Shown here: one piece after another, positions 1 through 64,000 of the stretch
Position numbering within the stretch: the first letter of the stretch is position 1
Layout of the letters: each line of letters opens with the position of its first letter
Sequence record: PP216085
Direction: 5' to 3' (one strand)
Origin: Escherichia phage vB_EcoM_HZ_ZJUN4
Length of the DNA: 64,000 nucleotides
Notes under the pieces: generated by a model
The model's database searches: none
The model's input: the letters and a program-made list of their open reading frames with translations, nothing else
What the model was told of the DNA's origin: nothing
Translations under genes and position numbers: made by a program

Positions 1-1566
1 AAAGGAATGCTTGAGAACGGGTTTAAGCTTGGTAATGCACAGATTGAAACCCCTAAATCAATCGGCGTTGCTACTGCAATTATGGCACAAATTACTGCAC
101 AGGTTGCTTCCCATCAATACGGTGGAACGACTTTTGCGAATGTAGATAAAGTCCTTTCTCCTTATGTTAAACGCACCTATGCAAAACATATTGAAGACGC
201 GGAAAAATGGCAAATCACTGATGCGTTGAATTATGCCCAATCTAAAACAGAAAAAGATGTATACGATGCGTTCCAAGCTTATGAATATGAAGTAAATACT
301 CTCTTTAGTTCAAACGGACAAACGCCTTTTGTAACAATTACATTTGGTACGGGAACTGACTGGACTGAACGAATGATTCAGAAAGCAATTCTGAAAAATC
401 GTATTAAAGGTCTTGGTCGTGACGGGATAACTCCTATTTTCCCTAAACTTGTTATGTTCGTTGAAGAAGGTGTTAATCTTTATAAAGACGATCCGAACTA
501 TGATATTAAGCAGCTTGCTCTAGAGTGTGCAAGCAAAAGAATGTATCCTGATATTATTTCAGCTAAGAACAATAAAGCTATCACCGGTTCATCTATTCCT
601 GTTTCTCCAATGGGTTGCCGTAGTTTCTTGAGCGTATGGAAAGATTCGACTGGTAATGAAATTCTTGATGGACGTAATAATCTTGGTGTTGTAACACTGA
701 ATCTTCCTCGCATTGCACTAGATTCTTATATTGGAACACAGTTCAATGAACAGAAATTTGCCGAATTGTTCAATGAGAGAATGGATTTATGTTTTGAAGC
801 ATTGATGTGTAGAATTAGTTCCTTAAAAGGAGTTAAAGCTACTGTTGCTCCTATTCTTTACCAAGAAGGTGCATTCGGGGTTCGTCTTAAACCTGATGAC
901 GATATAATTGAGTTATTTAAAAACGGTAGAAGTTCAGTGTCCCTAGGATACATTGGTATTCACGAATTGAATATTCTTGTCGGTCGTGATATTGGACAAG
1001 AAATTTTAACTAAAATGAATACTCATCTTAAGCAGTGGACTGAAAGAACCGGTTTTGCTTTTAGCTTGTATTCTACTCCTGCTGAAAACCTGTGCTATCG
1101 CTTCTGTAAACTTGATACTGAGAAATATGGAAGTGTAAAAGATGTTACTGATAAAGGATGGTACACTAATAGTTTCCATGTTTCAGTAGAAGAAAATATC
1201 ACTCCGTTTGAAAAGATTTCTCGTGAAGCACCATATCATTTCATTGCGACAGGTGGTCACATTTCTTATGTTGAACTTCCTGATATGAAAAATAACTTAA
1301 AAGGTCTTGAGGCTGTATGGGATTATGCTGCGCAACATTTAGATTATTTTGGCGTTAACATGCCAGTAGATAAATGTTTTACGTGTGGAAGTACCCATGA
1401 AATGACTCCTACTGAAAACGGATTTGTTTGTTCTATTTGTGGAGAAACTGATCCTAAAAAGATGAACACAATAAGAAGAACTTGTGGTTATTTGGGAAAT
1501 CCGAATGAACGCGGATTTAATCTTGGCAAAAATAAAGAAATCATGCATAGGGTTAAACACCAATGA
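1..1566 (+). CDS. nrdD: anaerobic ribonucleoside-triphosphate reductase NrdD, C-terminal ~520 codons (5' end upstream of window)
   Basis: ORF runs from window edge; C-terminal glycyl-radical motif RRTCGYLGN and Zn-ribbon CFTCGS..CSICGE; followed by nrdG as in T-even phages; no intron in visible part. Confidence 0.9.
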   Translation, partial: KGMLENGFKLGNAQIETPKSIGVATAIMAQITAQVASHQYGGTTFANVDKVLSPYVKRTYAKHIEDAEKWQITDALNYAQSKTEKDVYDAFQAYEYEVNTLFSSNGQTPFVTITFGTGTDWTERMIQKAILKNRIKGLGRDGITPIFPKLVMFVEEGVNLYKDDPNYDIKQLALECASKRMYPDIISAKNNKAITGSSIPVSPMGCRSFLSVWKDSTGNEILDGRNNLGVVTLNLPRIALDSYIGTQFNEQKFAELFNERMDLCFEALMCRISSLKGVKATVAPILYQEGAFGVRLKPDDDIIELFKNGRSSVSLGYIGIHELNILVGRDIGQEILTKMNTHLKQWTERTGFAFSLYSTPAENLCYRFCKLDTEKYGSVKDVTDKGWYTNSFHVSVEENITPFEKISREAPYHFIATGGHISYVELPDMKNNLKGLEAVWDYAAQHLDYFGVNMPVDKCFTCGSTHEMTPTENGFVCSICGETDPKKMNTIRRTCGYLGNPNERGFNLGKNKEIMHRVKHQ

Positions 1567-2402
1567 ATTACGATAGATTTTATCCCTGTGATTTTGTGAA
1601 TGATAAATTATCTTTAATATTTGAAGAAAATAATGATTTACTATTGTCATATGTTGATTTGATAACAAAAAATTATAATAATCCTAAAATAAAAGGAAAA
1701 ACGGAAGCACATCACGTGCTTCCCAAATCTATATTTCCCGAATATAAAACAGATAAATGGAATATTGTTAATTTGTCATATTATGACCACGCGTTAGCTC
1801 ATTACTATTTAGCTAAAACAAGTAATAGTAAAATGTGTTATGCCTTTCATAGAATGATAAACTCGAATACCGATAGATTTAATACAGATGAATTGGATGA
1901 AATTCTTAAATTGTATTCCAGTGAAAAGGAATTATTTCACCGCTCTATGTCAAAATTATCGAAAAATATATGGAAGGATGACGATTTTAGAAAAAGACAT
2001 AGAGAACTAACTAAGTTAGCAATGCAAAAACCTGAAGTTAGAAATAAAACTTTATTAAATTTGTCAAATGCAATGAAAACTGACGAAGTTAGAAATAAAA
2101 TTTCCAGGCTAACTAAGTTAGCAATGCAAAAACCTGAAGTAAAAGAAAAACATAGAAATTCATTGAGGTTGGCGTATGCAAATCCTGAGGTTATGAAAAG
2201 AAAACATCAACGTCTTCGAGAAAAATATACTCTTAATTTATTTGGCGCATATAAAGATGGTGTTCTTTTAAAAACATTTAATTATATACCAGACGCAGCA
2301 AAATATTTTAATATTTCTAGCAAAGGAAATATTTTAAAATGTTTAAATGGCGAACGTAAAAGTGTTGAAGGCTATAATTGGAAATATATAAATGAATTAT
2401 GA
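1563..2402 (+). CDS. HNH-family homing endonuclease-like protein (Mob-like)
   Basis: 279-aa ORF with HH..N..H core (EAHHVLPKS...NLSYYDHALAHYYL) resembling T4 Mob HNH proteins; ATGA overlap with nrdD stop; first 13 codons near-identical to nrdG start; internal repeated DNA-binding-like motifs. Confidence 0.65.
   Translation: MNYDRFYPCDFVNDKLSLIFEENNDLLLSYVDLITKNYNNPKIKGKTEAHHVLPKSIFPEYKTDKWNIVNLSYYDHALAHYYLAKTSNSKMCYAFHRMINSNTDRFNTDELDEILKLYSSEKELFHRSMSKLSKNIWKDDDFRKRHRELTKLAMQKPEVRNKTLLNLSNAMKTDEVRNKISRLTKLAMQKPEVKEKHRNSLRLAYANPEVMKRKHQRLREKYTLNLFGAYKDGVLLKTFNYIPDAAKYFNISSKGNILKCLNGERKSVEGYNWKYINEL
2007..2143 (+). repeat. direct repeat of ~34 bp (ctaactaagttagcaatgcaaaaacctgaagt) about 100 bp apart inside the HNH gene
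   Basis: Two near-identical copies starting at 2007 and 2109 encoding LTKLAMQKPEV; gaagttagaaataaa also recurs. Confidence 0.8.
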
Positions 2403-2862
2403 CAGAATATACCCGTGCTGCTTTGTGAATGGCCCTGGATGCAGGACCGTTCTTTTCGTTACAGGTTGTTTGCATAAATGTGAAGGGTGTTATAATAAAT
2501 CAACATGGAATGCTAGAAATGGCGTTCCATTCACTGGTGAAACACTGGAACAATTAATTAAATGTTTGAATAATGATTATATAGAAGGATTAACTATAAC
2601 TGGAGGAGACCCTCTTTATCCTGATAACCGAGATGTTGTTCATTGCATTGTTCAAACAGTAAAAAATCTTTATCCAAATAAAAGCATTTGGTTGTGGACA
2701 GGATATAAGTTTGAAGATATTAAACAACTAGAAATGCTTAAATATGTTGATGTTATTATTGATGGGAAGTATGAGAAAAATCTTCCGACCAAAAAGCTGT
2801 GGCGAGGTTCAGATAATCAGCGACTTTGGTCAAATACCGATGGGGTGTGGAAACATGATTAA
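2392..2862 (+). CDS. nrdG: anaerobic ribonucleotide reductase activating protein (radical SAM)
   Basis: 156 aa; radical-SAM cysteine motif CLHKCEGC; position after nrdD. Confidence 0.9.
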   Translation: MNYDRIYPCCFVNGPGCRTVLFVTGCLHKCEGCYNKSTWNARNGVPFTGETLEQLIKCLNNDYIEGLTITGGDPLYPDNRDVVHCIVQTVKNLYPNKSIWLWTGYKFEDIKQLEMLKYVDVIIDGKYEKNLPTKKLWRGSDNQRLWSNTDGVWKHD

Positions 2863-2952
2863 ACTGAATTATATTATTGATACTATAAATGATATGATTT
2901 TTCATTTTGGTCCAGAATTTTATTCGCAGTATAGTTTAGTACTTATCAATGC

Positions 2953-3192
2953 TTGGTTAATCAATTAAGGGTAAATATGTATAAATTTCGTAAAGGTTTA
3001 GCTGATTTTCTTACAACTGTAACGTTCTTTTTGTTTATGGCAGTTGGTGCTATTTTTCTTATTCCTTTTATTGCTATATTTTTCGTGATTAGTTTGATTT
3101 CTCCAGAAAAAGGACTGTCTTCTAGCGAGTTCAATGAACGCCTGGATAAAATTACTAATAAGCTGAATGCTGTTCTTGATAAAAAGGATTAA
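2953..3192 (+). CDS. hypothetical small membrane protein
   Basis: 79-aa ORF with long hydrophobic segment. Confidence 0.5.
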   Translation: MVNQLRVNMYKFRKGLADFLTTVTFFLFMAVGAIFLIPFIAIFFVISLISPEKGLSSSEFNERLDKITNKLNAVLDKKD

Positions 3193-3194
3193 TT

Positions 3195-3506
3195 ATGATT
3201 AGTTTTGAGCGGTATGTGGTAGAGAGTTGGAAAGGTTTTGATATGTTCGGTAATGACTATTATTTTTACGAATGTAATCTAAATCCTAGTTTTTGGGCTG
3301 GACGTGAACGAGATCTCGAAGAAATTAATGCTCGTGCCGAATTGTTAGGTGAACTACCTACGGTTTATTTTACCTTTGATGCATCTGGATTTGTTATCCA
3401 GGTTTATTTTCCTGAAGAAAACTCTGGTGAGGATTCTGTTAACCCGCCATACTGGGCTTATCAAGGAATTATTTCTCGTGGAACAAAACTCGAACTTAAA
3501 GAATAA
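3195..3506 (+). CDS. hypothetical protein
   Basis: 103-aa ORF, protein-like composition, tightly packed with neighbours. Confidence 0.5.
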   Translation: MISFERYVVESWKGFDMFGNDYYFYECNLNPSFWAGRERDLEEINARAELLGELPTVYFTFDASGFVIQVYFPEENSGEDSVNPPYWAYQGIISRGTKLELKE

Positions 3507-3801
3507 GATTGAAGTCTATGGAATTCCAGATGAAGTAGGTCGTTGTCCTGGATGTCAATCAGTTACAAAACTTCTAAAGGAGCTCAATGCTCCTTTTACT
3601 TTCTATAAAGTTCTTACAAATAATGGTAAGATCGAGTATGATCGTCCATTGATTGTATCTCTTGCTAAACGCGCTGGATTCACATCTCTTAACATTCGTT
3701 ATCCAGTCATTTTCATCAATGATTCTAGACAAAAGAACATTAAACACTTCAAAGAAACTCTCATTTCACTTGGATATGATAGAGATATCATAGAAGACTA
3801 A
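3478..3801 (+). CDS. nrdH: glutaredoxin-like protein (NrdH-like); start codon uncertain (GTG 3478 proposed, ATT 3508 possible)
   Basis: IEVYGIPDEVGRCPGCQS thioredoxin-fold CxxC motif; no in-frame ATG upstream of the motif outside the overlapping upstream ORF; AAGGAA 9 nt before GTG 3478. Confidence 0.5.
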   Translation: MEQNSNLKNKIEVYGIPDEVGRCPGCQSVTKLLKELNAPFTFYKVLTNNGKIEYDRPLIVSLAKRAGFTSLNIRYPVIFINDSRQKNIKHFKETLISLGYDRDIIED

Positions 3802-3804
3802 GAC

Positions 3805-3825
3805 GGGCCCTCTGGGCCTTTCTTT
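3805..3825 (+). terminator. putative hairpin terminator (ggccc tct gggcc + U-rich)
   Basis: Short GC stem followed by tttctttc. Confidence 0.35.
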
Positions 3826-3892
3826 CTCGCATTCTGTATATTACCATTCTAAGCTATCGTTCCCTTCTTATCATTCCCTAAAATAATTTCAC

Positions 3893-3930
3893 AAAGTTGT
3901 TTACAAGAAGTTCAAACTGTGGTATTATTA
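3893..3930 (+). promoter_or_regulatory. T4-type early promoter (GTTTAC -35 at 3899-3904, TATTAT -10 at 3923-3928, A-rich upstream)
   Basis: Match to T4 early promoter pattern GTTTAC-N18-TGGTATAAT. Confidence 0.55.
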
Positions 3931-3958
3931 ACATATGAATTGCCTTTGAGGATTTGAT

Positions 3959-4141
3959 ATGGTTGTGGTTGATAAAGAAATTAAAAAGGGACAATATTAT
4001 TTTATTAATGGTAATGTTGTTCGTGTTACTTATGTAAACGGTTTTGAAGTTTATTATCTTATACTCAAGTTACATAAACAGATGATTTGTGATCGTGCTG
4101 TATTTAGTTCAGTTGCTAAGGAAATTAAACTCCATGGGTAA
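3959..4141 (+). CDS. hypothetical protein
   Basis: 60-aa ORF directly downstream of early promoter. Confidence 0.4.
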   Translation: MVVVDKEIKKGQYYFINGNVVRVTYVNGFEVYYLILKLHKQMICDRAVFSSVAKEIKLHG

Positions 4142-4259
4142 AACGTATCGTCGTAAAGATTTAAAAGTACGTGATTATGACTATTTCGGAAAGCGTAAAG
4201 CTCCTGATGGTGTAAGTCATAAAGATATGGTTGAAAACATTTTTCACTCAGATAAATGA
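4134..4259 (+). CDS. hypothetical small basic protein (41 aa)
   Basis: ATG overlapping upstream stop; not in ORF track (below 60 aa). Confidence 0.3.
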   Translation: MGKTYRRKDLKVRDYDYFGKRKAPDGVSHKDMVENIFHSDK

Positions 4260-4350
4260 CGTAGAATGAAAGGCATTGATTCAGAAGTTAAAGATGAGTT
4301 AAATCGTCAATTACGTGGTGAAGTAAGAAAGTTGAAAAAATCAGTTTACA

Positions 4351-4566
4351 TTGACGATGATTTTGATTACAATACTTCTCAACGAGTTGCTAAGCGTAAA
4401 TCAAACGAGTGCTATCGTTACAGCTGAGGAAAATATGAATATCAAACGCATGCTTTTTAAACAGGGATTATATACTTTAAATGTTGCTCCAAAAGGCGAT
4501 ACGACCAAGTGGTCAGTAAATGACTGGATTAAATTTATTGATGAAAACGGTAACTGGAAAATTTAA
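4351..4566 (+). CDS. hypothetical protein
   Basis: 71-aa ORF in 55-proximal small-ORF cluster. Confidence 0.4.
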   Translation: MTMILITILLNELLSVNQTSAIVTAEENMNIKRMLFKQGLYTLNVAPKGDTTKWSVNDWIKFIDENGNWKI

Positions 4567-4767
4567 ATGAATCCTGAATCTAAATTATCGCAACGAATTG
4601 CTGAAGCTCGTCGTCAGTTCTTTGAAAATATGATAGCCCAAGGTATTGATGACGAAGTTTTTCTGAACTGGTTTTGGAATCACAAATATTCAAAATGCGC
4701 AGGAGCAATATTAATATCAGCCGCAATGATGTACGAAGGCTGGAAGGGTGCCAAACAGTTTAGCTAA
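4567..4767 (+). CDS. hypothetical protein
   Basis: 66-aa ORF abutting previous stop, followed by terminator hairpin. Confidence 0.45.
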   Translation: MNPESKLSQRIAEARRQFFENMIAQGIDDEVFLNWFWNHKYSKCAGAILISAAMMYEGWKGAKQFS

Positions 4768-4785
4768 GGGCTTCGGCCCTTTTTG
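4767..4785 (+). terminator. intrinsic terminator hairpin agggcttcggccct + TTTT
   Basis: GC stem with UUCG tetraloop and T run. Confidence 0.6.
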
Positions 4786-4819
4786 GATAATAAAATTTTA
4801 ATGCAATTGAGGATAATGT

Positions 4820-5146
4820 ATGACTATTCAAATTAAAAACGCCATCAATTCTTACGCATATGATAAAGTAGTTTCTTTGCTAGAAAAAGGCGATATTGTA
4901 ACTCCTCAAATTTTGGATAAATGGGAAAAAGAGCTTCATCAGACGATGAAACAGAATGATCAGAAAATTGGACGAAATACTATCCGTGAATTGTTGGTTC
5001 AATATATCTTGTCAGAATTTGATGTTAAAGCTTTTGGCGTAGAATCTAAAGCTTATCAAAAGCATGAAATTTCTGATAAAACTATTCGTCGTATGAAAAA
5101 TCAACGCAAGAAAAAATTTGCTGACCTGAAAATTGCTAAGGTATGA
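4820..5146 (+). CDS. hypothetical protein
   Basis: 108-aa ORF. Confidence 0.45.
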   Translation: MTIQIKNAINSYAYDKVVSLLEKGDIVTPQILDKWEKELHQTMKQNDQKIGRNTIRELLVQYILSEFDVKAFGVESKAYQKHEISDKTIRRMKNQRKKKFADLKIAKV

Positions 5147-5364
5147 ATATGAACGAAGCTCTTATTAACGATTTGCGTCTTGCCGGATATGAAGTAAATA
5201 CAAACGGCATTGGTTTAACTCAAATTGAAGGAAATGGATTCATCCTTGAGTATGAATTTAGCCAATGGTGGTTATACGCTAATTACGGCGAATTGATTGA
5301 ATACGTTGACCAGTTTGATTCACTAGATGCAGCTCTCGAAGCGGCTAAGTTGATGAATGTATGA
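5143..5364 (+). CDS. hypothetical protein
   Basis: 73-aa ORF, ATGA overlap with upstream gene. Confidence 0.45.
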   Translation: MNMNEALINDLRLAGYEVNTNGIGLTQIEGNGFILEYEFSQWWLYANYGELIEYVDQFDSLDAALEAAKLMNV

Positions 5365-5630
5365 AATTTATTAATATTTCTATTACTATTGAAAATTATG
5401 GAATTTTCTATGTTGACCAATACATGAAAATTTCATTTTTCCCAAATAAGACTGGTGTTGGATATTGGGAAAGCCATGTTTCTGAATTAAATGAAAGTGA
5501 ATATGCTAGCACACATGAAAAGTTTTTAGACTTTTTATATCATGCTGATTTAACTAGTCATTACATAGATATTCATGAATTTAAAAAGATGATGGAGAAA
5601 GTGTTCCAAGCATACTGTTTACTTAGATAA
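5361..5630 (+). CDS. hypothetical protein
   Basis: 89-aa ORF, ATGA overlap. Confidence 0.4.
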   Translation: MKFINISITIENYGIFYVDQYMKISFFPNKTGVGYWESHVSELNESEYASTHEKFLDFLYHADLTSHYIDIHEFKKMMEKVFQAYCLLR

Positions 5631-5708
5631 CTGATATCCTCTATGCTTTAAGATAGATCTTCAAATATTATGATATAATAGATCTATGAATTGAGCTAAG
5701 AGGTGAAA

Positions 5709-6266
5709 ATGTCAGAAACTAAGCCTAAATATAATTACGTAAACAATAAAGAGCTTTTACAGGCTATTATTGATTGGAAAACAGAATTAGCAAATAATAA
5801 AGACCCAAATAAAGTAGTTCGTCAGAATGATACTATCGGATTAGCCATTATGCTTATCGCAGAAGGCTTATCTAAACGTTTCAACTTTTCAGGATACACC
5901 CAATCTTGGAAACAAGAAATGATTGCAGATGGTATAGAAGCTTCTATTAAGGGGCTTCATAATTTTGATGAAACGAAATATAAAAACCCACATGCATATA
6001 TAACTCAAGCTTGTTTTAATGCATTCGTCCAACGTATTAAAAAAGAACGTAAGGAAGTTGCAAAGAAATATAGTTACTTCGTTCACAATGTCTATGACAG
6101 TCGTGACGACGATATGGTTGCGTTAGTAGATGAAACTTTTATTCAAGACATCTACGATAAAATGACGCATTACGAAGAATCAACCTATAGAACACCAGGG
6201 GCTGAAAAGAAAAGTGTTGTAGACGATTCTCCTAGTTTGGATTTTTTATATGAGGCTAACGATTAA
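5709..6266 (+). CDS. 55: late-transcription sigma factor gp55
   Basis: [23 protein letters not shown]... recognised as T4 gp55 (185 aa); GAGG SD upstream of ATG 5709. Confidence 0.9.
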
Positions 6267-6468
6267 CCTCTCCGGATTCTTGGAAGAAATACCTGAAGTT
6301 GAAGCTATTCCCTATTTACTTAAAATGTATCTCAGGGAAGTTTTAGCTCTTGACATTGATATTGATCCAGAAAATCCGTATGATACCGCTTTTAAATCTA
6401 ATGGTGTAGAATTAAACTATCGGTATCATTTAACAGATGATGATTTTTATTTTATATTAGAGAAATAA
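6250..6468 (+). CDS. hypothetical protein
   Basis: 72-aa ORF overlapping end of gene 55. Confidence 0.4.
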
Positions 6469-6469
6469 T

Positions 6470-6787
6470 ATGACTGATAAACCCGAAATTAATGATGAAG
6501 TGGAAAAGCTTATTTCTTCTATTGAAGAAAAGAACCGTCTTGAAGCAGAAAGAAAAGCAAATAAGTTATTGTCTAAAAATAAACGCGAACTGAACCGTCT
6601 TTATAAACACGCTCAGATTGCAGCTGAAAACAATAATTTTGCTCAATACGAATATGCTATCAAGAAAAGTCGGGATATTCTAAAACAGCCATATAATGAT
6701 GAACTCATTAGTATTCTTTGGAAGACTACTAGATCGCAGATTGAGGATATGATTGATGCTTACACACGTAAAATTCAAGCGTCTTAA
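6470..6787 (+). CDS. hypothetical protein (coiled-coil-like, charged)
   Basis: 105-aa ORF. Confidence 0.45.
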   Translation: MTDKPEINDEVEKLISSIEEKNRLEAERKANKLLSKNKRELNRLYKHAQIAAENNNFAQYEYAIKKSRDILKQPYNDELISILWKTTRSQIEDMIDAYTRKIQAS

Positions 6788-6959
6788 AATTAATGCAGGA
6801 TTTACTGAATCTTTGAACGGTCATCTTTGTGTGAAAATTTCTGAAAAAGAATACCATGATAGTTCAATTAAAGAAGTTAATCCTCCTATTGTAAGAGCAG
6901 ACCCTAATATGAAAGTGTGGGTTGATTCTTATCAAGTCAAAAAATGGTGGCAACTGTGA
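6753..6959 (+). CDS. hypothetical protein
   Basis: 68-aa ORF. Confidence 0.35.
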   Translation: MMLTHVKFKRLKINAGFTESLNGHLCVKISEKEYHDSSIKEVNPPIVRADPNMKVWVDSYQVKKWWQL

Positions 6960-7152
6960 AAGATGAACACCCAGACTTCTGAAATAGATTATAACAAAAT
7001 TCGTTCCTCTAAAGTAGAAATGATGAGACGCTTTAAAGAGGCTCATGATAAAGCTAAAGCAGAAGGAACTATAACATATAAACGCATAAAATTTAGAAGC
7101 TCTAATGAGCCTCTGTATGGTGTATTATGTGGATAGGAGCTTCGGCTCCTAT

Positions 7153-7178
7153 ATTGCTTTATAAATTTTTGGTAAAAT
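7153..7178 (+). promoter_or_regulatory. candidate MotA-dependent middle promoter (TTGCTTTA box, -10 TAAAAT 12 nt downstream)
   Basis: MotA-box-like sequence with correct spacing upstream of a-gt. Confidence 0.35.
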
Positions 7179-7202
7179 AAACCAAAACAATGAGGATATT
7201 AA

Positions 7203-8405
7203 ATGAAAGTATGTATTTTTATGGCTCGAGGTCTTGAAGGTTGCGGTGTAACTAAATTTTCTCTTGAGCAGCGTGATTGGTTTATTAAAAATGGTCATGA
7301 AGTAACTTTGGTTTATGCTAAAGATAAATCATTTACTCGTAATTGCGCGCATGATTATAAATCATTTTCAATTCCGGTTTTATTGGCAAAAGAATACGAT
7401 AAAACACTTAAGTTGGTAAATGATTGTGATATTCTAATTATCAATTCAGTTCCTGCTACTTCAGTTGAAGAAGACACGATTAATAACTATAAAAAAATTA
7501 TTGATAACATTAAACCTTCGGTTCGTGTTGTAGTTTATCAGCATGACCATTCTTCTCTTTCTTTACGCCGAAATTTGGGATTAGAAGAAACTGTTCGTCG
7601 AGCTGATGTTATTTTTAGCCATTCTGATAATGGCGATTTTAATAAAGTTTTAATGAAAGAATGGTATCCAGAAACTGTTTCACTGTTTGATGATATTGAA
7701 GAAGCACCGACTGTATATAACTTTCAGCCTCCTATGGATATTGCGAAGGTTCGATCAACTTACTGGAAAGATGTTTCTGAAATTAACATGAATATCAACC
7801 GTTGGATTGGTCGTACTACTACATGGAAAGGCTTTTATCAGATGTTTGATTTTCACGAAAAACATCTTAAACCTGCAGGACTAAGTACTATTATGGAAGG
7901 TCTGGAACGTTCTCCAGCGTTCATTCCTATTAAAGAAAAAGGAATTCCATACGAGTATTATCGTCTTCATCAAGTAGACCAAATTAAAATTGCTCCTAAT
8001 TTGCCAACGCAAATTCTCGACCGTTATGTAAATAGCGAAATGCTTGAACGTATGAGTAAATCCGGATTTGGTTATCAGCTGAGTAAATTAGATAAAAAAT
8101 ATCTACAACGTTCTTTAGAATACACTCATCTCGAGCTTGGTGCATGCGGAACAATTCCAGTATTTTGGAAATCTACTGGTGAAAATTTAAAATTCCGTGT
8201 TGATAATACTCCGTTAATTTCTCATGATAGCGGTATCGTTTGGTTTGATGAAAATGACATGAAATCAACATTTGAGCGTATTAAAGAACTGTCATCTGAC
8301 CGAGCTCTTTATGACCGTGAACGTGAAAAAGCTTATGAATTTTTGTATCAGCATCAAGATTCAAGCTTCTGCTTTAAAGAGCAGTTTGACATTATTACAA
8401 AATAA
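7203..8405 (+). CDS. a-gt: DNA alpha-glucosyltransferase
   Basis: 400-aa ORF MKVCIFMARGLEGCGVTKF... recognised as T4 alpha-gt; position upstream of 47. Confidence 0.88.
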   Translation: MKVCIFMARGLEGCGVTKFSLEQRDWFIKNGHEVTLVYAKDKSFTRNCAHDYKSFSIPVLLAKEYDKTLKLVNDCDILIINSVPATSVEEDTINNYKKIIDNIKPSVRVVVYQHDHSSLSLRRNLGLEETVRRADVIFSHSDNGDFNKVLMKEWYPETVSLFDDIEEAPTVYNFQPPMDIAKVRSTYWKDVSEINMNINRWIGRTTTWKGFYQMFDFHEKHLKPAGLSTIMEGLERSPAFIPIKEKGIPYEYYRLHQVDQIKIAPNLPTQILDRYVNSEMLERMSKSGFGYQLSKLDKKYLQRSLEYTHLELGACGTIPVFWKSTGENLKFRVDNTPLISHDSGIVWFDENDMKSTFERIKELSSDRALYDREREKAYEFLYQHQDSSFCFKEQFDIITK

Positions 8406-8420
8406 AGGGCTTCGGCCCTT
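8405..8420 (+). terminator. hairpin aagggcttcggccctt
   Basis: GC stem with UUCG loop directly after a-gt stop. Confidence 0.55.
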
Positions 8421-8446
8421 TAGCTTTATACGGAGTTTGATATAAT
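8421..8446 (+). promoter_or_regulatory. candidate middle promoter (tAGCTTTA box 8421-8428, TATAAT 8441-8446)
   Basis: Same hairpin-box-TATAAT architecture recurs at 39301-39341. Confidence 0.4.
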
Positions 8447-8585
8447 GATATTTCTTGGATATGTGATACTTTTTCTTGCATTTTATCTATTTGCTAGAGC
8501 ATGTTGGATTGGGTTCTTTAGCACTCCAGATGGATTTATTTCAATAATTTTATTTTGCATTTCAATGACGGTTCTTGATATATGA
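8445..8585 (+). CDS. hypothetical small hydrophobic protein (46 aa)
   Basis: GGAG SD before ATG; stop overlaps gene 47 start; not in ORF track. Confidence 0.3.
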   Translation: MIFLGYVILFLAFYLFARACWIGFFSTPDGFISIILFCISMTVLDI

Positions 8586-9601
8586 AAATTTTAAATTTAG
8601 GTGATTGGCATTTAGGCGTTAAAGCTGATGATGAGTGGATTCAATCAATCCAGTTGGATGGAATTAAGCAAGCGATAGAATATTCTAAGAAAAACGGAAT
8701 TACTACATGGATTCAATACGGCGATATTTTTGATGTGCGAAAAGCAATCACACATAAAACTATGGAGTTCGCCCGTGAAATAGTTCAAATGCTTGATGAT
8801 GCTGGTATTACCCTGCATACTGTTGTAGGAAACCATGATATGCACTTTAAAAATACTTTAACTCCAAATGCTTCTACTGAGCTTTTGGCTAAATATCCTA
8901 ATGTTAAAGTATATGATAAGCCTACTACAGTAGATTTTGACGGATGTTTGATTGATTTAATTCCTTGGATGTGTGAAGAAAATACCGGTGAAATTCTTGA
9001 ACACATCAAAACTTCATCTGCTTCTTTTTGTGTTGGTCACTGGGAACTGAATGGATTTTATTTTTATAAAGGAATGAAATCTCACGGTCTTGAACCTGAT
9101 TTCCTTAAGACTTATAAAGAGGTGTGGTCTGGTCACTTCCATACTATCTCTGAGGCTGCTAACGTCAAATATATTGGGACACCATGGACACTAACTGCAG
9201 GTGACGAGAATGACCCTCGCGGGTTCTGGATGTTTGATACAGAAACAGAACGAATGGAATTTATTCCAAACAACACTACCTGGCATCGTCGAATTCAATA
9301 TCCATTTAAGGGAAAAATTGACTACAAAGATTTTACAAATCTATCAGTACGTGTTATAGTAACTGAAGTAGACAAAAATCTAACGAAGTTCGAATCTGAA
9401 CTAGAAAAAGTTGTGCATTCATTACGAGTTGTGTCAAAGATTGATAACTCTGTCGAGTCAGATGATAGCGAAGAAGTTGAAGTTCAATCTCTTCAGACGT
9501 TGATGGAAGAATACATTAATGCAATTCCAGACATCACTGATTCTGATCGCGAAGCACTTATTCAATATGCAAATCAGTTATATGTAGAGGCAACACAATG
9601 A
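8582..9601 (+). CDS. 47: recombination endonuclease subunit gp47 (Mre11-like)
   Basis: 339 aa; calcineurin-like phosphoesterase motifs (GDWHLG, GNHD); T4 order 47-46. Confidence 0.9.
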   Translation: MKILNLGDWHLGVKADDEWIQSIQLDGIKQAIEYSKKNGITTWIQYGDIFDVRKAITHKTMEFAREIVQMLDDAGITLHTVVGNHDMHFKNTLTPNASTELLAKYPNVKVYDKPTTVDFDGCLIDLIPWMCEENTGEILEHIKTSSASFCVGHWELNGFYFYKGMKSHGLEPDFLKTYKEVWSGHFHTISEAANVKYIGTPWTLTAGDENDPRGFWMFDTETERMEFIPNNTTWHRRIQYPFKGKIDYKDFTNLSVRVIVTEVDKNLTKFESELEKVVHSLRVVSKIDNSVESDDSEEVEVQSLQTLMEEYINAIPDITDSDREALIQYANQLYVEATQ

Positions 9602-9861
9602 CTTTTGATGAATTTAAAAATGTTATGATGTGTCAGCATTTTGAATGCGAAGTAAAAGATGATATTGGGCATAAAGAAATTATTGAATATTGGTTTGAAC
9701 CGCTAGAGGTTGAAGATAATTGTATTAAAAAGGTCACGGTCTGCACTGACTGGGCGGTATCTTTTAACTTCAACATTTTAGATAATGACACACCTAAATC
9801 ATTACAAGATATGGCTGTATCTTGTATTAAGGATGCATACTGTGAAGTTTTCGACATTTGA
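9598..9861 (+). CDS. hypothetical protein
   Basis: 87-aa ORF, ATGA overlap with gene 47. Confidence 0.45.
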   Translation: MTFDEFKNVMMCQHFECEVKDDIGHKEIIEYWFEPLEVEDNCIKKVTVCTDWAVSFNFNILDNDTPKSLQDMAVSCIKDAYCEVFDI

Positions 9862-10048
9862 CATTAACGATGAATTCATAGCAAATATTGATTACACCGA
9901 AGAAGATTCTAGATATGTTGGAATAATTTATATCACATCAAAAGCAGCACAAGGTGTTGTTTGCATGGCTGAATTTGATGAATACTTTTTAGATTATGAT
10001 GATATGATAGAATGGTCTAAAAGATACATTAAAAGGAATCTTTTGTGA
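9842..10048 (+). CDS. hypothetical protein; start uncertain (ORF track starts at 9785, GTG 9842 avoids most of the overlap)
   Basis: C-terminal part looks protein-like; stop overlaps gene 46 start. Confidence 0.3.
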   Translation: MKFSTFDINDEFIANIDYTEEDSRYVGIIYITSKAAQGVVCMAEFDEYFLDYDDMIEWSKRYIKRNLL

Positions 10049-11727
10049 AGAATTTTAAACTAAACCGAGTTAGGTATCAAAATATAATGTCAGTAGGTGG
10101 AAATCCTATTGACATTCAACTAGATAAGGTTCAAAAAACTCTTATTACTGGACGAAATGGCGGTGGTAAGTCTACTATGTTAGAAGCCATCACATTTGGG
10201 CTTTTTGGCAAGCCATTCCGTGATGTAAAGAAAGGTCAATTAATAAACAGCACAAATAAGAAAGAACTTTTAGTTGAACTGTGGATGGAATATGATGAGA
10301 AAAAGTACTATATCAAAAGAGGACAAAAACCAAACGTTTTCGAAATCACCGTTAACGGTACACGTCTTAATGAATCTGCCAGCAGTAAAGATTTCCAAGC
10401 AGAATTTGAACAGCTTATCGGAATGTCATATGCCAGTTTCAAGCAGATCGTCGTACTCGGCACGGCTGGATATACCCCTTTCATGGGCCTATCCACTCCT
10501 GCAAGAAGAAAACTCGTCGAAGACCTGCTCGAGGTAGGAACATTAGCTGAAATGGATAAGCTTAATAAAGCACTAATACGTGAATTAAATTCACAAAACC
10601 AAGTGCTTGATGTTAAAAAAGATAGTATTATCCAACAAATTAAAATATATAATGATAACGTTGAACGCCAGAAAAAATTAACCGGTGATAACCTTACTCG
10701 TCTGCAGAATATGTATGATGATTTGGCAAAAGAAGCTAGAACGTTAAAATCGGAAATAGAAGAAGCTAATGAAAGATTAGTTAATATTGTTTTGGATGAA
10801 GACCCGACTGATGCATTTAATAAAATCGGTCAAGAAGCATTTTTAATTAAATCAAAAATTGACTCGTATAATAAAGTCATTAATATGTATCACGAAGGTG
10901 GATTATGTCCAACCTGTTTGTCACAATTAAGTTCCGGTGATAAAGTTGTTTCTAAAATTAAAGATAAAGTTTCTGAATGCACGCATTCGTTTGAACAGCT
11001 TTCAACGCATCGTGATAATTTAAAAGTTCTTGTTGATGAATACCGAGATAATATTAAAACCCAGCAGACGTTGGCGAATGATATTCGCAATAAAAAGCAA
11101 TCCTTAATCACGACGGTAGATAAAGCTAAAAAGGTTAAAGCGGCTATAGAAAAAGCATCATCTGAGTTTATTGACCATGCTGATGAAATAGCACTGCTTC
11201 AAGAAGAACTTGATAAAATTGTTAAGACAAAAACTAATTTGGTAATGGAAAAATACCACAGAGGAATTTTGACTGACATGCTCAAAGATTCTGGTATTAA
11301 AGGTGCTATTATTAAAAAGTACATTCCATTATTTAATAAGCAGATTAACCATTATCTTAAAATAATGGAAGCGGATTATGTGTTTACATTAGATGAAGAA
11401 TTTAATGAGACAATTAAATCACGTGGTCGTGAAGATTTTAGTTATGCTTCATTTAGTGAAGGTGAAAAAGCACGAATCGATATTGCTCTTTTATTTACTT
11501 GGCGTGATATTGCTTCTATCGTATCTGGTGTTAGTATTAGTACATTAATTCTTGATGAAGTGTTTGATGGGTCATTTGATGCCGAAGGTATTAAAGGCGT
11601 AGCTAATATTATAAATTCAATGAAAAATACTAATGTTTTTATAATTTCGCATAAAGACCATGACCCGCAAGAATATGGTCAGCATCTTCAAATGAAGAAA
11701 GTTGGTCGGTTTACTGTAATGGTTTAA
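10045..11727 (+). CDS. 46: recombination endonuclease subunit gp46 (Rad50/SbcC-like ATPase)
   Basis: 560 aa; Walker A GRNGGGKST; central coiled coil with CxxC zinc hook; GTG start. Confidence 0.9.
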   Translation: MKNFKLNRVRYQNIMSVGGNPIDIQLDKVQKTLITGRNGGGKSTMLEAITFGLFGKPFRDVKKGQLINSTNKKELLVELWMEYDEKKYYIKRGQKPNVFEITVNGTRLNESASSKDFQAEFEQLIGMSYASFKQIVVLGTAGYTPFMGLSTPARRKLVEDLLEVGTLAEMDKLNKALIRELNSQNQVLDVKKDSIIQQIKIYNDNVERQKKLTGDNLTRLQNMYDDLAKEARTLKSEIEEANERLVNIVLDEDPTDAFNKIGQEAFLIKSKIDSYNKVINMYHEGGLCPTCLSQLSSGDKVVSKIKDKVSECTHSFEQLSTHRDNLKVLVDEYRDNIKTQQTLANDIRNKKQSLITTVDKAKKVKAAIEKASSEFIDHADEIALLQEELDKIVKTKTNLVMEKYHRGILTDMLKDSGIKGAIIKKYIPLFNKQINHYLKIMEADYVFTLDEEFNETIKSRGREDFSYASFSEGEKARIDIALLFTWRDIASIVSGVSISTLILDEVFDGSFDAEGIKGVANIINSMKNTNVFIISHKDHDPQEYGQHLQMKKVGRFTVMV

Positions 11728-11782
11728 TTTATAAGAGATTATGCTTTAATTTATTAGAGTATAATCTCTATGGAGGAAAAAC

Positions 11783-11971
11783 ATGGAATATTCAACTGGA
11801 CAGCATCTATTAACTATTCCCGAAATAAAACGATATATTCTGAGAAATAATTTTTCTAATGAAGAGCATATAGTTACTGAATCTATGCTTAAGAATGCAT
11901 TTAAATCAGAATATACGAAAATAATGTCCAACAGAAATGAAGCTTGGACTGTTACTGATTATTATGACTAA
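11783..11971 (+). CDS. hypothetical protein (T4 45.2 position)
   Basis: 62-aa ORF between 46 and rpbA. Confidence 0.5.
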   Translation: MEYSTGQHLLTIPEIKRYILRNNFSNEEHIVTESMLKNAFKSEYTKIMSNRNEAWTVTDYYD

Positions 11972-11980
11972 AGGTGTATT

Positions 11981-12370
11981 ATGACTAAAATTACTGTGAA
12001 TTATAGTGTTGATGTAAAAGATATTCAGCCAAAACACGTGCGTTCTGAATCAAATCCACAAAACCAAAATAAAATTCGTCGAGCATGGGTTTTGTCTCTT
12101 TCTGATAACGCGATGGAAGTTATTCAGAGCAAAATTAAATCTGCACCTGCTCGTCATGCGTATTATGAAGCTATCGATCGTGAAGTGAGTGATAAATGGA
12201 TTGAACTGATGCGCAAACATACGGCAGAATCTCTAAACGCTGGTGCCAAATTTATTATGACTTCATGTGGTGAACGCCTTGAAGATGATTATTGCGGTAA
12301 TGCAGATGAACGTCTAATTGTTGCTGCTCAAATTGTTGCGGAAATAATTGCTGCTGATTTTAATCGTTAA
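11981..12370 (+). CDS. rpbA: RNA polymerase-binding protein RpbA
   Basis: 129-aa ORF in the T4 rpbA position upstream of gene 45. Confidence 0.7.
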
Positions 12371-12425
12371 TTGCTTTATTAAATTAGTTATAAAATTAAA
12401 TCTCATTTGAATTGAAGGAAATTAC

Positions 12426-13112
12426 ATGAAACTGTCTAAAGATACTACTGCTCTGCTTAAAAATTTCGCTACTATTAACTCTGGTATTATGCTTAAATCC
12501 GGTCAATTTATTATGACTCGCGCGGTTAATGGTACTACTTATGCGGAAGCAAATATTTCTGACACTATTGATTTTGATGTAGCAATTTACGATTTGAACG
12601 GTTTTCTCGGTATTCTGTCTCTAGTTAATGACGATGCAGAAATTTCCCAGTCAGAAGATGGTAATATTAAAATTGCTGATGCCCGTTCAACAATTTTTTG
12701 GCCAGCAGCCGATCCGAGTACAGTAGTTGCTCCTAATAAACCAATTCCATTCCCGGTAGCATCTGTTGTTACTGAAATTAAAGCTGAAGACCTTCAACAG
12801 CTGTTGCGTGTATCTCGTGGTCTGCAGATTGATACAATTGCTATCACAGTAAAAGAAGGTAAAATCGTAATTAATGGTTTTAATAAAGTGGAAGATTCTG
12901 CTTTGACTCGTGTTAAATATTCTTTGACTCTTGGTGATTATGATGGTGAAAATACATTTAATTTCATTATCAATATGGCAAATATGAAAATGCAACCAGG
13001 AAATTATAAACTTCTGCTCTGGGCAAAAGGTAAACAAGGTGCTGCTAAATTTGAAGGTGAACACGCGAATTATGTAGTAGCTCTTGAAGCTGATTCTACC
13101 CACGATTTTTAA
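12426..13112 (+). CDS. 45: sliding clamp gp45
   Basis: 228 aa, MKLSKDTTALLKNFATINSGIMLKSGQ... recognised as T4 gp45. Confidence 0.93.
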   Translation: MKLSKDTTALLKNFATINSGIMLKSGQFIMTRAVNGTTYAEANISDTIDFDVAIYDLNGFLGILSLVNDDAEISQSEDGNIKIADARSTIFWPAADPSTVVAPNKPIPFPVASVVTEIKAEDLQQLLRVSRGLQIDTIAITVKEGKIVINGFNKVEDSALTRVKYSLTLGDYDGENTFNFIINMANMKMQPGNYKLLLWAKGKQGAAKFEGEHANYVVALEADSTHDF

Positions 13113-13115
13113 TAG

Positions 13116-13132
13116 AGGGCTTCGGCCCTTTA
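13116..13132 (+). terminator. hairpin agggcttcggccct + T-rich
   Basis: GC stem and UUCG loop after gene 45 stop. Confidence 0.5.
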
Positions 13133-13163
13133 TAATTTACATTAAAACTTGAATGAGGAAATT

Positions 13164-14123
13164 ATGATTACTGTAAATGAAAAAGAACACATTCTTGAAC
13201 AGAAATATCGTCCATCTACTATCGATGAATGTATTCTTCCCGCCTTTGATAAAGAAACCTTTAAATCTATTACAAGTAAAGGTAAAATTCCACATATTAT
13301 TCTTCATTCTCCTTCTCCAGGAACAGGTAAAACAACCGTAGCAAAAGCATTATGTCATGATGTAAATGCTGATATGATGTTTGTGAATGGGTCAGATTGT
13401 AAAATTGATTTCGTTCGCGGTCCTTTGACTAATTTTGCTAGTGCAGCTTCATTTGATGGTCGTCAAAAAGTAATTGTTATTGATGAATTTGACCGTTCAG
13501 GGTTAGCAGAGTCTCAGCGACATCTTCGTTCCTTTATGGAAGCTTATAGTTCAAACTGTAGTATTATTATTACTGCTAACAATATTGATGGTATTATTAA
13601 ACCGCTTCAGTCACGCTGCCGAGTTATTACATTCGGTCAACCAACCGATGAAGATAAAATTGAAATGATGAAGCAGATGATTCGTCGATTGACTGAAATC
13701 TGTAAGCATGAAGGAATTGCTATAGCTGATATGAAAGTTGTAGCAGCTTTGGTTAAAAAGAATTTTCCTGATTTTCGTAAAACTATTGGCGAGCTCGATA
13801 GTTATTCGTCTAAAGGTGTTTTGGATGCTGGTATTTTATCACTGGTTACTAACGATCGTGGTGCTATTGATGATGTTCTTGAATCTCTCAAAAATAAAGA
13901 TGTTAAACAGCTCAGAGCTTTAGCACCAAAATATGCAGCTGATTATTCGTGGTTCGTAGGTAAACTTGCCGAAGAAATTTATACACGCGTAACTCCGCAA
14001 AGTATTATTCGTATGTATGAAATTGTTGGTGAAAATAACCAGTATCATGGAATTGCGGCTAATACTGAATTACATTTAGCATATCTTTTCATTCAATTGG
14101 CATGTGAAATGCAGTGGAAGTGA
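13164..14123 (+). CDS. 44: clamp loader large subunit gp44 (AAA+)
   Basis: Walker [11 protein letters not shown]; 319 aa from ATG 13164 (track start 13149 is TTG); GAGGA SD. Confidence 0.9.
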
Positions 14124-14124
14124 T

Positions 14125-14688
14125 ATGAGCTTATTTGAAGATGATATTCAATTAAACGAGCATCAAGTTGCTTGGTATTCAAAAGATTGGACAGCTGTCC
14201 AATCTGCTGCTGATTCTTTTAAAGAAAAAGCTGAAAATGAGTTTTTTGAAATAATTGGGGCTATCAATAATAAAACTAAATGCTCTATTGCTCAAAAAGA
14301 TTATTCAAAATACATGGTTGAAAATGCATTATCACAATTTCCGGAGTGCATGCCAGCTGTATATGCTATGAATTTAATTGGATCAGGTTTAAGCGATGAA
14401 GCCCATTTTAATTATCTGATGGCTGCTGTTCCTCGGGGTAAAAGATACGGTAAATGGGCAAAACTGGTTGAAGATTCTACCGAAGTATTGATTATTAAGT
14501 TACTTGCTAAGAGGTATCAAGTTAATACAAATGATGCAATTAACTATAAATCAATTCTTACTAAAAATGGAAAACTTCCTTTAGTATTAAAAGAACTAAA
14601 AGGTTTAGTCACGGATGATTTTTTGAAAGAAGTGACTAAGAATGTAAAAGAACAGAAACAACTTAAAAAACTAGCATTGGAATGGTAA
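14125..14688 (+). CDS. 62: clamp loader small subunit gp62
   Basis: 187 aa from ATG 14125 ([18 protein letters not shown]...); follows gene 44. Confidence 0.88.
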
Positions 14689-14689
14689 A

Positions 14690-15058
14690 ATGATTGAAAT
14701 TACTCTTAAAAAACCTGAAGATTTTCTGAAAGTAAAAGAAACTTTGACTCGCATGGGAATTGCTAATAATAAAGATAAAGTTCTGTATCAGTCCTGTCAT
14801 ATTCTTCAGAAAAAAGGACTATACTATATCGTTCATTTTAAAGAAATGCTTCGTATGGATGGTCGTCAAGTTGAAATGACAGAAGAAGATGAAGTTCGTC
14901 GTGATTCGATTGCATGGCTGTTAGAAGATTGGGGACTGATTGAAATCGCTCCAGGTCAAAGAACTTTTATGAAAGATTTAACTAATAACTTCCGAGTTAT
15001 TTCTTTTAAGCAAAAACATGAATGGAAACTCGTTCCTAAATATACGATTGGAAATTAA
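14690..15058 (+). CDS. regA: translational repressor RegA
   Basis: 122 aa MIEITLKKPEDFLKVKETLTRMG... recognised as T4 RegA. Confidence 0.9.
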   Translation: MIEITLKKPEDFLKVKETLTRMGIANNKDKVLYQSCHILQKKGLYYIVHFKEMLRMDGRQVEMTEEDEVRRDSIAWLLEDWGLIEIAPGQRTFMKDLTNNFRVISFKQKHEWKLVPKYTIGN

Positions 15059-15060
15059 GC

Positions 15061-15078
15061 AAGGGGCTTCGGCCCCTT
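15061..15078 (+). terminator. hairpin aaggggcttcggcccctt
   Basis: Strong GC stem with UUCG loop after regA. Confidence 0.55.
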
Positions 15079-15136
15079 ATTTGGAGTATAATATATCAAG
15101 AGCCTAATAACTCGGGCTATAAACTAAGGAATATCT

Positions 15137-17833
15137 ATGAAAGAATTTTATATCTCTATTGAAACAGTCGGAAATAACATTGTTGAACGTTATATTGATG
15201 AAAATGGAAAGGAACGTACTCGTGAAGTAGAATATCTTCCGACTATGTTTAGGCATTGTAAGGAAGAGTCAAAATACAAAGACATTTATGGTAAAAATTG
15301 TGCTCCTCAAAAATTTCCATCAATGAAAGATGCCCGAGACTGGATGAAACGAATGGAAGACATCGGTCTCGAAGCTCTCGGTATGAACGATTTTAAACTC
15401 GCTTATATCAGTGATACATATGGTTCAGAAATTGTTTATGACCGAAAATTTGTTCGTGTAGCTAACTGTGACATTGAGGTTACTGGTGATAAATTTCCTG
15501 ACCCAATGAAAGCAGAATATGAAATTGATGCTATCACTCATTATGATTCAATTGACGACCGTTTTTACGTCTTTGATTTGTTGAATTCAATGTACGGTTC
15601 AGTATCAAAATGGGATGCAAAGTTAGCTGCTAAGCTTGACTGTGAAGGTGGTGATGAAGTTCCTCAAGAAATTCTTGACCGAGTAATTTATATGCCATTT
15701 GATAATGAGCGTGATATGCTCATGGAATATATTAATCTCTGGGAACAGAAACGACCTGCTATTTTTACTGGTTGGAATATTGAGGGATTTGACGTTCCGT
15801 ATATCATGAATCGTGTTAAAATGGTTCTCGGCGAACGCAGTATGAAACGCTTCTCTCCAATCGGTCGAGTAAAATCTAAACTAATTCAAAATATGTACGG
15901 TAGCAAAGAAATTTATTCTATTGATGGCGTATCTATTCTTGATTATTTAGATTTGTACAAGAAATTCGCATTTACTAATTTGCCATCATTCTCTTTGGAA
16001 TCAGTTGCTCAGCACGAAACCAAAAAAGGTAAATTACCATACGACGGTCCTATTAATAAACTTCGTGAGACTAATCATCAACGATACATTAGTTATAACA
16101 TCATTGACGTAGAATCAGTTCAAGCAATTGATAAAATTCGCGGGTTTATTGATCTAGTTTTAAGTATGTCTTATTACGCTAAAATGCCTTTTTCTGGTGT
16201 AATGAGTCCTATTAAAACTTGGGATGCTATTATTTTTAACTCATTGAAAGGTGAACATAAGGTTATTCCTCAACAAGGTTCGCACGTTAAACAAAGTTTT
16301 CCAGGTGCATTTGTATTTGAACCTAAAGCGATTGCTCGTCGATACATTATGAGTTTTGACTTGACGTCTCTGTATCCGAGTATTATTCGTCAGGTTAACA
16401 TTAGTCCTGAAACTATTCGTGGTCAGTTTAAAGTTCATCCAATTCATGAATATATCGCAGGAACAGCTCCTAAACCGAGTGATGAATATTCTTGTTCTCC
16501 GAATGGATGGATGTATGATAAGCATCAAGAAGGTATCATTCCAAAGGAAATCGCTAAAGTATTTTTCCAGCGTAAAGATTGGAAAAAGAAAATGTTCGCC
16601 GAAGAAATGAATGCCGAAGCTATTAAAAAGATTATTATGAAAGGTGCAGGGTCTTGTTCAACTAAACCAGAAGTTGAACGATATGTTAAGTTCAATGATG
16701 ATTTCTTAAATGAATTATCGAATTACACCGAATCTGTTCTTAATAGTCTGATCGAAGAATGTGAAAAAGCAGCTACACTTGCTAACACAAATCAGCTGAA
16801 CCGTAAAATTCTTATTAACAGTCTTTATGGTGCTCTTGGTAACATTCATTTCCGCTATTATGATTTGCGAAATGCTACTGCTATCACAATTTTTGGTCAA
16901 GTCGGTATTCAGTGGATTGCTCGTAAAATTAATGAATACCTGAATAAAGTGTGTGGAACTGATGGTGAAGATTTCATTGCAGCGGGTGACACTGATTCTG
17001 TATATGTTTGTGTAGATAAAGTAATTGAAAAAGTAGGTCTTGACCGCTTTAAAGAACAAAATGATTTAGTTGAATTCATGAATCAGTTCGGTAAGAAAAA
17101 GATGGAACCTATGATTGATGTTGCATATCGTGAGTTATGTGATTATATGAATAACCGCGAGCATCTGATGCATATGGACCGTGAAGCTATTTCTTGTCCT
17201 CCGCTTGGTTCAAAGGGTGTCGGTGGATTTTGGAAAGCGAAAAAACGTTATGCTCTAAACGTTTATGATATGGAAGATAAGCGATTTGCTGAACCACATC
17301 TAAAAATCATGGGTATGGAAACTCAGCAGAGTTCAACACCAAAAGCAGTACAAGAAGCTCTCGAAGAAAGTATTCGTCGTATTCTTCAGGAAGGCGAAGA
17401 GTCTGTCCAAGAATACTACAAGAACTTTGAGAAAGAATATCGTCAACTTGACTATAAAGTTATTGCTGAAGTAAAAACTGCGAATGATATAGCGAAATAT
17501 GATGATAAAGGTTGGCCAGGATTTAAATGCCCGTTCCACATTCGCGGGGTGCTAACTTATCGTCGAGCTGTTAGTGGTTTAGGTGTAGCTCCAATTTTGG
17601 ATGGAAATAAGGTAATGGTTCTTCCATTACGTGAGGGAAATCCATTTGGTGACAAGTGCATTGCTTGGCCATCAGGTACGGAACTTCCAAAAGAAATTCG
17701 TTCTGATGTACTGTCTTGGATTGACTACTCAACTTTGTTCCAAAAATCGTTTGTTAAACCGCTTGCGGGCATGTGTGAATCGGCAGGTATGGACTATGAG
17801 GAAAAAGCTTCGTTAGACTTCCTGTTTGGCTGA
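15137..17833 (+). CDS. 43: DNA polymerase gp43 (family B, with 3'-5' exonuclease)
   Basis: 898 aa; exonuclease and polymerase motifs (DIE, YGDTDS-like AGDTDSVYV). Confidence 0.95.
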   Translation: MKEFYISIETVGNNIVERYIDENGKERTREVEYLPTMFRHCKEESKYKDIYGKNCAPQKFPSMKDARDWMKRMEDIGLEALGMNDFKLAYISDTYGSEIVYDRKFVRVANCDIEVTGDKFPDPMKAEYEIDAITHYDSIDDRFYVFDLLNSMYGSVSKWDAKLAAKLDCEGGDEVPQEILDRVIYMPFDNERDMLMEYINLWEQKRPAIFTGWNIEGFDVPYIMNRVKMVLGERSMKRFSPIGRVKSKLIQNMYGSKEIYSIDGVSILDYLDLYKKFAFTNLPSFSLESVAQHETKKGKLPYDGPINKLRETNHQRYISYNIIDVESVQAIDKIRGFIDLVLSMSYYAKMPFSGVMSPIKTWDAIIFNSLKGEHKVIPQQGSHVKQSFPGAFVFEPKAIARRYIMSFDLTSLYPSIIRQVNISPETIRGQFKVHPIHEYIAGTAPKPSDEYSCSPNGWMYDKHQEGIIPKEIAKVFFQRKDWKKKMFAEEMNAEAIKKIIMKGAGSCSTKPEVERYVKFNDDFLNELSNYTESVLNSLIEECEKAATLANTNQLNRKILINSLYGALGNIHFRYYDLRNATAITIFGQVGIQWIARKINEYLNKVCGTDGEDFIAAGDTDSVYVCVDKVIEKVGLDRFKEQNDLVEFMNQFGKKKMEPMIDVAYRELCDYMNNREHLMHMDREAISCPPLGSKGVGGFWKAKKRYALNVYDMEDKRFAEPHLKIMGMETQQSSTPKAVQEALEESIRRILQEGEESVQEYYKNFEKEYRQLDYKVIAEVKTANDIAKYDDKGWPGFKCPFHIRGVLTYRRAVSGLGVAPILDGNKVMVLPLREGNPFGDKCIAWPSGTELPKEIRSDVLSWIDYSTLFQKSFVKPLAGMCESAGMDYEEKASLDFLFG

Positions 17834-17847
17834 TAGAATAAATCTAG

Positions 17848-17868
17848 GGACCTCCGGGTCCCTTTTTC
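17848..17868 (+). terminator. hairpin gggacctccgggtccc + TTTTT
   Basis: Perfect GC stem and T run after gene 43. Confidence 0.65.
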
Positions 17869-17940
17869 ATACAAGTAATATAAATCTATACTTAGGAAAA
17901 ATAGATGATTCTGGGCCCTTTGAATTCATTAAAAATTTTT

Positions 17941-18014
17941 TCACAAAATGGTTTACATCTCTGTTCTTCCGTGGTACTATACAACTATCAACTGATGCGG
18001 ATTTGGAGAATGAA
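17941..18014 (+). promoter_or_regulatory. early promoter/leader cassette copy A (PeSL-like): GTTTACA...TGGTACTATACAACTATCAACTGATGCGGATTTGGAGAATgAAATG
   Basis: About 60 bp shared with copy at 46711-46785; partial matches at 50571-50652, 37481-37563 and 47440-47504. Confidence 0.7.
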
Positions 18015-18395
18015 ATGAAAATCGCTATTTTGGTTATTGCATTGGGTCTTACTGGTTGTGTAGCTCAAGGACCGGTAGTAAATCAATCTGATGTAGGAAA
18101 AATTGTAAACTGTTCAAGCAAATTTTATAATCCTAATGTTAAGTGTTATAAAGAAGCTCCAAAACAGACATTAGAACAAATGCAGGCGAATTTTGATGAA
18201 GCTATTCGTCCAGATGAATCTGCACAAGCATATCGTAATTCAGATGTAATTACACGCGAAGAAAAAATTGAAAACTACTGCGCTGTGCTTTGGGCAAATT
18301 GGGCTAATAATTACCAATGGCGCACAGGTAAAAATGCTCCAATGGAGTATGTAGTGAATTCTTATAATTCATGTGTAAAAAATTTGACTAAGTGA
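18015..18395 (+). CDS. predicted lipoprotein (signal peptide with LTGC lipobox), function unknown
   Basis: MKIAILVIALGLTGC...; track ORF 17826-18395 extends into promoter, true start at ATG 18015 after GGAG. Confidence 0.6.
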   Translation: MKIAILVIALGLTGCVAQGPVVNQSDVGKIVNCSSKFYNPNVKCYKEAPKQTLEQMQANFDEAIRPDESAQAYRNSDVITREEKIENYCAVLWANWANNYQWRTGKNAPMEYVVNSYNSCVKNLTK

Positions 18396-18402
18396 GGAAA
18401 AC

Positions 18403-18654
18403 ATGGAAACTTTAGTAGCAGGTTCAATTTTTATGGTTTTAGTTTCAGGCGTGTTGGCTATTATTATATACATGCTTCCATGGTTCATCGCCTTGATGCG
18501 CGGGTCAAAATCGACAGTAGGAATCTTTTTCACATCTTTACTGTTTAACTGGTCAATTATTGGTTGGTTTATTACATTTATTTGGTCAATTGCTGGTGAA
18601 ACTAAAAAATCTGCGCAGCCAAATCAGGTAATTATCATCAGAGAGAAGGAATGA
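18403..18654 (+). CDS. imm: superinfection immunity membrane protein Imm
   Basis: 83-aa two-helix membrane protein between 43 and 42 as in T4. Confidence 0.75.
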   Translation: METLVAGSIFMVLVSGVLAIIIYMLPWFIALMRGSKSTVGIFFTSLLFNWSIIGWFITFIWSIAGETKKSAQPNQVIIIREKE

Positions 18655-18807
18655 AAAGCAAAATTTTAGCAGTATTGCTTTTAATATTGATGATTATAAT
18701 AAGTATATACTATAGCGTAACAGTTCCTTGTATGATTCCGCCACTTATTATAGGTTGGGGTTTATTACTGTTACAAGTTAAATATGAATGTATCAATTGA
18801 GGTTTAA

Positions 18808-19548
18808 ATGATTAATGACTCTATGACAGTTGAAGAAATTCGTCTTCATTTGGGAATTGCATTAAAGGAAAAAGATTTTGTAATTGACAAAACCGGGGTT
18901 AAAACTATTGAAATTATTGGTGCATCATTTGTAGCAGATGAACCTTTTATTTTTGGCGCTCTTAATGATGAATACATTCAGCGTGAACTTGAATGGTATA
19001 AGTCTCAAAGTTTGTTTGTTAAAGATATTCCAGGTGAAACACCAAAGATTTGGCAGCAGGTAGCATCTTCTAAAGGCGAAATTAACTCGAATTATGGTTG
19101 GGCTATTTGGTCAGAAGATAACTATGCTCAGTATGATATGTGTTTAGCTGAACTTGGTCAAAATCCTGATTCTCGGCGTGGTATCATGATTTATACTCGT
19201 CCATCCATGCAGTTTGACTACAATAAAGATGGTATGTCAGATTTCATGTGTACGAATACAGTACAGTACCTGATTCGTGATAAGAAAGTCAATGCAGTAG
19301 TAAGCATGAGAAGCAATGATTGCTGGGCAGGCTATCGTAATGATTATGCTTGGCAAAAATACGTACTAGATAAATTAGTATCTGACTTGAATGCAGGCGA
19401 CCCATCGCGGCAATATAAAGCAGGTTCTATTATATGGAACGTTGGAAGTCTTCATGTGTACGAAAATCAGTTTTATTTAGTTGACCATTGGTGGAACACC
19501 GGTGAGACTCATATTGCTAAAAAGGATTATACTGGAAAATGGAAGTAA
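18808..19548 (+). CDS. 42: dCMP hydroxymethylase gp42
   Basis: 246 aa; thymidylate-synthase-like fold sequence recognised as T4 gp42. Confidence 0.9.
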   Translation: MINDSMTVEEIRLHLGIALKEKDFVIDKTGVKTIEIIGASFVADEPFIFGALNDEYIQRELEWYKSQSLFVKDIPGETPKIWQQVASSKGEINSNYGWAIWSEDNYAQYDMCLAELGQNPDSRRGIMIYTRPSMQFDYNKDGMSDFMCTNTVQYLIRDKKVNAVVSMRSNDCWAGYRNDYAWQKYVLDKLVSDLNAGDPSRQYKAGSIIWNVGSLHVYENQFYLVDHWWNTGETHIAKKDYTGKWK

Positions 19549-20180
19549 ATGTGCCACATGTTTATAAGTATAAACATCCTAAAACTAAAAAGTGGTATAT
19601 AGGAAGTCATGATGGTCACAACCCGAATTATGATGGTTCGGGTGTAGTTTGGCAACATGCTAAAAAGAAATATGGAATAAAATCCTTTAATAAAGAAATA
19701 TTATATGAAGGACCAATGTTTAGACAGGTTGAAGAAATTATTTTAACTTGTTTAGATGCTGCTAATTGTCCGGATTCATATAATTTAAAGAATGAAGCAT
19801 GGGGAGGAAGTTTTCCAGGCAAATTAAATGGAATGTACGGTAAAAAACTATCTCCAGAAGAAAGATATAAGTGCGGAAATGCCTTTCGTGGAATCAAGCG
19901 TCCTGATCATTCTAAAAGAATGAAAGGCGAAGGTAATCCAATGTATGGTAAAAATGAGCAGGCATATGGAATTATAAATCGAGCCAAGGAAAATTCTGGT
20001 AAAACTTATGAAGAAATTTTTGGCGTAGAAAAAGCTAAAATAATTAAAGAAACGATGTCTAAAAATCGTAAAGGAAAACCTCATAATTTGATAGAAAAAA
20101 TATGTCCGCATTGCGGACTAAAAGGACGTGGGCCAAATATGACAAGATACCATTTTGACAAATGTAAGGCACTTAAATGA
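19539..20180 (+). CDS. GIY-YIG homing endonuclease-like protein (Seg-like)
   Basis: N-terminal VYKYKHPKTKKWYIGS (GIY..YIG variant); C-terminal CPHCG..C zinc finger; overlaps gene 42 stop. Confidence 0.6.
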   Translation: MEVNVPHVYKYKHPKTKKWYIGSHDGHNPNYDGSGVVWQHAKKKYGIKSFNKEILYEGPMFRQVEEIILTCLDAANCPDSYNLKNEAWGGSFPGKLNGMYGKKLSPEERYKCGNAFRGIKRPDHSKRMKGEGNPMYGKNEQAYGIINRAKENSGKTYEEIFGVEKAKIIKETMSKNRKGKPHNLIEKICPHCGLKGRGPNMTRYHFDKCKALK

Positions 20181-21019
20181 TTCAATTCGTAATTCCAAGT
20201 TATCAACGCGTAGGGGCAGTTTCTGCCCTTGATATGTTTCCGACTGATTATGAACCTCATATTGTAGTACGTGAACACGAAGAAAAAGCTTATTATGACG
20301 CTTACGGGTCTAGAGCTAAAATTATAACTATTCCTGATGATGTTAATGGAATTGCTGGAACTCGTAAAGCAATTACTGATATGTATGCAGGTCAACGAAT
20401 CTGGATGATTGACGATGATACTACTATTCGTATGAGTTCAATGCGAAAGAAAGATGATCGTCGCTGCGTAGATAAAATTAACCAGTTAACTCGTGAACAG
20501 TTCTATGAATTGATTCAATACGTTGAAGATGCCATGGATTGCGGGTATTATCATGGTCATGCTCGTTTACCTATTTTTAAAATTACTTCATCTTGGGGTA
20601 ATTATCGTGAAAATTCATATGGATTCACGAATACTTGGTATGACCTCGGAAAACTTGCAACAGAACAAATTGGGTATGGAAAAATTGATTTATGCGAAGA
20701 TATGTATGCATTTCTCAATTTAATTAATCAAGGTTATCCGCATTTGGCCTTGTTCAAATATCTAGTTGTATCTGGAAAAGCACAGGCTCCCGGTGGATGC
20801 AGCTCAATTCGTAGTAATTCAAAACATAATAGAGCGCTTGAGCAAATCAATAGAGAGTTTCCAGAGCAAGCTCGTTGGAAAACTTCTAATATTGAAAAAC
20901 GAAAATCATTGGGTGAAGAAGACGAGCCATTAAAGGTTCTTCGCATGTGTGTTTCACGCAAAGAAAAGTCAGAAGCATTTCATAAGTTTAATGCTATTCA
21001 TCCAATAGCAGTTGATTAA
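20177..21019 (+). CDS. putative glycosyltransferase with DxD motif (WMIDDDTT); candidate T2/T6-type beta-glucosyl-HMC-alpha-glucosyltransferase at the T4 beta-gt locus
   Basis: 280-aa ORF between 42 and uvsX; no resemblance to T4 beta-gt as I recall it; DxD after hydrophobic strand. Confidence 0.4.
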   Translation: MIQFVIPSYQRVGAVSALDMFPTDYEPHIVVREHEEKAYYDAYGSRAKIITIPDDVNGIAGTRKAITDMYAGQRIWMIDDDTTIRMSSMRKKDDRRCVDKINQLTREQFYELIQYVEDAMDCGYYHGHARLPIFKITSSWGNYRENSYGFTNTWYDLGKLATEQIGYGKIDLCEDMYAFLNLINQGYPHLALFKYLVVSGKAQAPGGCSSIRSNSKHNRALEQINREFPEQARWKTSNIEKRKSLGEEDEPLKVLRMCVSRKEKSEAFHKFNAIHPIAVD

Positions 21020-21096
21020 TGCCTAAATTTATTGTGTTATAATTACTTTATCTTTAACCAGTGAGGAAAATATAATGATGCCTATGGAAAAAATGA

Positions 21097-22278
21097 ATGT
21101 CTATTGCAGATTTAAAATCCCGTTTGATTAAAGCTTCCACTTCTAAAATGACTGCTGAACTGACTACATCTAAATTCTTTAATGAAAAGGATGTAATCCG
21201 TACAAAAATCCCAATGCTTAATATCGCTATTTCAGGTGCGATTGACGGTGGTATGCAGTCTGGTTTAACCATTTTTGCAGGTCCTTCTAAACACTTTAAA
21301 TCAAATATGTCTTTGACTATGGTTGCGGCGTATTTGAACAAATATCCTGACGCGGTATGTCTATTTTATGATAGCGAATTTGGTATTACTCCAGCTTATT
21401 TGCGATCCATGGGAGTTGACCCGGAACGAGTAATTCATACACCAATCCAGTCAGTTGAACAACTGAAAATTGATATGGTGAATCAGCTTGAAGCTATTGA
21501 GCGCGGTGAAAAAGTTATTGTATTCATCGACTCAATCGGTAATATGGCTTCTAAGAAAGAAACGGAAGATGCCTTGAATGAAAAATCTGTGGCAGATATG
21601 ACTCGTGCTAAATCACTGAAGTCATTATTCCGTATTGTTACTCCTTATTTTAGCATTAAAAATATTCCATGCGTTGCGGTTAACCATACAATTGAAACAA
21701 TTGAAATGTTTAGTAAAACCGTGATGACAGGTGGTACAGGCGTAATGTATTCGGCTGATACTGTATTCATTATCGGTAAGCGTCAGATTAAAGATGGTTC
21801 TGATCTTCAGGGGTATCAATTTGTTCTAAATGTAGAAAAATCTCGTACCGTTAAAGAAAAAAGTAAATTCTTTATTGATGTTAAATTTGACGGTGGTATC
21901 GATCCTTATTCTGGATTGTTAGATATGGCTCTTGAATTAGGATTTGTGGTAAAACCTAAAAATGGCTGGTATGCTCGTGAATTTCTTGATGAAGAAACCG
22001 GCGAGATGATTCGTGAAGAAAAATCTTGGCGTGCAAAAGATACCAATTGCACTACATTCTGGGGTCCTTTATTTAAGCATCAACCATTCCGAGATGCTAT
22101 TAAACGTGCTTATCAGTTAGGTGCTATTGATAGTAATGAAATTGTTGAAGCTGAAGTTGATGAATTGATTAACTCAAAGGTTGAAAAATTTAAATCTCCA
22201 GAAAGTAAAAGTAAATCAGCAGCTGATTTAGAAACTGACCTAGAACAGTTAAGTGATATGGAAGAATTTAATGAATAA
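21097..22278 (+). CDS. uvsX: recombinase UvsX (RecA-like)
   Basis: 393 aa; MSIADLKSRLIKASTSK... and Walker A GPSKHFKS recognised as UvsX. Confidence 0.93.
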   Translation: MSIADLKSRLIKASTSKMTAELTTSKFFNEKDVIRTKIPMLNIAISGAIDGGMQSGLTIFAGPSKHFKSNMSLTMVAAYLNKYPDAVCLFYDSEFGITPAYLRSMGVDPERVIHTPIQSVEQLKIDMVNQLEAIERGEKVIVFIDSIGNMASKKETEDALNEKSVADMTRAKSLKSLFRIVTPYFSIKNIPCVAVNHTIETIEMFSKTVMTGGTGVMYSADTVFIIGKRQIKDGSDLQGYQFVLNVEKSRTVKEKSKFFIDVKFDGGIDPYSGLLDMALELGFVVKPKNGWYAREFLDEETGEMIREEKSWRAKDTNCTTFWGPLFKHQPFRDAIKRAYQLGAIDSNEIVEAEVDELINSKVEKFKSPESKSKSAADLETDLEQLSDMEEFNE

Positions 22279-22615
22279 AGATGATTTAGATTTAGATCTA
22301 GAAATTATCGACGAATCCCCCTCTTCGGAGGGGGAAGAAGAAAGAAAAGAACGTCTTTTTAATGAATCTCTTAAGATAATTAAATCTGCCATGGAAAATG
22401 TTATCCAGGAGATTGTCATTAAACTAGAAGATGGTTCTACACACATTGTGTATGTGACAAAATTAGATTGGGTTGATGGAAAAGTCGTAATGGACTTTGC
22501 TGTTCTTGACCAAGAAAGAAAAGCTGAGTTAGCTCCTCATGTAGAAAAATGTATTACAATGCAACTACAAGATGCATTTAATAAAAGGTCAAAGAAAAAA
22601 TTTAAATTCTTTTAA
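22271..22615 (+). CDS. 40: head vertex assembly chaperone gp40
   Basis: 114 aa from ATG 22271 overlapping uvsX stop; position between uvsX and 41. Confidence 0.65.
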   Translation: MNKDDLDLDLEIIDESPSSEGEEERKERLFNESLKIIKSAMENVIQEIVIKLEDGSTHIVYVTKLDWVDGKVVMDFAVLDQERKAELAPHVEKCITMQLQDAFNKRSKKKFKFF

Positions 22616-22624
22616 GGAGTAAGT

Positions 22625-24052
22625 GTGGTAGAAATTATTCTTTCTCATCTCATATTTGATCAAGCTTATTTTTCAAAAGTTTGGCCATATATGGATTCAG
22701 AATATTTTGAAAGTGGTCCAGCTAAAAATACATTCAAATTAATTAAATCACATGTTAATGAGTATCATAGCGTTCCATCTATTAATGCGTTAAATGTTGC
22801 ATTAGAAAATAGTTCATTTACTGAAACAGAATATTCTGGTGTAAAAACACTTATTTCAAAACTAACCGATTCTCCGGAAGACCACAGCTGGTTAGTAAAA
22901 GAAACAGAAAAATATGTTCAGCAAAGGGCGATGTTTAACGCCACATCTAAAATAATTGAAATTCAAACCAATGCTGAGCTTCCTCCAGAAAAACGAAATA
23001 AGAAAATGCCGGATGTAGGTGCTATTCCTGACATCATGCGCCAAGCATTATCAATTTCATTTGATAGTTACGTTGGTCATGATTGGATGGATGACTATGA
23101 AGCACGTTGGCTATCTTATATGAATAAAGCTCGTAAGGTTCCATTTAAACTCAAAATTCTAAATAAAATTACTAAAGGCGGAGCTGAGACTGGAACACTG
23201 AACGTTTTAATGGCTGGTGTTAACGTTGGTAAGTCATTAGGTCTATGTTCATTGGCAGCAGATTATTTGCAGCTCGGTCATAATGTTCTTTACATTTCAA
23301 TGGAAATGGCAGAAGAAGTCTGTGCTAAACGTATTGACGCTAATATGCTTGACGTTTCTCTTGATGACATTGATGATGGGCATATTTCTTACGCTGAATA
23401 TAAAGGAAAAATGGAAAAATGGCGTGAGAAATCTACTCTCGGTCGTTTAATCGTTAAACAGTATCCTACTGGTGGTGCAGACGCTAATACATTTCGTTCT
23501 CTTTTGAACGAATTGAAGCTCAAGAAGAATTTTGTTCCAACAATCATTATTGTTGACTATCTAGGTATTTGTAAATCTTGTCGCATCAGAGTTTACTCAG
23601 AAAATAGTTACACAACTGTTAAAGCTATCGCAGAGGAATTGCGTGCTCTGGCTGTTGAAACCGAAACTGTTCTTTGGACTGCAGCACAGGTTGGTAAGCA
23701 GGCTTGGGATTCTTCTGATGTTAACATGAGCGATATTGCAGAATCCGCCGGTCTTCCAGCAACAGCCGATTTTATGCTTGCGGTCATTGAAACCGAGGAG
23801 TTAGCAGCTGCTGAACAACAACTCATTAAGCAAATCAAATCACGATATGGTGATAAGAATAAATGGAATAAGTTTTTGATGGGTGTTCAAAAAGGAAATC
23901 AAAAATGGGTAGAAATTGAGCAAGATTCTACTCCAACCGAAGTGAACGAAGTAGCAGGTTCACAGCAGATTCAGGCTGAGCAGAATCGCTATCAAAGAAA
24001 CGAATCTACTCGAGCCCAGTTAGATGCTTTGGCAAATGAATTAAAATTTTAG
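22625..24052 (+). CDS. 41: replicative DNA helicase gp41 (DnaB-like)
   Basis: 475 aa; Walker A GVNVGKS; GTG start; recognised as T4 gp41. Confidence 0.93.
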   Translation: MVEIILSHLIFDQAYFSKVWPYMDSEYFESGPAKNTFKLIKSHVNEYHSVPSINALNVALENSSFTETEYSGVKTLISKLTDSPEDHSWLVKETEKYVQQRAMFNATSKIIEIQTNAELPPEKRNKKMPDVGAIPDIMRQALSISFDSYVGHDWMDDYEARWLSYMNKARKVPFKLKILNKITKGGAETGTLNVLMAGVNVGKSLGLCSLAADYLQLGHNVLYISMEMAEEVCAKRIDANMLDVSLDDIDDGHISYAEYKGKMEKWREKSTLGRLIVKQYPTGGADANTFRSLLNELKLKKNFVPTIIIVDYLGICKSCRIRVYSENSYTTVKAIAEELRALAVETETVLWTAAQVGKQAWDSSDVNMSDIAESAGLPATADFMLAVIETEELAAAEQQLIKQIKSRYGDKNKWNKFLMGVQKGNQKWVEIEQDSTPTEVNEVAGSQQIQAEQNRYQRNESTRAQLDALANELKF

Positions 24053-24083
24053 TTTACAAGCTGACAGGACTATGGTATAGTAG
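24048..24083 (+). promoter_or_regulatory. T4-type early promoter (GTTTACA 24052-24058, TATAGT -10 24076-24081)
   Basis: Consensus-like -35 GTTTAC and TGGTATAGT. Confidence 0.55.
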
Positions 24084-24110
24084 TCTTGTTGGTTAAATGA
24101 GGAGATTGTT

Positions 24111-24293
24111 ATGGAATTGGTAAAGGTAGTTTTTATGGGGTGGTTTAAGAATGAAAGCATGTTTACTAAAGAAATCACAATGATGAAAGACGACGTTCAA
24201 TGGGCTACTACTCAATATGCTGAAGTTAATAAAGCATTAGTTAAAGCTTTCATTGATGACAAGAAAGTATGCGAAGTGGATTGCCGAGGATAA
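24111..24293 (+). CDS. dmd: Dmd, inhibitor of host RnlA/LsoA mRNA endoribonuclease toxins
   Basis: 60 aa MELVKVVFMGWFKNESMFTKEITMMKDD... recognised as T4 Dmd. Confidence 0.8.
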   Translation: MELVKVVFMGWFKNESMFTKEITMMKDDVQWATTQYAEVNKALVKAFIDDKKVCEVDCRG

Positions 24294-24294
24294 T

Positions 24295-24549
24295 ATGCAC
24301 ATTGTTTTATTTAAACCTACTCCATACAGTGAATCATACTGTGTTAGGAAAAATACAAAATTTAAATTACCTATTTCATCCGCATGGGAATTGGTATTAG
24401 ATATTCCAGCAGAAGAAAGCCCTCCATTCGGTCGAGTGGAATTTATTGAGTTTGTTGTACGTCCTACGAAGCGACAGATTCGCCAATGCAAAAGATACTT
24501 TCGTAAAATAGTCAAGTTAGAGAAACAGTTACTGATGCTAGTAAAATAG
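24295..24549 (+). CDS. hypothetical protein (T4 61.4 position)
   Basis: ORF with GAGGA SD before ATG 24295; track start 24253 overlaps dmd. Confidence 0.45.
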   Translation: MHIVLFKPTPYSESYCVRKNTKFKLPISSAWELVLDIPAEESPPFGRVEFIEFVVRPTKRQIRQCKRYFRKIVKLEKQLLMLVK

Positions 24550-24583
24550 TAGTTTACAAGCTGATAGAGTTGTGTTATAGTAA
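24548..24583 (+). promoter_or_regulatory. T4-type early promoter (GTTTACA 24552-24558, TATAGT 24576-24581)
   Basis: Near duplicate of promoter at 24048. Confidence 0.55.
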
Positions 24584-24612
24584 TTCTATCAGCTAATCGC
24601 GGAGAAAAGAAA

Positions 24613-24867
24613 ATGATGCTAGTTAATAGAGAATATCAGTTTAAATCAGAAGAAGATTTGGAAAAATTCGCAAGTGGTTGTGAACTGAATAGACGCACAG
24701 CTAAAGTCATAGGATTAAAACCCTTTACAGTTCTAGATTGTGAAGTTTCTAAATTCCGCAGAGGGTGTTCTATTAGCGGTCATGCTCTGGTTGATGGGAA
24801 CACATTTTTCTTTGTTTTTAGCGTCAGAGAACTTTTATTGATTAACGAACTTGAGGAAATAAAATAG
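24613..24867 (+). CDS. hypothetical protein
   Basis: 84-aa ORF downstream of early promoter. Confidence 0.5.
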   Translation: MMLVNREYQFKSEEDLEKFASGCELNRRTAKVIGLKPFTVLDCEVSKFRRGCSISGHALVDGNTFFFVFSVRELLLINELEEIK

Positions 24868-24924
24868 TTTACTTTTGTTGGAAATTGAGATACTATATAA
24901 ACATAAACTACTGAGGAGATTATC

Positions 24925-25218
24925 ATGAAAAAATTTGTTTTTGCTGCAATTTTTGCTTTGACTTCTTGTGCTGCTCAGCCTGCTATGGCGGGTTATGATA
25001 AAGATTTGTGCGAATGGTCTATGACTGCAGATCAGACTGAGGTTGAAACTCAAATTGAAGCGGATATTATGAATATCGTTGAGCGTGATCGTCCTGAAAT
25101 GAAAGCTGAAGTACAAAAACAGCTTAAATCTGGTGGTGTAATGCAGTATAATTATGTTCTGTATTGCGATAAAAACTTCAATAATAAAAATATCATCGCT
25201 GAAGTGGTAGGTGAATAA
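24925..25218 (+). CDS. sp: Spackle (Sp), periplasmic superinfection-exclusion / lysozyme-inhibitor protein
   Basis: 97 aa with signal peptide MKKFVFAAIFALTSCAAQPAMA; recognised as T4 Sp. Confidence 0.8.
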   Translation: MKKFVFAAIFALTSCAAQPAMAGYDKDLCEWSMTADQTEVETQIEADIMNIVERDRPEMKAEVQKQLKSGGVMQYNYVLYCDKNFNNKNIIAEVVGE

Positions 25219-25829
25219 TGCTTTATCAAATGCACAAGTGCAAAGACACGTACAAATATAAAGGTGCCCAGTGTTATATCATTAATCGTGAAAACGCAGG
25301 TCCAGGTCATTCGCATCAATCGCGGTTTGTATTCGTTAAAAACAACGAAATTATAGCAGTTGCTAATTACATGCTTGCGACTAGTGATGTTAATCCGGTG
25401 CCTTTCACATATTATAATCTAATGGACTTGGCGTACGATTATAATTGGTTTAATCATGATACTTTGGCTCATATTGAAGGTGTAGGATTTGATATCTCTT
25501 ATTCTAGTTACTCGTTGTGTCCTATGAGCCGAGCTCATAAAGAGCCTGAATATTTTTCATTTCGTCGGCGTGTAGACTTTAAACGCAGCACAGAGTATGT
25601 CGGTGGAATCTTTGTTAAAGATAATCGAATTACTCGCATTATTTATCCTTTGGGCTGTGGTCAAAAAGATATTGATGTTGATTTAGACTTTACTGAAAAC
25701 ATCATTAATCATATTGCTTCTGTGTATTTTGATATTGATCACAAAATTGTAATATGTGGATATGAATTACCATCAGAAAAACAGTCTATTGATGACCAAA
25801 TTTTTAATGCTTTTATGAATAGAGGTTAA
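25218..25829 (+). CDS. hypothetical protein (T4 61.1 position)
   Basis: 203-aa ORF, TAATG overlap with sp. Confidence 0.55.
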   Translation: MLYQMHKCKDTYKYKGAQCYIINRENAGPGHSHQSRFVFVKNNEIIAVANYMLATSDVNPVPFTYYNLMDLAYDYNWFNHDTLAHIEGVGFDISYSSYSLCPMSRAHKEPEYFSFRRRVDFKRSTEYVGGIFVKDNRITRIIYPLGCGQKDIDVDLDFTENIINHIASVYFDIDHKIVICGYELPSEKQSIDDQIFNAFMNRG

Positions 25830-25830
25830 T

Positions 25831-25995
25831 ATGAAAACGTTTAAAGAATTTATCAAAGAAGATATGGTCGCTGGAGATTCAGGTGGTAATCCTGAAAATA
25901 TCTCTACTGGAACAACGTCAGGCGCTGCAGTAAATAAAGGTCCTGAACAGATTCCTAAAAAGAAAAAAGAGGAATCTAAAGAAAAAGAAGAGTAA
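25831..25995 (+). CDS. hypothetical small acidic/lysine-rich protein (54 aa)
   Basis: ATG 25831 after GAGG; not in ORF track. Confidence 0.3.
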   Translation: MKTFKEFIKEDMVAGDSGGNPENISTGTTSGAAVNKGPEQIPKKKKEESKEKEE

Positions 25996-25998
25996 AAA

Positions 25999-27027
25999 AT
26001 GTCATCAATACCTTGGATTGATAATGAGTTTGCATATCGTGCGCTAGCTCATTTACCTAAATTCACACAAGTAAATAATAGTTCAACTTTTAAATTGCGG
26101 TTTAGATGCCCTGTTTGTGGAGATTCAAAAACCGACCAAAATAAAGCCCGTGGATGGTATTACGGCGATAATAATGAAGGAAATATTCATTGTTATAACT
26201 GTAACTATCATGCACCAATCGGAATATATTTAAAGGAGTTTGAACCTGATTTATATCGTGAGTATATCTTTGAAATAAGAAAAGAAAAAGGTAAAAGTCG
26301 TCTAGTAGAAAAACCTAAAGAACTTCCTAAACAACCCGAGAAGAAAATAATTAAATCTCTTCCGTCATGCATTAGATTAGATAAACTGGCGGAAGACCAT
26401 CCAATTATAAAATACGTAAAAGCTCGCTGTATTCCAAAGGATAAATGGAAATATCTTTGGTTTACAACCGAATGGCCTAAATTAGTTAATAGTATAGCAC
26501 CAGGAACATATAAAAAGGAAATACCTGAGCCTCGTCTTGTTATTCCAATTTATAATGCTAATGGAAAAGCTGAGTCTTTTCAAGGACGTGCATTAAAGAA
26601 AGATGCTCCTCAAAAATATATCACCATCAAAGCTTATCCTGAGGCAACAAAAATCTATGGAGTTGAACGAGTTAAAGATGGTGATGTATATGTTCTAGAA
26701 GGACCTATAGATTCACTTTTTATTGAAAATGGTATAGCTATTACGGGTGGTCAATTAGACCTAGAAATTGTTCCATTTAAAGATAGACGTGTATGGGTTT
26801 TAGATAATGAACCTCGTCACCCTGACACTATTAAACGAATGACTAAATTAGTTGATGCAGGAGAAAGGGTTATGTTTTGGGATAAATCTCCCTGGAAATC
26901 AAAAGATGTTAATGATATGATTAGAAAGGAAGGTGCAACCCCTGAACAAATTATGGAATATATGAAAAATAATATTGCCCAAGGGTTGATGGCTAAAATG
27001 CGGCTATCTAAATATGCTAAGATTTAA
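25999..27027 (+). CDS. 61: DNA primase gp61
   Basis: 342 aa; N-terminal zinc ribbon CPVCGDS..CYNCNYH; TOPRIM-like region. Confidence 0.9.
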   Translation: MSSIPWIDNEFAYRALAHLPKFTQVNNSSTFKLRFRCPVCGDSKTDQNKARGWYYGDNNEGNIHCYNCNYHAPIGIYLKEFEPDLYREYIFEIRKEKGKSRLVEKPKELPKQPEKKIIKSLPSCIRLDKLAEDHPIIKYVKARCIPKDKWKYLWFTTEWPKLVNSIAPGTYKKEIPEPRLVIPIYNANGKAESFQGRALKKDAPQKYITIKAYPEATKIYGVERVKDGDVYVLEGPIDSLFIENGIAITGGQLDLEIVPFKDRRVWVLDNEPRHPDTIKRMTKLVDAGERVMFWDKSPWKSKDVNDMIRKEGATPEQIMEYMKNNIAQGLMAKMRLSKYAKI

Positions 27028-27224
27028 ATTAACCCAACCAAAGCAAATGCTAAATCTACGAATGTATCAAGAGTAATTACTGGAATACTAACGCCATGAG
27101 CAATAGCAACTGGCGATAAAACAAAATTCCAAAGTAAAATTCCTATCATAGCAGAAATAGTAAAAGCTATACGTTTTTTATTACCTTTGATGGCATTAAC
27201 AAGTGCCATTAATTTTTGTACCAT
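27024..27224 (-). CDS. hypothetical small membrane protein, antisense to the early gene block
   Basis: 66-aa hydrophobic ORF with strong AGGAGG SD 7 nt before ATG; late-promoter-like GATAAATA just upstream on minus strand; stop overlaps gene 61 stop. Confidence 0.5.
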   Translation of the reverse strand: MVQKLMALVNAIKGNKKRIAFTISAMIGILLWNFVLSPVAIAHGVSIPVITLDTFVDLAFALVGLI

Positions 27225-27269
27225 GCGTCGTCCTCCTTTAAATTAAATATTTATCGCAAATTTTACAAA

Positions 27270-27305
27270 ATTTGTTTACTTTCTCAGCTTGTTGTGGTAT
27301 TATAA
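27270..27305 (+). promoter_or_regulatory. T4-type early promoter (GTTTAC 27274-27279, TATTAT 27298-27303)
   Basis: Consensus-like elements 25 nt upstream of ATG 27329. Confidence 0.55.
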
Positions 27306-27328
27306 AATAAACTGCTGAGGATAATATA

Positions 27329-28668
<1,340 letters not shown>

Positions 28669-28728
28669 CTGCTTATATATTCAAATGATATAATTATTTA
28701 ACTTATTAATGAATTGAAAGGAAAACTA

Positions 28729-29247
28729 ATGGCTCACTTTAATGAATGTGCTCATTTGATCGAAGGTGTTGATAAAGCAAATCGTGCATATGCTGAGAAT
28801 ATTATGCACAATATTGACCCACTGCAGGTTATGCTTGATATGCAGAAATCTTTACAGATTCGCTTGGCTAATGATAAGCCAGAAACAAATCGTCATCCTG
28901 ATTCGCTTGAAACTGCAGGAGAAGTTCTTGCTTGGTTGCGAAACCAAGACGATTATATCGCAGACGAAACTCGCGAGCTATATACTTCTCTTGGCGGTAT
29001 GAGTAATGGCGAAAAAGAAGCTTCTGCTGTATGGAAACCTTGGAAGAAACGTTATTCTGAAATGCAATCCAAGAAAATTCAAGATTTATCTCCTGAAGAT
29101 CAACTTGAAATTAAATTTGAACTAATTGACCAATTTCACTTTTTCATGAATAAATTCATTGCTCTTGGAATGTCAGCTGAAGAAATCTTTAAACTTTATT
29201 ATCTGAAAAATGCCGAAAACTTCGCTCGTCAAGACCGAGGCTATTAA
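28729..29247 (+). CDS. 56: dCTP pyrophosphatase gp56
   Basis: MAHFNECAHLIEGVDKAN... recognised as T4 gp56; AAGGAAAA SD; MazG-like. Confidence 0.85.
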   Translation: MAHFNECAHLIEGVDKANRAYAENIMHNIDPLQVMLDMQKSLQIRLANDKPETNRHPDSLETAGEVLAWLRNQDDYIADETRELYTSLGGMSNGEKEASAVWKPWKKRYSEMQSKKIQDLSPEDQLEIKFELIDQFHFFMNKFIALGMSAEEIFKLYYLKNAENFARQDRGY

Positions 29248-29414
29248 TGGCTCGTTTAAATAAACGTCAGCTTAAGAAAGCCCATAAGAAACGTATTGAC
29301 CAGCTATTTAAAGATTATAACAAAGAGCTCGTGTGTGAGCTCTTAACTAATCAACTTCGTATGGTTGAAATTATAGAAGGTCCTGACGAAATTTTGTCAG
29401 TGAAGAAGCTTTAA
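29247..29414 (+). CDS. hypothetical small basic protein (55 aa)
   Basis: ATG overlaps gene 56 stop (TAATG); not in track. Confidence 0.35.
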   Translation: MARLNKRQLKKAHKKRIDQLFKDYNKELVCELLTNQLRMVEIIEGPDEILSVKKL

Positions 29415-29443
29415 AATTAATTATAGAGCATTCAAAATGAAAT

Positions 29444-29647
29444 TTGATTTTTTATGCATGGCAAAAAGCCGGGAGACCGGCTAGTCGAGCATTTGGTTCC
29501 GATGGATATAATATTAGAGCCCATTGGAAATTTAATGCTCCAGAAGATTATTCTCCGGTAATTATTAACGGCGATGTTGTTATATTAACTAAAATCGGGT
29601 ATTTTAACGTTCCGCGAGAATTTATTATAAATAATCATGTAATTTAA
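29444..29647 (+). CDS. hypothetical protein
   Basis: 67-aa ORF between 56 and soc. Confidence 0.35.
   Translation: MIFYAWQKAGRPASRAFGSDGYNIRAHWKFNAPEDYSPVIINGDVVILTKIGYFNVPREFIINNHVI
29626..29633 (+). promoter_or_regulatory. T4 late promoter TATAAATA upstream of soc
   Basis: Exact TATAAATA about 30 nt upstream of soc ATG. Confidence 0.6.
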
Positions 29648-29663
29648 ATAAAAGGAGAATTAC

Positions 29664-29921
29664 ATGGCTAGTACTCGCGGTTATGTTAATATCAAAACAT
29701 TTGACCAAGCAGTTGATGGTGGTACAATTCAGGGTAAAGAAATTTCTGTAGCTTTCCCTCTTTATTCTGATGTTCACAAAATTTCTGGTGCTCATTATCA
29801 GACATTCCCTTCTGAAAAAGCAGCATATTCTACAGTATATGAAGAAAATCAGCGTACTGAATGGATCACTGCAAATGAAGGTCTTTGGACTGTTACACCT
29901 ACACCTGGTGTAGGTGGTTAA
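29664..29921 (+). CDS. soc: small outer capsid protein Soc
   Basis: MASTRGYVNIKTFDQ...VAFPLYSDVHKISGAHYQTFPSEKAAYSTVYEENQRTEW recognised as Soc. Confidence 0.88.
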   Translation: MASTRGYVNIKTFDQAVDGGTIQGKEISVAFPLYSDVHKISGAHYQTFPSEKAAYSTVYEENQRTEWITANEGLWTVTPTPGVGG

Positions 29922-29930
29922 ATAATTTAA

Positions 29931-29954
29931 GGAATCCTTCGGGGTTCCTTTTTT
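29931..29954 (+). terminator. hairpin ggaatccttcggggttcc + TTTTTT
   Basis: GC stem, UUCG loop, T run after soc. Confidence 0.6.
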
Positions 29955-29961
29955 CGTTTTT

Positions 29962-29996
29962 GCAGTTTACTTTCCAAAACAAGTATGGTATAATAG
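29962..29996 (+). promoter_or_regulatory. T4-type early promoter (GTTTAC 29965-29970, TGGTATAAT -10 29989-29994)
   Basis: Near-consensus early promoter. Confidence 0.6.
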
Positions 29997-30020
29997 AATT
30001 ATCTTATAGAGGAGAGCACT

Positions 30021-30233
30021 ATGTTAAATCGCTGGATTAAACCAAATGAAGACCTCCAGAAGGTTCTTGATAAAGCTATCGCTGATAAATGGGGTATGAA
30101 AAGCTGGGATTGTGATGTCGTCACGCATTCATTCATGATGCATGCAGATGGTTCAGTCGAGTTCAATGCTGAAATGCGATATACTGACTGGGGTGGATTT
30201 CAAAGAGTCGAATTTCAAAGAGGCTTTTTGTAA
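30021..30233 (+). CDS. hypothetical protein
   Basis: 70-aa ORF after early promoter and SD. Confidence 0.5.
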   Translation: MLNRWIKPNEDLQKVLDKAIADKWGMKSWDCDVVTHSFMMHADGSVEFNAEMRYTDWGGFQRVEFQRGFL

Positions 30234-30574
30234 TGTTTATCTTTAATTGGTTTAAAAATTTCTTTATGGATTTTTTCTTTACAGCTCCTGGAGAAGGTGT
30301 AGTTCCTATTTCAAATGACTACCTTCCTTTAACTGTAGTTGAATATGTTTATATGGGAGATGGAACAGTAGAAGCAGTTACTATGACTTATGAAGAAGCC
30401 CAGGAATATTATAAAAATCCTTGGCGCTGGTCAACACCTACTACATCATCTAATACACAGAATACACAGTCTAATTCTGATTCATATGACACTAATGTTC
30501 CTGTTCATGTATGGACGGGCGATTCGTGTGGAAGTTCTTGCGATTCTAGTTGTTCATCTACATCTTGCGATTGA
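30233..30574 (+). CDS. hypothetical protein with Cys/Ser-rich C-terminal tail ([16 protein letters not shown])
   Basis: 113-aa ORF; start may be an internal Met. Confidence 0.45.
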
Positions 30575-30582
30575 GGAAAATT

Positions 30583-31068
30583 ATGGAAGCGATTTTGTTT
30601 GAAATGTATATTAGCAGTGATAGCATGTCGTTTGCTAAAGACGTTCCAATTACTGTAGCAGTAATGATTGATAAGGGTTATTGTGACCCAATGTATCTCG
30701 TAGAAAATTTCGTTTCAATGCCAGTTCCAGAAGATGCTGAAATAAAACTTAAAAAGATTGGTATTATTGAAACTGTACCAAATATTCCATTTAGAGCAAT
30801 TGAAGCATTTACTAAATCCGAATACATTAATGTTAGCGCAGAACAATATAATGATAAACCTTTATCTTTCTATTCGTATGATTCATTATATAGTTGGAAA
30901 ATAGATAAAGGAAATAAATTTATAATTGCAAGTGAAGATGCTTTATCATACTTTATTTCTTCTATATGGAATAGTTTACATCCAAATTTGCTAAAAATTC
31001 ATAAATTCGATGATGCTCCTACTGTTGTTTTAGGTAAAATAAATGAAAGTTCTGAAGAAAATGTTTGA
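30583..31068 (+). CDS. hypothetical protein
   Basis: ATG 30583 after GAGG (track start 30550). Confidence 0.5.
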
Positions 31069-31246
31069 ATGGTTCAATAGACCAAACTCAATGTACATTG
31101 ACGATGGTTGGGTTGAACAAGCAAATAAAGAAATGCAGAACGAATCAGAAGAATGGATGAAATCAATGATTAGTGCTGAGAAAGAAAAGAAATTAGAACG
31201 CTCAGCGCTTAAATTGATGAGAGACATCTATGGGGATAAATCGTGA
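31043..31246 (+). CDS. hypothetical protein (charged, coiled-coil-like)
   Basis: 67-aa ORF. Confidence 0.4.
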
Positions 31247-31399
31247 ACAGAGATATGACGTTAGAAGAGGCCAAGGCTAAAGCAAATGAAGCATTGGATT
31301 TGCTTCTTAAAATTGGCAGTAAAATGATGGAAGAAAATGAGAAATATATCCAGGAAAACAAAATTCCTGACGGCCCGTTAGTAGGCAAGAGGAAATCAC

Positions 31400-31870
31400 A
31401 TGATTGAAGTAGCAAAACATTATTCAATAGAATTTATGTCTAAAGAAGGTAAATCAGTAAATACGCTTGACAAAGATTGCTCATTAATTATTCCTTTAGC
31501 AGAAAATCCGGACCTTTTAATTAAAGATATAAAAGAAAGAAAATATCCAGAAAATGTTATTCTAATTATAAAGCATACTGAAGATATTTTGCAGCATACT
31601 GATTCACCATTTTCTTCTTCTGAGGCTTTAACTATTAAAGGCTATAAAAGAGCTCATGAATATGGTCTTTTTGACCTGTTTGAAGACGATAAAGTTAAAT
31701 TAGCGAGTCAACCTTCTAAAAGTAAAACATTCATTATTGAAGATATTAAAGATATAAATGCATTTGTTAAGATGGTCTGGGCTCATTTTGATGTTGGACT
31801 ACGCTGGAGAATGTCCGAAGAAGAAAGAAAGATTATTGAAGCTAATCGTTATTTTGGTTTTTATCGCTAG
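31400..31870 (+). CDS. hypothetical protein (T4 mrh region)
   Basis: 156-aa ORF upstream of modB. Confidence 0.45.
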
Positions 31871-31878
31871 GAATTAAT

Positions 31879-32061
31879 ATGGATTTATTTGAGATGTTAG
31901 AAGATAATCATTCTACGAATATCCAGAATGATTCTAGTGATTATAAGAAAGAATACCGTATAGTATTACAGAATTATGGAATTGAAGCTCCAGATGCTCT
32001 TCTAGAAGAACTAGCTTCATACCATCTTGACCCTCCGCCCTGGGCTCCCTGGGCAAAATAA
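31879..32061 (+). CDS. hypothetical protein
   Basis: 60-aa ORF. Confidence 0.35.
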   Translation: MDLFEMLEDNHSTNIQNDSSDYKKEYRIVLQNYGIEAPDALLEELASYHLDPPPWAPWAK

Positions 32062-32069
32062 TTCAAAAA

Positions 32070-32104
32070 GTTGTTTACTTTCCTTCCTAACAATGATATG
32101 ATAG
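32070..32104 (+). promoter_or_regulatory. T4-type early promoter (GTTTAC 32073-32078, TATGAT -10 32097-32102)
   Basis: Pattern match upstream of modB. Confidence 0.5.
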
Positions 32105-32128
32105 CTTCTGAAGTATATGGAGGCTATC

Positions 32129-32752
32129 ATGATTATTAATCTTGCAGATGTTGAACAGTTATCTATAAAAGCTGAAAGCGTTGATTTTCAATATGATATG
32201 TATAAAAAGGTCTGTGAAAAATTTACTGACTTTGAACAGTCAGTTCTTTGGCAATGTATGGAAGCCAAAAAGAATGAAGCTCTTCATCGGCAGTTGAATA
32301 AAATCGTTAAAAAGCATTTAACTAAATCACCTTATCAGCTATATCGTGGTATATCAAAATCGACAAAAGAACTCATTAAAGATTTACAAGTCGGAGAAGT
32401 GTTTTCAACGAACAGAGTAGATTCATTTACTACTAGTTTGCATACAGCGTGTTCTTTTTCTTATGCTGAATATTTCACTGAAATAGTACTTCGCTTAAAA
32501 ACTGATAAAGCTTTTAATTATTCTGACCATATCAGTGATATCATACTTTCTTCTCCTAATACTGAGTTTAAGTATACATATGAAGATACTGATGGATTAG
32601 ATTCAGAACGTACTGATAACTTAATGATGATTGTGCGTGAACAAGAATGGATGATTCCAATTGGAAAGTATAAAATAACTTCTATTTCAAAAGAAAAATT
32701 ACACGATTCATTTGGAACATTTAAAGTGTATGATATTGAGGTAGTTGAATGA
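32129..32752 (+). CDS. modB: ADP-ribosyltransferase ModB
   Basis: 207 aa from ATG 32129 (GGAGG SD); R-S-ExE signature (YRGI, STN, EQEWMIP); paired with second ART gene. Confidence 0.7.
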   Translation: MIINLADVEQLSIKAESVDFQYDMYKKVCEKFTDFEQSVLWQCMEAKKNEALHRQLNKIVKKHLTKSPYQLYRGISKSTKELIKDLQVGEVFSTNRVDSFTTSLHTACSFSYAEYFTEIVLRLKTDKAFNYSDHISDIILSSPNTEFKYTYEDTDGLDSERTDNLMMIVREQEWMIPIGKYKITSISKEKLHDSFGTFKVYDIEVVE

Positions 32753-33351
32753 AATATTCAGCAATGCAATTAAAAGATTTTAAAATCAAATCAATGGATG
32801 CATCGGTGCGTGCTTCTATTCGTGAAGAATTACTTTCTGAAGGATTTAATTTATCCGAAATTGAACTTTTAATTCATTGTATTACTAATAAGCCAGACGA
32901 CCACTCTTGGTTAAATGAAATAATCAAATCTCGTTTGGTTCCAAACGATAAACCTCTTTGGAGAGGTGTTCCAGTTGAAACTAAGCAGGTGTTAAATCAA
33001 GGAATTGATATTATTACATTTGATAAAGTAGTATCAGCTTCATATGATAAAAATATAGCTCTACATTTTGCTTCTGGATTAGAATACAACACACAAGTTA
33101 TTTTTGAATTCAAAGCTCCTATGGTATTTAATTTTCAGGAGTATGCTATAAAAGCTCTACGTTGTAAAGAATATAGTCCGAGTTTTAAGTTTCCGGATAG
33201 CCATCGTTATCGTAATATGGAATTAGTTTCAGATGAACAAGAAGTAATGATACCAGCTGGAAGTGTATTTAGAATTGCGGATAGATATGAGTATAAAAAG
33301 CATTCAACATACACTATCTATACTCTTGACTTTGAAGGATTTAATCTATAA
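32749..33351 (+). CDS. modA: ADP-ribosyltransferase ModA
   Basis: 200 aa; R-S-ExE signature (WRGV, SAS, EQEVMIP); ATGA overlap with modB. Confidence 0.7.
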   Translation: MKYSAMQLKDFKIKSMDASVRASIREELLSEGFNLSEIELLIHCITNKPDDHSWLNEIIKSRLVPNDKPLWRGVPVETKQVLNQGIDIITFDKVVSASYDKNIALHFASGLEYNTQVIFEFKAPMVFNFQEYAIKALRCKEYSPSFKFPDSHRYRNMELVSDEQEVMIPAGSVFRIADRYEYKKHSTYTIYTLDFEGFNL

Positions 33352-33403
33352 TGGAAGGACTTAGATTCATTATACCATGAAAGTTTTAAAGCATTTTTCA
33401 TAA

Positions 33404-33440
33404 AGTTGTTTACAAGCTGAAGTAAAAATGTTATAGTATA
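33404..33440 (+). promoter_or_regulatory. T4-type early promoter (GTTTACA 33408-33414, TATAGT 33433-33438)
   Basis: Pattern match. Confidence 0.55.
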
Positions 33441-33466
33441 AGTAGTTAACCGTCCGTGAGAAAAAT

Positions 33467-34213
33467 ATGAAACTGTCTAAAAATCAAATTCGTAAAATTA
33501 CACGTCGTCTAGAGCATACTCAGGCATCTGCTAAAAGACGTTCTAAAGATTTTAACTTAGACTTCAATTACATTAAGAACATTTTAGATCAGAAAGTTTG
33601 CGCTTACTCGGGAGAACCTTTTGATAATCGTATTGAAGGAGAGAAATTATCGTTAGAACGTTTTGATAATAACGTTGGATATATTAAAGGGAATGTTATT
33701 GCAGTAAAGAAAAAGTATAATACATTTCGTTCTGATTATACTTTAGAAGAGTTGATTGAAAAGCGTGATTTATTTGCTTTGCGAATTTGTCGTTCATCTG
33801 CGAAAAAAGTTCATAAACTAAATTTAGATGAAAAGAAATGGGCTAAAATCAAAAAGACTTATAATCAAATTAAAGCTATACAGAAAAAACGTGAAAACCG
33901 AATTGAGCACATTTCTCAGCTTTCTAAATCAAAACAAACCTCTGACATTAAGCTAACGATTATAGCACTTAAAGCTCGTATTGATGGTTCTCGTATAGCA
34001 GAAGGCGCTGAAGTTGTTAAATTGAACGTTCTTCTTAAAGGCTCGGATTGGAAAACTGTGAAAAAGTTGTCAGAAGCAGAAATGCAATATGATATGTGTG
34101 ATAAAATTATTCAAGGTGTAGAGCGGTATCAAAACTTGTCTTTTATTGATAAACTTAAACTGAAAAGAGGATACCCGCTAAATTGTTCAATTTTTAAACT
34201 TATCCGAGGATAA
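33467..34213 (+). CDS. srd: hypothetical protein at T4 srd position (sigma-70-like?)
   Basis: 248-aa basic ORF between modA and dda; assigned by position only. Confidence 0.45.
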   Translation: MKLSKNQIRKITRRLEHTQASAKRRSKDFNLDFNYIKNILDQKVCAYSGEPFDNRIEGEKLSLERFDNNVGYIKGNVIAVKKKYNTFRSDYTLEELIEKRDLFALRICRSSAKKVHKLNLDEKKWAKIKKTYNQIKAIQKKRENRIEHISQLSKSKQTSDIKLTIIALKARIDGSRIAEGAEVVKLNVLLKGSDWKTVKKLSEAEMQYDMCDKIIQGVERYQNLSFIDKLKLKRGYPLNCSIFKLIRG

Positions 34214-34214
34214 T

Positions 34215-34526
34215 ATGTTTTATGTATATGCGATAGTGTATAGAGATAAAGATGGATTTGCGGTGCCTGTTCCTCTTGATGAACATCGTCCTGCTGTATT
34301 TTTTGAAAGGGAGATTGCTGATAAAGTATTTACTACTCTTAAAGAGCAGTATCGACTAGCTTTAAGTATGGGAATTCCGAGATTAGTTGAGACTCCACGC
34401 AAGTTTTGGTTTAATAAAATAGAAGTTAAACATGTTAAGCCTGATGTAGACACACAAAGATTATATCGGCGAATTTTAGATACTGGGCGTATTGTTAGTA
34501 TACCAATTGCAGGGAATTTACGATGA
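34215..34526 (+). CDS. hypothetical protein (T4 dda.1 position)
   Basis: 103-aa ORF, overlaps dda start. Confidence 0.5.
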   Translation: MFYVYAIVYRDKDGFAVPVPLDEHRPAVFFEREIADKVFTTLKEQYRLALSMGIPRLVETPRKFWFNKIEVKHVKPDVDTQRLYRRILDTGRIVSIPIAGNLR

Positions 34527-35842
34527 CATTTGATGATTTGACTGAAGGCCAGAAAAATGCCTTTAACATCGTTATGAGGGCTATTAAAGAAAAGAAACAT
34601 CATGTAACTATTAATGGACCTGCTGGTACTGGTAAGACTACTCTTACTAAGTTCATCATTGAAGCCTTAATATCTACGGGCGAAACTGGCATTATTTTAG
34701 CAGCTCCTACTCATGCAGCTAAAAAGATTCTTTCAAAACTGTCAGGGAAAGAAGCGAGTACTATTCACAGTATTCTCAAAATTAACCCAGTAACATATGA
34801 AGAAAACGTTCTTTTTGAGCAAAAAGAAGTACCGGATTTAGCCAAATGCAGAGTATTAATCTGCGACGAAGTGTCAATGTATGATAGAAAGCTATTTAAA
34901 ATTCTGCTTTCAACTATTCCACCGTGGTGTACTATAATTGGAATAGGCGATAATAAGCAAATTAGACCTGTTGACCCAGGAGAAAACACTGCTTATATCA
35001 GTCCATTCTTTACACACAAAGATTTTTATCAATGTGAACTCACTGAAGTTAAACGCAGTAATGCTCCTATTATTGATGTAGCTACTGATGTTCGTAACGG
35101 TAAGTGGATTTATGATAAAATTGTTGACGGACATGGAGTACGTGGATTTACTGGTGATACTGCTTTACGCGATTTTATGGTAAATTATTTTTCAATCGTC
35201 AAATCGTTAGATGATTTGTTTGAAAATCGCGTAATGGCATTTACGAATAAATCTGTTGATAAGTTAAATAGCATTATTCGTAAAAAGATTTTTGAAACTG
35301 ATAAAGATTTTATTGTCGGTGAAATTATTGTAATGCAGGAACCATTAATTAAAACATATAAAATTGATGGAAAGCCTGTGTCAGAAATTATTTTTAATAA
35401 CGGACAATTAGTTCGTATTATAGAAGCAGAGTATACATCAACATTTGTTAAAGCTCGTGGTGTTCCTGGAGAATATCTAATTCGTCATTGGGATTTAACA
35501 GTAGAAACTTACGGCGATGATGAATATTATCGTGAAAAGATTAAAATAATTTCATCTGATGAAGAGCTGTATAAGTTTAACTTATTTTTAGGTAAAACTG
35601 CAGAAACTTACAAAAATTGGAATAAAGGCGGAAAGGCTCCATGGAGTGATTTTTGGGATGCTAAATCACAATTTAGTAAAGTGAAAGCACTTCCTGCATC
35701 AACATTCCACAAAGCTCAGGGCATGTCTGTAGACCGTGCTTTCATCTATACGCCTTGTATTCATTATGCAGACGCTGAATTGGCTCAGCAGCTTCTTTAT
35801 GTTGGTGTCACTCGTGGTCGTTATGATGTGTTTTACGTATGA
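34523..35842 (+). CDS. dda: Dda DNA helicase (SF1B)
   Basis: 439 aa; Walker A GPAGTGKTT; recognised as T4 Dda. Confidence 0.93.
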   Translation: MTFDDLTEGQKNAFNIVMRAIKEKKHHVTINGPAGTGKTTLTKFIIEALISTGETGIILAAPTHAAKKILSKLSGKEASTIHSILKINPVTYEENVLFEQKEVPDLAKCRVLICDEVSMYDRKLFKILLSTIPPWCTIIGIGDNKQIRPVDPGENTAYISPFFTHKDFYQCELTEVKRSNAPIIDVATDVRNGKWIYDKIVDGHGVRGFTGDTALRDFMVNYFSIVKSLDDLFENRVMAFTNKSVDKLNSIIRKKIFETDKDFIVGEIIVMQEPLIKTYKIDGKPVSEIIFNNGQLVRIIEAEYTSTFVKARGVPGEYLIRHWDLTVETYGDDEYYREKIKIISSDEELYKFNLFLGKTAETYKNWNKGGKAPWSDFWDAKSQFSKVKALPASTFHKAQGMSVDRAFIYTPCIHYADAELAQQLLYVGVTRGRYDVFYV

Positions 35843-35863
35843 TTAAATTTGAGGAAGCTATTC

Positions 35864-36109
35864 GTGGAAATAACTAAAGACCAGTTTTATCTGCTTCAAG
35901 ATAAAGTAAGCGAAATTTATGAAATATCTTATAGTAAAAATTATGAAACTGTGAAAATTGAGTCTAGTAAGTTAATGCTTCAATTGGAAGAAATTGAACG
36001 AGATTTGACTGCGTTAGAATTCTTTTGTGGTAGAGTGAAAACTGTTACAATCAGTGATTATATTTTAGGTGAAATTAGTCATCTTTATAAGGCGATTATT
36101 AATGTTTGA
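35864..36109 (+). CDS. hypothetical protein; start uncertain (track uses TTG 35849, GTG 35864 follows GAGGA)
   Basis: Small ORF between dda and dexA. Confidence 0.35.
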   Translation: MEITKDQFYLLQDKVSEIYEISYSKNYETVKIESSKLMLQLEEIERDLTALEFFCGRVKTVTISDYILGEISHLYKAIINV

Positions 36110-36785
36110 TTTTATTATAGATTTTGAAACAATGGGAAGCGGTGAAAAAGCAGCTGTTATTGATTTGGCTGTTATTGCCTTTGACCCTAATCCAGAAGTA
36201 GTTGAATCATTTGATGAATTAGTTTCACGTGGCATTAAAATCAAGTTTGATTTAAAAAGCCAAAAAGGACATCGTCTTTTTACTAAAAGCACTATCGAAT
36301 GGTGGAAAAATCAGTCTCCTGAAGCTCGAAAAAATATTGCACCATCAGATGAAGATGTAAGCACTATCGATGGTATTGTAAAATTTAATGATTACATCAA
36401 TGCGCATAACATCGATCCTTGGAAATCTCAAGGCTGGTGCCGTGGAATGTCGTTTGATTTTCCAATTTTAGTCGATCTCATTCGCGATATTCAACGTCTT
36501 AATGGCGTTTCTGAGAATGAACTTGACACATTTAAGTTAGAACCATGTAAATTCTGGAATCAGCGTGATATTCGTACAAGAATTGAAGCACTTCTGCTTG
36601 TTCGTGATATGACCACGTGTCCTCTTCCAAAGGGAACTTTAGATGGATTCGTTGCACATGATTCTATTCATGACTGTGCGAAAGACATCCTGATGATGAA
36701 GTATGCTTTGCGATATGCTATGGGTCTTGAAGATGCTCCGTCAGAAGAAGAGTGCGATCCTCTATCTCTTCCAACAAAACGATAA
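36102..36785 (+). CDS. dexA: exonuclease A (DEDDh 3'-5' exonuclease)
   Basis: 227 aa from ATG 36102; Exo I motif IIDFETMG and later H..D motif. Confidence 0.8.
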   Translation: MFDFIIDFETMGSGEKAAVIDLAVIAFDPNPEVVESFDELVSRGIKIKFDLKSQKGHRLFTKSTIEWWKNQSPEARKNIAPSDEDVSTIDGIVKFNDYINAHNIDPWKSQGWCRGMSFDFPILVDLIRDIQRLNGVSENELDTFKLEPCKFWNQRDIRTRIEALLLVRDMTTCPLPKGTLDGFVAHDSIHDCAKDILMMKYALRYAMGLEDAPSEEECDPLSLPTKR

Positions 36786-36787
36786 AA

Positions 36788-36823
36788 AGTTGTTTACTTC
36801 CTCGGTTAGTTGTGGTATTATAA
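36788..36823 (+). promoter_or_regulatory. T4-type early promoter (GTTTAC 36792-36797, TATTAT 36816-36821)
   Basis: Pattern match. Confidence 0.55.
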
Positions 36824-36889
36824 CACCATAGCTACTGAGGATAATAAAATGAAAATTTATCGTGTTGAATCATCGTTTAGTGAATTAAA

Positions 36890-36925
36890 TTAAGTTTACA
36901 AACTCTTGGGACCAGAGTATAATGG
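36890..36925 (+). promoter_or_regulatory. T4-type early promoter (GTTTACA 36894-36900, TATAAT 36918-36923) with -10 embedded in inverted repeat gggacca/tggtccc
   Basis: Second promoter in tandem, upstream of motB. Confidence 0.5.
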
Positions 36926-36967
36926 TCCCGCGGAGTATAAAATCTTTTTAACAAGTGAGAGATAACT

Positions 36968-37465
36968 ATGATTATTAATATTGGTGAAATTGCTCGTGTA
37001 TCTGATAAATCCCGTTCTAAAGCAGCAGGAAAATTGGTCGAAATTGTAAGCATTCAGCTTAAACACGGCGTTAAAGATGAAGATTCTGAAGTAAAAGTGC
37101 GTATCATTCCTAAAGATGGAAAGTCTAAACCCCAGTTTGGCTATGTTCGTGCGAAATTTCTTGAATCTGCGTTTTTGAAAGCTGTTCCTGCTAAAGAAAT
37201 TGAAACGATTGATACTTCGCATGTAGGTGTAGACTTTAAGTGGAAACTCGGTCAGGCTATTAAGTTCATTGCTCCTTATGAATTCGAATTTACCGAAGAT
37301 GAGGAAGGGGTTGTTCAAAAACATCGTACTCGTGCTATGTGTGCATACATTACTGATCAATGGGTAGAAGATGGCGTTAAGCTGTACAACGCGGTATTTT
37401 TAGGAACATACAAAGTCATTCCTGAAAGTTGGATTAAACACTATAGCAAAGCTCGCTGTGCATAA
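36968..37465 (+). CDS. motB: hypothetical protein at T4 motB position
   Basis: 165-aa ORF; assignment by position and size. Confidence 0.5.
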   Translation: MIINIGEIARVSDKSRSKAAGKLVEIVSIQLKHGVKDEDSEVKVRIIPKDGKSKPQFGYVRAKFLESAFLKAVPAKEIETIDTSHVGVDFKWKLGQAIKFIAPYEFEFTEDEEGVVQKHRTRAMCAYITDQWVEDGVKLYNAVFLGTYKVIPESWIKHYSKARCA

Positions 37466-37480
37466 AGTTTAAAATTTTTT

Positions 37481-37563
37481 CATAAAACTATATACATCAG
37501 TAGTTGATTATGGTACTATATCAATATCAACTACTGATACAGAAAAACAACTTGGAGAATAAA
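37481..37563 (+). promoter_or_regulatory. promoter/leader cassette copy D (PeSL-like, diverged)
   Basis: Shares aaaattttttca, tggtactata, tatcaactactgatacag and ggagaataaaatg with copies A-C. Confidence 0.55.
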
Positions 37564-37833
37564 ATGGAAAACTTAATTATCATCGAGCAATCTTTCAACG
37601 ATTATGGTATGGCTTACGGTTATCGTGCGATAATGGAAGATTCTCGTGGATGTGTTATCGATATTGCTGAATGTAAAGATTTACTGCAGCTTTTGAAGAT
37701 TGTTCGCAAAAATTGGGATTGTGAAAACATTAAAGTTCGTGTTGTAACGGAAGAAGAAACTGTTTTTCATGATGTAAAATTTGCCAAAGGTGCTGCTACT
37801 CTTCTGAAACGCATCGCTCCACTGTTCAATTAA
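37564..37833 (+). CDS. hypothetical protein
   Basis: 90 aa from ATG 37564 after cassette leader (track ORF 37504-37833 extends into the leader). Confidence 0.5.
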   Translation: MENLIIIEQSFNDYGMAYGYRAIMEDSRGCVIDIAECKDLLQLLKIVRKNWDCENIKVRVVTEEETVFHDVKFAKGAATLLKRIAPLFN

Positions 37834-37846
37834 TGAGGAAATTGTA

Positions 37847-38062
37847 ATGAAACGTAAAACTGTTCAGAATTGCACTAATGACGAATTTGAAGATGTATTA
37901 TTCGATCCAGATTTGGTAGTAGTTCAAAAAGAACATACCGTTAAGTTTACTCACTTGACTTCGGTTTATGTGTATGAAAAGGTTGGTGATAAACAGCCAA
38001 TTTACGGTGTATTTCGTGAAATTACTGAAGATGGCACAACTTACTGGAAGGAAATTTATTAA
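37847..38062 (+). CDS. hypothetical protein
   Basis: 71-aa ORF. Confidence 0.45.
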
Positions 38063-38481
38063 TGGCTATTAAATTTGAAGTTAATAAATGGTATCAATTT
38101 AAAAATAAACAAGCTCAAGAAAATTTTATTAAAGACCATACTGATAACGGAATCTATGCACGACGTTTAGGTATGGAACCTTTTAAAATTTTAGATGCTG
38201 ATTATCTTGGGCGTCCTACTAAAATTGTGACATCCACAGGTGTACTCAAACGTTGTGCCGGCGCTGATATCCTTGACGAAAACTTTATCTGGCTCTCTAC
38301 TAACGAAGCTGGGTTCTTTGATGAAGTGGAAAATCCATATCAGGCAGCTGGAGAGCAAGAGCAGGAAGAGCAAGAACAAATAGAAGATTTCACAGAATTC
38401 CCGGTAATGAAAGTTACTATTGAAAATAATGAGCAGGCATGGTCCTTGTATCAGATGTTGAAAGCACACTTTAAGGAATAA
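38062..38481 (+). CDS. hypothetical protein with acidic QEQEEQEQ tract (T4 goF/comC-alpha region?)
   Basis: 139-aa ORF, TAATG overlap. Confidence 0.45.
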
Positions 38482-38483
38482 TT

Positions 38484-38660
38484 ATGCCAATGTATGATTA
38501 TAAATGCCAATCTGAAGATTGCGGGCATGAATATGAAAAAATTAAAAAGATTTCTGAACGAGAAAATGATGTTTGCCCTAAATGTCATCGTTTGTCTACT
38601 CGTCGGCCTTCTGCTCCTAAGCATGTGAATGGTGGTTTTTACGACTTACTTAAAGGGTAA
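38484..38660 (+). CDS. FmdB-family zinc-ribbon protein (58 aa)
   Basis: MPMYDYKCQSEDCGHEYE...CPKCH: two CxxC pairs typical of FmdB zinc ribbon; not in ORF track. Confidence 0.5.
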   Translation: MPMYDYKCQSEDCGHEYEKIKKISERENDVCPKCHRLSTRRPSAPKHVNGGFYDLLKG

Positions 38661-38662
38661 TT

Positions 38663-39034
38663 ATGTTTAAAATTGGTAAGAAATATCGCATTCGTGAAGG
38701 TGAAGAACAGAAATATCTACTTTCTGCTAGTAATAGGAATAGTTCTATTAATGCTGTAATATTGACTAGTGAATTTATCGTTGAAGATATGAAAGGTCAT
38801 AATGTTACAATGATTAGTACAGCATCTAGAAATGACGGAAAAATTCTTCATAGTTGTCAGAGTAGTGTTCTAATTTATGATGAAGAATTTGACTTCTTCA
38901 AAGAAGTTTCCGAAGATTTTGATTTTGAATGCACTATCACTATGAAATCTGGCGACCCTCTTTCTTTTACAGTTAAAGATGAAAGAAGCCGCTTGAGAAT
39001 TATTAGTCTCCTTCAAGCCATTAAATTTGAGTGA
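38663..39034 (+). CDS. hypothetical protein
   Basis: 123-aa ORF. Confidence 0.5.
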   Translation: MFKIGKKYRIREGEEQKYLLSASNRNSSINAVILTSEFIVEDMKGHNVTMISTASRNDGKILHSCQSSVLIYDEEFDFFKEVSEDFDFECTITMKSGDPLSFTVKDERSRLRIISLLQAIKFE

Positions 39035-39299
39035 AATTATGAAATATGTTAATCGTTCTATCGCAGCATTAGTATTAGCAGTATCTTTAGTAGGATGTAC
39101 TGATGCTGATAATGCAACCAAAGTTTTGTCTTCAAGCGGTTTTACTAATATTGAAATCACTGGATATAATTGGTTCGGTTGCTCTGAAAATGATTTCCAA
39201 CACACTGGATTTCGTGCTATTGGACCTACCGGGCAGAAAGTAGAAGGAACAGTATGTTCTGGTCTATTCTTCAAGGATTCGACTATCCGTTTTAAATAA
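39027..39299 (+). CDS. predicted lipoprotein (signal peptide, LVGC lipobox)
   Basis: MKYVNRSIAALVLAVSLVGCTD... Confidence 0.5.
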   Translation: MSEIMKYVNRSIAALVLAVSLVGCTDADNATKVLSSSGFTNIEITGYNWFGCSENDFQHTGFRAIGPTGQKVEGTVCSGLFFKDSTIRFK

Positions 39300-39300
39300 A

Positions 39301-39314
39301 AGGCCTTCGGGCCT
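39301..39314 (+). terminator. hairpin aggccttcgggcct
   Basis: GC stem and UUCG loop after lipoprotein gene. Confidence 0.5.
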
Positions 39315-39315
39315 T

Positions 39316-39341
39316 TAGCTTTATGATTACCGGAGTATAAT
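39316..39341 (+). promoter_or_regulatory. candidate MotA-dependent middle promoter (tAGCTTTA 39316-39323, TATAAT 39336-39341, 12-nt spacing)
   Basis: Same module as 8421-8446. Confidence 0.45.
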
Positions 39342-39368
39342 ATTCCCGAAACCAAACGAGGATAAGTG

Positions 39369-40919
39369 ATGATTAAGAATGAAATTAAAATTCTAAGCGA
39401 TATTGAACATATCAAAAAGCGTAGCGGCATGTATATTGGCTCTTCTGCTAATGAAATGCATGAGCGCTTTCTGTTTGGTAAATGGGAAAGTGTTCAGTAT
39501 GTACCTGGTCTTGTTAAGCTTATTGATGAAATTATCGATAACTCAGTAGATGAAGGTATTCGTACTAAGTTTAAATTCGCAAATAAAATTAATGTTACTA
39601 TTAAAAACAATCAAGTAACAGTTGAAGATAACGGTCGTGGTATTCCACAAGCGATGGTTAAAACACCTACCGGTGAAGAAATTCCTGGTCCTGTTGCTGC
39701 ATGGACTATTCCAAAAGCAGGCGGTAACTTTGGTGATGATAAAGAACGCGTCACTGGCGGTATGAACGGTGTTGGTTCTAGTTTAACTAACATTTTTTCT
39801 GTGATGTTTGTCGGTGAAACTGGCGACGGTCAAAATAATATTGTAGTTCGTTGTTCAAATGGCATGGAAAATAAATCATGGGAAACTATTCCTGGAAAAT
39901 GGAAAGGAACTCGCGTTACTTTCATTCCTGATTTTATGTCATTTGAAACTAATGAGCTATCTCAAGTTTATCTTGACATTACACTAGATCGTCTCCAGAC
40001 ACTTGCAGTAGTTTATCCTGATATTCAATTTACCTTTAATGGTAAAAAGGTTCAGGGTAATTTTAAGAAATATGCACGCCAATATGATGAACACGCTATC
40101 GTTCAAGAACAAGAAAATTGTTCTATTGCGGTTGGTCGTTCACCCGATGGTTTTCGTCAATTAACATACGTCAATAACATTCATACTAAGAATGGTGGCC
40201 ATCACATTGACTGCGTTATGGATGATATTTGTGAAGACCTTATTCCACAAATCAAACGTAAGTTCAAAATTGACGTAACTAAAGCACGTGTTAAAGAATG
40301 TTTGACTATCGTTATGTTTGTTCGTGATATGAAAAACATGCGATTTGATTCTCAAACTAAAGAGCGTCTGACTTCTCCATTTGGTGAAATCCGTAGTCAT
40401 ATTCAGCTTGATGCTAAAAAGATTTCACGTGCTATTTTGAATAATGAAGCAATTTTAATGCCAATCATTGAAGCTGCCTTGGCTCGTAAATTGGCGGCAG
40501 AAAAAGCAGCAGAAACTAAAGCAGCTAAAAAGGCTTCTAAAGCTAAGGTTCATAAACATATTAAAGCGAATCTTTGCGGTAAAGATGCTGATACTACTCT
40601 TTTCTTGACTGAGGGTGATTCTGCTATCGGATATCTTATTGATGTTCGTGATAAAGAACTTCATGGTGGTTATCCATTGCGTGGTAAAGTTCTTAACAGT
40701 TGGGGTATGTCATATGCTGATATGCTTAAAAATAAAGAACTGTTTGATATTTGCGCAATCACTGGATTAGTTCTTGGTGAAAAGGCGTTTGAAGAAAAAG
40801 AAGATGGCGAGTGGTTTACTTTCGAACTAAATGGCGATACAATTATCGTAAATGAAAATGATGAAGTACAGATTAATGGTAAATGGATAACAGTAGGTGA
40901 ATTACGAAAAAATCTATAA
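39369..40919 (+). CDS. 39: DNA topoisomerase II large subunit gp39 (GyrB-like ATPase), N-terminal part of split gene
   Basis: 516 aa from ATG 39369; GHKL ATPase motifs (NSVDEG, GRGIP, GGMNGVGSS). Confidence 0.9.
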   Translation: MIKNEIKILSDIEHIKKRSGMYIGSSANEMHERFLFGKWESVQYVPGLVKLIDEIIDNSVDEGIRTKFKFANKINVTIKNNQVTVEDNGRGIPQAMVKTPTGEEIPGPVAAWTIPKAGGNFGDDKERVTGGMNGVGSSLTNIFSVMFVGETGDGQNNIVVRCSNGMENKSWETIPGKWKGTRVTFIPDFMSFETNELSQVYLDITLDRLQTLAVVYPDIQFTFNGKKVQGNFKKYARQYDEHAIVQEQENCSIAVGRSPDGFRQLTYVNNIHTKNGGHHIDCVMDDICEDLIPQIKRKFKIDVTKARVKECLTIVMFVRDMKNMRFDSQTKERLTSPFGEIRSHIQLDAKKISRAILNNEAILMPIIEAALARKLAAEKAAETKAAKKASKAKVHKHIKANLCGKDADTTLFLTEGDSAIGYLIDVRDKELHGGYPLRGKVLNSWGMSYADMLKNKELFDICAITGLVLGEKAFEEKEDGEWFTFELNGDTIIVNENDEVQINGKWITVGELRKNL

Positions 40920-41715
40920 TGACTTAATAGTGCGGGGTAAAACCCGCGTTTCTAAATTTAAGGGTGAAATTCATCATATCCTTCCAAGATCAATGGGAGG
41001 TTCTGATGATAAAGAAAATTTGGTGAAACTGACTTTTCGTGAACATTTTTTAGCACATTTTCTACTATATAAAATTCATCGTAATCGTGAAATGGCATAT
41101 GCGATGAATAGAATGTTAAACACTGAAAAATATTTACGTTCTAGTAAATTATATGAAATTACTAGAATTTACCATCAAAGAGCAGTATCTGAATGGTCAA
41201 AAAACTTTATGAAAGATAAAGTTTTAATGAGAAGTATTAAATCGGGTAAATGCGCCTTATTAATTAAAGGATCATTTAACCCAAAGGAATGGTGCGGTGT
41301 TAATAAAGGTGTTAAGCTTCCTGGAATTAAAGGCATGACATGCTTTAAAAATGAAAAAGGCGAAGTTTTTCGTCTTCATGTTAATGATCCACGCATTAAA
41401 GCTGAAAAATTAGTTGGTATTGGAAATACTGTTGCTGCTACTGCAAAAGCAGCTGAACTTGAAAAAGCGAAACCATGGTATAATAAATCAGCGACAAATC
41501 CAGAGGCTGTAAAATTAATACCAAATTTATATGAATGGTACGTCACGAAATATGACCCCGATCATTATAAACGAACGGGAGTTGCTAAATGGAAATCAGT
41601 TAATAATATAACTGTGAATTCAAAATTATTCGGCCGAGCATTTAATGAATTTAAACGCGGTTGGATTCCTGATGAAAAGTTCTATGAGGTGTATAATGAA
41701 ATTTGTAAAAATTGA
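40897..41715 (+). CDS. mobA: HNH homing endonuclease (MobA-like) between genes 39 and 60
   Basis: 272 aa; EIHHILPRSMGGSDDKENLVKLTFREHFLAHF HNH core; overlaps 39 end and 60 start. Confidence 0.7.
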   Translation: MNYEKIYNDLIVRGKTRVSKFKGEIHHILPRSMGGSDDKENLVKLTFREHFLAHFLLYKIHRNREMAYAMNRMLNTEKYLRSSKLYEITRIYHQRAVSEWSKNFMKDKVLMRSIKSGKCALLIKGSFNPKEWCGVNKGVKLPGIKGMTCFKNEKGEVFRLHVNDPRIKAEKLVGIGNTVAATAKAAELEKAKPWYNKSATNPEAVKLIPNLYEWYVTKYDPDHYKRTGVAKWKSVNNITVNSKLFGRAFNEFKRGWIPDEKFYEVYNEICKN

Positions 41716-41833
41716 TTCTTCTAGCGTTGATATGAAAAAATATAAATTGCAGAACAATGTTCGTCGTTCTATTAAATCCTCTTCAATGAACTATGCGAAT
41801 GTCGCTATTATGACAGACGCAGATCACGATGGA
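41696..41833 (+). CDS. 60: topoisomerase II subunit gp60, codons 1-46 (pre-bypass)
   Basis: MKFVKIDSSSVDMKKYKLQNNVRRSIKSSSMNYANVAIMTDADHDG ends at take-off GGA followed by TAG. Confidence 0.9.
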
Positions 41834-41883
41834 TAGCCTTCGGGCTATCTATAGAAATACCTCATAATTAAGAGATTATTGGA
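41834..41883 (+). promoter_or_regulatory. 60: gene 60 translational bypass coding gap (50 nt): UAG stop plus take-off stem-loop tagccttcgggctatct, ending at landing GGA 41881-41883
   Basis: Sequence GAT GGA TAG CCTTCGGGCTATCTATAGAAATACCTCATAATTAAGAGATTATT GGA TTA GGT matches the T4 gene 60 hop element as I recall it. Confidence 0.9.
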
Positions 41884-42228
41884 TTAGGTTCTATTTATCC
41901 TTCTCTGCTCGGATTTTTTAGTAATTGGCCAGAATTGTTTGAACAAGGAAGAATTCGCTTTGTCAAAACTCCTGTAATCATCGCTCAGGTCGGTAAAAAA
42001 CAAGAATGGTTTTATACAGTCGCTGAATATGAGAGTGCCAAAGATGCTCTACCTAAACATAGCATCCGTTATATTAAAGGACTTGGCTCTTTGGAAAAAT
42101 CTGAATATCGTGAGATGATTCAAAACCCAGTATATGATGTTGTTAAACTTCCTGAGAACTGGAAAGAGCTTTTTGAAATGCTCATGGGAGATAATGCTGA
42201 CCTTCGTAAAGAATGGATGAGCCAGTAG
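41884..42228 (+). CDS. 60: gp60 post-bypass segment (LGSIYPSLLGFFSNW...)
   Basis: In-frame continuation after landing codon; track lists only 41935-42228 from an internal Met. Confidence 0.88.
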   Translation, partial: LGSIYPSLLGFFSNWPELFEQGRIRFVKTPVIIAQVGKKQEWFYTVAEYESAKDALPKHSIRYIKGLGSLEKSEYREMIQNPVYDVVKLPENWKELFEMLMGDNADLRKEWMSQ

Positions 42229-42258
42229 TTTACTTTACCACAAGGACGTGGTATAATT
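42225..42258 (+). promoter_or_regulatory. T4-type early promoter (GTTTAC 42228-42233, TGGTATAAT -10 42252-42257)
   Basis: Near-consensus. Confidence 0.6.
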
Positions 42259-42282
42259 AATTGGGCAAATGAGGATATTGAA

Positions 42283-42486
42283 ATGAAATCATATAAAGTA
42301 AATTTAGAACTTTTTGATAAAGCAGTTCATCGAGAATATAGAATCATTCAACGCTTTTTCGATATGGGAGAAGCCGAAGAGTTTAAAAACCGCTTTAAGA
42401 ATATTAGAGATAAAATTCAATCCGACACCGCAACTAAAGATGAACTACTAGAAGTTGCTGAAGTTATTAAACGCAATATGAATTAA
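42283..42486 (+). CDS. hypothetical protein
   Basis: 67-aa ORF upstream of rIIA. Confidence 0.5.
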
Positions 42487-42496
42487 TGAGGAAATT

Positions 42497-44674
42497 ATGA
42501 TTATCACCACTGAAAAAGAAACTATTCTTGGTAATGGTTCTAAATCAAAAGCATTTAGCATCACAGCATCTCCTAAAGTATTTAAAATTCTGTCATCTGA
42601 TTTGTATACAAACAAGATTCGCGCAGTAGTACGTGAATTGATTACTAATATGATTGATGCCCATGCTCTTAATGGAAATCCTGAAAAATTTATCATACAA
42701 GTTCCAGGACGATTAGACCCACGATTTGTTTGCCGAGATTTTGGTCCGGGTATGAGCGATTTTGATATTCAGGGTGATGATAATTCTCCTGGGTTGTATA
42801 ATTCATACTTTAGTTCATCTAAGGCTGAATCTAACGATTTCATTGGCGGATTTGGTTTAGGTTCTAAATCTCCGTTTAGTTATACTGATACATTTAGTAT
42901 TACTTCATATCATAAAGGTGAAATTCGTGGTTATGTAGCTTACATGGATGGTGACGGTCCGCAGATTAAACCTACATTCGTAAAAGAAATGGGTCCAAAT
43001 GATAAAACTGGTATTGAAATCGTAGTTCCAGTTGAAGAAAAAGACTTTAGAAACTTTGCTTATGAAGTTTCTTATATCATGCGACCATTCAAAGATTTGG
43101 CTATTATTAATGGTCTTGACCGTGAAATTGATTATTTTCCGGATTTTGATGACTATTACGGCGTAAATCCAGAAAGATATTGGCCAGATCGTGGTGGATT
43201 GTATGCTATCTATGGCGGTATTGTTTATCCTATTGATGGTGTTATTAGAGACCGTAACTGGTTAAGCATCCGCAATGAAGTGAATTATATTAAGTTTCCA
43301 ATGGGTTCACTTGATATTGCTCCATCGCGTGAGGCTCTTTCACTAGATGATCGTACTCGTAAAAATATTATTGAGCGTGTTAAAGAGCTCAGTGAGAAGG
43401 CATTTAATGAAGATGTAAAACGATTTAAAGAATCTACATCTCCTCGTCATACATACCGTGAATTGATGAAGATGGGGTATTCTGCTCGAGATTATATGAT
43501 TAGTAATTCAGTCAAATTCACGACTAAAAATCTGTCATATAAGAAGATGCAGAGCATGTTTGAACCTGACAGTAAGTTATGCAATGCAGGGGTTGTGTAT
43601 GAAGTAAATCTTGACCCTCGACTGAAACGCATTAAGCAAAGTCATGAAACTTCAGCCGTTGCATCAAGCTATCGTCTGTTTGGTATTAATACGACAAAAA
43701 TTAATATTGTTATTGATAATACTAAAAATCGTGTTAATATTGTCCGTGGATTAGCACGCGCGTTAGATGATAGTGAATTTAATAACACCTTAAATATTCA
43801 TCACAATGAGCGGCTTCTGTTTATTAATCCGGAAGTAGAATCGCAGATTGATTTGCTTCCTGATATTATGGCAATGTTTGAAAGTGATGAAGTTAACATT
43901 CATTATTTATCAGAAATTGAAGCTTTAGTTAAAAGTTATATTCCAAAGGCAGTAAAAAGTACAGCTCCTCGTCCTAAAGCTGCTACTGCATTTAAGTTTG
44001 AAATTAAAGACGGGCGCTGGGAAAAAGAGGAATTGTTTACGCTCACATCAGAAGCAGATGAAATTACTGGTTATGTAGCATACATGCATCGTTCTGATAT
44101 TTTCTCTATGGATGGTACTACATCGCTTTGTCATCCATCTACGAGTATTTTGACTCGTATGGCTAATCTTATTGGCATTAATGAATTTTATGTTATTCGT
44201 CCGCTTTTGCAGAAAAAGGTAAAAGAACTTGGTCAATGCCAATGTATTTTTGAAACTTTGCGTGATTTATATGTAGATGCTTTTGATGATGTAGATTATG
44301 ATAAGTATGTAGGTTATTCAAGTTCAGCTAAACGATATATTGATAAAATTATCAAGTATCCTGAGTTAGATTTTATGATGAAGTACTTCAGTGTAGATGA
44401 AGTTTCTGAAGAATATACACGACTCGCTAATATGGTTAGTTCATTACAGGGTGTATATTTCAACGGTGGAAAAGATACCATCGGTCATGACATCTGGACA
44501 GTAACTAATCTTTTTGATGTATTATCAAATAATGCTTCAAAAAACAGTGATAAAATGGTTGCTGAGTTTACCAAGAAATTCCGTATTGTTTCCGACTTCA
44601 TCGGTTATCGCAACTCTTTAAGTGATGATGAAGTTTCCCAAATCGCTAAAACTATGAAGGCCCTTGCGGCCTAA
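42497..44674 (+). CDS. rIIA: rIIA membrane-associated protein (lysis inhibition / exclusion phenotype)
   Basis: 725 aa; size and position as T4 rIIA; GHKL-like N-terminal region. Confidence 0.88.
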
Positions 44675-44685
44675 TAAGGAAAATT

Positions 44686-45624
44686 ATGTACAATATTAAA
44701 TGCCTGACCAAAAACGAACAAGCTGAAATTGTTAAACTGTATTCAAGCGGTAATTATACCCAACAGGAATTGGCTTATTGGAAAGATGTATCGGTTGACA
44801 CCATCCGTCGTGTTTTGAAAAATGCTGAAGAAGCTGAACGCTCCAAAGTTACTATTAGCGGTGACATTACAGTTGAAGTTAAGAGTGATGTAGCTATTGC
44901 TCCAGTTGCTAAATCTGACATTATTTGGAATGCATCTAAAAAATTCATTTCAATTACTGTTGACGGCGTAACTTATAACGCAACTCCTAATACTCATTCA
45001 AACTTCCAGGAAATTCTTAACCTGCTTGTTGCAGATAAATTGGAAGAAGCAGCACAAAAAATTAACGTTCGTCGCGCTGTTGAAAAATATATTTCCGGTG
45101 ATGTTCGAATTGAAGGTGGAAGCTTGTTCTATCAAAACATTGAATTGCGGTCTGGTTTAGTTGATCGTATTCTCGATTCGATGGAAAAAGGCGAAAACTT
45201 TGAATTTTATTTTCCGTTCTTGGAAAATCTGCTGGAAAACCCAAGCCAAAAAGCGGTATCTCGACTCTTTGATTTCTTGGTAGCAAACGATATTGAAATT
45301 ACAGAAGACGGTTACTTCTATGCTTGGAAAGTAGTTCGCAGTAATTACTTTGACTGCCATTCAAATACTTTTGATAACAGTCCTGGTAAAGTAGTTAAAA
45401 TGCCACGTACTCGTGTGAATGACGATGATACACAAACTTGTTCTCGTGGTCTGCATGTGTGTTCTAAATCTTATATTCGTCACTTTGGCAGTTCAACCAG
45501 CCGAGTTGTAAAAGTTAAAGTACATCCTCGCGATGTAGTATCAATTCCGATTGATTACAACGATGCTAAAATGCGTACCTGCCAATACGAAGTAGTTGAA
45601 GACGTTACTGAACAATTTAAATAA
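44686..45624 (+). CDS. rIIB: rIIB protein
   Basis: 312 aa directly after rIIA. Confidence 0.88.
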   Translation: MYNIKCLTKNEQAEIVKLYSSGNYTQQELAYWKDVSVDTIRRVLKNAEEAERSKVTISGDITVEVKSDVAIAPVAKSDIIWNASKKFISITVDGVTYNATPNTHSNFQEILNLLVADKLEEAAQKINVRRAVEKYISGDVRIEGGSLFYQNIELRSGLVDRILDSMEKGENFEFYFPFLENLLENPSQKAVSRLFDFLVANDIEITEDGYFYAWKVVRSNYFDCHSNTFDNSPGKVVKMPRTRVNDDDTQTCSRGLHVCSKSYIRHFGSSTSRVVKVKVHPRDVVSIPIDYNDAKMRTCQYEVVEDVTEQFK

Positions 45625-45639
45625 GGGCTTCGGCCCCTT
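45623..45639 (+). other. RNA hairpin aagggcttcggcccctt overlapping rIIB stop (no T run)
   Basis: GC stem with UUCG loop; may be a stability element rather than terminator. Confidence 0.4.
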
Positions 45640-45652
45640 ACTGAGGAAAATT

Positions 45653-45847
45653 ATGTTAGGTTATCAAGCACGAGTAAAAGAAGAATACGATCAATTAATG
45701 CTCAAAATTAATGCGCTGAGCAAATTTTTAGAAAGCACAAAGTTTCTAACGATTAATGAAGTTGAACAAGAATTACTGCTTTCACAGTTCATCTCAATGA
45801 AATCTTACGCAGATTGTTTAGAAAAAAGAATTGCACAATTCAAATAA
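45653..45847 (+). CDS. hypothetical protein (64 aa)
   Basis: ATG 45653 after GAGG; track ORF 45596-45847 reads through the hairpin. Confidence 0.45.
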   Translation: MLGYQARVKEEYDQLMLKINALSKFLESTKFLTINEVEQELLLSQFISMKSYADCLEKRIAQFK

Positions 45848-45850
45848 AAT

Positions 45851-45870
45851 AAGGGGCTTCGGCCCTTTTG
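45851..45870 (+). terminator. hairpin aaggggcttcggccctt + TTGTTTT
   Basis: GC stem, UUCG loop, T-rich tail. Confidence 0.6.
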
Positions 45871-45885
45871 TTTTAAGGAAAAATT

Positions 45886-46215
45886 ATGATTTATTGTATG
45901 AATATCGGTGATTCCGACATAAAAGAGATTAAACTGCACGGAAATCATCACGCTAATATTGTGTACTGCAATAAATTTGAGTTTGGTCACGAAAAACTTG
46001 GGTTTCTTTACTGTAATGATGTTATAGTCATGGATAAAAAGGAACTCGATGATCTCGACCATGAGTCTTTAGATGAAAATGATCGAATTTATTATGGCAC
46101 TCTTAAAGTATATAACGCTTATCTCAGCGGTAAAAAGGAAAGTCTAAATGCAGAAAACGAATCCGGGTTTACAGAGACTATTTCAGATTCCGACATTTAC
46201 CCTATCGAACAATGA
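45886..46215 (+). CDS. hypothetical protein
   Basis: 109-aa ORF. Confidence 0.5.
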   Translation: MIYCMNIGDSDIKEIKLHGNHHANIVYCNKFEFGHEKLGFLYCNDVIVMDKKELDDLDHESLDENDRIYYGTLKVYNAYLSGKKESLNAENESGFTETISDSDIYPIEQ

Positions 46216-46705
46216 TTTGACTAGTGAAATGAAGGTCAAAATTGCTGATACAGCAAGATACTCTTTAAAACAAAATCCAAATCAGGATAAAGCAGAAGTC
46301 ATCGAAAGATGCCGTATCGCTGTGTATGCAGAGTTTTTTGTAGCAGATTGGTTAAGCGGGTATGTTAACAAAGGCCAAGAGGATGTTAATGACCCGTATA
46401 CATACGCATGGGATGTATTGGCGCATCCAAGATACTGCGGGCTTCGTGTAGAAGTTAAGACACATCAAACTGACTCACGTTGGATTTCTGTAACAACAGG
46501 ATGCAGCGGAGAGTATCCATACGGTTCTGGAATAAATCTAGGGCCCATTCTGAATCATCAGGTCGCTGACTGTATAATTATATTCAACACTAAAGAAATT
46601 CACCCAGGTGTCATCCAGTACACTCCGAAGTTCATCGGTGATAGAGAAGACCTTCGTAAAGTTGTAAGAAAAAGCAACTACAACGGATGGTATCTTTCCA
46701 TTTAA
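46148..46705 (+). CDS. denB: hypothetical protein at T4 denB (endonuclease IV) position; start uncertain
   Basis: 185-aa ORF, size matches T4 endo IV; assignment by position. Confidence 0.45.
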   Translation: MQKTNPGLQRLFQIPTFTLSNNDLTSEMKVKIADTARYSLKQNPNQDKAEVIERCRIAVYAEFFVADWLSGYVNKGQEDVNDPYTYAWDVLAHPRYCGLRVEVKTHQTDSRWISVTTGCSGEYPYGSGINLGPILNHQVADCIIIFNTKEIHPGVIQYTPKFIGDREDLRKVVRKSNYNGWYLSI

Positions 46706-46710
46706 AAAAT

Positions 46711-46785
46711 TTCACAAAACGGTTTACATACCACAAGGACTGTGGTACTATACAACTATCAACTGATGCGGATTTGGAGAATAAA
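46711..46785 (+). promoter_or_regulatory. early promoter/leader cassette copy B (PeSL-like)
   Basis: ttcacaaaacggtttaca...tgtggtactatacaactatcaactgatgcggatttggagaataaaatg, near-identical to copy A. Confidence 0.7.
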
Positions 46786-46992
46786 ATGTTTACTACAGCT
46801 GAATTAAAACGAGCAAAAGCTAAGAAAGGGCAAGGAAAATATAAAGCTGAATTAGTTAAAGAACTTCAGTTTGCTGAGGCTGAATTGAATTCAATGATTA
46901 TTCAAAATGCTCCAGAAACTGAAATTGCTCTTAAACGTATTGCGAATAAGTGTCTTCGTGATGCAATTGTCGATCTTTTAGCGGATTATTGA
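46786..46992 (+). CDS. hypothetical protein (68 aa)
   Basis: ATG 46786 directly after cassette leader; track ORF 46687-46992 includes leader. Confidence 0.5.
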   Translation: MFTTAELKRAKAKKGQGKYKAELVKELQFAEAELNSMIIQNAPETEIALKRIANKCLRDAIVDLLADY

Positions 46993-47261
46993 ATAAAATG
47001 AAATTTAAATTTTATTACGCTAAACATAAAATAACTGATGAGTTTGTGTCAGTTGAATATTCTAGCGATGATGAAGGTATGATTTATACTCGCTTGGGAC
47101 TATCGCACTGGGAGTCTGATACGCCTTATTTTTCAACTCCCGAAGAAATTACACGCTTAGTTAATGGTCATATGAATGACCACTGGAATGTAATTCTTTC
47201 AGATAGTCTTAAAGCGGCTATTAATAGTAATGAAATGAAAATCGCTGAGATTGAACTATGA
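46989..47261 (+). CDS. hypothetical protein
   Basis: 90-aa ORF, ATGA overlap. Confidence 0.5.
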   Translation: MNKMKFKFYYAKHKITDEFVSVEYSSDDEGMIYTRLGLSHWESDTPYFSTPEEITRLVNGHMNDHWNVILSDSLKAAINSNEMKIAEIEL

Positions 47262-47439
47262 GTTCATTATGGTGGTGTTTTGTTTGGTTAATTAGTATTC
47301 CATTGATTTGTTTAGTATTTACTTTTGTGATGAGGTTATTATGAAAATTTTGAATTCTGTACTTATTGCTTGTGCATGGTGGGTTGCGCAAGTTTCAGCA
47401 GTAGTAGTTGGTATTCACATTTATTACGAATATTTTTAA

Positions 47440-47504
47440 AAAAGTTATTTACAAGACTGTTCCTCTGTGGTATTATTACCCTATCAACTACGGAGGAACA
47501 GAAA
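47440..47504 (+). promoter_or_regulatory. early promoter/leader, diverged relative of the PeSL-like cassette (ATTTACA...TGGTATTATTACCCTATCAACTACGGAGGAACAGAAAATG)
   Basis: Shares tatcaact and ggag-aaaatg leader. Confidence 0.45.
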
Positions 47505-47618
47505 ATGAAAAAGATTGTTAAAGCTATATGGAATGTAGTTATAATACTAATAGTTTTGAGTATATTCCCAATCGTTTTAATGATTGATGTATTAAACGCT
47601 TACTTTGGATTTATGTGA
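47505..47618 (+). CDS. hypothetical small membrane protein (37 aa)
   Basis: Hydrophobic; ATG after leader. Confidence 0.35.
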   Translation: MKKIVKAIWNVVIILIVLSIFPIVLMIDVLNAYFGFM

Positions 47619-47823
47619 GGAAAATATGAAGCGTAAACGTAGTGCTTTTACATTTATGGAATGGTTTTTCGATAATATTTTTCCAGCTTTATTCATTTTC
47701 ATGCTGATTTTTGCCTTAGGTTCAGTTGTAGTTGGAATCTATTTGATGGCAGTTGTCGGAATGGACATTCATCAAAATGGCTTAAAATCTGTAGTTGAAA
47801 CAATTTGGAATGGTGTAAAATAA
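47605..47823 (+). CDS. hypothetical membrane protein
   Basis: 72-aa ORF with hydrophobic helix. Confidence 0.45.
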   Translation: MDLCEENMKRKRSAFTFMEWFFDNIFPALFIFMLIFALGSVVVGIYLMAVVGMDIHQNGLKSVVETIWNGVK

Positions 47824-47938
47824 TGAATTTACTAAGCATTTGGTTTTATATTCTTATGTTTTACATTGGTGCAAATTTCCCATACTGGATGGGATGGTCA
47901 ACAACTGCATTTGGATTTTATACTCCCTGAGGTGAATT

Positions 47939-48154
47939 ATGAAAATTTTTAAAGATGTAAAGGTCGGTGAAATTTTTTGCTTAGATAATGGTGATCAGTT
48001 AATTCGTATTTCACCTCTTAAGAGCACTAGCGAGAAAATGACAGTTAACGCTACTTTAGCAAATAACAGTAATGAACGTTTCTGTATTGAAAATGATACT
48101 GAAACTTATACTGTAGAAGAATTCTGGGAATTAAGTGTCGACTGCGACGATTAA
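47939..48154 (+). CDS. hypothetical protein
   Basis: 71-aa ORF after GAGG. Confidence 0.45.
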   Translation: MKIFKDVKVGEIFCLDNGDQLIRISPLKSTSEKMTVNATLANNSNERFCIENDTETYTVEEFWELSVDCDD

Positions 48155-48214
48155 TTTATCGGCCGTGTGTATTCATGCGGCCTTGGAGTAGAAAATAATT
48201 TAGAGGAAATTAAT

Positions 48215-48670
48215 ATGAAATACATGACTGTTACTGATCTGAATAATGCAGGCGCAACTGTTATTGGTACAATTAAGGGCGGTGAATGGGTTTTTGGAAC
48301 TCCGCATAAAGACATTTTGTCTAACCCTGGATTTTACTTTTTAGTAAGCAAATTTGGTGGTCCATTTGATAGTCCATGTGTATCTGCACGATTTTATGTA
48401 GGTAATCAGCGTTCTAAACAAGGATTTAGCGCAGTTCTAAGTCATATTCGCCAGCGTCGGTCTCAGCTTGCGCGTACTATTGCAAATAACAATGTTCCAT
48501 ACACGGTATTTTATCTACCTGCTTCTAAGATGAAACCTCTGACGACGGGATTTGGAAAAGGTCAGTTAGCTTTAGCGTTTACTCGTAATCATCATTCTGA
48601 GTATCAAACACTTGAAGAAATGAACCGTATGTTGGCTGATAACTTTAAATTTGTTTTGCAGGCATATTAA
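48215..48670 (+). CDS. ndd: nucleoid disruption protein Ndd
   Basis: 151 aa from ATG 48215 ([25 protein letters not shown]...) recognised as T4 Ndd. Confidence 0.85.
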
Positions 48671-48750
48671 TGAGTAATTTCCATAACGAACATGTAATGC
48701 AGTTCTATCGTAACAATCTTAAAACTAAAGGCGTCTTCGGACGCCAGTGA
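48670..48750 (+). CDS. stp: Stp peptide (26 aa), activator of host PrrC anticodon nuclease / EcoprrI inhibitor
   Basis: [26 protein letters not shown]; ATG overlaps ndd stop; contains hairpin ggcgtcttcggacgcc. Confidence 0.75.
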
Positions 48751-48757
48751 GGAAAAT

Positions 48758-48913
48758 ATGAATATTGCAAAACTATTAGGAGTTATTTCATTTATTTGTT
48801 GGATAGTAGCATGTGTTTTAACTATCTGTATCGATGCTAGCAGTGTGTTTTCGCAAGCTTTAGCTCAGGGTATGTGTGCATATTTAACATTTGCGTTGTT
48901 ATCTAATGATTAA
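48758..48913 (+). CDS. ac: small membrane protein (51 aa), probable ac (acridine sensitivity) gene
   Basis: 51-aa hydrophobic ORF after GAGG, position between stp and 52. Confidence 0.5.
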   Translation: MNIAKLLGVISFICWIVACVLTICIDASSVFSQALAQGMCAYLTFALLSND

Positions 48914-49046
48914 GAAAATCTTGGGCTACTCGGTAGCCCTTGCTGCTTTATTGGTAGCACTATATTATGGAGTAATGTTCGGATTAATTCAAGTCGTGCT
49001 TTTCATTTCTGATGTTATTATGGCACTACATTCACTAGTATGGTAA
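48906..49046 (+). CDS. hypothetical small membrane protein (46 aa)
   Basis: Hydrophobic ORF overlapping previous stop. Confidence 0.35.
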   Translation: MIKKILGYSVALAALLVALYYGVMFGLIQVVLFISDVIMALHSLVW

Positions 49047-49050
49047 ATTT

Positions 49051-50379
49051 ATGCAACTGAATAATCGCGATTTAAAAAGTATCATTGATAATGAAGCATT
49101 GGCTTATGCTATGTACACGGTTGAAAATCGTGCTATTCCAAATATGATTGATGGATTTAAGCCAGTTCAACGATTTGTTATTGCTCGAGCTCTTGATTTG
49201 GCACGGGGAAATAAAGATAAGTTTCACAAACTTGCTTCTATTGCAGGTGGTGTAGCAGACCTTGGATATCATCATGGTGAAAACTCTGCGCAAGACGCGG
49301 GGGCTTTGATGGCTAATACTTGGAATAATAACTTTCCTTTGTTAGATGGTCAAGGAAACTTTGGTTCTCGTACCGTCCAAAAAGCAGCAGCAAGTCGTTA
49401 TATTTTTGCTCGTGTAAGTAAAAATTTCTATAACGTATATAAAGATACTGAATATGCTCCGGTACATCAAGATAAAGAACACATTCCTCCTGCTTTCTAT
49501 CTGCCTATTATTCCTACTGTTCTTCTTAATGGTGTTTCCGGTATTGCAACTGGTTATGCAACTTACATTCTTCCTCATAGTGTTTCTTCTGTCAAGAAAG
49601 CTGTACTACAAGCTCTTCAAGGAAAGAAAGTAACTAAACCAAAGGTAGAATTCCCAGAATTTCGCGGTGAAGTCGTTGAAATTGAAGGTCAATATGAAAT
49701 TCGTGGAACGTACAAGTTTACTTCACGAACTCAAATGAATATCACTGAGATTCCGTATAAGTATGATCGCGAAACTTATGTGAGTAAAATCTTAGACCCG
49801 CTTGAAGATAAAGGCTTCATTACGTGGGATGATGCTTGTGGTGAGCATGGTTTTGGCTTTAAAATTAAATTCCGCAAAGAATACTCTTTGAGCGATAACG
49901 AAGAAGAACGCCATGCAAAAATTATGAAAGACTTCGGGTTGATTGAGCGTCGTTCCCAGAATATTACAGTCATCAACGAGAAAGGAAAACTACAAGTTTA
50001 CGATAACGTAGTTGATTTAATTAAAGACTTCGTTGAAGTTCGTAAAACTTATGTCCAAAAACGAATTGATAACAAAATCAAAGAAACTGAATCAGCATTT
50101 CGTTTAGCCTTTGCCAAGGCACATTTCATTAAGAAAGTGATTTCAGGTGAAATTGTTGTACAAGGTAAAACTCGCAAAGAACTGACTGAAGAACTTTCTA
50201 AAATTGATATGTATTCTTCTTATGTTGATAAACTAGTTGGAATGAACATTTTTCATATGACTTCCGACGAAGCAAAGAAACTTGCTGAAGAAGCTAAAGC
50301 TAAGAAAGAAGAAAACGAATATTGGAAAACTACTGATGTAGTTACAGAATACACCAAAGATTTAGAGGAAATCAAATGA
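49051..50379 (+). CDS. 52: DNA topoisomerase II medium subunit gp52 (GyrA-like)
   Basis: 442 aa; MQLNNRDLKSIIDNEALAYAMYTVENRAIP...; breakage-reunion domain with FKPVQRF. Confidence 0.9.
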   Translation: MQLNNRDLKSIIDNEALAYAMYTVENRAIPNMIDGFKPVQRFVIARALDLARGNKDKFHKLASIAGGVADLGYHHGENSAQDAGALMANTWNNNFPLLDGQGNFGSRTVQKAAASRYIFARVSKNFYNVYKDTEYAPVHQDKEHIPPAFYLPIIPTVLLNGVSGIATGYATYILPHSVSSVKKAVLQALQGKKVTKPKVEFPEFRGEVVEIEGQYEIRGTYKFTSRTQMNITEIPYKYDRETYVSKILDPLEDKGFITWDDACGEHGFGFKIKFRKEYSLSDNEEERHAKIMKDFGLIERRSQNITVINEKGKLQVYDNVVDLIKDFVEVRKTYVQKRIDNKIKETESAFRLAFAKAHFIKKVISGEIVVQGKTRKELTEELSKIDMYSSYVDKLVGMNIFHMTSDEAKKLAEEAKAKKEENEYWKTTDVVTEYTKDLEEIK

Positions 50380-50525
50380 GTCCATTCATAGGTATTACAA
50401 GCGCTGCATTAGTATCCGGTGGCATTTTACTGGCGGGTTTAGGTGTTGTTCCAGCTGTAGCAGGAGGTCTTCTTGCGTTCGGCATTCAACGTGTTATCAT
50501 GACAGTTATCACAGTCATGCAGTAA
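50376..50525 (+). CDS. hypothetical small membrane protein (49 aa)
   Basis: ATGA overlap with gene 52 stop; glycine-rich hydrophobic. Confidence 0.4.
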   Translation: MSPFIGITSAALVSGGILLAGLGVVPAVAGGLLAFGIQRVIMTVITVMQ

Positions 50526-50530
50526 TTTTA

Positions 50531-50558
50531 GGGAGAGCCTCGGCTCTCCCTTTTTTAT
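50531..50558 (+). terminator. intrinsic terminator gggagagcctcggctctccc + TTTTTTATTT
   Basis: 8-bp GC-rich stem plus T run. Confidence 0.7.
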
Positions 50559-50570
50559 TTCAAAATTTTT

Positions 50571-50652
50571 TTCACAAAACGGTTTACAACCAAAGCATAC
50601 TGTGGTACTATACAACTATCAACTACTGATACAGAATTACGGAGATTAGAAA
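50571..50652 (+). promoter_or_regulatory. early promoter/leader cassette copy C (PeSL-like) upstream of motA
   Basis: ttcacaaaacggtttaca...tgtggtactatacaactatcaactactgatacagaattacggagattagaaaatg. Confidence 0.65.
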
Positions 50653-51288
50653 ATGTCTAAAGTAACTTACATCATCAAAGCTTCTAACGATGTTCTGAAT
50701 GAAAAAACTGCTGCGATTTTAATTACCATTGCTAAGAAAGATTTCATTACAGCTGCAGAAGTTCGTGAGGTGCATCTAGATTTAGGTAACGCAGTAGTTA
50801 ATAGTAATATTGGGGTATTGATTAAAAAAGGCCTGGTGGAGAAATCTGGTGATGGATTAATCATTACAGGTGAAGCTCAGGATATTATTTCAAATGCAGC
50901 AACTTTATACGCACAGGAAAATGCTCCTGAACTGTTGAAAAAACGAGCAACACGTAAAGCTCGCGAGATTACTTCCGATATGGAAGAAGATAAAGACTTC
51001 ATGTTAAAACTTTTAGATGAAAATGGATTTGTTCTTAAAAAAGTTGAAACTTATCGTAGTAACTATCTCGCTATTTTAGAAAAACGCACTCACGGAATTC
51101 GCAATTTTGAAATTAACAACAATGGAAATATGCGAATTTTTGGATACAAAATGATGGAACATCATATTCAGAAATTTACTGATATTGGAATGTCATGTAA
51201 AATCGCTAAAAACGGTAATGTGTATCTTGACATTAAACGCTCGGCAGAAAACATTGAAGCTGTAATCACCGTAGCATCTGAACTGTGA
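50653..51288 (+). CDS. motA: middle-transcription activator MotA
   Basis: 211 aa MSKVTYIIKASNDVLNEKTAAILITIAKKDF... recognised as T4 MotA. Confidence 0.9.
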   Translation: MSKVTYIIKASNDVLNEKTAAILITIAKKDFITAAEVREVHLDLGNAVVNSNIGVLIKKGLVEKSGDGLIITGEAQDIISNAATLYAQENAPELLKKRATRKAREITSDMEEDKDFMLKLLDENGFVLKKVETYRSNYLAILEKRTHGIRNFEINNNGNMRIFGYKMMEHHIQKFTDIGMSCKIAKNGNVYLDIKRSAENIEAVITVASEL

Positions 51289-51298
51289 GGAATAAATA

Positions 51299-51628
51299 AT
51301 GAACAAGTTAGAAATTATCAATGAACTTCGTCGCTGTGCAGAACCCACTCAAGAGGGGTGGGACATCTGGTACCATGGAGCTTATCTTGGAACCATCGTA
51401 AAGATTAAGACTGGCAAATACATGATTATTCGTGAAAGTAAAGATGCTCCAGTAGGTATTCGCAATAATTTCATGGCAGCGATAAGTTCCTTTACGGATT
51501 CAGCTTACGAAATTTACCTTGCTGATTATAAAGAATTCCAGGAATCTCAATCAGTTATTCGCTCAATTGGTGTTAACAAAGCTCAACAGAAAACCTTGTG
51601 GCAACGTATTAAAGGATGGTTTAAATGA
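51299..51628 (+). CDS. hypothetical protein
   Basis: 109-aa ORF. Confidence 0.5.
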
Positions 51629-52086
51629 ACCCATTTATTAATCGTTTAAAAATGCTGAATGTTCCTTTATCTCGTGAAACTCCAGAAAGTCTTGTTGAAA
51701 AATTTAAAGCGCATGGTTATAAATGCACAGAAGAAGATATTCTTGCAGAAGTTCCTGAAATCTGTTGGCAGTCTGCATACTGGGATGAAAACCAAAAGTA
51801 TCAACGACGAATTGTTTGCGCAGCCAACCGTTTTAAATTAAAAGATGGACGAACTCTTGTTATTCCAGGTGCTCGTCATTATTCTAAAGACATGGCAGCA
51901 GTTTTAGATGTAGTTAAACCTCAATTAGTTACTCAGCAAGTTTGTGATGATGACCAAGGGTTTATTGACCAATATAGTAATTATTGGACACGTGAAGAAG
52001 CAATGATTATTGCAACTTACGCTGGACAAGTACGCATTGAACGTGGTGGTAGTGAAAAAGAACTTTACTCTGAGGACCTTTACTAA
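51625..52086 (+). CDS. hypothetical protein
   Basis: 153-aa ORF, ATGA overlap. Confidence 0.5.
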
Positions 52087-52382
52087 TGAATATTAAAAAG
52101 TTTCAAATTGACGGAATTATGAATCAAATCCAGGCATTGGAATATGCCAATAAAATGATGTCAACCAAATGGGGAATTTATGCCAATGAACCGGCATTTC
52201 AGTTCTGTAATATGGAATTCACTAAAAAGCTCGTAGGAAAAGATTATGTATGTCCATTTAGTTCTCCAGTAAATGGAATGTTAAAGCCTGCTTTACGCGA
52301 TCTTTATATCGCGATGAACGAAGAGATGATAAAAGAACTAAAACGTCAACTGAAGGTGATTCAATTTGGCCAGGGAAATTAA
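52086..52382 (+). CDS. hypothetical protein
   Basis: 98-aa ORF. Confidence 0.5.
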   Translation: MNIKKFQIDGIMNQIQALEYANKMMSTKWGIYANEPAFQFCNMEFTKKLVGKDYVCPFSSPVNGMLKPALRDLYIAMNEEMIKELKRQLKVIQFGQGN

Positions 52383-52584
52383 TTCAAAATCCGATTATTT
52401 TAATTCTCTTAATGATAAAGATAAAAATCTAATACGGCATTTTATCGTTGAGATGGGATATACTGATACACGTGATTTAAGAGAACATATATTTGAATGT
52501 GGTGTAGCTAAAAAGTTTTCATTCACATGCAAATGTTTAAGAGAGGTAATTCAGCACTATGAACAATTTAGTCGCAAAACATAA
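52366..52584 (+). CDS. hypothetical protein
   Basis: 72-aa ORF. Confidence 0.4.
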   Translation: MAREINSKSDYFNSLNDKDKNLIRHFIVEMGYTDTRDLREHIFECGVAKKFSFTCKCLREVIQHYEQFSRKT

Positions 52585-52667
52585 TTTTAATAAAGCTTCT
52601 GTCCATAAGGATAAGAAGAAAGCGTTTAAAGAATCTAATCGCAAACAGAAACATAAGGGGAAGGTCT

Positions 52668-52946
52668 ATGATTATTGATTCTCAATCTGTGGTTCAATAC
52701 ATAATCAAAATTGACATTCTAGAAAAGCTATATAAGTTTCTACCAAATTTATACCACTCAATTGTCGATGAATTAGTTGAAGAACTACATCTTGAGAATA
52801 ATGATTTCTTGGTTGGAACTTATAAAGATAACTCAAAGGCGGGATATTTTTACGTAATTCCAGCTCCAGGAAAAAGTATTGATGATGTATTAAAAACTAT
52901 AATGATTTATGTCCATGATTACGAAATTGAAGATTATTTCGAATGA
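52668..52946 (+). CDS. arn: probable Arn (anti-restriction nuclease, McrBC inhibitor) by position and size
   Basis: 92-aa acidic ORF immediately upstream of asiA. Confidence 0.45.
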   Translation: MIIDSQSVVQYIIKIDILEKLYKFLPNLYHSIVDELVEELHLENNDFLVGTYKDNSKAGYFYVIPAPGKSIDDVLKTIMIYVHDYEIEDYFE

Positions 52947-53107
52947 GTCATAATCTTGAAATGGTAATCGAGCATAATGTAGCTCAGGAACGTGAGTCGT
53001 TCAAAGAATTCGTAGAAAAAATTTTTGAAGAAAATAACACAGACCAGTTTACAAATCAAGCGTCTGATGATATTATAATAAAGTCAACTAATTGAGTGGT
53101 GTAGTTA

Positions 53108-53380
53108 ATGAATAAAAGCATTGATACAGTTCGTGAAATTATTACTGTTGCATCTATTTTGATTAAATTTTCCAGAGAAGATATTGTTGAGAATCGTGCT
53201 AATTTTATTGCATTTCTGAATGAGATTGGAGTAACGCATGAAGGTAGAAAGTTAAATCAGAATTCATTCCGTAAAATTGTTGCTGAATTAACTCAAGAAG
53301 ATAAGAAAACCCTCATCGACGAATTCAACGAGGGTTTTGAAGGTGTATATCGATATCTAGAGATGTATACAAACAAATAA
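53108..53380 (+). CDS. asiA: anti-sigma-70 factor AsiA
   Basis: 90 aa MNKSIDTVREIITVASILIKFSREDIVENRANFIAFLNEIG... recognised as AsiA. Confidence 0.9.
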   Translation: MNKSIDTVREIITVASILIKFSREDIVENRANFIAFLNEIGVTHEGRKLNQNSFRKIVAELTQEDKKTLIDEFNEGFEGVYRYLEMYTNK

Positions 53381-54037
53381 TTATTTAGCCCTTCCTAATA
53401 TTCTGGCCGCCTGAGAACATATTGATTCAAGGCGGTCATTACTTATATGATCATTTCTATACCAGTACATGGTTATTGTTCCAGCATAGATATTATCCAA
53501 ATTGAAATATGGACAACTGTACATGTAATTTATTTCAGGAGTAGGCTTTTTAGTTGGTAAAAAAGCAAATTTTGAGTCGGAATAATAATGACGTCCATTT
53601 AAATGAACTGTATATTCATCCATAGTTTTATCAACAGGATATCCTCCAAGTGATTTTTCACTTATTGTTGAAGGTAATTTTCCTTCATATGCTATAATAT
53701 CAACAAAATAGTTTAAGTTTTTAGGGCGGAAAGAATACACCGCACTAAAGTCTGCCTCAGATGATATGTGAACTATCTGGAGTTGTTCCAGGGCGACAGA
53801 TTCAAAGCGTGCATTTCTTTCCTTTTCAATAATTTCACTGTATGTTTCATACTTTGATTGCTTATAGTACTCAAAGAAACTATCTCCCCTATACCAAACA
53901 ATCGCCATTATAAACAAAAGAATTACGACAGCTACTCGGGAAGCAAGAACCTTCCCGGTAGCGTTATCTTTGAACAAGCGATCTAGAACACCCAACAGAA
54001 TATCAGAGGGCGAAAATGATATTCTAGGTGCTGCCAT
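53381..54037 (-). CDS. t: holin T
   Basis: 218 aa with single N-terminal TM helix and large periplasmic domain; recognised as T4 holin; convergent with asiA. Confidence 0.88.
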   Translation of the reverse strand: MAAPRISFSPSDILLGVLDRLFKDNATGKVLASRVAVVILLFIMAIVWYRGDSFFEYYKQSKYETYSEIIEKERNARFESVALEQLQIVHISSEADFSAVYSFRPKNLNYFVDIIAYEGKLPSTISEKSLGGYPVDKTMDEYTVHLNGRHYYSDSKFAFLPTKKPTPEINYMYSCPYFNLDNIYAGTITMYWYRNDHISNDRLESICSQAARILGRAK

Positions 54038-54067
54038 AGACCCTCCTTTTAAGGGTATTTATTCAAA

Positions 54068-54844
54068 TTATACTCTTGGACCATATATTGCTCCAACGTT
54101 TTGCCATGTCGGTGTAGACCCTATGACGGCATAACCGGCAGCTCCGCCATCGTATTCATATCCTTGACCACGAATATTACATCTACCTCCCGCTGAACCT
54201 ACTTCACCGCCGTTTCCACCATTATAGATACCATTCACGGATCCTGAGCCAGGTGCAGAAATAGTACCGCCAGTCGCGCCTGATTGCATATCAATAGATC
54301 CGCCTGGCGCACCAAAAGGACGACCGCCACCGCCGCCAAAGGTCAATCTCATTTGTGAAAAAGGAGAATAATATCCGCCGCCACCGCCGCCGCCGCCGCC
54401 TGCAATAGCTCCGCCATTATTAATTCTTAGTCTCCCACCAATATCGTTTTGAATACAATGACCTCCAGCTGAGCCAGGACTATTGCTACCGCCATTACCT
54501 CCACGACCATACATCGTTACGCCATGTATATTTAACTGAACATATTCATTTGGTGTATCTCCGTACATGAAGAATAAAGGAACATCTTTAGAATATGATA
54601 CTAAATCTCCAGTGATATTAAACACTATAGGTGCACTACCTGCCTCAAAACATCTATCTCGGAACCATTGGCCATTGAAGTTATGGTCTGCTCCAAGCGT
54701 GTGAATTATTTCAACAGACCGCCCGTTCATATTACTCATCCAAAACGGAATACCCATTCTCAATCGTTGGGCGGCGCCGCCCATCCAATTTTGTCCTGTA
54801 TTAACTACTGCAGACGATCCTACCCACGGTCCTGTTACTGCCAT
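54068..54844 (-). CDS. 38: tail-fibre adhesin gp38, T2-type (glycine-rich motifs)
   Basis: Poly-Gly blocks ([23 protein letters not shown]) separating variable segments; ATG at 54844 after GGAGG (track start 54856 is TTG). Confidence 0.75.
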
Positions 54845-54856
54845 ATAAACCTCCAA

Positions 54857-54870
54857 GGGGCCGAAGCCCC
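54857..54870 (-). other. RNA hairpin GGGGCUUCGGCCCC between gene 37 stop and gene 38 SD
   Basis: Perfect 5-bp GC stem with UUCG loop on minus strand. Confidence 0.5.
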
Positions 54871-54875
54871 TCTTA

Positions 54876-57800
54876 TTATTTTAACAATGATTTAACTAAT
54901 GCTTTAAGTTCTTCAATTTCTGATTTAAGTTCCGCAATTTCTGCAGTATGCTCATTGATTGCAGCTGTATTTAAACCAATTACGCCGTTATAGTTCAAAC
55001 GAAGTAAAGCTTCACCATCAGGGTCACCTTCAACTAATTCTGGTAAAATAGCTTGAACTTCTTGAGCTATCAAACCGGCGTTAGGTTCCCATTTCTGATT
55101 GCCTTCTTCATCTAGGCCTCGCTTCTGCATATAAGTGTAACCGTTAATTTTAGAAAGCTTCTCAGAAGCATTTTCAAATTTAACAAGGTCTTTTTTAACA
55201 CGAATATCAGAGCGGACATAAACGTCACGAACAAATGTTGAATAGTTGTCATTCGCCTGAATCAAATGACCATGTGAAATAATAGCTTTGTCAACTTCAG
55301 TCCATAAAGCAGCACCAACAGACCACAATCCTGGGTGTTCTTGATGGAAAACCCCCCATGACGCAATATGTTGTCCGTTAGCAAACATGTTAATACGACC
55401 ATCACCGCCATGGACTAAACCAGTATCATTATCACCGATGGCGATAGATGCTCCGCCCCATACCGGAATTGTACCGACACCCAAGTTAACACCAGCGCGA
55501 AGACCAGCCGGAGCTTTAAAATCGCCATTAGCTTGAAACACAAATATTGCATTAGGATGACTGCTATCTCCACTTTCCGCAGAACCAACACGAATTACTG
55601 CATTTCCCCAAGTAGCATCTCCGCCCAATCTAATAATACCAAAATCTGCCTTTGTTGCATATCCTTCGTTAATGATTTGGCTTCTTCCTTTAATTATAGG
55701 CATATAACTATCTTTCGGAACAGATTCACCAAAGTCAACGAAGAATGGGGCTTCTGTTTGCCATTGATTACTATATCCGTGGCCTTGGGTAGCTGTCCAT
55801 TGTCTTCCGTTTAAATATAAACGATAAAAATTTAATGAAGCTGCAGTAGCTTGATTTTTAACATTAAAGTCAATATCGCCTACACTATTAAGAGTAATTC
55901 CTGCCGTAGTCTTAAAATTATAAAATGAAGCAGTGTCATCTGCCCCGCCTTTACCGATGTACCATGAATTCGCTCCACCTGATGTTCCAAGTAAATAACC
56001 AGAATCATTTTCATCGGCAGCAATGTTAATAGCGTCAGAGCCTCTTTTAACGATTAATTTGCCGGTCATCGTATCGCCTTCTTTAGCAACACGGGAGGCA
56101 ATAGCATCATGAAGGTTGGTTATATCACCAGCAGAGCTAAATAATTTCCAAATATCAGAGAAGATATTACCATTTCGAGCAATAGTAGCTTCGCCGCCAC
56201 CGACCTGTACGTTATCCGGGAAGTTAACTGTACCGTCCTGATTAAAACGAGACGTATGGCCTTGTGAACCATCTTCTTTCAGATGATGAATAACGAATGT
56301 ACCCGAATTAATTTCAGTACCTAAAGACCAAACAGCTTTGCCGTTTAAAAACTTCTGTTTAACAATAGGATAATATTTGCTTATAGCATCATCATCAATT
56401 TCCTGGAAAATAGGAGCTGCTTGAACATACTGAATGTCATAACCACCAGCGCCTGCGCCATGACCAGTAAATTTAATATAGCCGTTTGCTGCGAACGTAT
56501 TGTAACTTGATTGTAAATCTGGAATAGTAACTTTACCAGTATCTAAAGCCATACTAAACGGGCGAAGTGGACCGATATCACCATATTTACCTTCACCGTA
56601 AGCAGTTGGAATAATATGAAGACTTCCTTCTGAACGTCTAAAAATGGCTCCATAATCTGCGTTCCAAATACGAAGAGCATTCACTGCTCCAGATGAAATT
56701 TCGCCTGTTGTGTGAACTCCTCTATTTCCAGCAGTAACACCGGATGATTCAAATGAACCATTGACGTTCATTTCTACTTCGCCGGTAGTAAGTCTTTGAA
56801 TATAGCTCATCCAACTAGTTGCGTCAGAAATTTCCATGACATTTTTACGATTACCTACGCTAGGATTAGTAAACGTATTACCCCATACAGAAATTGTCAT
56901 ATTATCAACTGAACTGCTACCAGTTGTGTTACCTCTAAACATCAGCGTAGAAGCATTATTACGACCATCAATATTAACAGAACCACCAATAACGTCAATA
57001 TTACCTGGAGTGACTAACAAACCGCCGTGAGTATTAATGTTTGTGGTACCCTTACCGCGGAAATAATGATGATAATTACCACCTTGGTAATATCCTAAAA
57101 GAGTCTGACCGTCACCATACGCGTTATTATCATGGTAAGTAACAACAGTGGCTAATGCATAGTTTTCAGTTGGAGGAGTCGTTAAATCGGTTCCATTAGT
57201 AGAATATCCAGCTACAAATTTTCTTAGGCTAGTTGTTTCGCTAGGACTAAATAAAAATGTTTTCGTTCCATTATTAACGCTGAAATAATATCCGTCCTGA
57301 TGCCATTTTAGCCCGGTATCATTATCTCCAAGAGCAATTGAAGCAGTCCCTAGTTCAGAGTATCCTTTAGAGCCACCAGGAGTACCAACAGAAATAGAAT
57401 GGCCTGCTTTCAATCCACCGGACCAGGTAAACGACCAAAGATAGGCATCTAACCCGTCACCGGCGTACCAGGTTATCCCGTCGTTATCTTTAACTTCATG
57501 GAATATACCAGATCCTACGGCATTTCGCATAACACGGAGGTGGTTAATAGCCGTTTCGCTTTCTGCCAATGGAGTGTTATTTGCTAATGAAGATATATCA
57601 TAATCGCCCGTCTTCTTCCCATCTGTAATAACTTTATCGGTCAGAATTTGTGGAGACGAAATAGATTTCCACGCTGATACTTCAGGTGAAGTAAATAGTC
57701 CACTGCCTGAAAATGCATAGGTGCTTTCGCTTCCTGCAGCATAATCTTGAACCCTGATATTAAGTACTTGTGTAGTTAATCCATCATTAGCCGGGGCATA

Positions 57801-58202
57801 AATGATTCCGCGTTCGCGGCTATTGCCATCGAAAAAACGAACATGTGATGTACCTGAACTTTTTGTAATAAGTTCTCCGCCCTCAGTCATAATTTGCCCG
57901 GCGGCAATAATATCGCGAGTTACTCGAGCAATACCAGTTAAATTAAAATTACCTGTCTGAGTGAAGGTGCCATTTAAAGTATAATCACCAGTTTGATTAT
58001 AATTTCCTATATGAATAACATTCCCGTCAATACTACCGCCCTTAGCAAAACCCAGATCAATGATATTTCCTTGGTCATCTTTAGTAAAAAGTACGCGGTC
58101 TTTTAAGTTTATAGCCAATTCACCTTCGGCTAATACTGAAGCGGCAGGACGTGCTCCTGCAGTTTTGCTTCTTTTAAATTGTATTTGTTTTAAAGTAGCC
58201 AT
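54876..58202 (-). CDS. 37: long tail fibre distal subunit gp37
   Basis: 1108 aa, Gly/Thr/Ser/Asn-rich fibrous protein; [13 protein letters not shown] start; order 34-35-36-37-38. Confidence 0.88.
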
Positions 58203-58210
58203 AAGTCCTC

Positions 58211-58867
58211 TTAATAATAGCCGAAATCTTGAACAGAATCCTTAATAACAATTTGATCAAATCGTGGAACATGTGAAGGTTGAGATGCAGGATTCTGTGA
58301 AAAAAGGTTTGGCGCAGTTAAATTTCCTGTCATAGTATCTCCAGAGCGTAATACCCTAGAGTTTGCGTTTGCTGTAACAATATTTATTGCTCCATCAACA
58401 TAATCTTTCCGTGTAAGGTCATAATTATTTACTGGTGATAATGAAGTTGCGCGTATTTGTGATGCTTCAATTACACCCTTTGAGCTAATATCTCCATTTC
58501 GCGTGTTAATTACTACAGTTCTACCTGCTGTTCCTTGTGATGATTTAAAACCAATACCATACCACGAAACAATATCCATATTTGTAGTATCAAATGTTGC
58601 TCCATCATCATTACCAGGATATATACCATTTCCAGAATTACTTGCTAATGGAATCGTTATTCCATTATTAAAAATTACTCTATTTAAATAAGTACCACCA
58701 TTAGCTTTAGAAACGAAATCGTTATCAGCAGCTTGTGGTTTATTGTATTCTGAATATATTTTAAATGATTTATAGAGTACATCGTCACCGGCTGGATTCA
58801 ATGGAAAATTTCCTTGATGCCAAATGACAGAGCCTCCAGTTGTTGAACCTACTTTTAAATCAGCCAT
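58211..58867 (-). CDS. 36: long tail fibre subunit gp36
   Basis: 218 aa, position between 35 and 37. Confidence 0.85.
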   Translation of the reverse strand: MADLKVGSTTGGSVIWHQGNFPLNPAGDDVLYKSFKIYSEYNKPQAADNDFVSKANGGTYLNRVIFNNGITIPLASNSGNGIYPGNDDGATFDTTNMDIVSWYGIGFKSSQGTAGRTVVINTRNGDISSKGVIEASQIRATSLSPVNNYDLTRKDYVDGAINIVTANANSRVLRSGDTMTGNLTAPNLFSQNPASQPSHVPRFDQIVIKDSVQDFGYY

Positions 58868-58890
58868 TGTATGCCCCTTTATTTTAATAG

Positions 58891-58898
58891 TATTTATA
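58891..58898 (-). promoter_or_regulatory. T4 late promoter TATAAATA (minus strand) upstream of gene 36
   Basis: Plus-strand tatttata 24 nt upstream of gene 36 start. Confidence 0.6.
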
Positions 58899-58929
58899 AA
58901 GAAAAAGGGAACACGAAGGCTCCCTCAAT

Positions 58930-60045
58930 TTAAACTTCTCTAAATTCTTGCCCAAATACTTTACCAGCTTTAGACGATGCTTGCGTAGGAAGTACCATTA
59001 TATCCGGAGGTGAAGCAGATTCACAGATATAATTAACACGAATGCCGTTGATACCAAATTCAGCAGGTTTCGAAATACTTCCATTTCTTGACACTTCCGA
59101 AAAGCTTAAATTCCTCATGCCACCTTGACCAGCTTGAGCAGTTCTTTGTGCATATATCGTAAATCCTACTGCATTTTCTGGAATAACTACATAATCTTCC
59201 TTTAATTCCCATGACTCAGCTTGTCCAGTAAACTCAGCATGTGTTGAAGAAATATATCCATTCGATTCATCATAAAAACGGATAGATATATTTGTAGTTC
59301 CAAGCGCAAGTAAATCTGCATCAGCATATAGCTGCGCTTTAAGATAAAGAACATCGCCAGGAATTAAATTATAGTCAGATAATTTACTTATTGCGGATGA
59401 AGTTGGTAAACGTGCAATTTCGTTATTAGTTCCACCAACCGCTGACATAAATTGCTCAACGCTTTCATATGTTCTTTTAGGAAATCCTGTAGCTCCAACG
59501 TCTTCTAAACTATCAAATACAACATCTAAAATAGTTTGATAGTCATCTGTGCTTTTTCTATTACTTAGTTTAACATGTTCTAATGCAATAGCTCTTTTAG
59601 AAGAAGTATAAAAGGCAGCATATGATACGTCGAATCTTGACAATATAGAATCAGATGGAAAAGCAGACGTTCCTGCTCCCCTTAACCAAGATACCACTTC
59701 AGGAGGAAAATTAACCTTTCCGCTAGTTAATATAGCAACAAGTCTATTATTCGTCAAAGAGTCCATGAAACTAACAAAAGCAGCTGATGTAGTATCATTT
59801 GAAGTCGAAAAAGCATATGACTTACTATCAACTAATGCTCCTGTAGAAGGGTCAAAAACTCTTAAATGAAGTCCTGCGCTAAATGTTTGACTTCCGATAG
59901 GATTATCCTGAAATTTAACATATGGTCCTGCTGTAGAAAGCGGGCAAGAACCCGCTATACTTATTTTATATCTTACTGAATTGCTTTCCGATAAAAATGG
60001 CGTTTGGACATATCCTTGTCCAAACTCTGCCATAAATTTTTCCAT
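58930..60045 (-). CDS. 35: long tail fibre hinge connector gp35
   Basis: 371 aa, position after gene 34. Confidence 0.85.
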   Translation of the reverse strand: MEKFMAEFGQGYVQTPFLSESNSVRYKISIAGSCPLSTAGPYVKFQDNPIGSQTFSAGLHLRVFDPSTGALVDSKSYAFSTSNDTTSAAFVSFMDSLTNNRLVAILTSGKVNFPPEVVSWLRGAGTSAFPSDSILSRFDVSYAAFYTSSKRAIALEHVKLSNRKSTDDYQTILDVVFDSLEDVGATGFPKRTYESVEQFMSAVGGTNNEIARLPTSSAISKLSDYNLIPGDVLYLKAQLYADADLLALGTTNISIRFYDESNGYISSTHAEFTGQAESWELKEDYVVIPENAVGFTIYAQRTAQAGQGGMRNLSFSEVSRNGSISKPAEFGINGIRVNYICESASPPDIMVLPTQASSKAGKVFGQEFREV

Positions 60046-60053
60046 AATACCTC

Positions 60054-63000
60054 TTATTCAACCCATTCAAATTTAACCGTTTTATTCACTGGGTCAGGAA
60101 TAATGCGAACATTACCAATTCGTAAGAAATCACGAATAGTAAGATTCCCCATTATAGCATTATCAGATGGTAAAGCACCGATATCAGATGGCTGAGGAGG
60201 GTTACCACCATCAAATACCTGAACAAAACTTGACCAAGAGTTTTTGGTTTTCTGCCATGTACGCGTCCAGCGAGTGGTGCGCGCTTCTGGGGTCGTTGGA
60301 TAAGTAATCCAATCTTGGTAAAGCGAATCGAGTGTGTTACCAAACTGAGTTAATGTACCAGGAGATTTAACTTCTTCGCCACGTTCTAAGTATGGAAGTC
60401 CAGTCACTTCATTAGTTTTTTCAACCATTTCAAAATAACCCGGGAACTGGTTATAAGTGGCTGAATCATTAATATCGATTGACCAGAATCCTACAGTATC
60501 AGATGTTGGCGCACGAGTATATAAATCAGAGGTTTTAGTACCCTGAGAACGAATTCTCGAGTTGACAGTTAAACCACCTGAAGTTATAGTAGCACCTTTG
60601 GCAATGATTAAGCTTTCACCAATTGTAACCTGACCAGATTGATTATTAATTGATAATGGACGTAATCCATTAAATCCACCGGTCTGATCACCAGATGCAG
60701 TAAGCATAAAATAGGTGTTAGCAGCATCATTACGAATAAAGAATCCATAATCACCGTTTATTGCTCTAAAAGCATTTGACGATTTACTGATAAATTCGCC
60801 ATTAGCAGTAACTGAACTACCGAATGTTGCAACGCCATTCGCATTCAATGTTCCTGAAGCATTCACATTTATCGGCGTTACTGTACCATTGATATTAAAT
60901 GTTATATTACCAGCTTTATTGCGCTGAGAATAAAAGTGACTAGACGTTTCATCACTAACTTCAAATACAGTAGAACGTGTTGTGTCCGATTCACCGCTGA
61001 ATTGATTTCCCCACACTCTGACTGTCATCGTCTGCGTTGGGTTCGTTCCAGTTTGAGGTCCTTTCTCAAAAATCAGACGAGTCGCTGTTCCAGTATTAGA
61101 AATAGTTAGTGTACTATTTGCTGAAACTGATCCACCGAACGTAGCAGTACTAGATGATACAAGAGGGGCACTCAGATTCGTTTGTTGGGTTAAGGTTAGT
61201 GAACCATTAACTGTCTGTGCAATATCCCTACGAATGAACTGAGATGAATCTAGACCATCCAGTAAATTACTATCTACGGCTTTTGCTTTTAACGGCAAAT
61301 AATTTGCTAATACACGGTTTAATTCATATGGCGATACTGCATAACTATTTTTCTCGTACAAGTCTAATGACTGCGTTGAACCAACTGTATCATTACCAAC
61401 GAATGTAATTGAACCAGATGAAGTTTTAACAAAACCTCTTACCAGAGTAGTAGCTGCCCATGTTGGTTCATTCTGGACAATCCATTTTAAATTTTTTGGA
61501 GATACAGCAGTATTTGCTGACGTTCCAACTACAGTTTCAGACTGAGTTGCAACTTTAATAACACCTTCCTGTGCTTCAGTAGATTTAGTACCTAAAAGCT
61601 TTTTAGGAGTTATTAAAACATTATCTAATGTTCCTGCAGCAGCTTCAACTTGTGTAGCTACACGAAGTGTACCACGCTGTGTCTCATTTGCTTCAAGAAT
61701 ATTAAGGGTATAATGGTCCCAGAGAGTTCCTGATTCAACTAATCCAGATAGAGCAACAACAGAAGTACGATCAGTACTATTAAATCTAGTTTTAATTTTT
61801 AATGGTGTAGAGATACGAGTATCGTCGACGCCTGCGTCGAATTCAACTTGTGTCGCAATTTCAGCTATACCACTTAAACTTTCAGTTGCTCTACGGTCAT
61901 TTAAAGTTTTCGGAGTGACTGCACGAGTATAATCAGTTCCTGTATTAACTTCACTTTGCGTAGCAATTTCAATTAAACCAATTCTTGCATCAGTTGATGT
62001 CTTTTTATGTAACGTTTCTGGCGTTACAACCGCATTTGCCCATCCTTCTTGGCTTTGTCCAGCAATTACTTCACTTTCAACTGCTAAAATTACTGCACCT
62101 TGTTGTGTTGGAGTAGCTTTATACTGGTCCAAAGCTTTAGGCGAAACAACTAAATTATTAGTGTTTTTATTGTAAACATTTGTACCATTTAATTCACGAC
62201 TAGAGGCTGGAGTAGCTCCTGCGGTAGATACAAAGGTTACAATACCAGATAATGATTCAGAACCTTGTCGAGCTTGAAGCTTTTTAGGAGTGATGATTGT
62301 AGTATCATCAGTACCTGCGTTAGTTTCTTGCTGTGTAGCAATTTCAGCAACACCTCTACGAGTTTCTGTAGCAGTTCTTTCATTCAGCTTTTTAGGAGTG
62401 ACGATAATATCATCAGCAAAAGAGAATGTAGTATCCTGGTTCACTTGAGCAGTGGTTGCTATTCTTGCGATACCTCTACGAGTTTCTGTAGCAGTACGGT
62501 TAGCTAATGTTTCTGGTGTAATTGCTAATTCTTTTTGTGGAGAATTTTCTAAATCGACGTTAGCTTGAGCTTGTGTAGCTAAAGCAATTACGCCTAATCT
62601 TGCTCTAGTAGAATCATTTAAAGAATCGACTCTTTCAACTGTTGGAACGTTTTGTTGTACAACCCAGTATTTTCCGTCAGAATCTTCTATATAAGCAAGC
62701 TCTAAAACTGGAACATAATTAGTTTCGCCGTTAAAAACTAATTCTTGAACAGTCACCCATTCAGCTTCAGGCGGATACTCTGAACGTTTTGGGAATTGCA
62801 GCAATTGAACTGAAGAAGCAATTTTATCTTCACCGGCAGCTTTGATTTTAACTGTTTGGCCTTTTCTCATGTAATTCATGGAAATTTTAACAGTATCACC
62901 AACAGAAATATCGGTTGGAAGCTGAAGTTCAATTGTTTGGGTTGTTCCGTTATTCGCTCCAAATACCATAACTTCTTCATTTGGATGAATGTTTGAATTA

Positions 63001-63923
63001 GTCGTTATGATACGTAAACGTGCTTTACTATCCCCGTCAAACAATCTCCACAATTTTTCATTATCATCATACATTAAGAAACCATCAATCGATGTACGGC
63101 CTTCAATGGAATGAGTTCCAACTTCTTGTACTGAAGTTGTTTCATCGTATGTAGTAACAATTGTATGATAAAGTGGATTTAGTTTATCTAAATCGACGAA
63201 ATTAATAATATCGCCATGATTAGCAAATCTCGGAAGTTTAATATTAATCGGCGCAGCGGAAGTAAATCTACGCACGATAAAATCGTTAGATTGCGCCTGA
63301 TAAAGACTTGCCGGTGTTACAATTGCAGCTTCTCTGCTATAATCAGCAACGTACATTTGCCACAGACGATTACTAAAAATTAAAACTATCTGTGATTTTG
63401 GATGAGTCATTAGTACTGATCGTACTTGCTGACCTCTAAAATTTACAATGCTTTGCACCGGAGCTGTAATTAAAACTTGGTTAACTCCAGGTTTTCCTCC
63501 AATGTCTTGGAGAACGATAGTATCTCCATCAATTGGGGAAGATGGTAAAGTAAATGTAATGTCATTACCAGCTGCAGTATCAACTGAAATTGATTCGCCT
63601 GACTTTAATTGATAAGGTCCTGATGAAACAGTTGTCCAATTAGCATCAGTACGTAATGCTCTCCAACGTACGCTATTAAAAGCTCCTGCTGGTTTTGGAA
63701 TATCATTTATAGCAGCCCAAAAGCGGTTATCATAAATGATTACAAAATCTTTTAAATATCCACGAGTTGGATCGTATTGTTGAACTGTGTTTTCTTGAAT
63801 TAGGTAATCAACGTTAACACCGTCAGTTCCTACGGTACGATCAGCTAAAGCTACGTTGATTATTTTATCGCCACCTGCGTCCAGACCGTCTTCTGCTCTG
63901 AACTTTCTTTTAATCTCGGCCAT
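60054..63923 (-). CDS. 34: long tail fibre proximal subunit gp34
   Basis: 1289 aa (same length as T4 gp34 as I recall); MAEIKRKFRAEDGLDAGGDKIINVALADRTVG... Confidence 0.92.
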   Translation of the reverse strand: MAEIKRKFRAEDGLDAGGDKIINVALADRTVGTDGVNVDYLIQENTVQQYDPTRGYLKDFVIIYDNRFWAAINDIPKPAGAFNSVRWRALRTDANWTTVSSGPYQLKSGESISVDTAAGNDITFTLPSSPIDGDTIVLQDIGGKPGVNQVLITAPVQSIVNFRGQQVRSVLMTHPKSQIVLIFSNRLWQMYVADYSREAAIVTPASLYQAQSNDFIVRRFTSAAPINIKLPRFANHGDIINFVDLDKLNPLYHTIVTTYDETTSVQEVGTHSIEGRTSIDGFLMYDDNEKLWRLFDGDSKARLRIITTNSNIHPNEEVMVFGANNGTTQTIELQLPTDISVGDTVKISMNYMRKGQTVKIKAAGEDKIASSVQLLQFPKRSEYPPEAEWVTVQELVFNGETNYVPVLELAYIEDSDGKYWVVQQNVPTVERVDSLNDSTRARLGVIALATQAQANVDLENSPQKELAITPETLANRTATETRRGIARIATTAQVNQDTTFSFADDIIVTPKKLNERTATETRRGVAEIATQQETNAGTDDTTIITPKKLQARQGSESLSGIVTFVSTAGATPASSRELNGTNVYNKNTNNLVVSPKALDQYKATPTQQGAVILAVESEVIAGQSQEGWANAVVTPETLHKKTSTDARIGLIEIATQSEVNTGTDYTRAVTPKTLNDRRATESLSGIAEIATQVEFDAGVDDTRISTPLKIKTRFNSTDRTSVVALSGLVESGTLWDHYTLNILEANETQRGTLRVATQVEAAAGTLDNVLITPKKLLGTKSTEAQEGVIKVATQSETVVGTSANTAVSPKNLKWIVQNEPTWAATTLVRGFVKTSSGSITFVGNDTVGSTQSLDLYEKNSYAVSPYELNRVLANYLPLKAKAVDSNLLDGLDSSQFIRRDIAQTVNGSLTLTQQTNLSAPLVSSSTATFGGSVSANSTLTISNTGTATRLIFEKGPQTGTNPTQTMTVRVWGNQFSGESDTTRSTVFEVSDETSSHFYSQRNKAGNITFNINGTVTPINVNASGTLNANGVATFGSSVTANGEFISKSSNAFRAINGDYGFFIRNDAANTYFMLTASGDQTGGFNGLRPLSINNQSGQVTIGESLIIAKGATITSGGLTVNSRIRSQGTKTSDLYTRAPTSDTVGFWSIDINDSATYNQFPGYFEMVEKTNEVTGLPYLERGEEVKSPGTLTQFGNTLDSLYQDWITYPTTPEARTTRWTRTWQKTKNSWSSFVQVFDGGNPPQPSDIGALPSDNAIMGNLTIRDFLRIGNVRIIPDPVNKTVKFEWVE

Positions 63924-63958
63924 TCTCCCGGGCTCCTATTGTGTTTTCAATAATAAGT

Positions 63959-63966
63959 ATTTATAC
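63959..63966 (-). promoter_or_regulatory. T4 late promoter TATAAATA (minus strand) upstream of gene 34
   Basis: Plus-strand tatttata 36 nt upstream of gene 34 ATG. Confidence 0.65.
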
Positions 63967-63967
63967 T

Positions 63968-63999
63968 TGTTTACTTTAAGATTCGGATGGTATATAATA
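63968..63999 (+). promoter_or_regulatory. T4-type early promoter on plus strand (GTTTAC 63970-63975, TGGTATATAAT -10) diverging from gene 34
   Basis: Consensus-like; presumably drives genes beyond window end. Confidence 0.5.
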
Positions 64000-64000
64000 G

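Follow-up and report, generated by a model that had tools for sequence, protein, structure and literature searches.

A putative HNH homing-endonuclease cassette at the start of nrdG in Escherichia phage vB_EcoM_HZ_ZJUN4

Alignment with endonuclease-free relatives placed an 829-bp cassette in the window (the whole stretch of 64,000 nt of Escherichia phage vB_EcoM_HZ_ZJUN4, PP216085, that was analysed) after nt 40 of nrdG, i.e. between codon 13 and the second base of codon 14. The cassette appears to consist of the body of an HNH endonuclease gene without a start of its own, followed by a replacement nrdG start, and both parts seem to have travelled jointly. We consider this structural model probable, together with the view that the cassette is mobile now or was so recently. 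The window gene was classed as a putative homing endonuclease gene from its presence/absence polymorphism and its horizontal spread.

The locus and its duplicated start

The features of the locus were as follows.
7..1566, + strand: 3' part of nrdD, which runs off the left end of the window (Pfam NRDD, E=2.3e-148; Gly_radical, E=8.8e-26)
1563..2402, + strand: HNH homing-endonuclease ORF (putative), 279 aa (ORF list; phrog_655, phrog_12434)
1563..1602, + strand: left copy, the resident nrdG start, now codons 1–13 of the HNH ORF (empty-site comparison)
1603..2431, + strand: inserted cassette, 829 bp, start-less HNH body and then surrogate nrdG 5' end (gap at empty sites)
1701..1814, + strand: HNH catalytic core, residues 47–84, EAHHVLPKS...WNIVNLSYYDHALAHYYLA (family alignment, hhalign, AlphaFold2 model)
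2007..2154, + strand: internal direct repeats of the LTKLAMQKPEV type, predicted NUMOD3-like DNA-binding repeats (repeat-search families D1 and D3)
2265..2378, + strand: C-terminal NUMOD1/I-HmuI-like helix-turn-helix region, residues about 235–272 (weak Pfam matches)
2392..2431, + strand: right copy, the cassette-borne surrogate nrdG start, MNYDRIYPCCFVN (divergence and between-genus comparison)
2392..2862, + strand: functional nrdG, 156 aa, anaerobic RNR activase (Pfam Fer4_12, E=3.4e-48; Radical_SAM, E=5e-7)
2432..2448, + strand: short cassette-linked tract in Escherichia-type phages, with codon 19 (2446–2448) as ACC (Thr), not GTC (Val)

The nrdD product is the large subunit of the anaerobic ribonucleotide reductase. 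As had been claimed for the HNH ORF, its ATG at 1563 overlaps the nrdD stop, a TGA at 1564–1566 that was read directly from the sequence. The left copy comprises this ATG, codons 2–13 and the first base of codon 14, with Asp10 encoded by GAT at 1590–1592. In the right copy, Cys10 is encoded by TGC at 2419–2421. The TGA stop of the HNH ORF (2400–2402) lies within the surrogate copy, which gives an overlap with nrdG of 11 nt. As assembled here, the functional nrdG is made up of surrogate codons 1–13 and the resident remainder, and a full-length NrdG is still encoded. A scan of 1200–3300 for promoters and terminators yielded nothing exceeding shuffled controls. Nor did a covariance model for a ribozyme or intron match, as would be expected of a group I intron or another structured-RNA element: the Rfam scan of 1–3600 (E≤1) gave a single chance match below threshold (24 bits against a gathering score of 60).

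The original prediction put the resemblance between the starts of the HNH ORF and nrdG at about 31 of 41 nt. Compared by position (1563–1603 and 2392–2432, an offset of 829 nt), 30 of 41 nt and 11 of 13 codons were identical, and an independent repeat search returned the same pair as 1562–1602 and 2391–2431 with 76% identity (31 of 41). The 40-nt flanks of the duplicated starts were at chance identity (14/40 upstream, 11/40 downstream). The pair ranked top among the 729 same-strand ORF-start pairs within 3 kb in the window: it had 30 matches, the next best pair had 24, and the background mean was 14.1 (sd 3.2). The binomial P was 1.2e-7, or about 9e-5 when corrected for all pairs. Both repeats end in the same 10 nt, TTTGTGAATG, and exactly flank the insert. 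A further internal stretch of 30 nt (1865–1894), 73% identical to the left copy, was judged to be a chance match, and its region is conserved family sequence.

Empty sites and spread between genomes

Endonuclease-free genomes lacked exactly 829 bp (record span of 871 compared with 1700). The nrdD–nrdG junction was uninterrupted in about 744 phage records, with empty sites across several genera, and 31 records were occupied. Junctions were read base by base in 13 occupied and 15 empty genomes, and the remainder was inferred from BLAST identity bands. The cassette boundaries, taken from junction alignments in two genera, were identical in all 13 occupied junctions read. Presence and absence thus alternate at one precise site among close relatives. 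This bears out the earlier view of an endonuclease inserted at the very start of nrdG and capturing its initiation region, since the shorter empty sites have nrdG 5' ends nearly identical to the HNH start (39/40 nt, and 40/40 in some occupied/empty pairs); an endonuclease-free nrdG 5' end unlike the HNH start, which would have spoken against that view, was not seen. Viral contigs of IMG/VR contained empty sites only and no occupied ones.

In Klebsiella phages (Jiaodavirus), the gene upstream of the site is a small MazG-like ORF, not nrdD, which indicates that the target is nrdG itself. On these alignments, the nrdG start is the insertion site of the cassette in two genera. When 9 occupied and 12 empty genomes were compared, flanking SNPs were linked to occupancy only at +2, +15 and +16; none were found upstream and none beyond about +40. 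In Klebsiella phages, occupied and empty alleles were identical from −10 to beyond +20 around the junction. Along the tract at 2432..2448, the association with occupancy extends no further than 16 nt downstream; upstream there is none.

The empty-site comparison identifies the left copy as the recipient genome's own nrdG start, and as the source of the only usable ATG of the HNH ORF. It was 39/40 identical to the nrdG start of the empty-site phages VIPECOOM03 and EcNP1, its mean divergence from empty-site alleles (5.1%) was at the background level (4–5%), and it carried silent polymorphisms that also segregate among empty sites. Moreover, it varied with the host genus (MNYDRFYPCDFVN in Escherichia phages, MNFDRIYPSDFVN in Klebsiella phages). 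The left 40 nt of Klebsiella phages matched the resident nrdG start at 40/40 for Roth19 and at 39/40, with one synonymous change, for UTI-K1. The captured nrdG ATG is the only in-frame ATG of the HNH ORF before residue 91, and the catalytic His residues are at 50 and 51. The annotation of UTI-K1 labels this ORF as a second NrdG activase. Homologues at other loci have unrelated N-termini of their own, and homology to them starts at about residue 14.

The peptide of the right copy was the same in Escherichia and Klebsiella phages, while their resident nrdG starts differ. The right copy was 21.9% diverged from empty-site alleles (minimum of 17.5%), compared with the background of 4–5%. Over its 13 codons, the recoding comprises five silent changes and two substitutions, Phe6Ile and Asp10Cys, and the longest exact runs shared with the left copy were 8 and 10 nt. 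The same module was found behind T6 segH (38/40), in the segH remnant of PD112 (39/40) and alone, without an endonuclease, in ESh24, U5 and ERS-1 (40/40 each). As the peptide recurs in two genera and the module also stands behind segH and alone, the right copy is best described as part of the cassette. The predicted regeneration of a diverged nrdG 5' end downstream was therefore right about a second 5' end at this place and wrong about its origin: it is a cassette-borne module and not a local duplicate.

Between Escherichia and Klebsiella phages, identity was 85.0% for the HNH body and 87.5% for the right copy, compared with 67.5% for the nrdG body; the left copy reached 80.0% and the resident 40-mer 77.5%. 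Among occupied genomes, diversity of the HNH body was 1.7%, compared with 3.7–5.2% in the flanks. The element was more conserved than its flanks and its host gene, and the higher identity of the cassette (85–87.5%) than of nrdG (67.5%) between genera indicates horizontal transfer. By these comparisons, the HNH body and the replacement start move together between phage genera, and the left copy stays that of the recipient.

The HNH protein and the proposed mechanism

The 279-aa protein matched phrog_655 ('homing endonuclease', E=1.6e-36) and phrog_12434 ('HNH endonuclease', E=3.4e-15). H50, H51, N67, H76 and H80 were invariant in the family alignment (A1, seven sequences), and the motif residues (His-His...Asn...His) aligned one-to-one with those of T4 MobC, ELHHIIPRS...DNLVFLTYKAHYTAHH. 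Comparison of A1 with the MobC family by hhalign gave a probability of 99.5% (E=1.9e-22), and 9 of 11 MobC family members match Pfam HNH (PF01844). Since the Pfam HNH models did not match the window protein directly even at E≤10, its HNH membership rests on the profile–profile comparison and the PHROG matches. The AlphaFold2 model (mean pLDDT of 74.8; 86–91 over residues 51–90) has strands at 47–51 and 68–72 and a helix at 73–84 on the motif, which is the predicted beta-beta-alpha topology. When this model was searched with Foldseek, no PDB entry matched at E≤0.001; its elongated, multi-helical shape and very small catalytic core are the probable reason. Sequence searches of the PDB, queried with either the protein alone or its family profile, returned nothing meaningful, and no relative turned up when metagenomes were scanned with the single protein. 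The C-terminal region matched PF22083 (E=2.4e-4; 21.1 bits, under the 27-bit cutoff) and PF07453 (E=5.6e-3) weakly. The internal repeats have a period of 102 nt with sub-repeats of 51 nt, and a natural variant of 242 aa (P0003) has one repeat unit fewer. A DNA-binding domain common to SegH and the window protein was considered and rejected, as no significant similarity was found.

By sequence, the HNH ORF is in frame with the host nrdG ATG and first 13 codons and inherits the ATGA overlap with the nrdD stop. This overlap normally couples nrdG translation to nrdD. The ATG borrowed from nrdG would allow a cassette without start codon and promoter to be expressed. The 3' end of the insert supplies the replacement nrdG start, with the HNH stop inside it. 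According to the mechanism that we propose, the enzyme would cut or nick an endonuclease-free nrdG close to codon 14, and in a co-infection, repair copied from an occupied genome would then install the cassette. On either side, the recipient's sequence persists as far as the junction, and this points to a break at or very near the insertion point; we give a break at the junction itself an even chance. Such a break would resemble those of intron-encoded homing enzymes more than those of the typical free-standing T4 enzymes, which cut at a distance.

The recoding might shield the occupied allele from re-cleavage, suppress repeat recombination that deletes the cassette, or both. A role of Asp10Cys in resistance to self-cleavage is plausible because, among 83 diverse NrdG proteins, 60 have Asp at position 10 and only one has Cys. 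Selection against deletion between direct repeats explains the recoding equally well. Moreover, with the junction flanks of Klebsiella alleles being identical, an occupied allele would not be immune if the recognition site is short. SegH, too, was reportedly seen to cut its own genome. That the right-copy substitutions give immunity is possible, with the balance leaning somewhat against it. As to direction, the structure alone fits insertion as well as precise deletion, and recombination at the shared 10 nt would restore the 'empty' resident allele. The three orphan-module genomes suggest that the HNH body may have been lost.

Both ORFs have AT-rich starts, and MNY beginnings are common in NrdG as well as in MobC-family HNH proteins, so the similarity might be due to chance or only to a common translation-initiation context. 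There is practically no likelihood of this: the empirical and binomial statistics contradict it, the similarity covers 13 codons and ends exactly at the insertion boundary, and the empty-site alignments, which account for every base, refute it. A local target-site duplication, by which 40 nt of the recipient nrdG were doubled and the downstream copy later diverged in place, would account for direct repeats that exactly flank the insert and share their final 10 nt. It is highly improbable given that the right copy is near-constant in two genera with resident starts about 20% apart, and that its divergence follows that of the HNH body rather than that of the host (87.5% compared with 67.5–77.5%). 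The divergence of the right copy from local alleles is also about 5-fold that of any neighbouring segment, and the module stands behind the unrelated segH and alone.

The occupied state might instead be ancestral and vertically inherited, with the empty sites produced by repeated precise deletion and the cassette being a decaying relic. Repeat-to-repeat deletion is mechanistically easy in T4-type phages, ESh24, U5 and ERS-1 resemble deletion products that retained the right copy, the HNH gene of BF15 is frameshifted and segH of PD112 is deleted. Even so, this history is improbable, as there are about 744 empty sites, spread over several genera, to 31 occupied ones, and the cassette is better conserved than the host gene between genera (85% compared with 67.5%) and than the flanks within a genus (1.7% compared with 3.7–5.2%). 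Asp10, as in the empty sites, is also found in diverse cellular and phage NrdG, and T4-type mobC was recently transferred across genera, 100% identical and with the same junction logic. The recoded right copy might also be the natural nrdG allele of the cassette's founding lineage (U5-like) that hitchhikes without a selected role. Three endonuclease-free genomes do carry the module directly after nrdD, and Thr19 is present in two ordinary empty sites (L011 and L016). We consider hitchhiking unlikely because the excess divergence is limited to the 40 duplicated nt and then falls to near background, with T2-like sequence straight after the module in ERS-1 and PD112. Moreover, nearly all silent sites are altered with the peptide kept, wobble-only recoding also occurs in a gp15-like gene, and Cys10 is rare (1/83).

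The preferred reading, a cassette that brings its own replacement nrdG start, can be extended, and the extension is tentative and rather doubtful. Start capture with a portable 5' end would be a general third route beside introns and inteins, the Asp10Cys/Val19Thr module would be a shared immunity against the HNH enzyme and SegH, and the nrdG start would be a contested site. If the extension were true, rival selfish elements would compete at the nrdG start, exchanging places in front of a single resistant target sequence that they share, and U5, ESh24 and ERS-1 with their orphan modules would represent empty sites that are immune.

Comparison with known systems

T4 mobC is listed with the activity 'not determined' and the target 'unknown' (PMC2988022). 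Like the window gene, it lies at the nrdD–nrdG locus with its ATG over the nrdD stop and an 11-nt overlap with the nrdG start. Both belong to the same HNH superfamily and the same PHROG, and the annotation of Yersinia phage PST names the window-type gene 'mobC'. The full-length similarity expected of orthologues was not found: the proteins share 23 of 60 residues (38%) in the HNH core only, and they differ in length (210 aa for T4 MobC, 279 aa for the window protein) and in their C-terminal halves. The insertion point is codon 7 for T4 mobC and codon 14 for the window gene. The MobC N-terminus, MNYxKIY, is intrinsic to its family, so that the left junction of mobC amounts to seven codons of coincidental homology; the window gene, unlike T4 mobC, no longer has a start of its own and relies on the 13 nrdG codons that it captured. 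That MNYDRIY of T4 MobC was solely captured from nrdG was rejected, since MobC relatives at unrelated loci begin with MNYxKIY. The junction in Klebsiella phage Wolf_ER13 indicates that the first codons of mobC were nevertheless exchanged with the recipient nrdG: its T4-type mobC is 100% identical, begins with the codons of Wolf_ER13's own nrdG (MNFDRIY) and brings a T4-type nrdG 5' end. A megablast search with T4 mobC returned 32 records, all at least 99% identical to it.

Beside mobC of Wolf_ER13, a second independent parallel to the window layout is a MobC-family gene within a gp15-like gene; it has a duplicated, wobble-recoded 5' end, and a matching empty site exists. Scanning 28 distant metagenomic homologues for a peptide shared by the HNH start and the downstream start gave no clear new case; L049 was borderline (LSTGVSIKFI and LSTGVSVKAI, at about the 99th percentile of the null). 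Across the junctions compared, the start-capture layout is recurrent and not universal in the family.

SegH of T6 is described as a free-standing homing endonuclease of the GIY-YIG type whose gene takes the place of mobC (Sandegren, Nord & Sjoberg 2005, cited in PMC2988022). This gene occupies the same nrdD–nrdG site (71 records), and the Cys10/Thr19 nrdG 5' module of the window also comes after it. The protein is unrelated to the window HNH protein, and segH lacks a left copy of the nrdG start, comes with intergenic spacers and a start of its own, and follows a diverged nrdD 3' end.

HNH insertions that split genes are described for mobE in nrdA of Aeromonas phage Aeh1 (Friedrich et al. 2007) and for T4 mobA between genes 39 and 60 (PMC8351571, PMC3045599, bioRxiv 10.1101/2022.08.31.505936); mobA is also present in the window. 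As described there, these insertions share with the window element an HNH gene within a coding sequence, without intron or intein and with the host function kept. They leave the host protein as two polypeptides, which then reassemble, whereas NrdG of the window remains a single chain, since the element provides a substitute for codons 1–13; the orphaned codons serve as the endonuclease leader.

Fungal mitochondrial endonuclease genes include rps3–LAGLIDADG fusions and partial duplications of atp6 and cox1 (PMC7902536, PMC7487136, PMC8393795). As in the window, the endonuclease ORF is in frame with the host ORF and a piece of the host gene is duplicated. The enzymes there are LAGLIDADG and GIY-YIG types in organelle genomes, whereas the window holds an HNH gene in a phage. 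Usually the 3' end of the host gene is the duplicated part, and Sethuraman et al. (2009) reportedly described duplication of displaced rps3 3' ends. In the window element, the host 5' end and start codon are duplicated, and the host translation start is taken over. Prophages in tRNA genes or icd carry a diverged copy of the interrupted segment, which keeps the gene intact. They use site-specific integrases at att sites and replace 3' ends, and endonuclease-driven gene conversion is not involved.

Free-standing phage homing endonuclease genes are usually described as intergenic and distant-cutting; the present one lies within an ORF, with intron-like precision and no splicing. The reading frames suggest that the element lives inside a gene without intron or intein because nrdG still makes a full-length protein: the recoded spare 13 codons keep nrdG full-length, and the insertion is tolerated. 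The element would thus repay the host gene with a recoded copy, which is a different way of sparing the host. The captured nrdG start would explain the expression of a cassette without promoter, ribosome-binding site or start codon, and shows how such elements can couple their expression to a host gene. It also gives a specific target prediction for a member of an enzyme family whose target is listed as above. A point for annotation is that this 'homing endonuclease' begins with 13 residues of NrdG sequence. A 40-nt module behind two unrelated endonucleases and in three orphans may offer a natural system for the invasion, immunity and loss of selfish genes.

The duplicated start of nrdG

The window is a segment of a T4-like (Tequatrovirus-type) phage. 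The genes at the locus are:

up to 1566, + strand: nrdD (sequence, ORF list and domain matches)
1563–2402, + strand: 279-aa ORF (HNH)
2392–2862, + strand: nrdG
3' of nrdG, + strand: the 55.x genes, nrdH and gene 55, in that order

Over the first 41 nt, the start of the 279-aa ORF matched the nrdG start at 30 of 41 nt and 11 of 13 codons (offset 829 nt). The sequence flanking the duplicated 41 nt matched at chance level. A repeat search independently recovered the same pair (1562–1602 vs 2391–2431, 76%). Among the 729 ORF-start pairs in the window (mean: 14.1 matches, sd 3.2), this pair was a clear outlier, with 30 matches vs 24 for the next best (binomial P = 1.2e-7). The duplication described in the original prediction was thus confirmed. 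Inside the HNH ORF, 30 nt at 1865–1894 also showed 73% identity to the left copy (NTDRFNTDEL vs NYDRFYPCDF); this likeness is probably coincidental, because homologues at other loci conserve the region as well.

Insertion point and origin of the two copies

In the phage collection, 765 records matched the region, and only 21 carried the 279-aa ORF in this setting. Most of the remaining records gave a match that spanned 871 bp vs 1700 bp, i.e. exactly 829 bp were absent. The nrdG start was read in T2, VIPECOOM03, EcNP1, ESh15, SP18 and seven metagenomic contigs, all endonuclease-free. It was ATGAATTAYGATAGATTTTATCCYTGCGATTTTGTGAATG up to the junction, followed by GCCC, and encoded MNYDRFYPCDFVNG. 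The left copy of the window (1563–1602) matched this start at 39/40 nt in the closest records, and some pairs of occupied (with insert) and empty genomes matched at 40/40. After the junction, the window continues with ATAAATTATCT... into HNH-specific sequence. The empty sites lacking exactly 829 bp, with starts that match the left copy, place the insert at 1603–2431, inside nrdG after nt 40, and indicate that the left copy is the nrdG start which the recipient already had. The claim that an endonuclease had inserted at the nrdG start and used its initiation region is borne out by these relatives. SNPs tied to occupancy were found downstream only, at +2 and +15/+16 (codon 19 Val->Thr); there were none upstream and none past ~+40 in occupied vs empty genomes.

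The same HNH gene (~85% identity) was found in Jiaodavirus phages of Klebsiella, where nrdG is preceded by a small MazG-like ORF instead of nrdD. Their empty-site nrdG start was ATGAATTTCGACAGAATCTACCCTTCTGACTTTGTGAATG, again followed by GCCC, and encoded MNFDRIYPSDFVNG. Where Jiaodavirus genomes are occupied, this empty-site 40-mer opened the HNH ORF, unchanged in Roth19 and with a single synonymous change in UTI-K1. Their functional nrdG, like that of the window, opened with MNYDRIYPCCFVN, and resident sequence returned directly past the junction. These junctions argue that the left copy follows the host, that the right copy (2392–2431) follows the cassette and that the target is nrdG codon 14, not the nrdD/nrdG boundary. 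In UTI-K1 (L009, 1201–2037), GenBank labels the HNH ORF as a second 'ribonucleotide reductase activating protein', a misannotation probably caused by the 13 captured NrdG codons.

Divergence and identity of the segments
Divergence between occupied and empty genomes: left copy 5.1%; right copy 21.9% (minimum 17.5%); nrdG nt 41–140 6.5%; other segments ~4–5%
HNH body, among occupied genomes: 1.7% divergence
Flanks, among occupied genomes: 3.7–5.2% divergence
Identity between window and Roth19: HNH body 85.0%; right copy 87.5%; left copy 80.0%; nrdG body 67.5%
Resident 40-mer, T2 vs one Jiaodavirus empty site: 77.5% identity

With its right copy included, the cassette is far more conserved than the host gene, which we read as the signature of horizontal movement.

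The surrogate start and parallel cases

The right copy (surrogate) differed from the left copy by five silent codon changes, Phe6Ile and Asp10Cys, and the longest exact runs were 8 nt (ATGAATTA) and 10 nt (TTTGTGAATG). At NrdG position 10, 60 of 83 diverse representatives had Asp and one had Cys. In T6 the surrogate 40-mer also stood downstream of segH, an unrelated gene of the GIY-YIG type, and the similarity set in precisely at the ATG. In PD112 (L028, 966–1197) it followed a segH deletion remnant of ~230 bp with joined 5' and 3' ends; this looks like a decaying endonuclease gene. PD112 still has an nrdG start with Cys10 and, upstream, the diverged 3' end of nrdD. At uninterrupted junctions, the surrogate allele was found in only 3 of ~744 cases, namely the endonuclease-free ESh24 (L030), U5 (L031, AY262145) and ERS-1 (L032), where a normal nrdD 3' end is followed at once by the surrogate 40-mer as nrdG nt 1–40. 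T2-like sequence comes immediately past the module in ERS-1. These three could have arisen when recombination at ATGAATTA removed the HNH gene, or they could be related to the lineage from which the module came. The predicted regeneration of a diverged nrdG 5' end downstream therefore stands only in part: a replacement start is present, but it is cassette-borne, encoding the same peptide in Jiaodavirus and occurring also behind segH and alone.

T4-type mobC was found in 32 records, all ≥99% identical, Klebsiella phages included. It was present at 100% nucleotide identity in two Klebsiella phages of Jiaodavirus type, vB_KpnM_Wolf_ER13 (L033, PP738762; 880–1972) and OK499997 (Boboto), which implies that it crossed between genera very recently or that the phages recombined in the laboratory or in sewage. 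In Wolf_ER13, the MobC ORF opens with MNFDRIY, the resident Jiaodavirus nrdG codons, followed by the T4-identical body and a T4-type nrdG 5' end grading into resident sequence within ~100–150 nt. The T4 MobC N-terminus (MNYxKIY) is intrinsic to the MobC family, even at unrelated loci, so its likeness to NrdG would supply a ready-made left homology arm.

A MobC-family HNH gene also lies inside a gp15-like gene of a 173-kb metagenomic T4-like contig (L034, 2468–3125; Logan SRR27217541). The resident start MEARYEYFYDG stays upstream as a mini-ORF, and the cassette brings a replacement, MTYEFFYDGQ, which has a Shine-Dalgarno sequence of its own and differs at nearly all wobble bases. An empty site in a 96%-identical contig (L038, 1495–1523) confirmed the insertion. 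A scan of 28 more distant homologues gave one borderline case only, metagenome contig Ga0222628_1008636 (L049). There, an 8-codon segment (LSTGVSIKFI / LSTGVSVKAI, ~120–180 and 1224–1290) that differs at wobble positions flanks a distant HNH homologue adjoining a helicase-like ORF. This is a possible further duplicated flank, scoring only at about the 99th percentile of the null.

The HNH protein, the proposed mechanism and known systems

The catalytic HH...N...H residues were invariant in the family alignment and aligned with T4 MobC. Profile-profile comparison with the MobC family gave 99.5% probability, 9 of 11 MobC-family members passed Pfam HNH, and PHROG matches of the 279-aa protein were strong. 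HNH membership appears well supported but indirect, because the protein had no direct Pfam HNH match and no match in structure-database searches. Homologues at other loci (P0004–P0008) had their own unrelated N-termini, with homology from about residue 14; the MobC-type N-terminal motif aligned to window residues 29–35, not residues 1–13. Between codons 1 and 91 the frame has no further ATG, and the catalytic histidines are residues 50 and 51; the putative enzyme would therefore depend on the ATG taken over from nrdG, an ATG that overlaps the stop codon of nrdD. The HNH stop codon is nt 9–11 of the surrogate copy. Units of the LTKLAMQKPEV type are encoded by 102-nt direct repeats in the ORF (2007–2154), which contain 51-nt sub-repeats; one unit is missing from P0003, a naturally occurring 242-aa variant that presumably lost it when the repeats recombined. 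In phage BF15 (L019, 901–1741), the HNH gene differs by 1 nt in length and the deposited CDS starts 154 nt downstream; this copy may be frameshifted and inactivated, or reflect a sequencing error.

At the level of sequence comparison, the insertion point, the start capture and the surrogate start are established, as is the joint transfer of HNH body and surrogate with recipient sequence kept up to the junction. The enzyme would break an endonuclease-free nrdG at or near codon 14, and recombinational repair templated by an occupied genome would copy the cassette. Recoding of the surrogate may block re-cleavage, repeat-mediated deletion or both. HNH translation may be coupled to nrdD or the MazG-like ORF, and the 11-nt overlap may likewise tie NrdG translation to the HNH ORF. 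A scan at the locus gave no promoter or terminator signal above chance, and no structured-RNA family was found there. Judged from the sequences, the original observation and main reading are correct, and the evidence refines both into a cassette model.

The nrdD–nrdG locus is a known hotspot for mobC and segH (PMC2988022 and papers cited there), and the window-type gene has already been annotated as a putative homing endonuclease or 'mobC'. Its assignment as the T4 mobC orthologue was rejected by sequence comparison with T4 MobC. In the literature searched, which treats the 2005 key work on the locus through citing papers, no phage endonuclease cassette was found to take over the start of its target gene while bringing a substitute 5' end; an earlier mention may exist. 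Insertions in coding sequences that leave split genes are known from Aeh1 nrdA and from T4 genes 39/60 with mobA (PMC8351571, PMC3045599, bioRxiv 10.1101/2022.08.31.505936). The window itself has the T4-type gene 39 / mobA / gene 60 arrangement (39366–42228), a known element, with a GTG-start HNH ORF (MNYEKIYNDLI..., 40897–41715) between the topoisomerase subunit genes. In fungal mitochondria, endonuclease genes that are fused in frame to a host gene or accompanied by a partial duplication of it have been described (PMC7902536, PMC7487136, PMC8393795).

Follow-up and report, generated by a model that had tools for sequence, protein, structure and literature searches.

Homing endonucleases combine a nuclease with strings of small DNA-binding modules, and the acquisition of new targets is usually explained by module shuffling. 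Sandegren et al., in 2005, reportedly described the replacement of mobC and mobE by SegH and Hef. In T4, mobC is placed at nrdG/nrdD and mobE at nrdA/nrdB (PMC2988022). NUMOD3 modules are minor-groove helices that precede the helix-turn-helix (HTH) in I-TevI, I-HmuI and I-BmoI; in I-BmoI, three NUMOD3 repeats are predicted, and the nuclease is positioned by the linker relative to an anchor (PMC3664794). I-HmuI, the intron-encoded HNH nicking endonuclease of Bacillus phage SPO1 (1u3e), belongs to His-Me finger group 2/HNH_3, whereas the Mob proteins belong to group 1 (PMC5714182).

The DNA analysed here was a 64-kb stretch of Escherichia phage vB_EcoM_HZ_ZJUN4 (PP216085), referred to as the window, which is a segment of a T4-like (Tequatrovirus) genome. 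Its endonuclease gene between nrdD and nrdG was compared with the systems above. The reading that we favour, with a probability of roughly 0.7, is that the gene encodes a modular HNH homing endonuclease with a five-helix linker, that units 2 and 4 of the linker have undergone gene conversion, and that the identical tracts left in them drive an in-frame deletion of two units. The locus is already known, being annotated and otherwise an ordinary T4-type mobile endonuclease locus. What is new is modest: a PEV-type subtype of unit missed by Pfam, a natural two-unit deletion, and evidence for homogenisation between units.

The endonuclease gene at the nrdD/nrdG junction

The 279-aa open reading frame (ORF) at positions 1563-2402, on the plus strand as are all features described below, was assigned to a free-standing Mob-family HNH homing endonuclease on the basis of the ORF list, PHROG 655 and 31 genomes. 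Upstream lies the 3' part of the host gene nrdD (7-1566; Pfam NRDD, 2.3e-148), and downstream lies nrdG (2392-2862; Pfam Fer4_12, 3.4e-48). The endonuclease ATG overlaps the nrdD stop codon (ATGA), and the 3' end of the gene overlaps the start of nrdG by 11 nt.

Phages without the homing endonuclease gene (HEG) show where the insertion begins. The native nrdG 5' end corresponds to the first 13 codons of the endonuclease ORF (1563-1602), fused in frame, and HEG-less phages match nt 1-40 of the query at 100%. In RB51, nrdD and nrdG abut directly with no endonuclease gene, and window positions 1540-1602 are identical to this junction, with divergence after ...TTTGTGAATG. At the other side, positions 2392-2431 (the first ~40 nt of nrdG) represent a recoded second nrdG 5' end and lie at the 3' boundary of the cassette. 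When nrdG was compared with RB51 nrdG, 10 of the first 30 nt differed, and nearly all later 30-nt blocks were identical at 27-30 of 30 positions. On the favoured reading, the endonuclease gene is a selfish element that entered nrdG in frame behind codon 13, at the T4 mobC site. The T4 mobE site was also considered for this location and was ruled out, as mobE is placed at nrdA/nrdB (PMC2988022).

The same 840-nt gene was recovered by megablast from 31 phage genomes, always flanked by nrdD and nrdG. Twenty-one of the carriers are Tequatroviruses of Escherichia, Shigella, Yersinia and Salmonella (97-99.5% identity), and 10 are Klebsiella phages (~85% identity), two of which have full taxonomy and are Jiaodavirus. 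The carriers annotate the gene as 'homing endonuclease', with phage PST using the name 'mobC'. In 67 other records of the search the match was confined to query nt 1-40, and it fell at the nrdD/nrdG junction in all matches listed. Presence/absence polymorphism was found, then, at a site that is conserved, lies between two host genes and is outside any intron or intein; because presence and absence at nrdD/nrdG in related phages fit the expected pattern, the gene is taken to be a free-standing homing endonuclease gene.

Nuclease domain, helical array and C-terminal domain

PHROG 655 'homing endonuclease' (1.6e-36) and PHROG 12434 'HNH endonuclease' (3.4e-15) both cover the N-terminal two thirds of the protein, and phmmer against the whole protein library returned 2383 relatives at E<=1e-3. 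The HNH (His-Me finger) catalytic motif, H50 H51 ... N67 ... H76 ... H80 (1710-1802), was located from the alignment and the AF2 model. An alignment of 38 sequences shows no variation at H50, H51, P54, N67, L71, H76 and H80, and AF2 predicted strands at 47-51 and 68-72 followed by a helix at 73-86 (pLDDT above 90), that is, the conserved H(H)...N...H of an HNH/His-Me finger core on a beta-beta-alpha fold. The best fold neighbours among the viral models of BFVD were MobD-like, T2 homing endonuclease, VR7 and T4 MobB proteins and RB43 'nuclease associated modular domain' proteins, and the matches also included MobE. Among curated HNH profiles, no Pfam HNH family matched the window protein at E<=1, and its homologues match PF01844 weakly. 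Searching the PDB by sequence with the entire protein gave nothing relevant, and an NCBIfam search nothing meaningful. When the full-length AF2 model was run through Foldseek, no PDB entry matched at E<=0.001; how the helices are oriented to one another in that model is arbitrary, and this probably governs the full-length comparison.

A sequence-only reading of this DNA had named the gene a free-standing phage homing endonuclease of the HNH type. Both parts of the name were borne out, the first by a location between nrdD and nrdG that is occupied in some phages and empty in others, and the second by PHROG 655 (1.6e-36), the invariant HH..N..H, the beta-beta-alpha core of the AF2 model and the Mob folds in BFVD.

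An array of five basic helical units, each of 17 aa, follows at aa 140-224 (1980-2234) and was defined by register, periodicity, AF2 and an HMM of the PEV unit. The units start at aa 140, 157, 174, 191 and 208 and read, in order, DDFRKRHRELTKLAMQK; PEVRNKTLLNLSNAMKT; DEVRNKISRLTKLAMQK; PEVKEKHRNSLRLAYAN; PEVMKRKHQRLREKYTL. Every unit opens with [PD][ED][VF][RKM]x[KR]. The BLOSUM62 autocorrelation at lag 17 gave z = 6.1, a value reached by 0 of 5000 shuffles, and AF2 predicted one helix per unit (140-155, 157-170, 174-188, 191-206 and 208-228). The region from aa 126 to 224 has a pI of 10.8, with 28 K/R versus 11 D/E, compared to a pI of 5.9 for the HNH domain. The PEV-unit HMM detected three of the five window units when the window's own clade was left out of its building.

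Within this array lie two exact copies of a 32-nt sequence, at 2007-2038 and 2109-2140, which were identified by repeat search and shuffles and each encode LTKLAMQKPEV. They had been described from the sequence alone as 34 bp long and about 100 bp apart; the copies are indeed exact and start 102 nt from each other, and the length is corrected to 32 nt. The accompanying claims, that both copies encode LTKLAMQKPEV followed by R or K and that EVRNK recurs, proved accurate: copy 1 continues with R and copy 2 with K, and EVRNK is found at aa 158-162 and again at 175-179. The 32-mer has exactly two occurrences in the 64-kb window. It had 0 matches in 100 dinucleotide-preserving shuffles, and the expected number of exact repeats of this length within the ORF is ~1e-11. 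With mismatches allowed, the pair grows to 42 nt at 90% identity (2007-2048 and 2109-2150). TRF reported 2.7 copies of a 51-nt (17-aa) period at 2006-2140, and the repeat search found three 34-nt copies at 51-nt spacing.

The relation of these units to NUMOD3 was assessed by profile comparison. The Pfam scan of the window protein gave no match to NUMOD3 (PF07460; gathering threshold 20.4 bits) at E<=1, a custom NUMOD3-unit HMM found no domain in it of at least 6 bits, and the PEV-rich relatives P0164, P0190, P0217 and P0191 had no NUMOD3 match in Pfam. The best Pfam match of the repeat region was GerD (PF17898), at 18.9 bits and below the cutoff of 29.5. Among homologues found by profile, PF07460 was often called between the HNH domain and the C-terminus. 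The full-length homologue P0007 (32% identity, pairwise E 3e-24) has a unit 'NPEVRAKMSEAIKG' that aligns to 'TDEVRNKISRLTK' of the window protein and passes Pfam NUMOD3 with 23.6 bits versus 20.4; in the alignment, the P0007 segment 'MKNPEVRAKMSEAIKG', the one with the 23.6-bit NUMOD3 score, pairs with 'MKTDEVRNKISRLTK' of the window.

When 119 PEV-type units and 84 NUMOD3 units were each made into a profile, hhalign aligned the two with a probability of 90.7% (E 1.2e-6), a score that is partly circular, as the units were anchored and collected by regexes sharing an E-x-[KR]-x-[KR] core. The register places P-E-V-R on E-E-T-K, and the S, A and K columns, which lie outside the selection regex, coincide. 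A 'LWNDPDFRKRK' unit is mixed with classical 'HHSEETKHKI' units in one array in P0062, P0064 and P0066, and both kinds of unit are present in 14 of 142 Mob-type homologues. Like NUMOD3, the PEV repeat consists of tandem short basic helical units between nuclease and HTH and accompanies several nuclease families. It was found on GIY-YIG domains in P0191 and P0217, and in P0164 with a GIY-YIG motif that was read by eye and for which Pfam made no call. It was also found on HNH or HNH-like domains in P0160 (with Pfam HNH support), P0190 and P0150 (both with weak HNH/AHH matches), in the Mob-family relatives P0075 and P0076, and on a DUF559/Vsr-like nuclease in P0113. The Pfam label for the repeat in P0113 and in the GIY-YIG and HNH relatives was GerD or none.

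From these sequence comparisons, we conclude that the PEV[RK]xK units are probably a NUMOD3-related subtype. They are not filed as NUMOD3 because they carry a Pro-Glu-Val cap, lack the Gly turn and failed the curated family test. By analogy, we also conclude that they would work like NUMOD3 modules. The tandem NUMOD-like modules proposed by the sequence-only reading were therefore upheld in part: protein modules do occupy the NUMOD3 position of the relatives, and neither NUMOD3 nor NUMOD1 was passed. An HMM check of the repeats went against the proposal, with no NUMOD3 at E<=1 and NUMOD-type matches limited to sub-threshold ones at aa 235-272. A further suggestion, offered tentatively and which we think is probably not correct, is that the 17-residue helix 'PEV[RK]xK..S.A.K' is a distinct nuclease-associated module unrecognised by domain libraries, with a copy number tuned by recombination between homogenised units. 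It would be NUMOD3-related yet uncaptured, sometimes assigned to GerD, and common to HNH, GIY-YIG and Vsr-like homing endonucleases. If this were true, the natural alleles with five and three units would test whether the distance from anchor to cut, and through it the target choice of HNH homing endonucleases, depends on the number of modules.

The array is followed at aa 228-276 (2244-2390) by a predicted beta-beta-helix-turn-helix-beta domain that probably resembles those of I-HmuI and NUMOD1, as indicated by sub-threshold Pfam matches, AF2 and P0007. At aa 235-272, PF22083 (I-HmuI NUMOD-like) scored 21.1 bits, below its cutoff of 27, and NUMOD1 (PF07453) scored 17.3 bits, below its cutoff of 22.8; the C-terminus of P0007 passes both NUMOD1 and PF22083 at the aligned position. 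The AF2 model of aa 201-279, built on an MSA of only 9 sequences, consists of a helix, beta-beta, HTH and beta, with a core pLDDT of 82-88. Its top PDB match among 350,542 chains was 1u3e (I-HmuI, DNA-bound), with E 0.012 and TM 0.63 over 78 columns. A homologue search with aa 126-279 alone returned only P0003.

These results also bear on whether the helices contact DNA at all. They might instead be a protein-protein element, such as a GerD-like rope, a coiled-coil spacer for oligomerisation or an inert tether. GerD is the best Pfam match of the repeat region in the window protein (sub-threshold, at 18.9 bits), and its cutoff is passed by relatives with the same repeat (39.9 bits in P0113, 41.0 in P0191 and 31.2 in P0160). 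The helices of the AF2 model are long and regular, and HNH homing enzymes nick one strand only (PMC2988022), so that dimerisation to pair nicking sites would make sense. A protein-protein rope is, however, at odds with the strongly basic character of the repeat region (pI 10.8); moreover, the units sit at the NUMOD3 position in homologues and mix with NUMOD3 units in single arrays, and the last helix and the C-terminal domain can together be superposed on the half of I-HmuI that binds DNA. The GerD matches are most simply a shared 'KDPEF'-type helix N-cap repeat, which we take the GerD sequence to carry. On balance, an element that does not contact DNA seems unlikely.

Probable homogenisation between units and apparent loss of two units

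Units 2 and 4 are identical at 39 of 51 nt, 32 of them contiguous, whereas all other pairs share 20-29 of 51. Because units 3 and 5 are identical at only 20 of 51 nt, the identity of units 2 and 4 is a patch and not a duplicated block, and a simple recent 102-nt tandem duplication was ruled out. Compared to the window, TTA>CTA was found in both copies of the 32-mer in three Klebsiella-phage orthologues, and AAA>AAG in both copies of two of these three; in UTI-K1, AAA>AAG is in copy 2 only and copy 1 has AAT. In PST, TTA>CTA is in copy 1 only. Both changes are synonymous. The concerted change involves two sites only, with a chance probability that we estimate very roughly at 0.004-0.04, and it suggests gene conversion between units.

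A 102-nt segment corresponding to two units (34 aa) is absent from natural deletion alleles, as seen in the L002 alignment, in proteins and in contigs. It is placed at 2039-2140 and could equally be placed at 2007-2108, the breakpoint lying inside the identical 32 nt. Three proteins lack exactly 34 residues between the copies (P0003, 242 aa; P0010, 245 aa; P0015, 245 aa), and three units remain in the deletion contigs L002, L004 and L005. In the DNA alignment with L002, 102 nt are cleanly missing from the contig of ERR2241743, and a single copy of the 32-mer is left. The deletion junction reads ...GACATAGAGA[A/G]-CTAACTAAGTTAGCAATGCAAAAACCTGAAGT-AAAAGAAAAACA, and the junctions of the undeleted allele are copy1-TAGAAAT and TTTCCAGG-copy2. 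The deletion alleles came from three samples (Logan ERR2241743, Logan SRR16571696 and ENA ERZ28574463, SAMN11098507) and differ at neighbouring SNPs and a 2-nt indel; the nrdD intron is carried in the ENA ERZ28574463 allele and lacking in Logan SRR16571696.

The number of units varies more widely among relatives. The VR7 homologue (226 aa) has 0 units, its HNH domain being joined directly to the C-terminal domain, and P0075 has ~8. The HMM counted 0 to 5 units in 142 Mob-type relatives, and the arrays of P0164 and P0113 contain obvious recent unit duplications. Variation in repeat number, which the sequence-only reading had expected, was confirmed: a natural deletion of 102 nt has the exact copies at its ends, and relatives range from 0 to about 8 units.

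It could be argued that the polymorphism is an assembly artefact, that the identical tracts are a neutral leftover with no consequence for evolution, and that all real phages have five units. Two of the three deletion contigs are from Logan k=31 assemblies, where an exact repeat of 32 nt lies at the limit of what can be resolved. The deletion was found in none of the 31 complete GenBank phage genomes, all of which have the full 840-nt gene, and searches for the exact repeat pattern in IMG/VR, in JGI metagenomes and in GTDB genomes returned 0 matches in each case for either allele, and so no further copies. One deletion allele, however, lies on an independent ENA metagenome scaffold, and the three alleles can be told apart by neighbouring SNPs, by whether nrdD has its intron and by the 2-nt indel. 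The Logan contigs run unbroken through the repeat for 4.3 and 25.8 kb, and a break would be expected there if both paths were in the graph. An artefact is thus improbable in our judgement. From the ENA scaffold, and from Logan contigs that continue without a break, we argue for a real polymorphism between five and three units, in which three-unit alleles appear to circulate in nature.

Each copy of the repeat contains the near-palindrome CTAAC-TAA-GTTAG. In the predicted RNA fold, copies 1 and 2 form a ~13-bp long-range stem (-24.3 kcal/mol, z = -2.5, with 1 of 200 shuffles as good), the repeat search gave arms 93% complementary, and a stem between the copies could juxtapose the direct repeats and favour slippage. 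That the repeat acts at the nucleic-acid level, through copies pairing in mRNA or ssDNA with a regulatory or recombinogenic effect and with the protein repeat secondary, is nevertheless very hard to credit, as the z-score of the stem is modest, the Klebsiella-phage orthologues alter the palindrome (TTA>CTA) in both copies with no compensation, the protein periodicity spans five units and so extends well past 32 nt, the promoter scan gave 10 sigma-70-like sites versus 9.1 in shuffles (no excess), and the terminator scan gave a single terminator-like site, on the minus strand. Since the Klebsiella sequences do not conserve CTAAC-TAA-GTTAG, the palindrome was not regarded as a selected element.

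If the protein is a modular endonuclease with a five-helix linker, as we favour, its layout would be a Mob-type HNH nuclease (aa 1-~125), the 'PEV[RK]xK' helices (aa 140-224) and an I-HmuI-like beta-beta-HTH anchor (aa 228-276). The HTH domain would anchor the enzyme on DNA. The NUMOD3 helices of I-HmuI, I-TevI and I-BmoI suggest, by analogy, that those of the array would most likely lie along the DNA with sparse backbone or minor-groove contacts. The array may set the distance from the HTH anchor site to the HNH nicking site, and the loss of two units (34 aa) should then shorten the reach or change the footprint of the enzyme. Both DNA binding by the units and an effect of unit number on cleavage are what we infer from the same analogy. 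At the DNA level, the 32-nt repeat would be the most recently homogenised part of the five-unit array, with short-patch gene conversion keeping units 2 and 4 identical. Unequal recombination or replication slippage could in turn act on the identical tracts and would remove exactly two units in frame.

The raw material for module shuffling is visible here in a single gene, with a homogenised pair of units, a natural two-unit deletion and relatives whose unit number runs from 0 to 8. This allows a direct test of what linker length does in an HNH nicking enzyme. The results also point to a gap in annotation, the PEV repeat being missed by Pfam NUMOD3 and sometimes labelled GerD.

Comparison with known modular endonucleases

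T4 MobC occupies the same nrdD/nrdG site as the window gene and borrows the nrdG start codons in the same way. With the Mob family (MobA-E), the window protein shares its architecture, the Mob-type HH..N..H and a C-terminal ending of the form 'GY.WKY..EL'. The identity to MobC is only 38%, however, over 60 aa of the HNH motif, and the T4 protein closest to that of the window is MobD, at 32%. On these identities, the window gene is, as judged by sequence, a Mob-family HNH homing endonuclease and a different allele from T4 mobC at the mobC site. T4 MobC (210 aa) has classical 'RSDKTKKLMS'-type units, as read by eye, and not the PEV array. Given the low identity to MobC and the different units, the 'mobC' label in phage PST is considered positional.

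The GerD central core (PF17898) has a repeated helix-cap motif that resembles the units of the window protein. GerD is a spore lipoprotein, whereas the window protein is a phage nuclease, and we regard the match as a similarity of repeat composition.

In I-TevI and I-BmoI too, the NUMOD3 region that separates the nuclease from the HTH is a tandem series of short basic helices. The GIY-YIG NUMOD3 units and the window units have in common a period of ~17 aa and, in the partly circular profile alignment, E-x-[KR]-x-K-h-S-x-A-x-K columns. The window units differ from those of I-TevI and I-BmoI in lacking the conserved Gly turn, in having a Pro-Glu-Val cap, in failing PF07460, and in being joined to another catalytic domain.

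The I-HmuI structure 1u3e was not retrieved by the full-length model of the window protein, and the I-HmuI model PF22083 gave the best match to that protein, below threshold. I-HmuI is intron-encoded and has a NUMOD3 helical module, whereas the window protein is free-standing and has five 17-aa helices. The two appear to share a layout of an HNH domain, NUMOD3-type helix element(s) and a C-terminal HTH.

Near-palindrome and family assignment of the repeats

Both copies of the direct repeat in the endonuclease ORF contain a near-palindrome, (G)CTAAC-TAA-GTTAG(C), at window positions 2007-2020 and 2108-2121. As RNA or single-stranded DNA, copy 1 and copy 2 can therefore base-pair with each other. 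An energy of -24.3 kcal/mol (z = -2.5) was predicted for the fold. In the orthologues from Klebsiella phages, the near-palindrome was not preserved.

The PEF/PEV-type nuclease repeats of three relatives from the protein search (P0113, P0160 and P0191) scored above the gathering threshold of the Pfam spore-germination family GerD, an assignment that looks false and driven by the repeats.

Allele variation and the nrdD intron

Some alleles, including those in Logan ERR2241743 (1690-1705 of that sequence) and Klebsiella phage KP01, carry a 2-nt insertion (AT) just 5' of the nrdG start, which shortens the endonuclease by three codons (…WKYI*) and removes its overlap with nrdG. The endonuclease gene of phage BF15 is 841 nt long (101-941 of its locus) and is annotated solely as a 228-aa product from an internal start; its tblastn match was split into two pieces, a pattern that would fit a copy decaying after a frameshift.

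Among phages with this endonuclease, some have the I-TevII-containing group I intron in nrdD and others lack it (PST and ENA scaffold L004 versus Logan SRR16571696 and the window), so the endonuclease gene and the intron, both mobile elements, assort independently of each other.

A second Mob-type ORF and the duplicated nrdG 5' end

A second Mob-type HNH ORF (40897-41715, + strand; 272 aa, GTG start) shares 29% identity with the endonuclease ORF between nrdD and nrdG, over aa 36-203 of the latter. It lies directly after gene 39 (39366-40919), overlapping the end of this topoisomerase large-subunit gene, in a mobA-like position.

The first 13 codons of the endonuclease ORF are the native nrdG start, identical to that of RB51, which lacks the endonuclease gene (window 1540-1602 versus RB51 locus 578-640). 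On the 3' side of the cassette is a second, recoded nrdG 5' end (2392-2431), in which 10 of the first 30 nt are changed, giving F6I and D10C. The recoded copy may mark the target site of the enzyme, and may shield the endonuclease-bearing allele from cleavage. Comparison with the T4 junctions showed a like arrangement for mobC, although its junction falls after nrdG codon 7, versus 13 codons in the window ORF.

Follow-up and report, generated by a model that had tools for sequence, protein, structure and literature searches.

The locus raises the question of where translation of nrdH begins. The gene occupies 3478-3801 of the window, which is the whole 64,000-nucleotide stretch of DNA that was analysed and comes from a Tequatrovirus (T4-like phage) genome. 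The start of its thioredoxin-fold motif carries no ATG, and several other codons compete for the role of initiation codon. The comparison of these candidates with one another and with related phages indicated that nrdH is very probably an intact gene under selection, with its translation start at GUG 3478 behind the sequence AAGGAA at 3463-3468.

Locus and Gene Order

The 636 bases around the nrdH start had matches in 634 phage genomes, nearly all of them Tequatrovirus (T4-like coliphages), and the top match was ECO07P2 with 99.2% identity. The gene order known for the T4 NrdH orthologue, nrdG, 55.8, an optional ORF, nrdH, a terminator and 55.6, was also found in the window. The features of the region were as follows.

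2392..2862, plus strand: nrdG, anaerobic ribonucleotide reductase activase (Fer4_12, E 3e-48; Radical_SAM; comparison with T4)
2977..3192, plus strand: homologue of T4 gene 55.8, predicted membrane protein (phrog_1930), which lies directly 5' of nrdH in T4
3195..3506, plus strand: upstream ORF of 103 codons, PHROG 2749 (phrog_2749, E 4e-49), with its final 29 nt shared with nrdH
3463..3468, plus strand: Shine-Dalgarno sequence AAGGAA, inside the upstream ORF, with a 9-nt spacer to the GTG
3478..3801, plus strand: nrdH coding sequence, 107 codons plus TAA (3799-3801), glutaredoxin fold (T4 NrdH match; Pfam Glutaredoxin)
3478..3480, plus strand: probable GTG initiation codon of nrdH, invariant in 19 aligned sequences and the annotated start in the T4 RefSeq record
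3478..3506, plus strand: 29-nt overlap of the upstream ORF and nrdH, a putative site of translational coupling
3544..3555, plus strand: CPGC redox motif (TGT CCT GGA TGT), Cys23 and Cys26 of the 107-aa protein, read from the sequence
3805..3829, plus strand: intrinsic-terminator-like hairpin (3805-3819) with a T-rich tail, immediately 3' of the nrdH stop
3900-3928: promoter-like site

The site equivalent to 3805..3829 is labelled 'terminator' in phage e11/2. Inside the nrdH coding sequence (3576-3596), the terminator scan also flagged an 8-bp hairpin, AAAGGAGCTCAATGCTCCTTT, with T-rich sequence after it. It may be a chance match, because the same bases encode KELNAPF.

Start Codons in the nrdH Frame

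Codon-by-codon reading of the nrdH frame placed the last in-frame stop before the gene at TAG 3346, and the next start-type codon was GTG 3349. The sole in-frame ATG upstream of the motif was found at 3379, and none occurred from 3382 to the thioredoxin-fold motif. The motif itself, IEVYGIPDEVGRCPGCQ, is opened by ATT 3508, which is one base past the stop of the upstream ORF (TAA 3504-3506), and the same frame closes at TAA 3799-3801. This reading bore out the initial annotation in that no ATG lies near the motif, that GTG 3478-3480 is preceded by AAGGAA 9 nt upstream, and that the stop of the upstream gene falls directly at the motif start. The codon at 3349, taken there for the only in-frame ATG, is a GTG, and the extension counted from it as 55 residues is in fact 53 codons long to ATT 3508 and 43 to GTG 3478.

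GUG is a standard start codon of bacteria and phages, so the statement that nrdH lacks a canonical ATG start was overstated in so far as it makes GTG non-canonical. About 14% of E. coli genes start with GUG (bioRxiv 10.1101/063800), and a GTG start is therefore unremarkable in itself. What goes beyond chance, as judged from the alignments below, is the cross-genus conservation of the GTG and the Shine-Dalgarno core, not the use of GTG.

The annotated start in T4, suggested earlier as a check, agreed with the GTG. In the T4 RefSeq sequence NC_000866.4, nrdH (T4p072, NP_049686.1, complement 41805..42113) is annotated with GTG as its first codon. The start context in T4 is ...AGTAAGGAATAGTTGTGAAACAAAATAAGATTGAAGTC, read as VKQNKIEVYG, and the GTG is preceded by TAAGGA. 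TAG TAA stops stand four and five codons before this GTG in the T4 nrdH frame, which makes the GTG the only canonical start available there. Among the 14 neighbouring T4 genes used for the start-codon comparison, one was annotated with GTG, namely nrdH. The last 97 residues of the window NrdH were 100% identical to T4 NrdH; the two proteins were 98% identical in alignment, and the only other difference was a 5-codon N-terminal indel. The GTG start of nrdH is already known from the T4 reference annotation and is ordinary.

Strength of the Candidate Start Sites

The duplex of GTG 3478 with the 3' end of the 16S rRNA (SD-antiSD) had an energy of -5.4 kcal/mol, which places it among the top 7% of positions in the window. 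The values for ATG 3379, GTG 3349 and ATT 3508 were -2.4, +0.1 and -0.9 kcal/mol, respectively. Four neighbouring starts were also checked; three gave -5.0 to -6.0 kcal/mol, and nrdG gave -3.3 kcal/mol. The spacing of 9-10 nt between the Shine-Dalgarno sequence and the GTG was at the long end of the usual range. No structure beyond chance was found around the start (3430-3540, MFE -19.8 kcal/mol, z = 0.2 versus shuffled sequences), and no sequestration of the Shine-Dalgarno sequence or the GTG was evident. Of the starts that had been proposed as plausible, GTG 3478 was well supported, but ATT 3508 was not, given its duplex energy and the lack of conservation of the ATT. Literature searches for the T4 NrdH N-terminus, a toeprint, T4 ribosome profiling or a statement on T4 start-codon usage returned nothing relevant.

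Selection on Both Sides of the GTG

Initiation at ATG 3379 (or GTG 3349) would give a protein of 140-150 residues whose N-terminal extension is hydrophobic. In the window, the frame can be read from 3349 without a stop, and a few GenBank records (KK4, fPS-65 and G3F10) annotate a 140-aa form. However, the Shine-Dalgarno pairing was weak for the ATG and absent for the GTG. Furthermore, in-frame stops were found 3-17 codons before the GTG start in T4, VR26, L035, L036 and L061, so that the long ORF whose translation from 3349 had been considered is blocked in these relatives. Compared with Mosigvirus, the 129 nt before 3478 carried 9 substitutions, which changed 8 of 43 residues in the nrdH frame and 1 of 43 in the frame of the upstream ORF. 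Since the substitutions were mostly silent in the latter frame, the DNA 5' of 3478 has been selected as the upstream ORF and not as an extension of nrdH. In addition, 9 of the 33 residues of the extension were different between the annotated 140-aa forms and the window, as against about 1 of 107 in the mature part. Translation of the long form was judged extremely improbable.

Downstream of the GTG, the codon differences from Mosigvirus were 34 synonymous and 13 non-synonymous, which indicates that nrdH is a selected gene and not a pseudogene. The gene might otherwise be thought to be decaying after the loss of an ATG start, as no ATG is nearby, relatives starting with ATG exist, and the copy in phage PhiZZ6 has lost its first active-site cysteine through a 24-nt deletion. 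Yet the frame in the window is intact, with the CxxC and the conserved proline present, 371 phage records contain the protein at 99% identity or higher, and the GTG and its Shine-Dalgarno sequence are conserved. There is hardly any probability left for decay; the frameshifted pseudogene raised in the initial annotation does not agree with an intact frame that is under purifying selection. In the overlap, 1 substitution in 30 nt was counted against Mosigvirus versus 59 in 291 nt for the rest of nrdH, and this low level would be consistent with constraint from two reading frames.

Conservation of the GTG and the Shine-Dalgarno Core

The nrdH loci of 14 annotated genomes from different genera and 56 IMG/VR loci were compared, and every possible start was listed from the preceding in-frame stop to the I-E-[IV]-Y-G strand. 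In the alignment of 19 distinct sequences from about seven genera, the GTG and the AAGG core were invariant and most neighbouring columns were variable. The GTG stood 10, 7 or 5 codons before the strand in Tequatrovirus, Mosigvirus, Gaprivervirus, Dhakavirus and Kanagawavirus, and was out of frame in Mosugukvirus PM2. In these six genera, AAGGAA, AAGGAG or GAAGGTGG was present 6-10 nt before the GTG. The coding sequences of ECO07P2 and e11/2 are annotated from the exact equivalent of 3478. In VR26-type genomes, an in-frame stop lies 3 codons ahead of the GTG, and the GTG is the only canonical start possible. Moreover, T4-type genomes have kept the GTG and the AAGG core though the overlapping upstream ORF is absent from them.

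The GTG straddles codons 95-96 of the upstream ORF. Codon 95 was CGT, TGT or AGT (Arg, Cys or Ser), and its 'GT' was always kept. Because the residue is free and the second and third bases are fixed, the conserved 'GT' points to selection for the nrdH start rather than for the upstream protein. The conserved Gly91 and Gly96 of the upstream protein could be a partial cause of the conservation of the GTG and the Shine-Dalgarno sequence, but T4-type genomes keep both without the ORF.

In Jiaodavirus, Krischvirus, Slopekvirus, Karamvirus, Gelderlandvirus, Roskildevirus, Lazarusvirus and Aeh1, an ATG was found 1-7 codons before the strand, often in an ATGA stop/start overlap. The corresponding first strand of T4 NrdC (1AAZ/1ABA) begins at residue 3. 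A short N-terminus is the norm of the family, because the distant relatives start 1-7 codons before the strand, as in NrdC. In three IMG/VR loci (L030, L031 and L073, shortly before position 601), only TTG was available as the nrdH start, 2 or 5 codons before the strand and behind GGTGA or GAGGTGA; non-ATG initiation of nrdH has therefore arisen more than once. As far as the compared loci indicate, the position and the codon of the nrdH start turn over a good deal across the family.

Possible Reinitiation at ATT 3508

Ribosomes ending at TAA 3504-3506 might reinitiate one base on, at AUU 3508, and make a 97-residue protein, alone or beside the GUG product. Several observations agree with this. 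The stop one base before the ATT in the window has a similar counterpart in VR26- and JS10-type genomes, the public record LC348379 annotates an ATT start on identical DNA, and the ATG-starting relatives begin 1-2 codons before the position of the ATT with an ATGA stop/start overlap. However, ATT 3508 showed no Shine-Dalgarno pairing. AUU initiates at 1-2% of the level of AUG, and the confirmed AUU starts of E. coli are only those of infC and pcnB (bioRxiv 10.1101/063800).

The comparison of genomes also spoke against the AUU. The ATT is changed to ATC in two Dhakavirus genomes (L033 and L061) that retain the GTG, and the position is ATA, ATC or GTN in the ATG-starting relatives. The Mosigvirus upstream ORF stops instead at a TGA within ATTGAA. 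Reinitiation at the ATT, as put forward in the initial annotation, also fails to fit T4-type genomes, because their upstream stop adjoins the GTG (2 nt before it) and is 20 nt from the ATT. The distance from the GTG to the ATT was 30, 21 or 15 nt depending on the lineage, always a multiple of three, so that the codons between them hold the frame through three indel lengths. A gene that truly begins at AUU would have no other start to use and would keep the AUU in its relatives, neither of which applies to ATT 3508. A start at AUU 3508 was thus considered very unlikely, and GUG 3478 remains the preferred start.

Possible Frameshifting in the Overlap

A programmed +1 frameshift in the 29-nt overlap would join the upstream ORF and nrdH into a fusion protein. 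In favour of it, Pectobacterium phage PM2 has both as one 199-codon ORF annotated as nrdH. However, one A added to the A7 run of PM2 restores a GTG at -7 codons, with AAGGAA 9 nt upstream and a stop one base before the ATT. Furthermore, the window contains no A-run or recognisable shift-prone site within 3478-3506, and the local RNA fold was no better than that of shuffled sequences. Programmed frameshifting was accordingly given a negligible chance, and two separate genes with initiation of nrdH at GUG 3478 is the layout preferred here.

In PM2 itself (NC_028940; L038 307-906 = L074), the 199-codon ORF is called 'glutaredoxin nrdH', the GTG is out of frame, and the A7 run lies at about position 42,240. 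The simplest reading of the fusion is a homopolymer length error or a private mutation, because one extra A restores the standard two-gene layout. It is probably a homopolymer sequencing error, and in this single genome it may alternatively be a real fusion or involve slippage on the A-run.

The Upstream ORF and Probable Translational Coupling

According to the proposed mechanism, initiation would take place at GUG 3478, directed by AAGGAA 3463-3468 from within the 3'-terminal part of the upstream ORF, and the product would be a 107-residue glutaredoxin-fold protein, MEQNSNLKNK-IEVYG...CPGC.... nrdH lies on the same strand as nrdG, with the terminator directly after it, and the two genes would presumably be carried on one transcript. 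The nrdH start and its Shine-Dalgarno sequence are inside the end of the upstream ORF, which is the structure of coupled overlapping cistrons. The upstream stop comes 27 nt after the nrdH start, and for this reason translation of nrdH is probably coupled to that of the upstream ORF. Initiation at the GUG would presumably be lower than an AUG would give. T4 has this arrangement minus the upstream ORF.

The upstream ORF (3195-3506) is absent from T4 and present in ECO07P2 and e11/2. It was found in about two thirds of the matching Tequatrovirus records, 419 of 634 having a match over 80% or more of the query, and five other genera also carry it. The indel of this 103-codon ORF (window 3186-3510 versus T4, L001 3590-3640) is flanked by two similar ribosome-binding-site/start regions, AAGGATTAATTATGA at 3186 and AAGGAATTATTTCTCGTGGA at 3463, and the T4 junction can be aligned to either of them. 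Because the ORF is widespread elsewhere and the T4 junction fits either flanking region, the T4 form looks like a derived deletion by which nrdH became the immediate neighbour of gene 55.8, and T4 would also have lost a further 15 nt in frame after the GTG.

The upstream ORF, where present, always directly precedes the redox protein NrdH. Its Cys27 (window 3273-3275) is a lone invariant cysteine in a C-x-[LI]-N-P-x-F motif across six genera. The weak GUG within the PHROG 2749 ORF may serve as a conserved device for linking NrdH synthesis to the protein of this ORF and for holding it below the level of that protein, the two working together. For example, the upstream Cys27 might be a redox partner of the CPGC pair of NrdH, beside the anaerobic ribonucleotide reductase genes. 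The overlap kept in at least six genera, the single ORF in PM2 and the conserved Cys-x-[LI]-N-P motif would agree with such a device, but T4 keeps nrdH without the upstream ORF, and one extra A undoes the PM2 fusion. We regard the device as unlikely.

The NrdH Protein and Its Family

The gene is, on sequence grounds, the T4 nrdH orthologue of the Straboviridae group, with a predicted glutaredoxin/thioredoxin fold. The match to Pfam PF00462 Glutaredoxin scored 23.8 bits, barely over the gathering cut-off of 22.9, and the match to PHROG 22 'thioredoxin domain' had an E value of 5e-16. The closest solved structure in a PDB profile search was T4 glutaredoxin NrdC (1AAZ/1ABA, E 3e-10). C23, C26 and P76 were invariant in an alignment of 15 genomes, with the CxxC after the first strand and the proline before strand 3; P76 is assumed from the fold to be the cis-proline. 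The GenBank note in the T4 record states that NrdH 'has glutaredoxin activity'.

Bacterial NrdH-redoxin is the electron donor of class Ib NrdEF and has the active site C-[VM]-Q-C. The active site of the window NrdH is CPGC, which departs from this pattern. Moreover, the NCBIfam scan at E <= 0.1 found no NrdH model and only a sub-threshold match to the YruB family (16.1 bits versus a cut-off of 88.55). Membership of the bacterial NrdH-redoxins was rejected on these two results, and the name 'NrdH' in phages is a matter of nomenclature, not of membership of the NrdH-redoxin family.

Citrobacter phage PhiZZ6 (MT176424, L017 around 686-760), also a Tequatrovirus, has a 24-nt in-frame deletion in nrdH. 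IPDEVGRCP is gone, the sequence reads IEVYGCGCQ, the first active-site cysteine is missing, and the gene is unannotated there. The deletion suggests that nrdH is dispensable in at least one lineage.

Public Annotation of the nrdH Start

Near-identical phages carry three annotated nrdH starts: the GTG, which gives 107 or 102 aa and is used in the large majority of records; the ATG farther upstream, which gives 140 aa; and the ATT, which gives 97 aa. The 107-aa GTG product identical to that of the window was called on 496 public contigs, and the 102-aa GTG product of T4 on 948 contigs. The 140-aa form, from the equivalent of ATG 3379, was limited to the few records named above (proteins P0009 and P0011 are among the discordant entries), and the 97-aa ATT form to the one record LC348379 (L075 401). 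The 97-aa 'MEVYG' protein was tried as a natural ATT-to-ATG variant and rejected, since its DNA does not differ from the window and the ATT was simply the choice of the annotator. The JS10 annotation (L006 731) starts at an ATG inside the gene, immediately ahead of the CxxC, and would delete the first strand. The discordant starts in JS10, LC348379, KK4, fPS-65 and G3F10 look like artefacts of annotation tools, not biology.

The value of the result is limited to consistency of annotation; by the comparative evidence, the GTG form is the right one for expression constructs, proteomics databases and re-annotation. The understanding of translation initiation and of phage nucleotide metabolism is unchanged by the GTG start of nrdH.

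Comparison with Known Systems

The nearest known system is T4 nrdH. As in the window, its GTG stands behind (T)AAGGA and the gene is followed by the terminator and by gene 55.6, and the window nrdH has the GTG and AAGGA-type Shine-Dalgarno sequence of this reference. The two differ in the number of codons from the GTG to the I-E-V-Y-G strand, which is 5 in T4 (VKQNK) and 10 in the window (VEQNSNLKNK). Furthermore, T4 is without the 103-codon upstream ORF; there, 2 nt separate the stop of gene 55.8 from the GTG, whereas the GTG of the window is 27 nt inside another gene.

T4 NrdC (1AAZ, 1ABA, 1DE1/1DE2) can be aligned with NrdH across the entire fold, its CxxC falls at the corresponding position, and its first strand begins right at the N-terminus. 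It is a distant paralogue, with the active site CVYC (CGPC in the 1ABA sequence) compared with CPGC in the window NrdH, and its gene is located elsewhere in the T4 genome.

In ATGA-type coupled operon pairs of phages and bacteria, the downstream start and Shine-Dalgarno sequence are within the end of the upstream gene, as in the window. The ATG-starting relatives JD18, Cronus and MIZ6 have this classic ATGA overlap at the nrdH junction. However, the ATGA-type overlap is 4 nt long, and that of the window is 29 nt with a GTG.

A start at ATT 3508 would have its only precedent in the AUU starts of E. coli infC and pcnB, AUU being a weak start that is selected against during initiation. In infC and pcnB the AUU is the sole start and is experimentally confirmed, whereas nrdH has an in-frame GTG with a good Shine-Dalgarno sequence 10 codons upstream.

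Follow-up and report, generated by a model that had tools for sequence, protein, structure and literature searches.

Two intergenic sites of Escherichia phage vB_EcoM_HZ_ZJUN4, one at the start of ORF 47.1 and the other ahead of gene 39, are each very probably a tightly packed junction of two T4 elements that are known independently, a MotA promoter and a C(UUCG)G hairpin, in an arrangement of the PmSL type. The DNA that we analyzed (64,000 nucleotides of sequence record PP216085, hereafter the window) is from a Tequatrovirus with approximately 98% identity to the T4 relatives BF15 and KIT06. Both sites are on the plus strand and, over the stretch that runs from the hairpin to +1, are base-for-base the same as P47 and P39 of T4. 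The observation holds but is an ordinary one: the promoters and the hairpin class were both published in 1988, and composite cassettes in T4-like phages in 2010 and 2014. We add the exact anatomy of the overlap, in which a stop codon, a hairpin, a MotA box, a combined RegB and Shine-Dalgarno site, a -10 element, and the next start codon fall within 39 nt, with the T-rich MotA box doubling as the tail of the hairpin. We also describe the conservation of the gene 39 layout over several genera, with compensatory changes in the stem, and add the caution that termination at these hairpins is probably leaky, not strict. These details may be of use in annotating Tequatrovirus genomes and in engineering T4 intergenic regions.

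Anatomy of the P47 and P39 sites

The 40-nt pattern GGNCTTCGGNCCTTTAGCTTTAT-N11-TATAAT has exactly two matches in the window, at 8407-8446 and 39302-39341; the number remains two when three mismatches are permitted, and shuffled sequences (n = 100) give an expectation of 0.00. Likewise, AGCTTTA-N12-TATAAT occurs only at these two sites when both strands of the window are scanned. Between AAAGG and GCTTTAT (about 29 nt), the two copies differ at only two positions, which pair with each other in the stem (G-C in one copy, C-G in the other). The P47 site and the genes that it adjoins comprise the following features:

8403..8422, plus strand: C(UUCG)G hairpin closing a-gt, with an 8-bp stem (TAAAGGGC/GCCCTTTA) and the loop TTCG at 8411-8414
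8419..8428, plus strand: P47 MotA box TTTAGCTTTA, the same in T4 P47, with AGCTTTA at 8422-8428
8433..8436, plus strand: GGAG, Shine-Dalgarno sequence of ORF 47.1 and RegB site, at -20 to -17 of P47
8441..8446, plus strand: P47 -10 element TATAAT, 12 bp past the MotA core
8445..8585, plus strand: ORF 47.1 (46 aa), a predicted membrane protein in T4
8453, plus strand: P47 transcription start, placed by identity with T4 coordinate 36576, 7 nt past TATAAT
8582..9601, plus strand: gene 47, SbcD-like recombination nuclease subunit with a Metallophos domain, served by P47

The hairpin is the same as T4 36626-36607 and, as RNA, has a predicted stability of -13.1 kcal/mol in context. The stem opens with the a-gt stop codon (TAA, 8403-8405), and the 3' arm supplies the first four bases of the MotA box. 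At the other end of the 39-nt spacer between a-gt and 47.1, the -10 element ends in the A and T with which the 47.1 start codon begins (ATG, 8445). The transcription start, as transferred from T4, lies 8 nt inside ORF 47.1, a reading frame with no Pfam match that can be translated only from RNA begun upstream of P47. The GGAG, being upstream of the same start, would likewise be carried on read-through RNA only.

The P39 site lies in a spacer of 69 nt between ORF 39.1 and gene 39:

39299..39316, plus strand: C(UUCG)G hairpin closing ORF 39.1; stem of 7 bp (AAAGGCC/GGCCTTT), loop TTCG
39314..39323, plus strand: P39 MotA box TTTAGCTTTA, with AGCTTTA at 39317-39323; its first three bases belong to the 3' arm of the hairpin
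39336..39341, plus strand: P39 -10 element TATAAT, after a 12-nt spacer, with GGAG ahead of it at 39331-39334
39348, plus strand: P39 transcription start, placed by identity with T4 coordinate 5349, 21 nt before the gene 39 ATG
39369..40919, plus strand: gene 39, topoisomerase II large subunit, with the Shine-Dalgarno sequence GAGGA at 39358-39362

Here the stop codon of ORF 39.1 (TAA, 39297-39299) runs into the 5' end of the hairpin, which is the same as T4 5398-5381 and has a predicted stability of -10.7 kcal/mol in context.

In the RefSeq and GenBank records of T4, neither site is annotated with a promoter or a terminator, and Rfam gives no match across the whole window. A scan for sigma-70 promoters with a -35 type element finds none ending at 8446 or 39341. 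The promoters themselves are documented elsewhere: Table 1 of Hinton 2010 (Virol J 7:289), citing Guild et al. 1988, includes P47 and P39 among identified middle promoters, with starts at T4 36576 and 5349. The MotA box consensus, (a/t)(a/t)(a/t)TGCTTtA, is centered near -30, and MotA tolerates deviations from it (Hinton 2010). At both sites TTTAGCTTTA fits this consensus at 9 of 10 positions, with A for T at the first core base, and AGCT cores are present in other listed T4 middle promoters as well. TATAAT, a perfect -10 hexamer, follows AGCTTTA by exactly 12 bp in both cases, within the 12 ± 1 bp expected. The window also encodes the two proteins on which these promoters depend:

50653..51288, plus strand: motA, encoding the activator that recognizes the MotA box (Pfam MotA_activ, E-value 1.8e-59; MotCF, E-value 8.7e-67)
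53108..53380, plus strand: asiA, encoding the co-activator responsible for remodeling sigma-70 region 4 (Pfam AsiA, E-value 3e-42)

As judged from sequence identity, the P47 and P39 sites are MotA/AsiA-dependent middle promoters with starts at 8453 and 39348; the elements do not differ at all from their T4 counterparts, in which the starts were mapped and from which we transfer them to this phage.

These observations confirm the sequence elements, and bear out in part the interpretation, of a preliminary description of this DNA, which had proposed a UUCG hairpin, AGCTTTA, and a -10 element at both sites as a module that re-initiates middle transcription. The architecture is found at both plus-strand sites, the 12-nt spacing is right when counted from AGCTTTA, and the middle-promoter assignment is that of T4 P47 and P39. 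The sites were correctly located, although their beginnings were displaced by one or two nucleotides (GGGC starts at 8407 and GGCC at 39302). The placement before gene 39 is accurate, but the first site precedes and overlaps ORF 47.1, and gene 47 begins only at 8582.

We propose that each junction would work at two levels. On the DNA, AsiA would remodel sigma-70 region 4, MotA would bind its box near -30, and region 2 would bind TATAAT; these steps were shown in T4 and are carried over to the window by the identity of TTTAGCTTTA-N12-TATAAT (P47, 8419-8446; P39, 39314-39341). On the RNA, transcripts from upstream promoters would fold the C(UUCG)G stem-loop where the a-gt or 39.1 cistron ends, with the stop codon in or at its 5' arm. 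The hairpin would there most likely serve both as an intrinsic terminator, though a leaky one, and as a barrier against 3' exonucleases. The two elements overlap because the MotA box is T-rich, its A/T-rich 5' part being also the 3' arm and U-tail of the hairpin; this overlap allows a stop codon, a hairpin, an activator site, and a -10 element to fit into 39-69 nt. At P47, because the -10 element overlaps the 47.1 start codon, read-through RNA would carry both 47.1 and 47, with the 47.1 Shine-Dalgarno GGAG exposed to RegB, while the middle transcript would encode gene 47 only.

Predicted terminator properties of the hairpins

Both hairpins have the stem expected of an intrinsic terminator (7-8 bp with four G-C pairs, a UUCG loop, and -10.7 to -13.1 kcal/mol). 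Like canonical Rho-independent terminators, they place a GC-rich stem-loop right after a stop codon and ahead of a tail containing T. They differ from them in the tail itself, which is interrupted (UUUAGCUUUAU) and whose proximal U's are able to pair with the upstream A-run; the sequences after the stems, GCTTTATA and AGCTTTAT, have four T in eight positions and no uninterrupted U-tract. Accordingly, neither site reaches the cutoff of two simple scores. A consensus terminator scan calls neither of them on the plus strand, and their d-score is approximately -13, compared to +3 to +21 for T-run hairpins of the same window (the formula, after d'Aubenton-Carafa 1990, is approximate). By contrast, ARNold predicts the site-1 hairpin as a terminator in the record of phage GiZh.

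The 47.1 GGAG is reported to be 'moderately cleaved' by RegB in vivo (Durand et al. 2006); as this motif lies upstream of the P47 start, some RNA must cross the hairpin. Middle genes are also known to be expressed through the extension of early transcripts (Hinton 2010). We found no 3'-end maps for T4 in the literature, and a time-resolved T4 omics paper contains no terminator data. The terminator role of both hairpins is probably only partial, that is, leaky rather than strict. The preliminary description had suggested that the modules terminate upstream transcripts; the stable stem agrees with this, whereas the weak U-tail, the absence of a plus-strand call, and the read-through indicated by RegB cleavage do not.

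A stricter model, in which an efficient Rho-independent terminator ends nearly all upstream transcripts, so that 47 and 39 form insulated units expressed only from their middle promoters, is improbable. It would account for the position of stable, GC-cored tetraloop hairpins directly after stop codons and for the ARNold prediction in GiZh, and it finds a parallel in phage RB49, in which PeSL stem-loops (discussed below) terminate efficiently in reporter assays (Arbiol et al. 2010). A terminator just upstream could also shield the promoter from occlusion by incoming polymerases. This model is at odds, however, with the tail and the d-scores given above and with RegB cleavage of a GGAG that is present only on RNA extending past the hairpin; furthermore, zero read-through would leave ORF 47.1 unexpressed.

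Further copies and conservation

In addition to the two sites, the window contains a third copy and a variant:

7133..7184, plus strand: third copy, equivalent to T4 PmobB, with a hairpin (ATAGGAGC-TTCG-GCTCCTAT) at 7133-7152 and a start near 7184
15061..15097, plus strand: P43 variant, in which a CUUCGG hairpin (15061-15078) sits in the place of the MotA box

The third copy has TGCTTTA (7155-7161), an 11-nt spacer, and TAAAAT (7173-7178), and its hairpin is terminator-like by the consensus scan. Because mobB is absent from the window, this promoter would here drive a-gt (7203-8405). In the P43 variant, GGAG (15083-15086) and TATAAT (15087-15092) precede a start at 15097 (T4 29933). The suggestion that the module is a reusable unit, of which a search might reveal more copies, is thus a fair one. 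Composites of this kind already have names (PeSL and PmSL) in the literature. Beyond the window, a pattern search of viral contigs matched Tequatrovirus contigs at P47 and P39 and, in another genus, an a-gt-like promoter; it gave no further copies.

The hairpins belong to a known class. C(UUCG)G hairpins of T4 mRNA were described by Tuerk et al. 1988, as summarized in Hall 2015 (RNA 21:630). Those found here resemble the T4 intercistronic hairpins in their C-G-closed UUCG tetraloop, in a short GC stem lengthened by A-U pairs, and in their location between cistrons; at both sites the loop is closed by C-G and lies on the transcribed strand. The 1988 study dealt with thermodynamic stability. There are 12 C(UUCG)G hairpins on the plus strand of the window, and 20 with stems of at least 4 bp on the early/middle strand of T4, where they group into a few near-identical sequence types. 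Mapped T4 middle starts lie +30, +31, and +32 nt past three of these hairpins and +18 nt past a fourth; we calculate that random placement would give approximately 0.08 such coincidences. Strong hairpins nevertheless abut only 3-4 of the 58 middle promoters that have been mapped in T4. Across all 58, weak hairpins show no enrichment at that position (3 observed versus 1.3 expected), and we therefore rejected the view that middle promoters generally include a hairpin.

A count by eye gives roughly 22 of 31 loci with a hairpin, a T-run, TGCTTT, N12, and a -10 element upstream of gene 39. This layout is kept in JS98, PEi20, PM2, and Cronus, while the genes upstream differ among loci, and the hairpin-to-TGCTTT junction persists in at least five genera despite turnover of stems and upstream genes. 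As a MAFFT alignment lost the register of the stems, pairing was tabulated directly; in 15 distinct hairpins with differing stems, all 114 positions are paired, with swaps among G-C, C-G, and A-U. The loops of these conserved hairpins are of the UNCG or GNRA type (UUCG, UACG, and GCAA). Enterobacter-type relatives (L047-L050) have a gene 39 MotA promoter without any hairpin.

Origin and function of the junction

In PeSL and PmSL elements, a stem-loop directly precedes the promoter that belongs to the element, both lying in a single intergenic region (Arbiol et al. 2010, GBE 2:140; Comeau, Arbiol & Krisch 2014, GBE 6:1611). They often adjoin differences in gene content between related phages, and the stem-loops of PeSLs were shown to terminate in lacZ fusions (Arbiol et al. 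2010). The PmSL version, which carries a TGCTT Mot box and a -10 element, was reported for Vibrio phage nt-1, and for the PST/T4 pair the elements described are early-promoter PeSLs. Both of our sites share the adjacency of stem-loop and promoter, with the 3' arm of the hairpin overlapping the MotA box. As in the PmSL subtype, a Mot box and a -10 element are present, with AGCTT as the core at both sites; the third copy and the relatives have TGCTT. The Shine-Dalgarno sequence and start codon at the 3' end of such elements are seen at P39 (GAGGA, 39358-39362; ATG, 39369), whereas P47 has no leader or Shine-Dalgarno sequence past its -10 element, the 47.1 Shine-Dalgarno sequence being in the spacer, upstream of the middle start. 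The units in this phage flank core genes (47, 39, and 43) as well as variable genes.

If the sites were true PmSLs in the sense of recombination cassette boundaries, the likeness of P47 and P39 would stem from copy-and-paste or gene conversion, and a-gt would have been inserted between units or by way of a mini-circle. We consider this origin unlikely. It is suggested by JS98-like phages, in which a single unit joins a-gt.2 to 47.1, while in the window and in T4 a-gt lies between two units (7133-7184 and 8403-8453); by T4, which has mobB added just after the upstream unit; by the variation, from genus to genus, of the genes that precede the gene 39 unit; and by the single compensatory pair that separates P47 from P39. 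PeSL-mediated exchange and mini-circles are, moreover, documented in RB49 and phi1 (Arbiol et al. 2010). The differences that border the units (presence or absence of mobB and of a-gt, and differing genes upstream of 39) do not, however, have breakpoints inside the units as crossover predicts. The upstream unit matches the JS98 unit over its full length, including the leader and Shine-Dalgarno sequence, and the second unit matches it only at functional motifs, which is not the hybrid expected from a crossover within units. In another genus, an a-gt homolog (67.6% identity) has a unit upstream and no hairpin downstream. The likeness of the sites may also have arisen by convergence under tight constraints, given that T4 hairpins fall into few near-identical types and that AGCTT cores occur elsewhere. 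A view of a-gt as a cassette flanked by two units thus finds no support in the breakpoint pattern or in the other genus, and we retain it only as an alternative of low probability.

It is also conceivable, if somewhat unlikely, that having the hairpin next to the promoter serves no function in itself, very short intergenic spacers simply forcing the two together. Spacers of just 39 and 69 nt, the rarity of the arrangement among mapped middle promoters, the lack of enrichment for weak hairpins, and the loss of the hairpin in some relatives are all compatible with this explanation. It does not readily account for the near-fixed spacing at three T4 sites, with starts +30 to +32 nt past the hairpin, or for the retention of the hairpin-to-TGCTTT junction across genera in which stems and upstream genes have turned over. 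Alternatively, the inverted repeat might act on the DNA, for instance by forming a cruciform or by providing a GC block in place of an UP element, and so be a part of the promoter and not an RNA element. Its position at about -50 to -31, in the zone of upstream promoter contacts, and the P43 hairpin covering the MotA-box position could be read this way, but the stable tetraloops are RNA-specific, and it is pairing and not sequence that is conserved. In addition, footprints after alpha ADP-ribosylation reveal no contact upstream of the MotA box (Hinton 2010), and the repeat is absent from most middle promoters, which makes a DNA-level role highly improbable.

Our preferred reading, a junction of two independently known elements, can be extended to one in which the composite is itself a dual-coded signal, with the MotA box as U-tail, selected across the Tevenvirinae as a recombinogenic boundary, which would make it a PmSL in T4 proper, and acting as a switch between mRNA isoforms. 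This extension has, in our estimation, a small probability. If it were correct, new genes such as the DNA-modification gene a-gt or homing endonucleases could slot in without disturbing the expression of their neighbors, and P47 would mark a switch between an early read-through RNA, containing 47.1 and the RegB site, and a middle RNA containing gene 47 only.

Promoters within the two units

The two sequences singled out in the preliminary description are present as described and are non-random: a 40-nt pattern spanning both sites has exactly 2 matches in the window, against a chance expectation of 0, and AGCTTTA-N12-TATAAT occurs only at these sites when both strands of the window are searched. 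From AAAGG to GCTTTAT, they differ at a single stem base pair, a compensatory exchange of G-C for C-G.

Features of site 1 (a-gt/47.1 junction) and site 2 (39.1/gene 39)
8403-8405, + strand: a-gt stop codon TAA, the first bases of the site 1 stem
8403-8422, + strand: site 1 hairpin, 8-bp stem TAAAGGGC-UUCG-GCCCUUUA
8422-8428, + strand: site 1 AGCTTTA, 12-nt spacer to the -10
8433-8436, + strand: site 1 GGAG, inside the spacer
8441-8446, + strand: site 1 TATAAT (P47 -10)
8445, + strand: ATG of ORF 47.1, starting with the last two bases of the P47 TATAAT
8582, + strand: start of gene 47
ending 39299, + strand: ORF 39.1 stop codon
39299-39316, + strand: site 2 hairpin, stem AAAGGCC-UUCG-GGCCUUU
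39317-39323, + strand: site 2 AGCTTTA, 12-nt spacer to the -10
39331-39334, + strand: site 2 GGAG, inside the spacer
39336-39341, + strand: site 2 TATAAT (P39 -10); SD GAGGA and gene 39 ATG (39369) downstream

The window belongs to a Tequatrovirus with 97–99% identity to many T4-like coliphages; its + strand is the counterpart of the T4 early/middle strand, and it encodes both MotA (50653-51288) and AsiA (53108-53380). The Hinton review (PMC2988021) tabulates 58 identified T4 middle promoters with start coordinates, among them P39 (5349) and P47 (36576), which it credits to Guild et al. 1988, and gives the consensus as (a/t)(a/t)(a/t)TGCTTtA, 12 +/- 1 bp from TAtaaT. We assembled the T4 genome and extracted the sequence upstream of each of the 58 listed starts for comparison. 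P39 and P47 of the window are identical to T4 base for base from hairpin to +1, and the T4 starts, 7 nt past TATAAT, correspond to window positions 39348 (P39) and 8453 (P47). Both sites fit the consensus geometry with one deviation, an A rather than T as the first core base; a promoter scan called no sigma-70 -35-type promoter at either. The proposed promoters are thus correct, and whether a transcript starts downstream of each element is answered by the literature, since starts are published for identical P39 and P47. The promoter interpretation of both sites has been published before, and so have this class of hairpin and the idea of a composite unit; the finding as a whole is real and non-random.

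The placement of site 1 "before 47" needs amending, as the -10 overlaps the ATG of ORF 47.1 and gene 47 itself begins at 8582. The P47 start lies 8 nt within ORF 47.1 (window 8441-8453, the same overlap as in T4); therefore the middle transcript cannot encode 47.1, which is encodable only by RNA arriving from upstream of P47. In JS98-like phages (loci L018 and L026 from viral contigs, 1330-1400), a leader and SD dedicated to 47.1 lie past the -10.

Possible termination at the hairpins

Both stem-loops are members of the C(UUCG)G class, first observed in T4 mRNA according to the summary in PMC4371310. There are 12 such hairpins on the window + strand; in T4, those with stems of at least 4 bp number 20 on the early/middle strand and 3 on the opposite one. 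Past the full stem, T occupies 4 of 8 positions at both sites. A consensus terminator scan called neither hairpin on the + strand; it did call the unit at 7133 and, on the - strand, the site 1 hairpin. A d'Aubenton-Carafa-type score, approximate and computed with modern energy parameters, is about -13 for the sites versus +3 to +21 for window hairpins with true T-runs. ARNold predicts a site 1 terminator in one deposited record.

In the survey by Durand et al. (PMC1702504), which covered every intergenic GGAG of T4, that of 47.1 was cut by RegB in vivo ("moderately cleaved"). Because this GGAG lies at -20 to -17 relative to P47, the cleaved RNA must have begun upstream and passed the hairpin. 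T4 reviews attribute middle-gene transcription both to middle promoters and to extension of early transcripts. Of the preliminary terminator claim, the hairpins stand and strict termination is unlikely, given the weak tail, the lack of a + strand call and RegB read-through. Termination at both hairpins is plausible, though probably partial, and each hairpin is best read as a leaky terminator, a barrier to 3' exonucleases, or both, where the upstream cistron ends.

On the - strand (8422-8403), the site 1 hairpin runs into TTTTGTAATA and is terminator-like by the scan; stopping antisense transcription could be a further role.

Further copies and relation to PeSL/PmSL units

The proposed search for further copies yielded a third copy and a variant in the window.

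Further units
7133-7184, + strand: third copy, hairpin ATAGGAGC-UUCG-GCUCCUAU, TGCTTTA, N11, TAAAAT; equivalent to T4 PmobB (start 38682)
15061-15097, + strand: P43 variant, CUUCGG hairpin at 15061-15078 in the place of the MotA box (GGGGCTTCGG)

The HNH homing-endonuclease gene mobB, next to PmobB in T4, is absent from the window, so the third copy directly fronts and drives a-gt (7203-8405). At P43 the hairpin is followed by GGAG-TATAAT, with TATAAT 8 nt from the stem and a start at 15097 by homology (T4 29933). At P47 (8433-8436), P39 (39331-39334) and P43 (15083-15086), the interval from hairpin to -10 contains GGAG, the core recognised by RegB; being always upstream of the middle start, this GGAG is restricted to read-through RNA. 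PmobD is the one other listed T4 middle promoter with GGAG in the corresponding interval, and among the P47, P39 and P43 sites published RegB cleavage data cover the 47.1 GGAG only.

Mapped T4 middle starts lie +30, +31 and +32 nt past three UUCG hairpins and +18 nt past a fourth; the remaining UUCG hairpins are at least 56 nt from any mapped middle start. Random positions would give ~0.08 coincidences in a 12-nt window, a calculation that ignores the intergenic preference of both elements. The hairpin-abutting arrangement is a minority (3–4 of 58 promoters), and a loose hairpin definition gave no enrichment across the 58 (3 observed versus 1.3 expected).

Sites 1 and 2 match the anatomy of PmSL, the Mot-box version of the PeSL composites (stem-loop immediately before a promoter) of T4-like phages, described in nt-1 by Arbiol et al. 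2010 / Comeau et al., who also found selected PeSLs active as promoter and terminator in reporter fusions, and PeSL x PeSL recombination yielding mini-circles. An early-promoter counterpart at 29929-29995 (hairpin AAGGAATCC-UUCG-GGGUUCCUU, T-run, TTTACT-N17-TATAAT) agrees with the PeSL consensus given in the literature for PST and T4.

Units in relatives

Relatives were sampled as viral-contig loci encoding gp47 and gp39 homologues. Upstream of gene 39, about 22 of 31 loci (counted by eye) carry a hairpin running directly into a T-run, TGCTTT(A/T), N12 and a -10; among them are JS98, Edwardsiella phage PEi20, Pectobacterium phage PM2 and Erwinia phage Cronus, and the gene preceding the unit varies among these phages. 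In Enterobacter-type phages, the MotA promoter directly follows the stop codon, without a hairpin. Across 15 distinct hairpins, 114 of 114 stem positions are paired, positions 2–6 alternate among C-G, G-C and A-U, and the loops are UUCG, UACG, GCAA, UUAG, UAAC or CUAGU. As pairing is kept while bases are swapped, the RNA stem-loop rather than its sequence is under selection. The tail in consensus-box relatives is UUUUGCUUU, an illustration of how a T-rich MotA box can serve also as terminator tail.

JS98-like phages have one unit upstream of 47.1/47, linking a-gt.2 to 47.1. It is homologous end to end to the window 7133 unit, including leader and SD, and aligns with the 8403 unit at functional motifs only. 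Gene-content differences adjoin the units (mobB, a-gt and genes upstream of 39), a suggestive hint of recombination by units; in the comparison of JS98 and window units, the breakpoints beside units form a pattern unlike within-unit crossovers. In another genus, an a-gt homologue is flanked by a unit on its upstream side only. In locus L081 (contig IMGVR_UViG_2706795394_000001), a gene-39-type unit (hairpin, TGCTTTA, N12, TATAAT) precedes another ORF (ATGAACTTAAAACAA...) instead of gene 39, an arrangement that suggests insertion immediately past the promoter, like mobB in T4.

In the window, the hairpin ATGGATAGCCTTCGGGCTATCTAT at 41829-41852 is identical to the stem-loop of the T4 gene 60 translational bypass. 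Genes 39 and 60 are separated by the ORF at 40897-41715, a single uninterrupted 272 aa frame with a weak, sub-threshold HNH match; the corresponding stretch of the T4 record is annotated as a short "defective" mobA plus 60.1.
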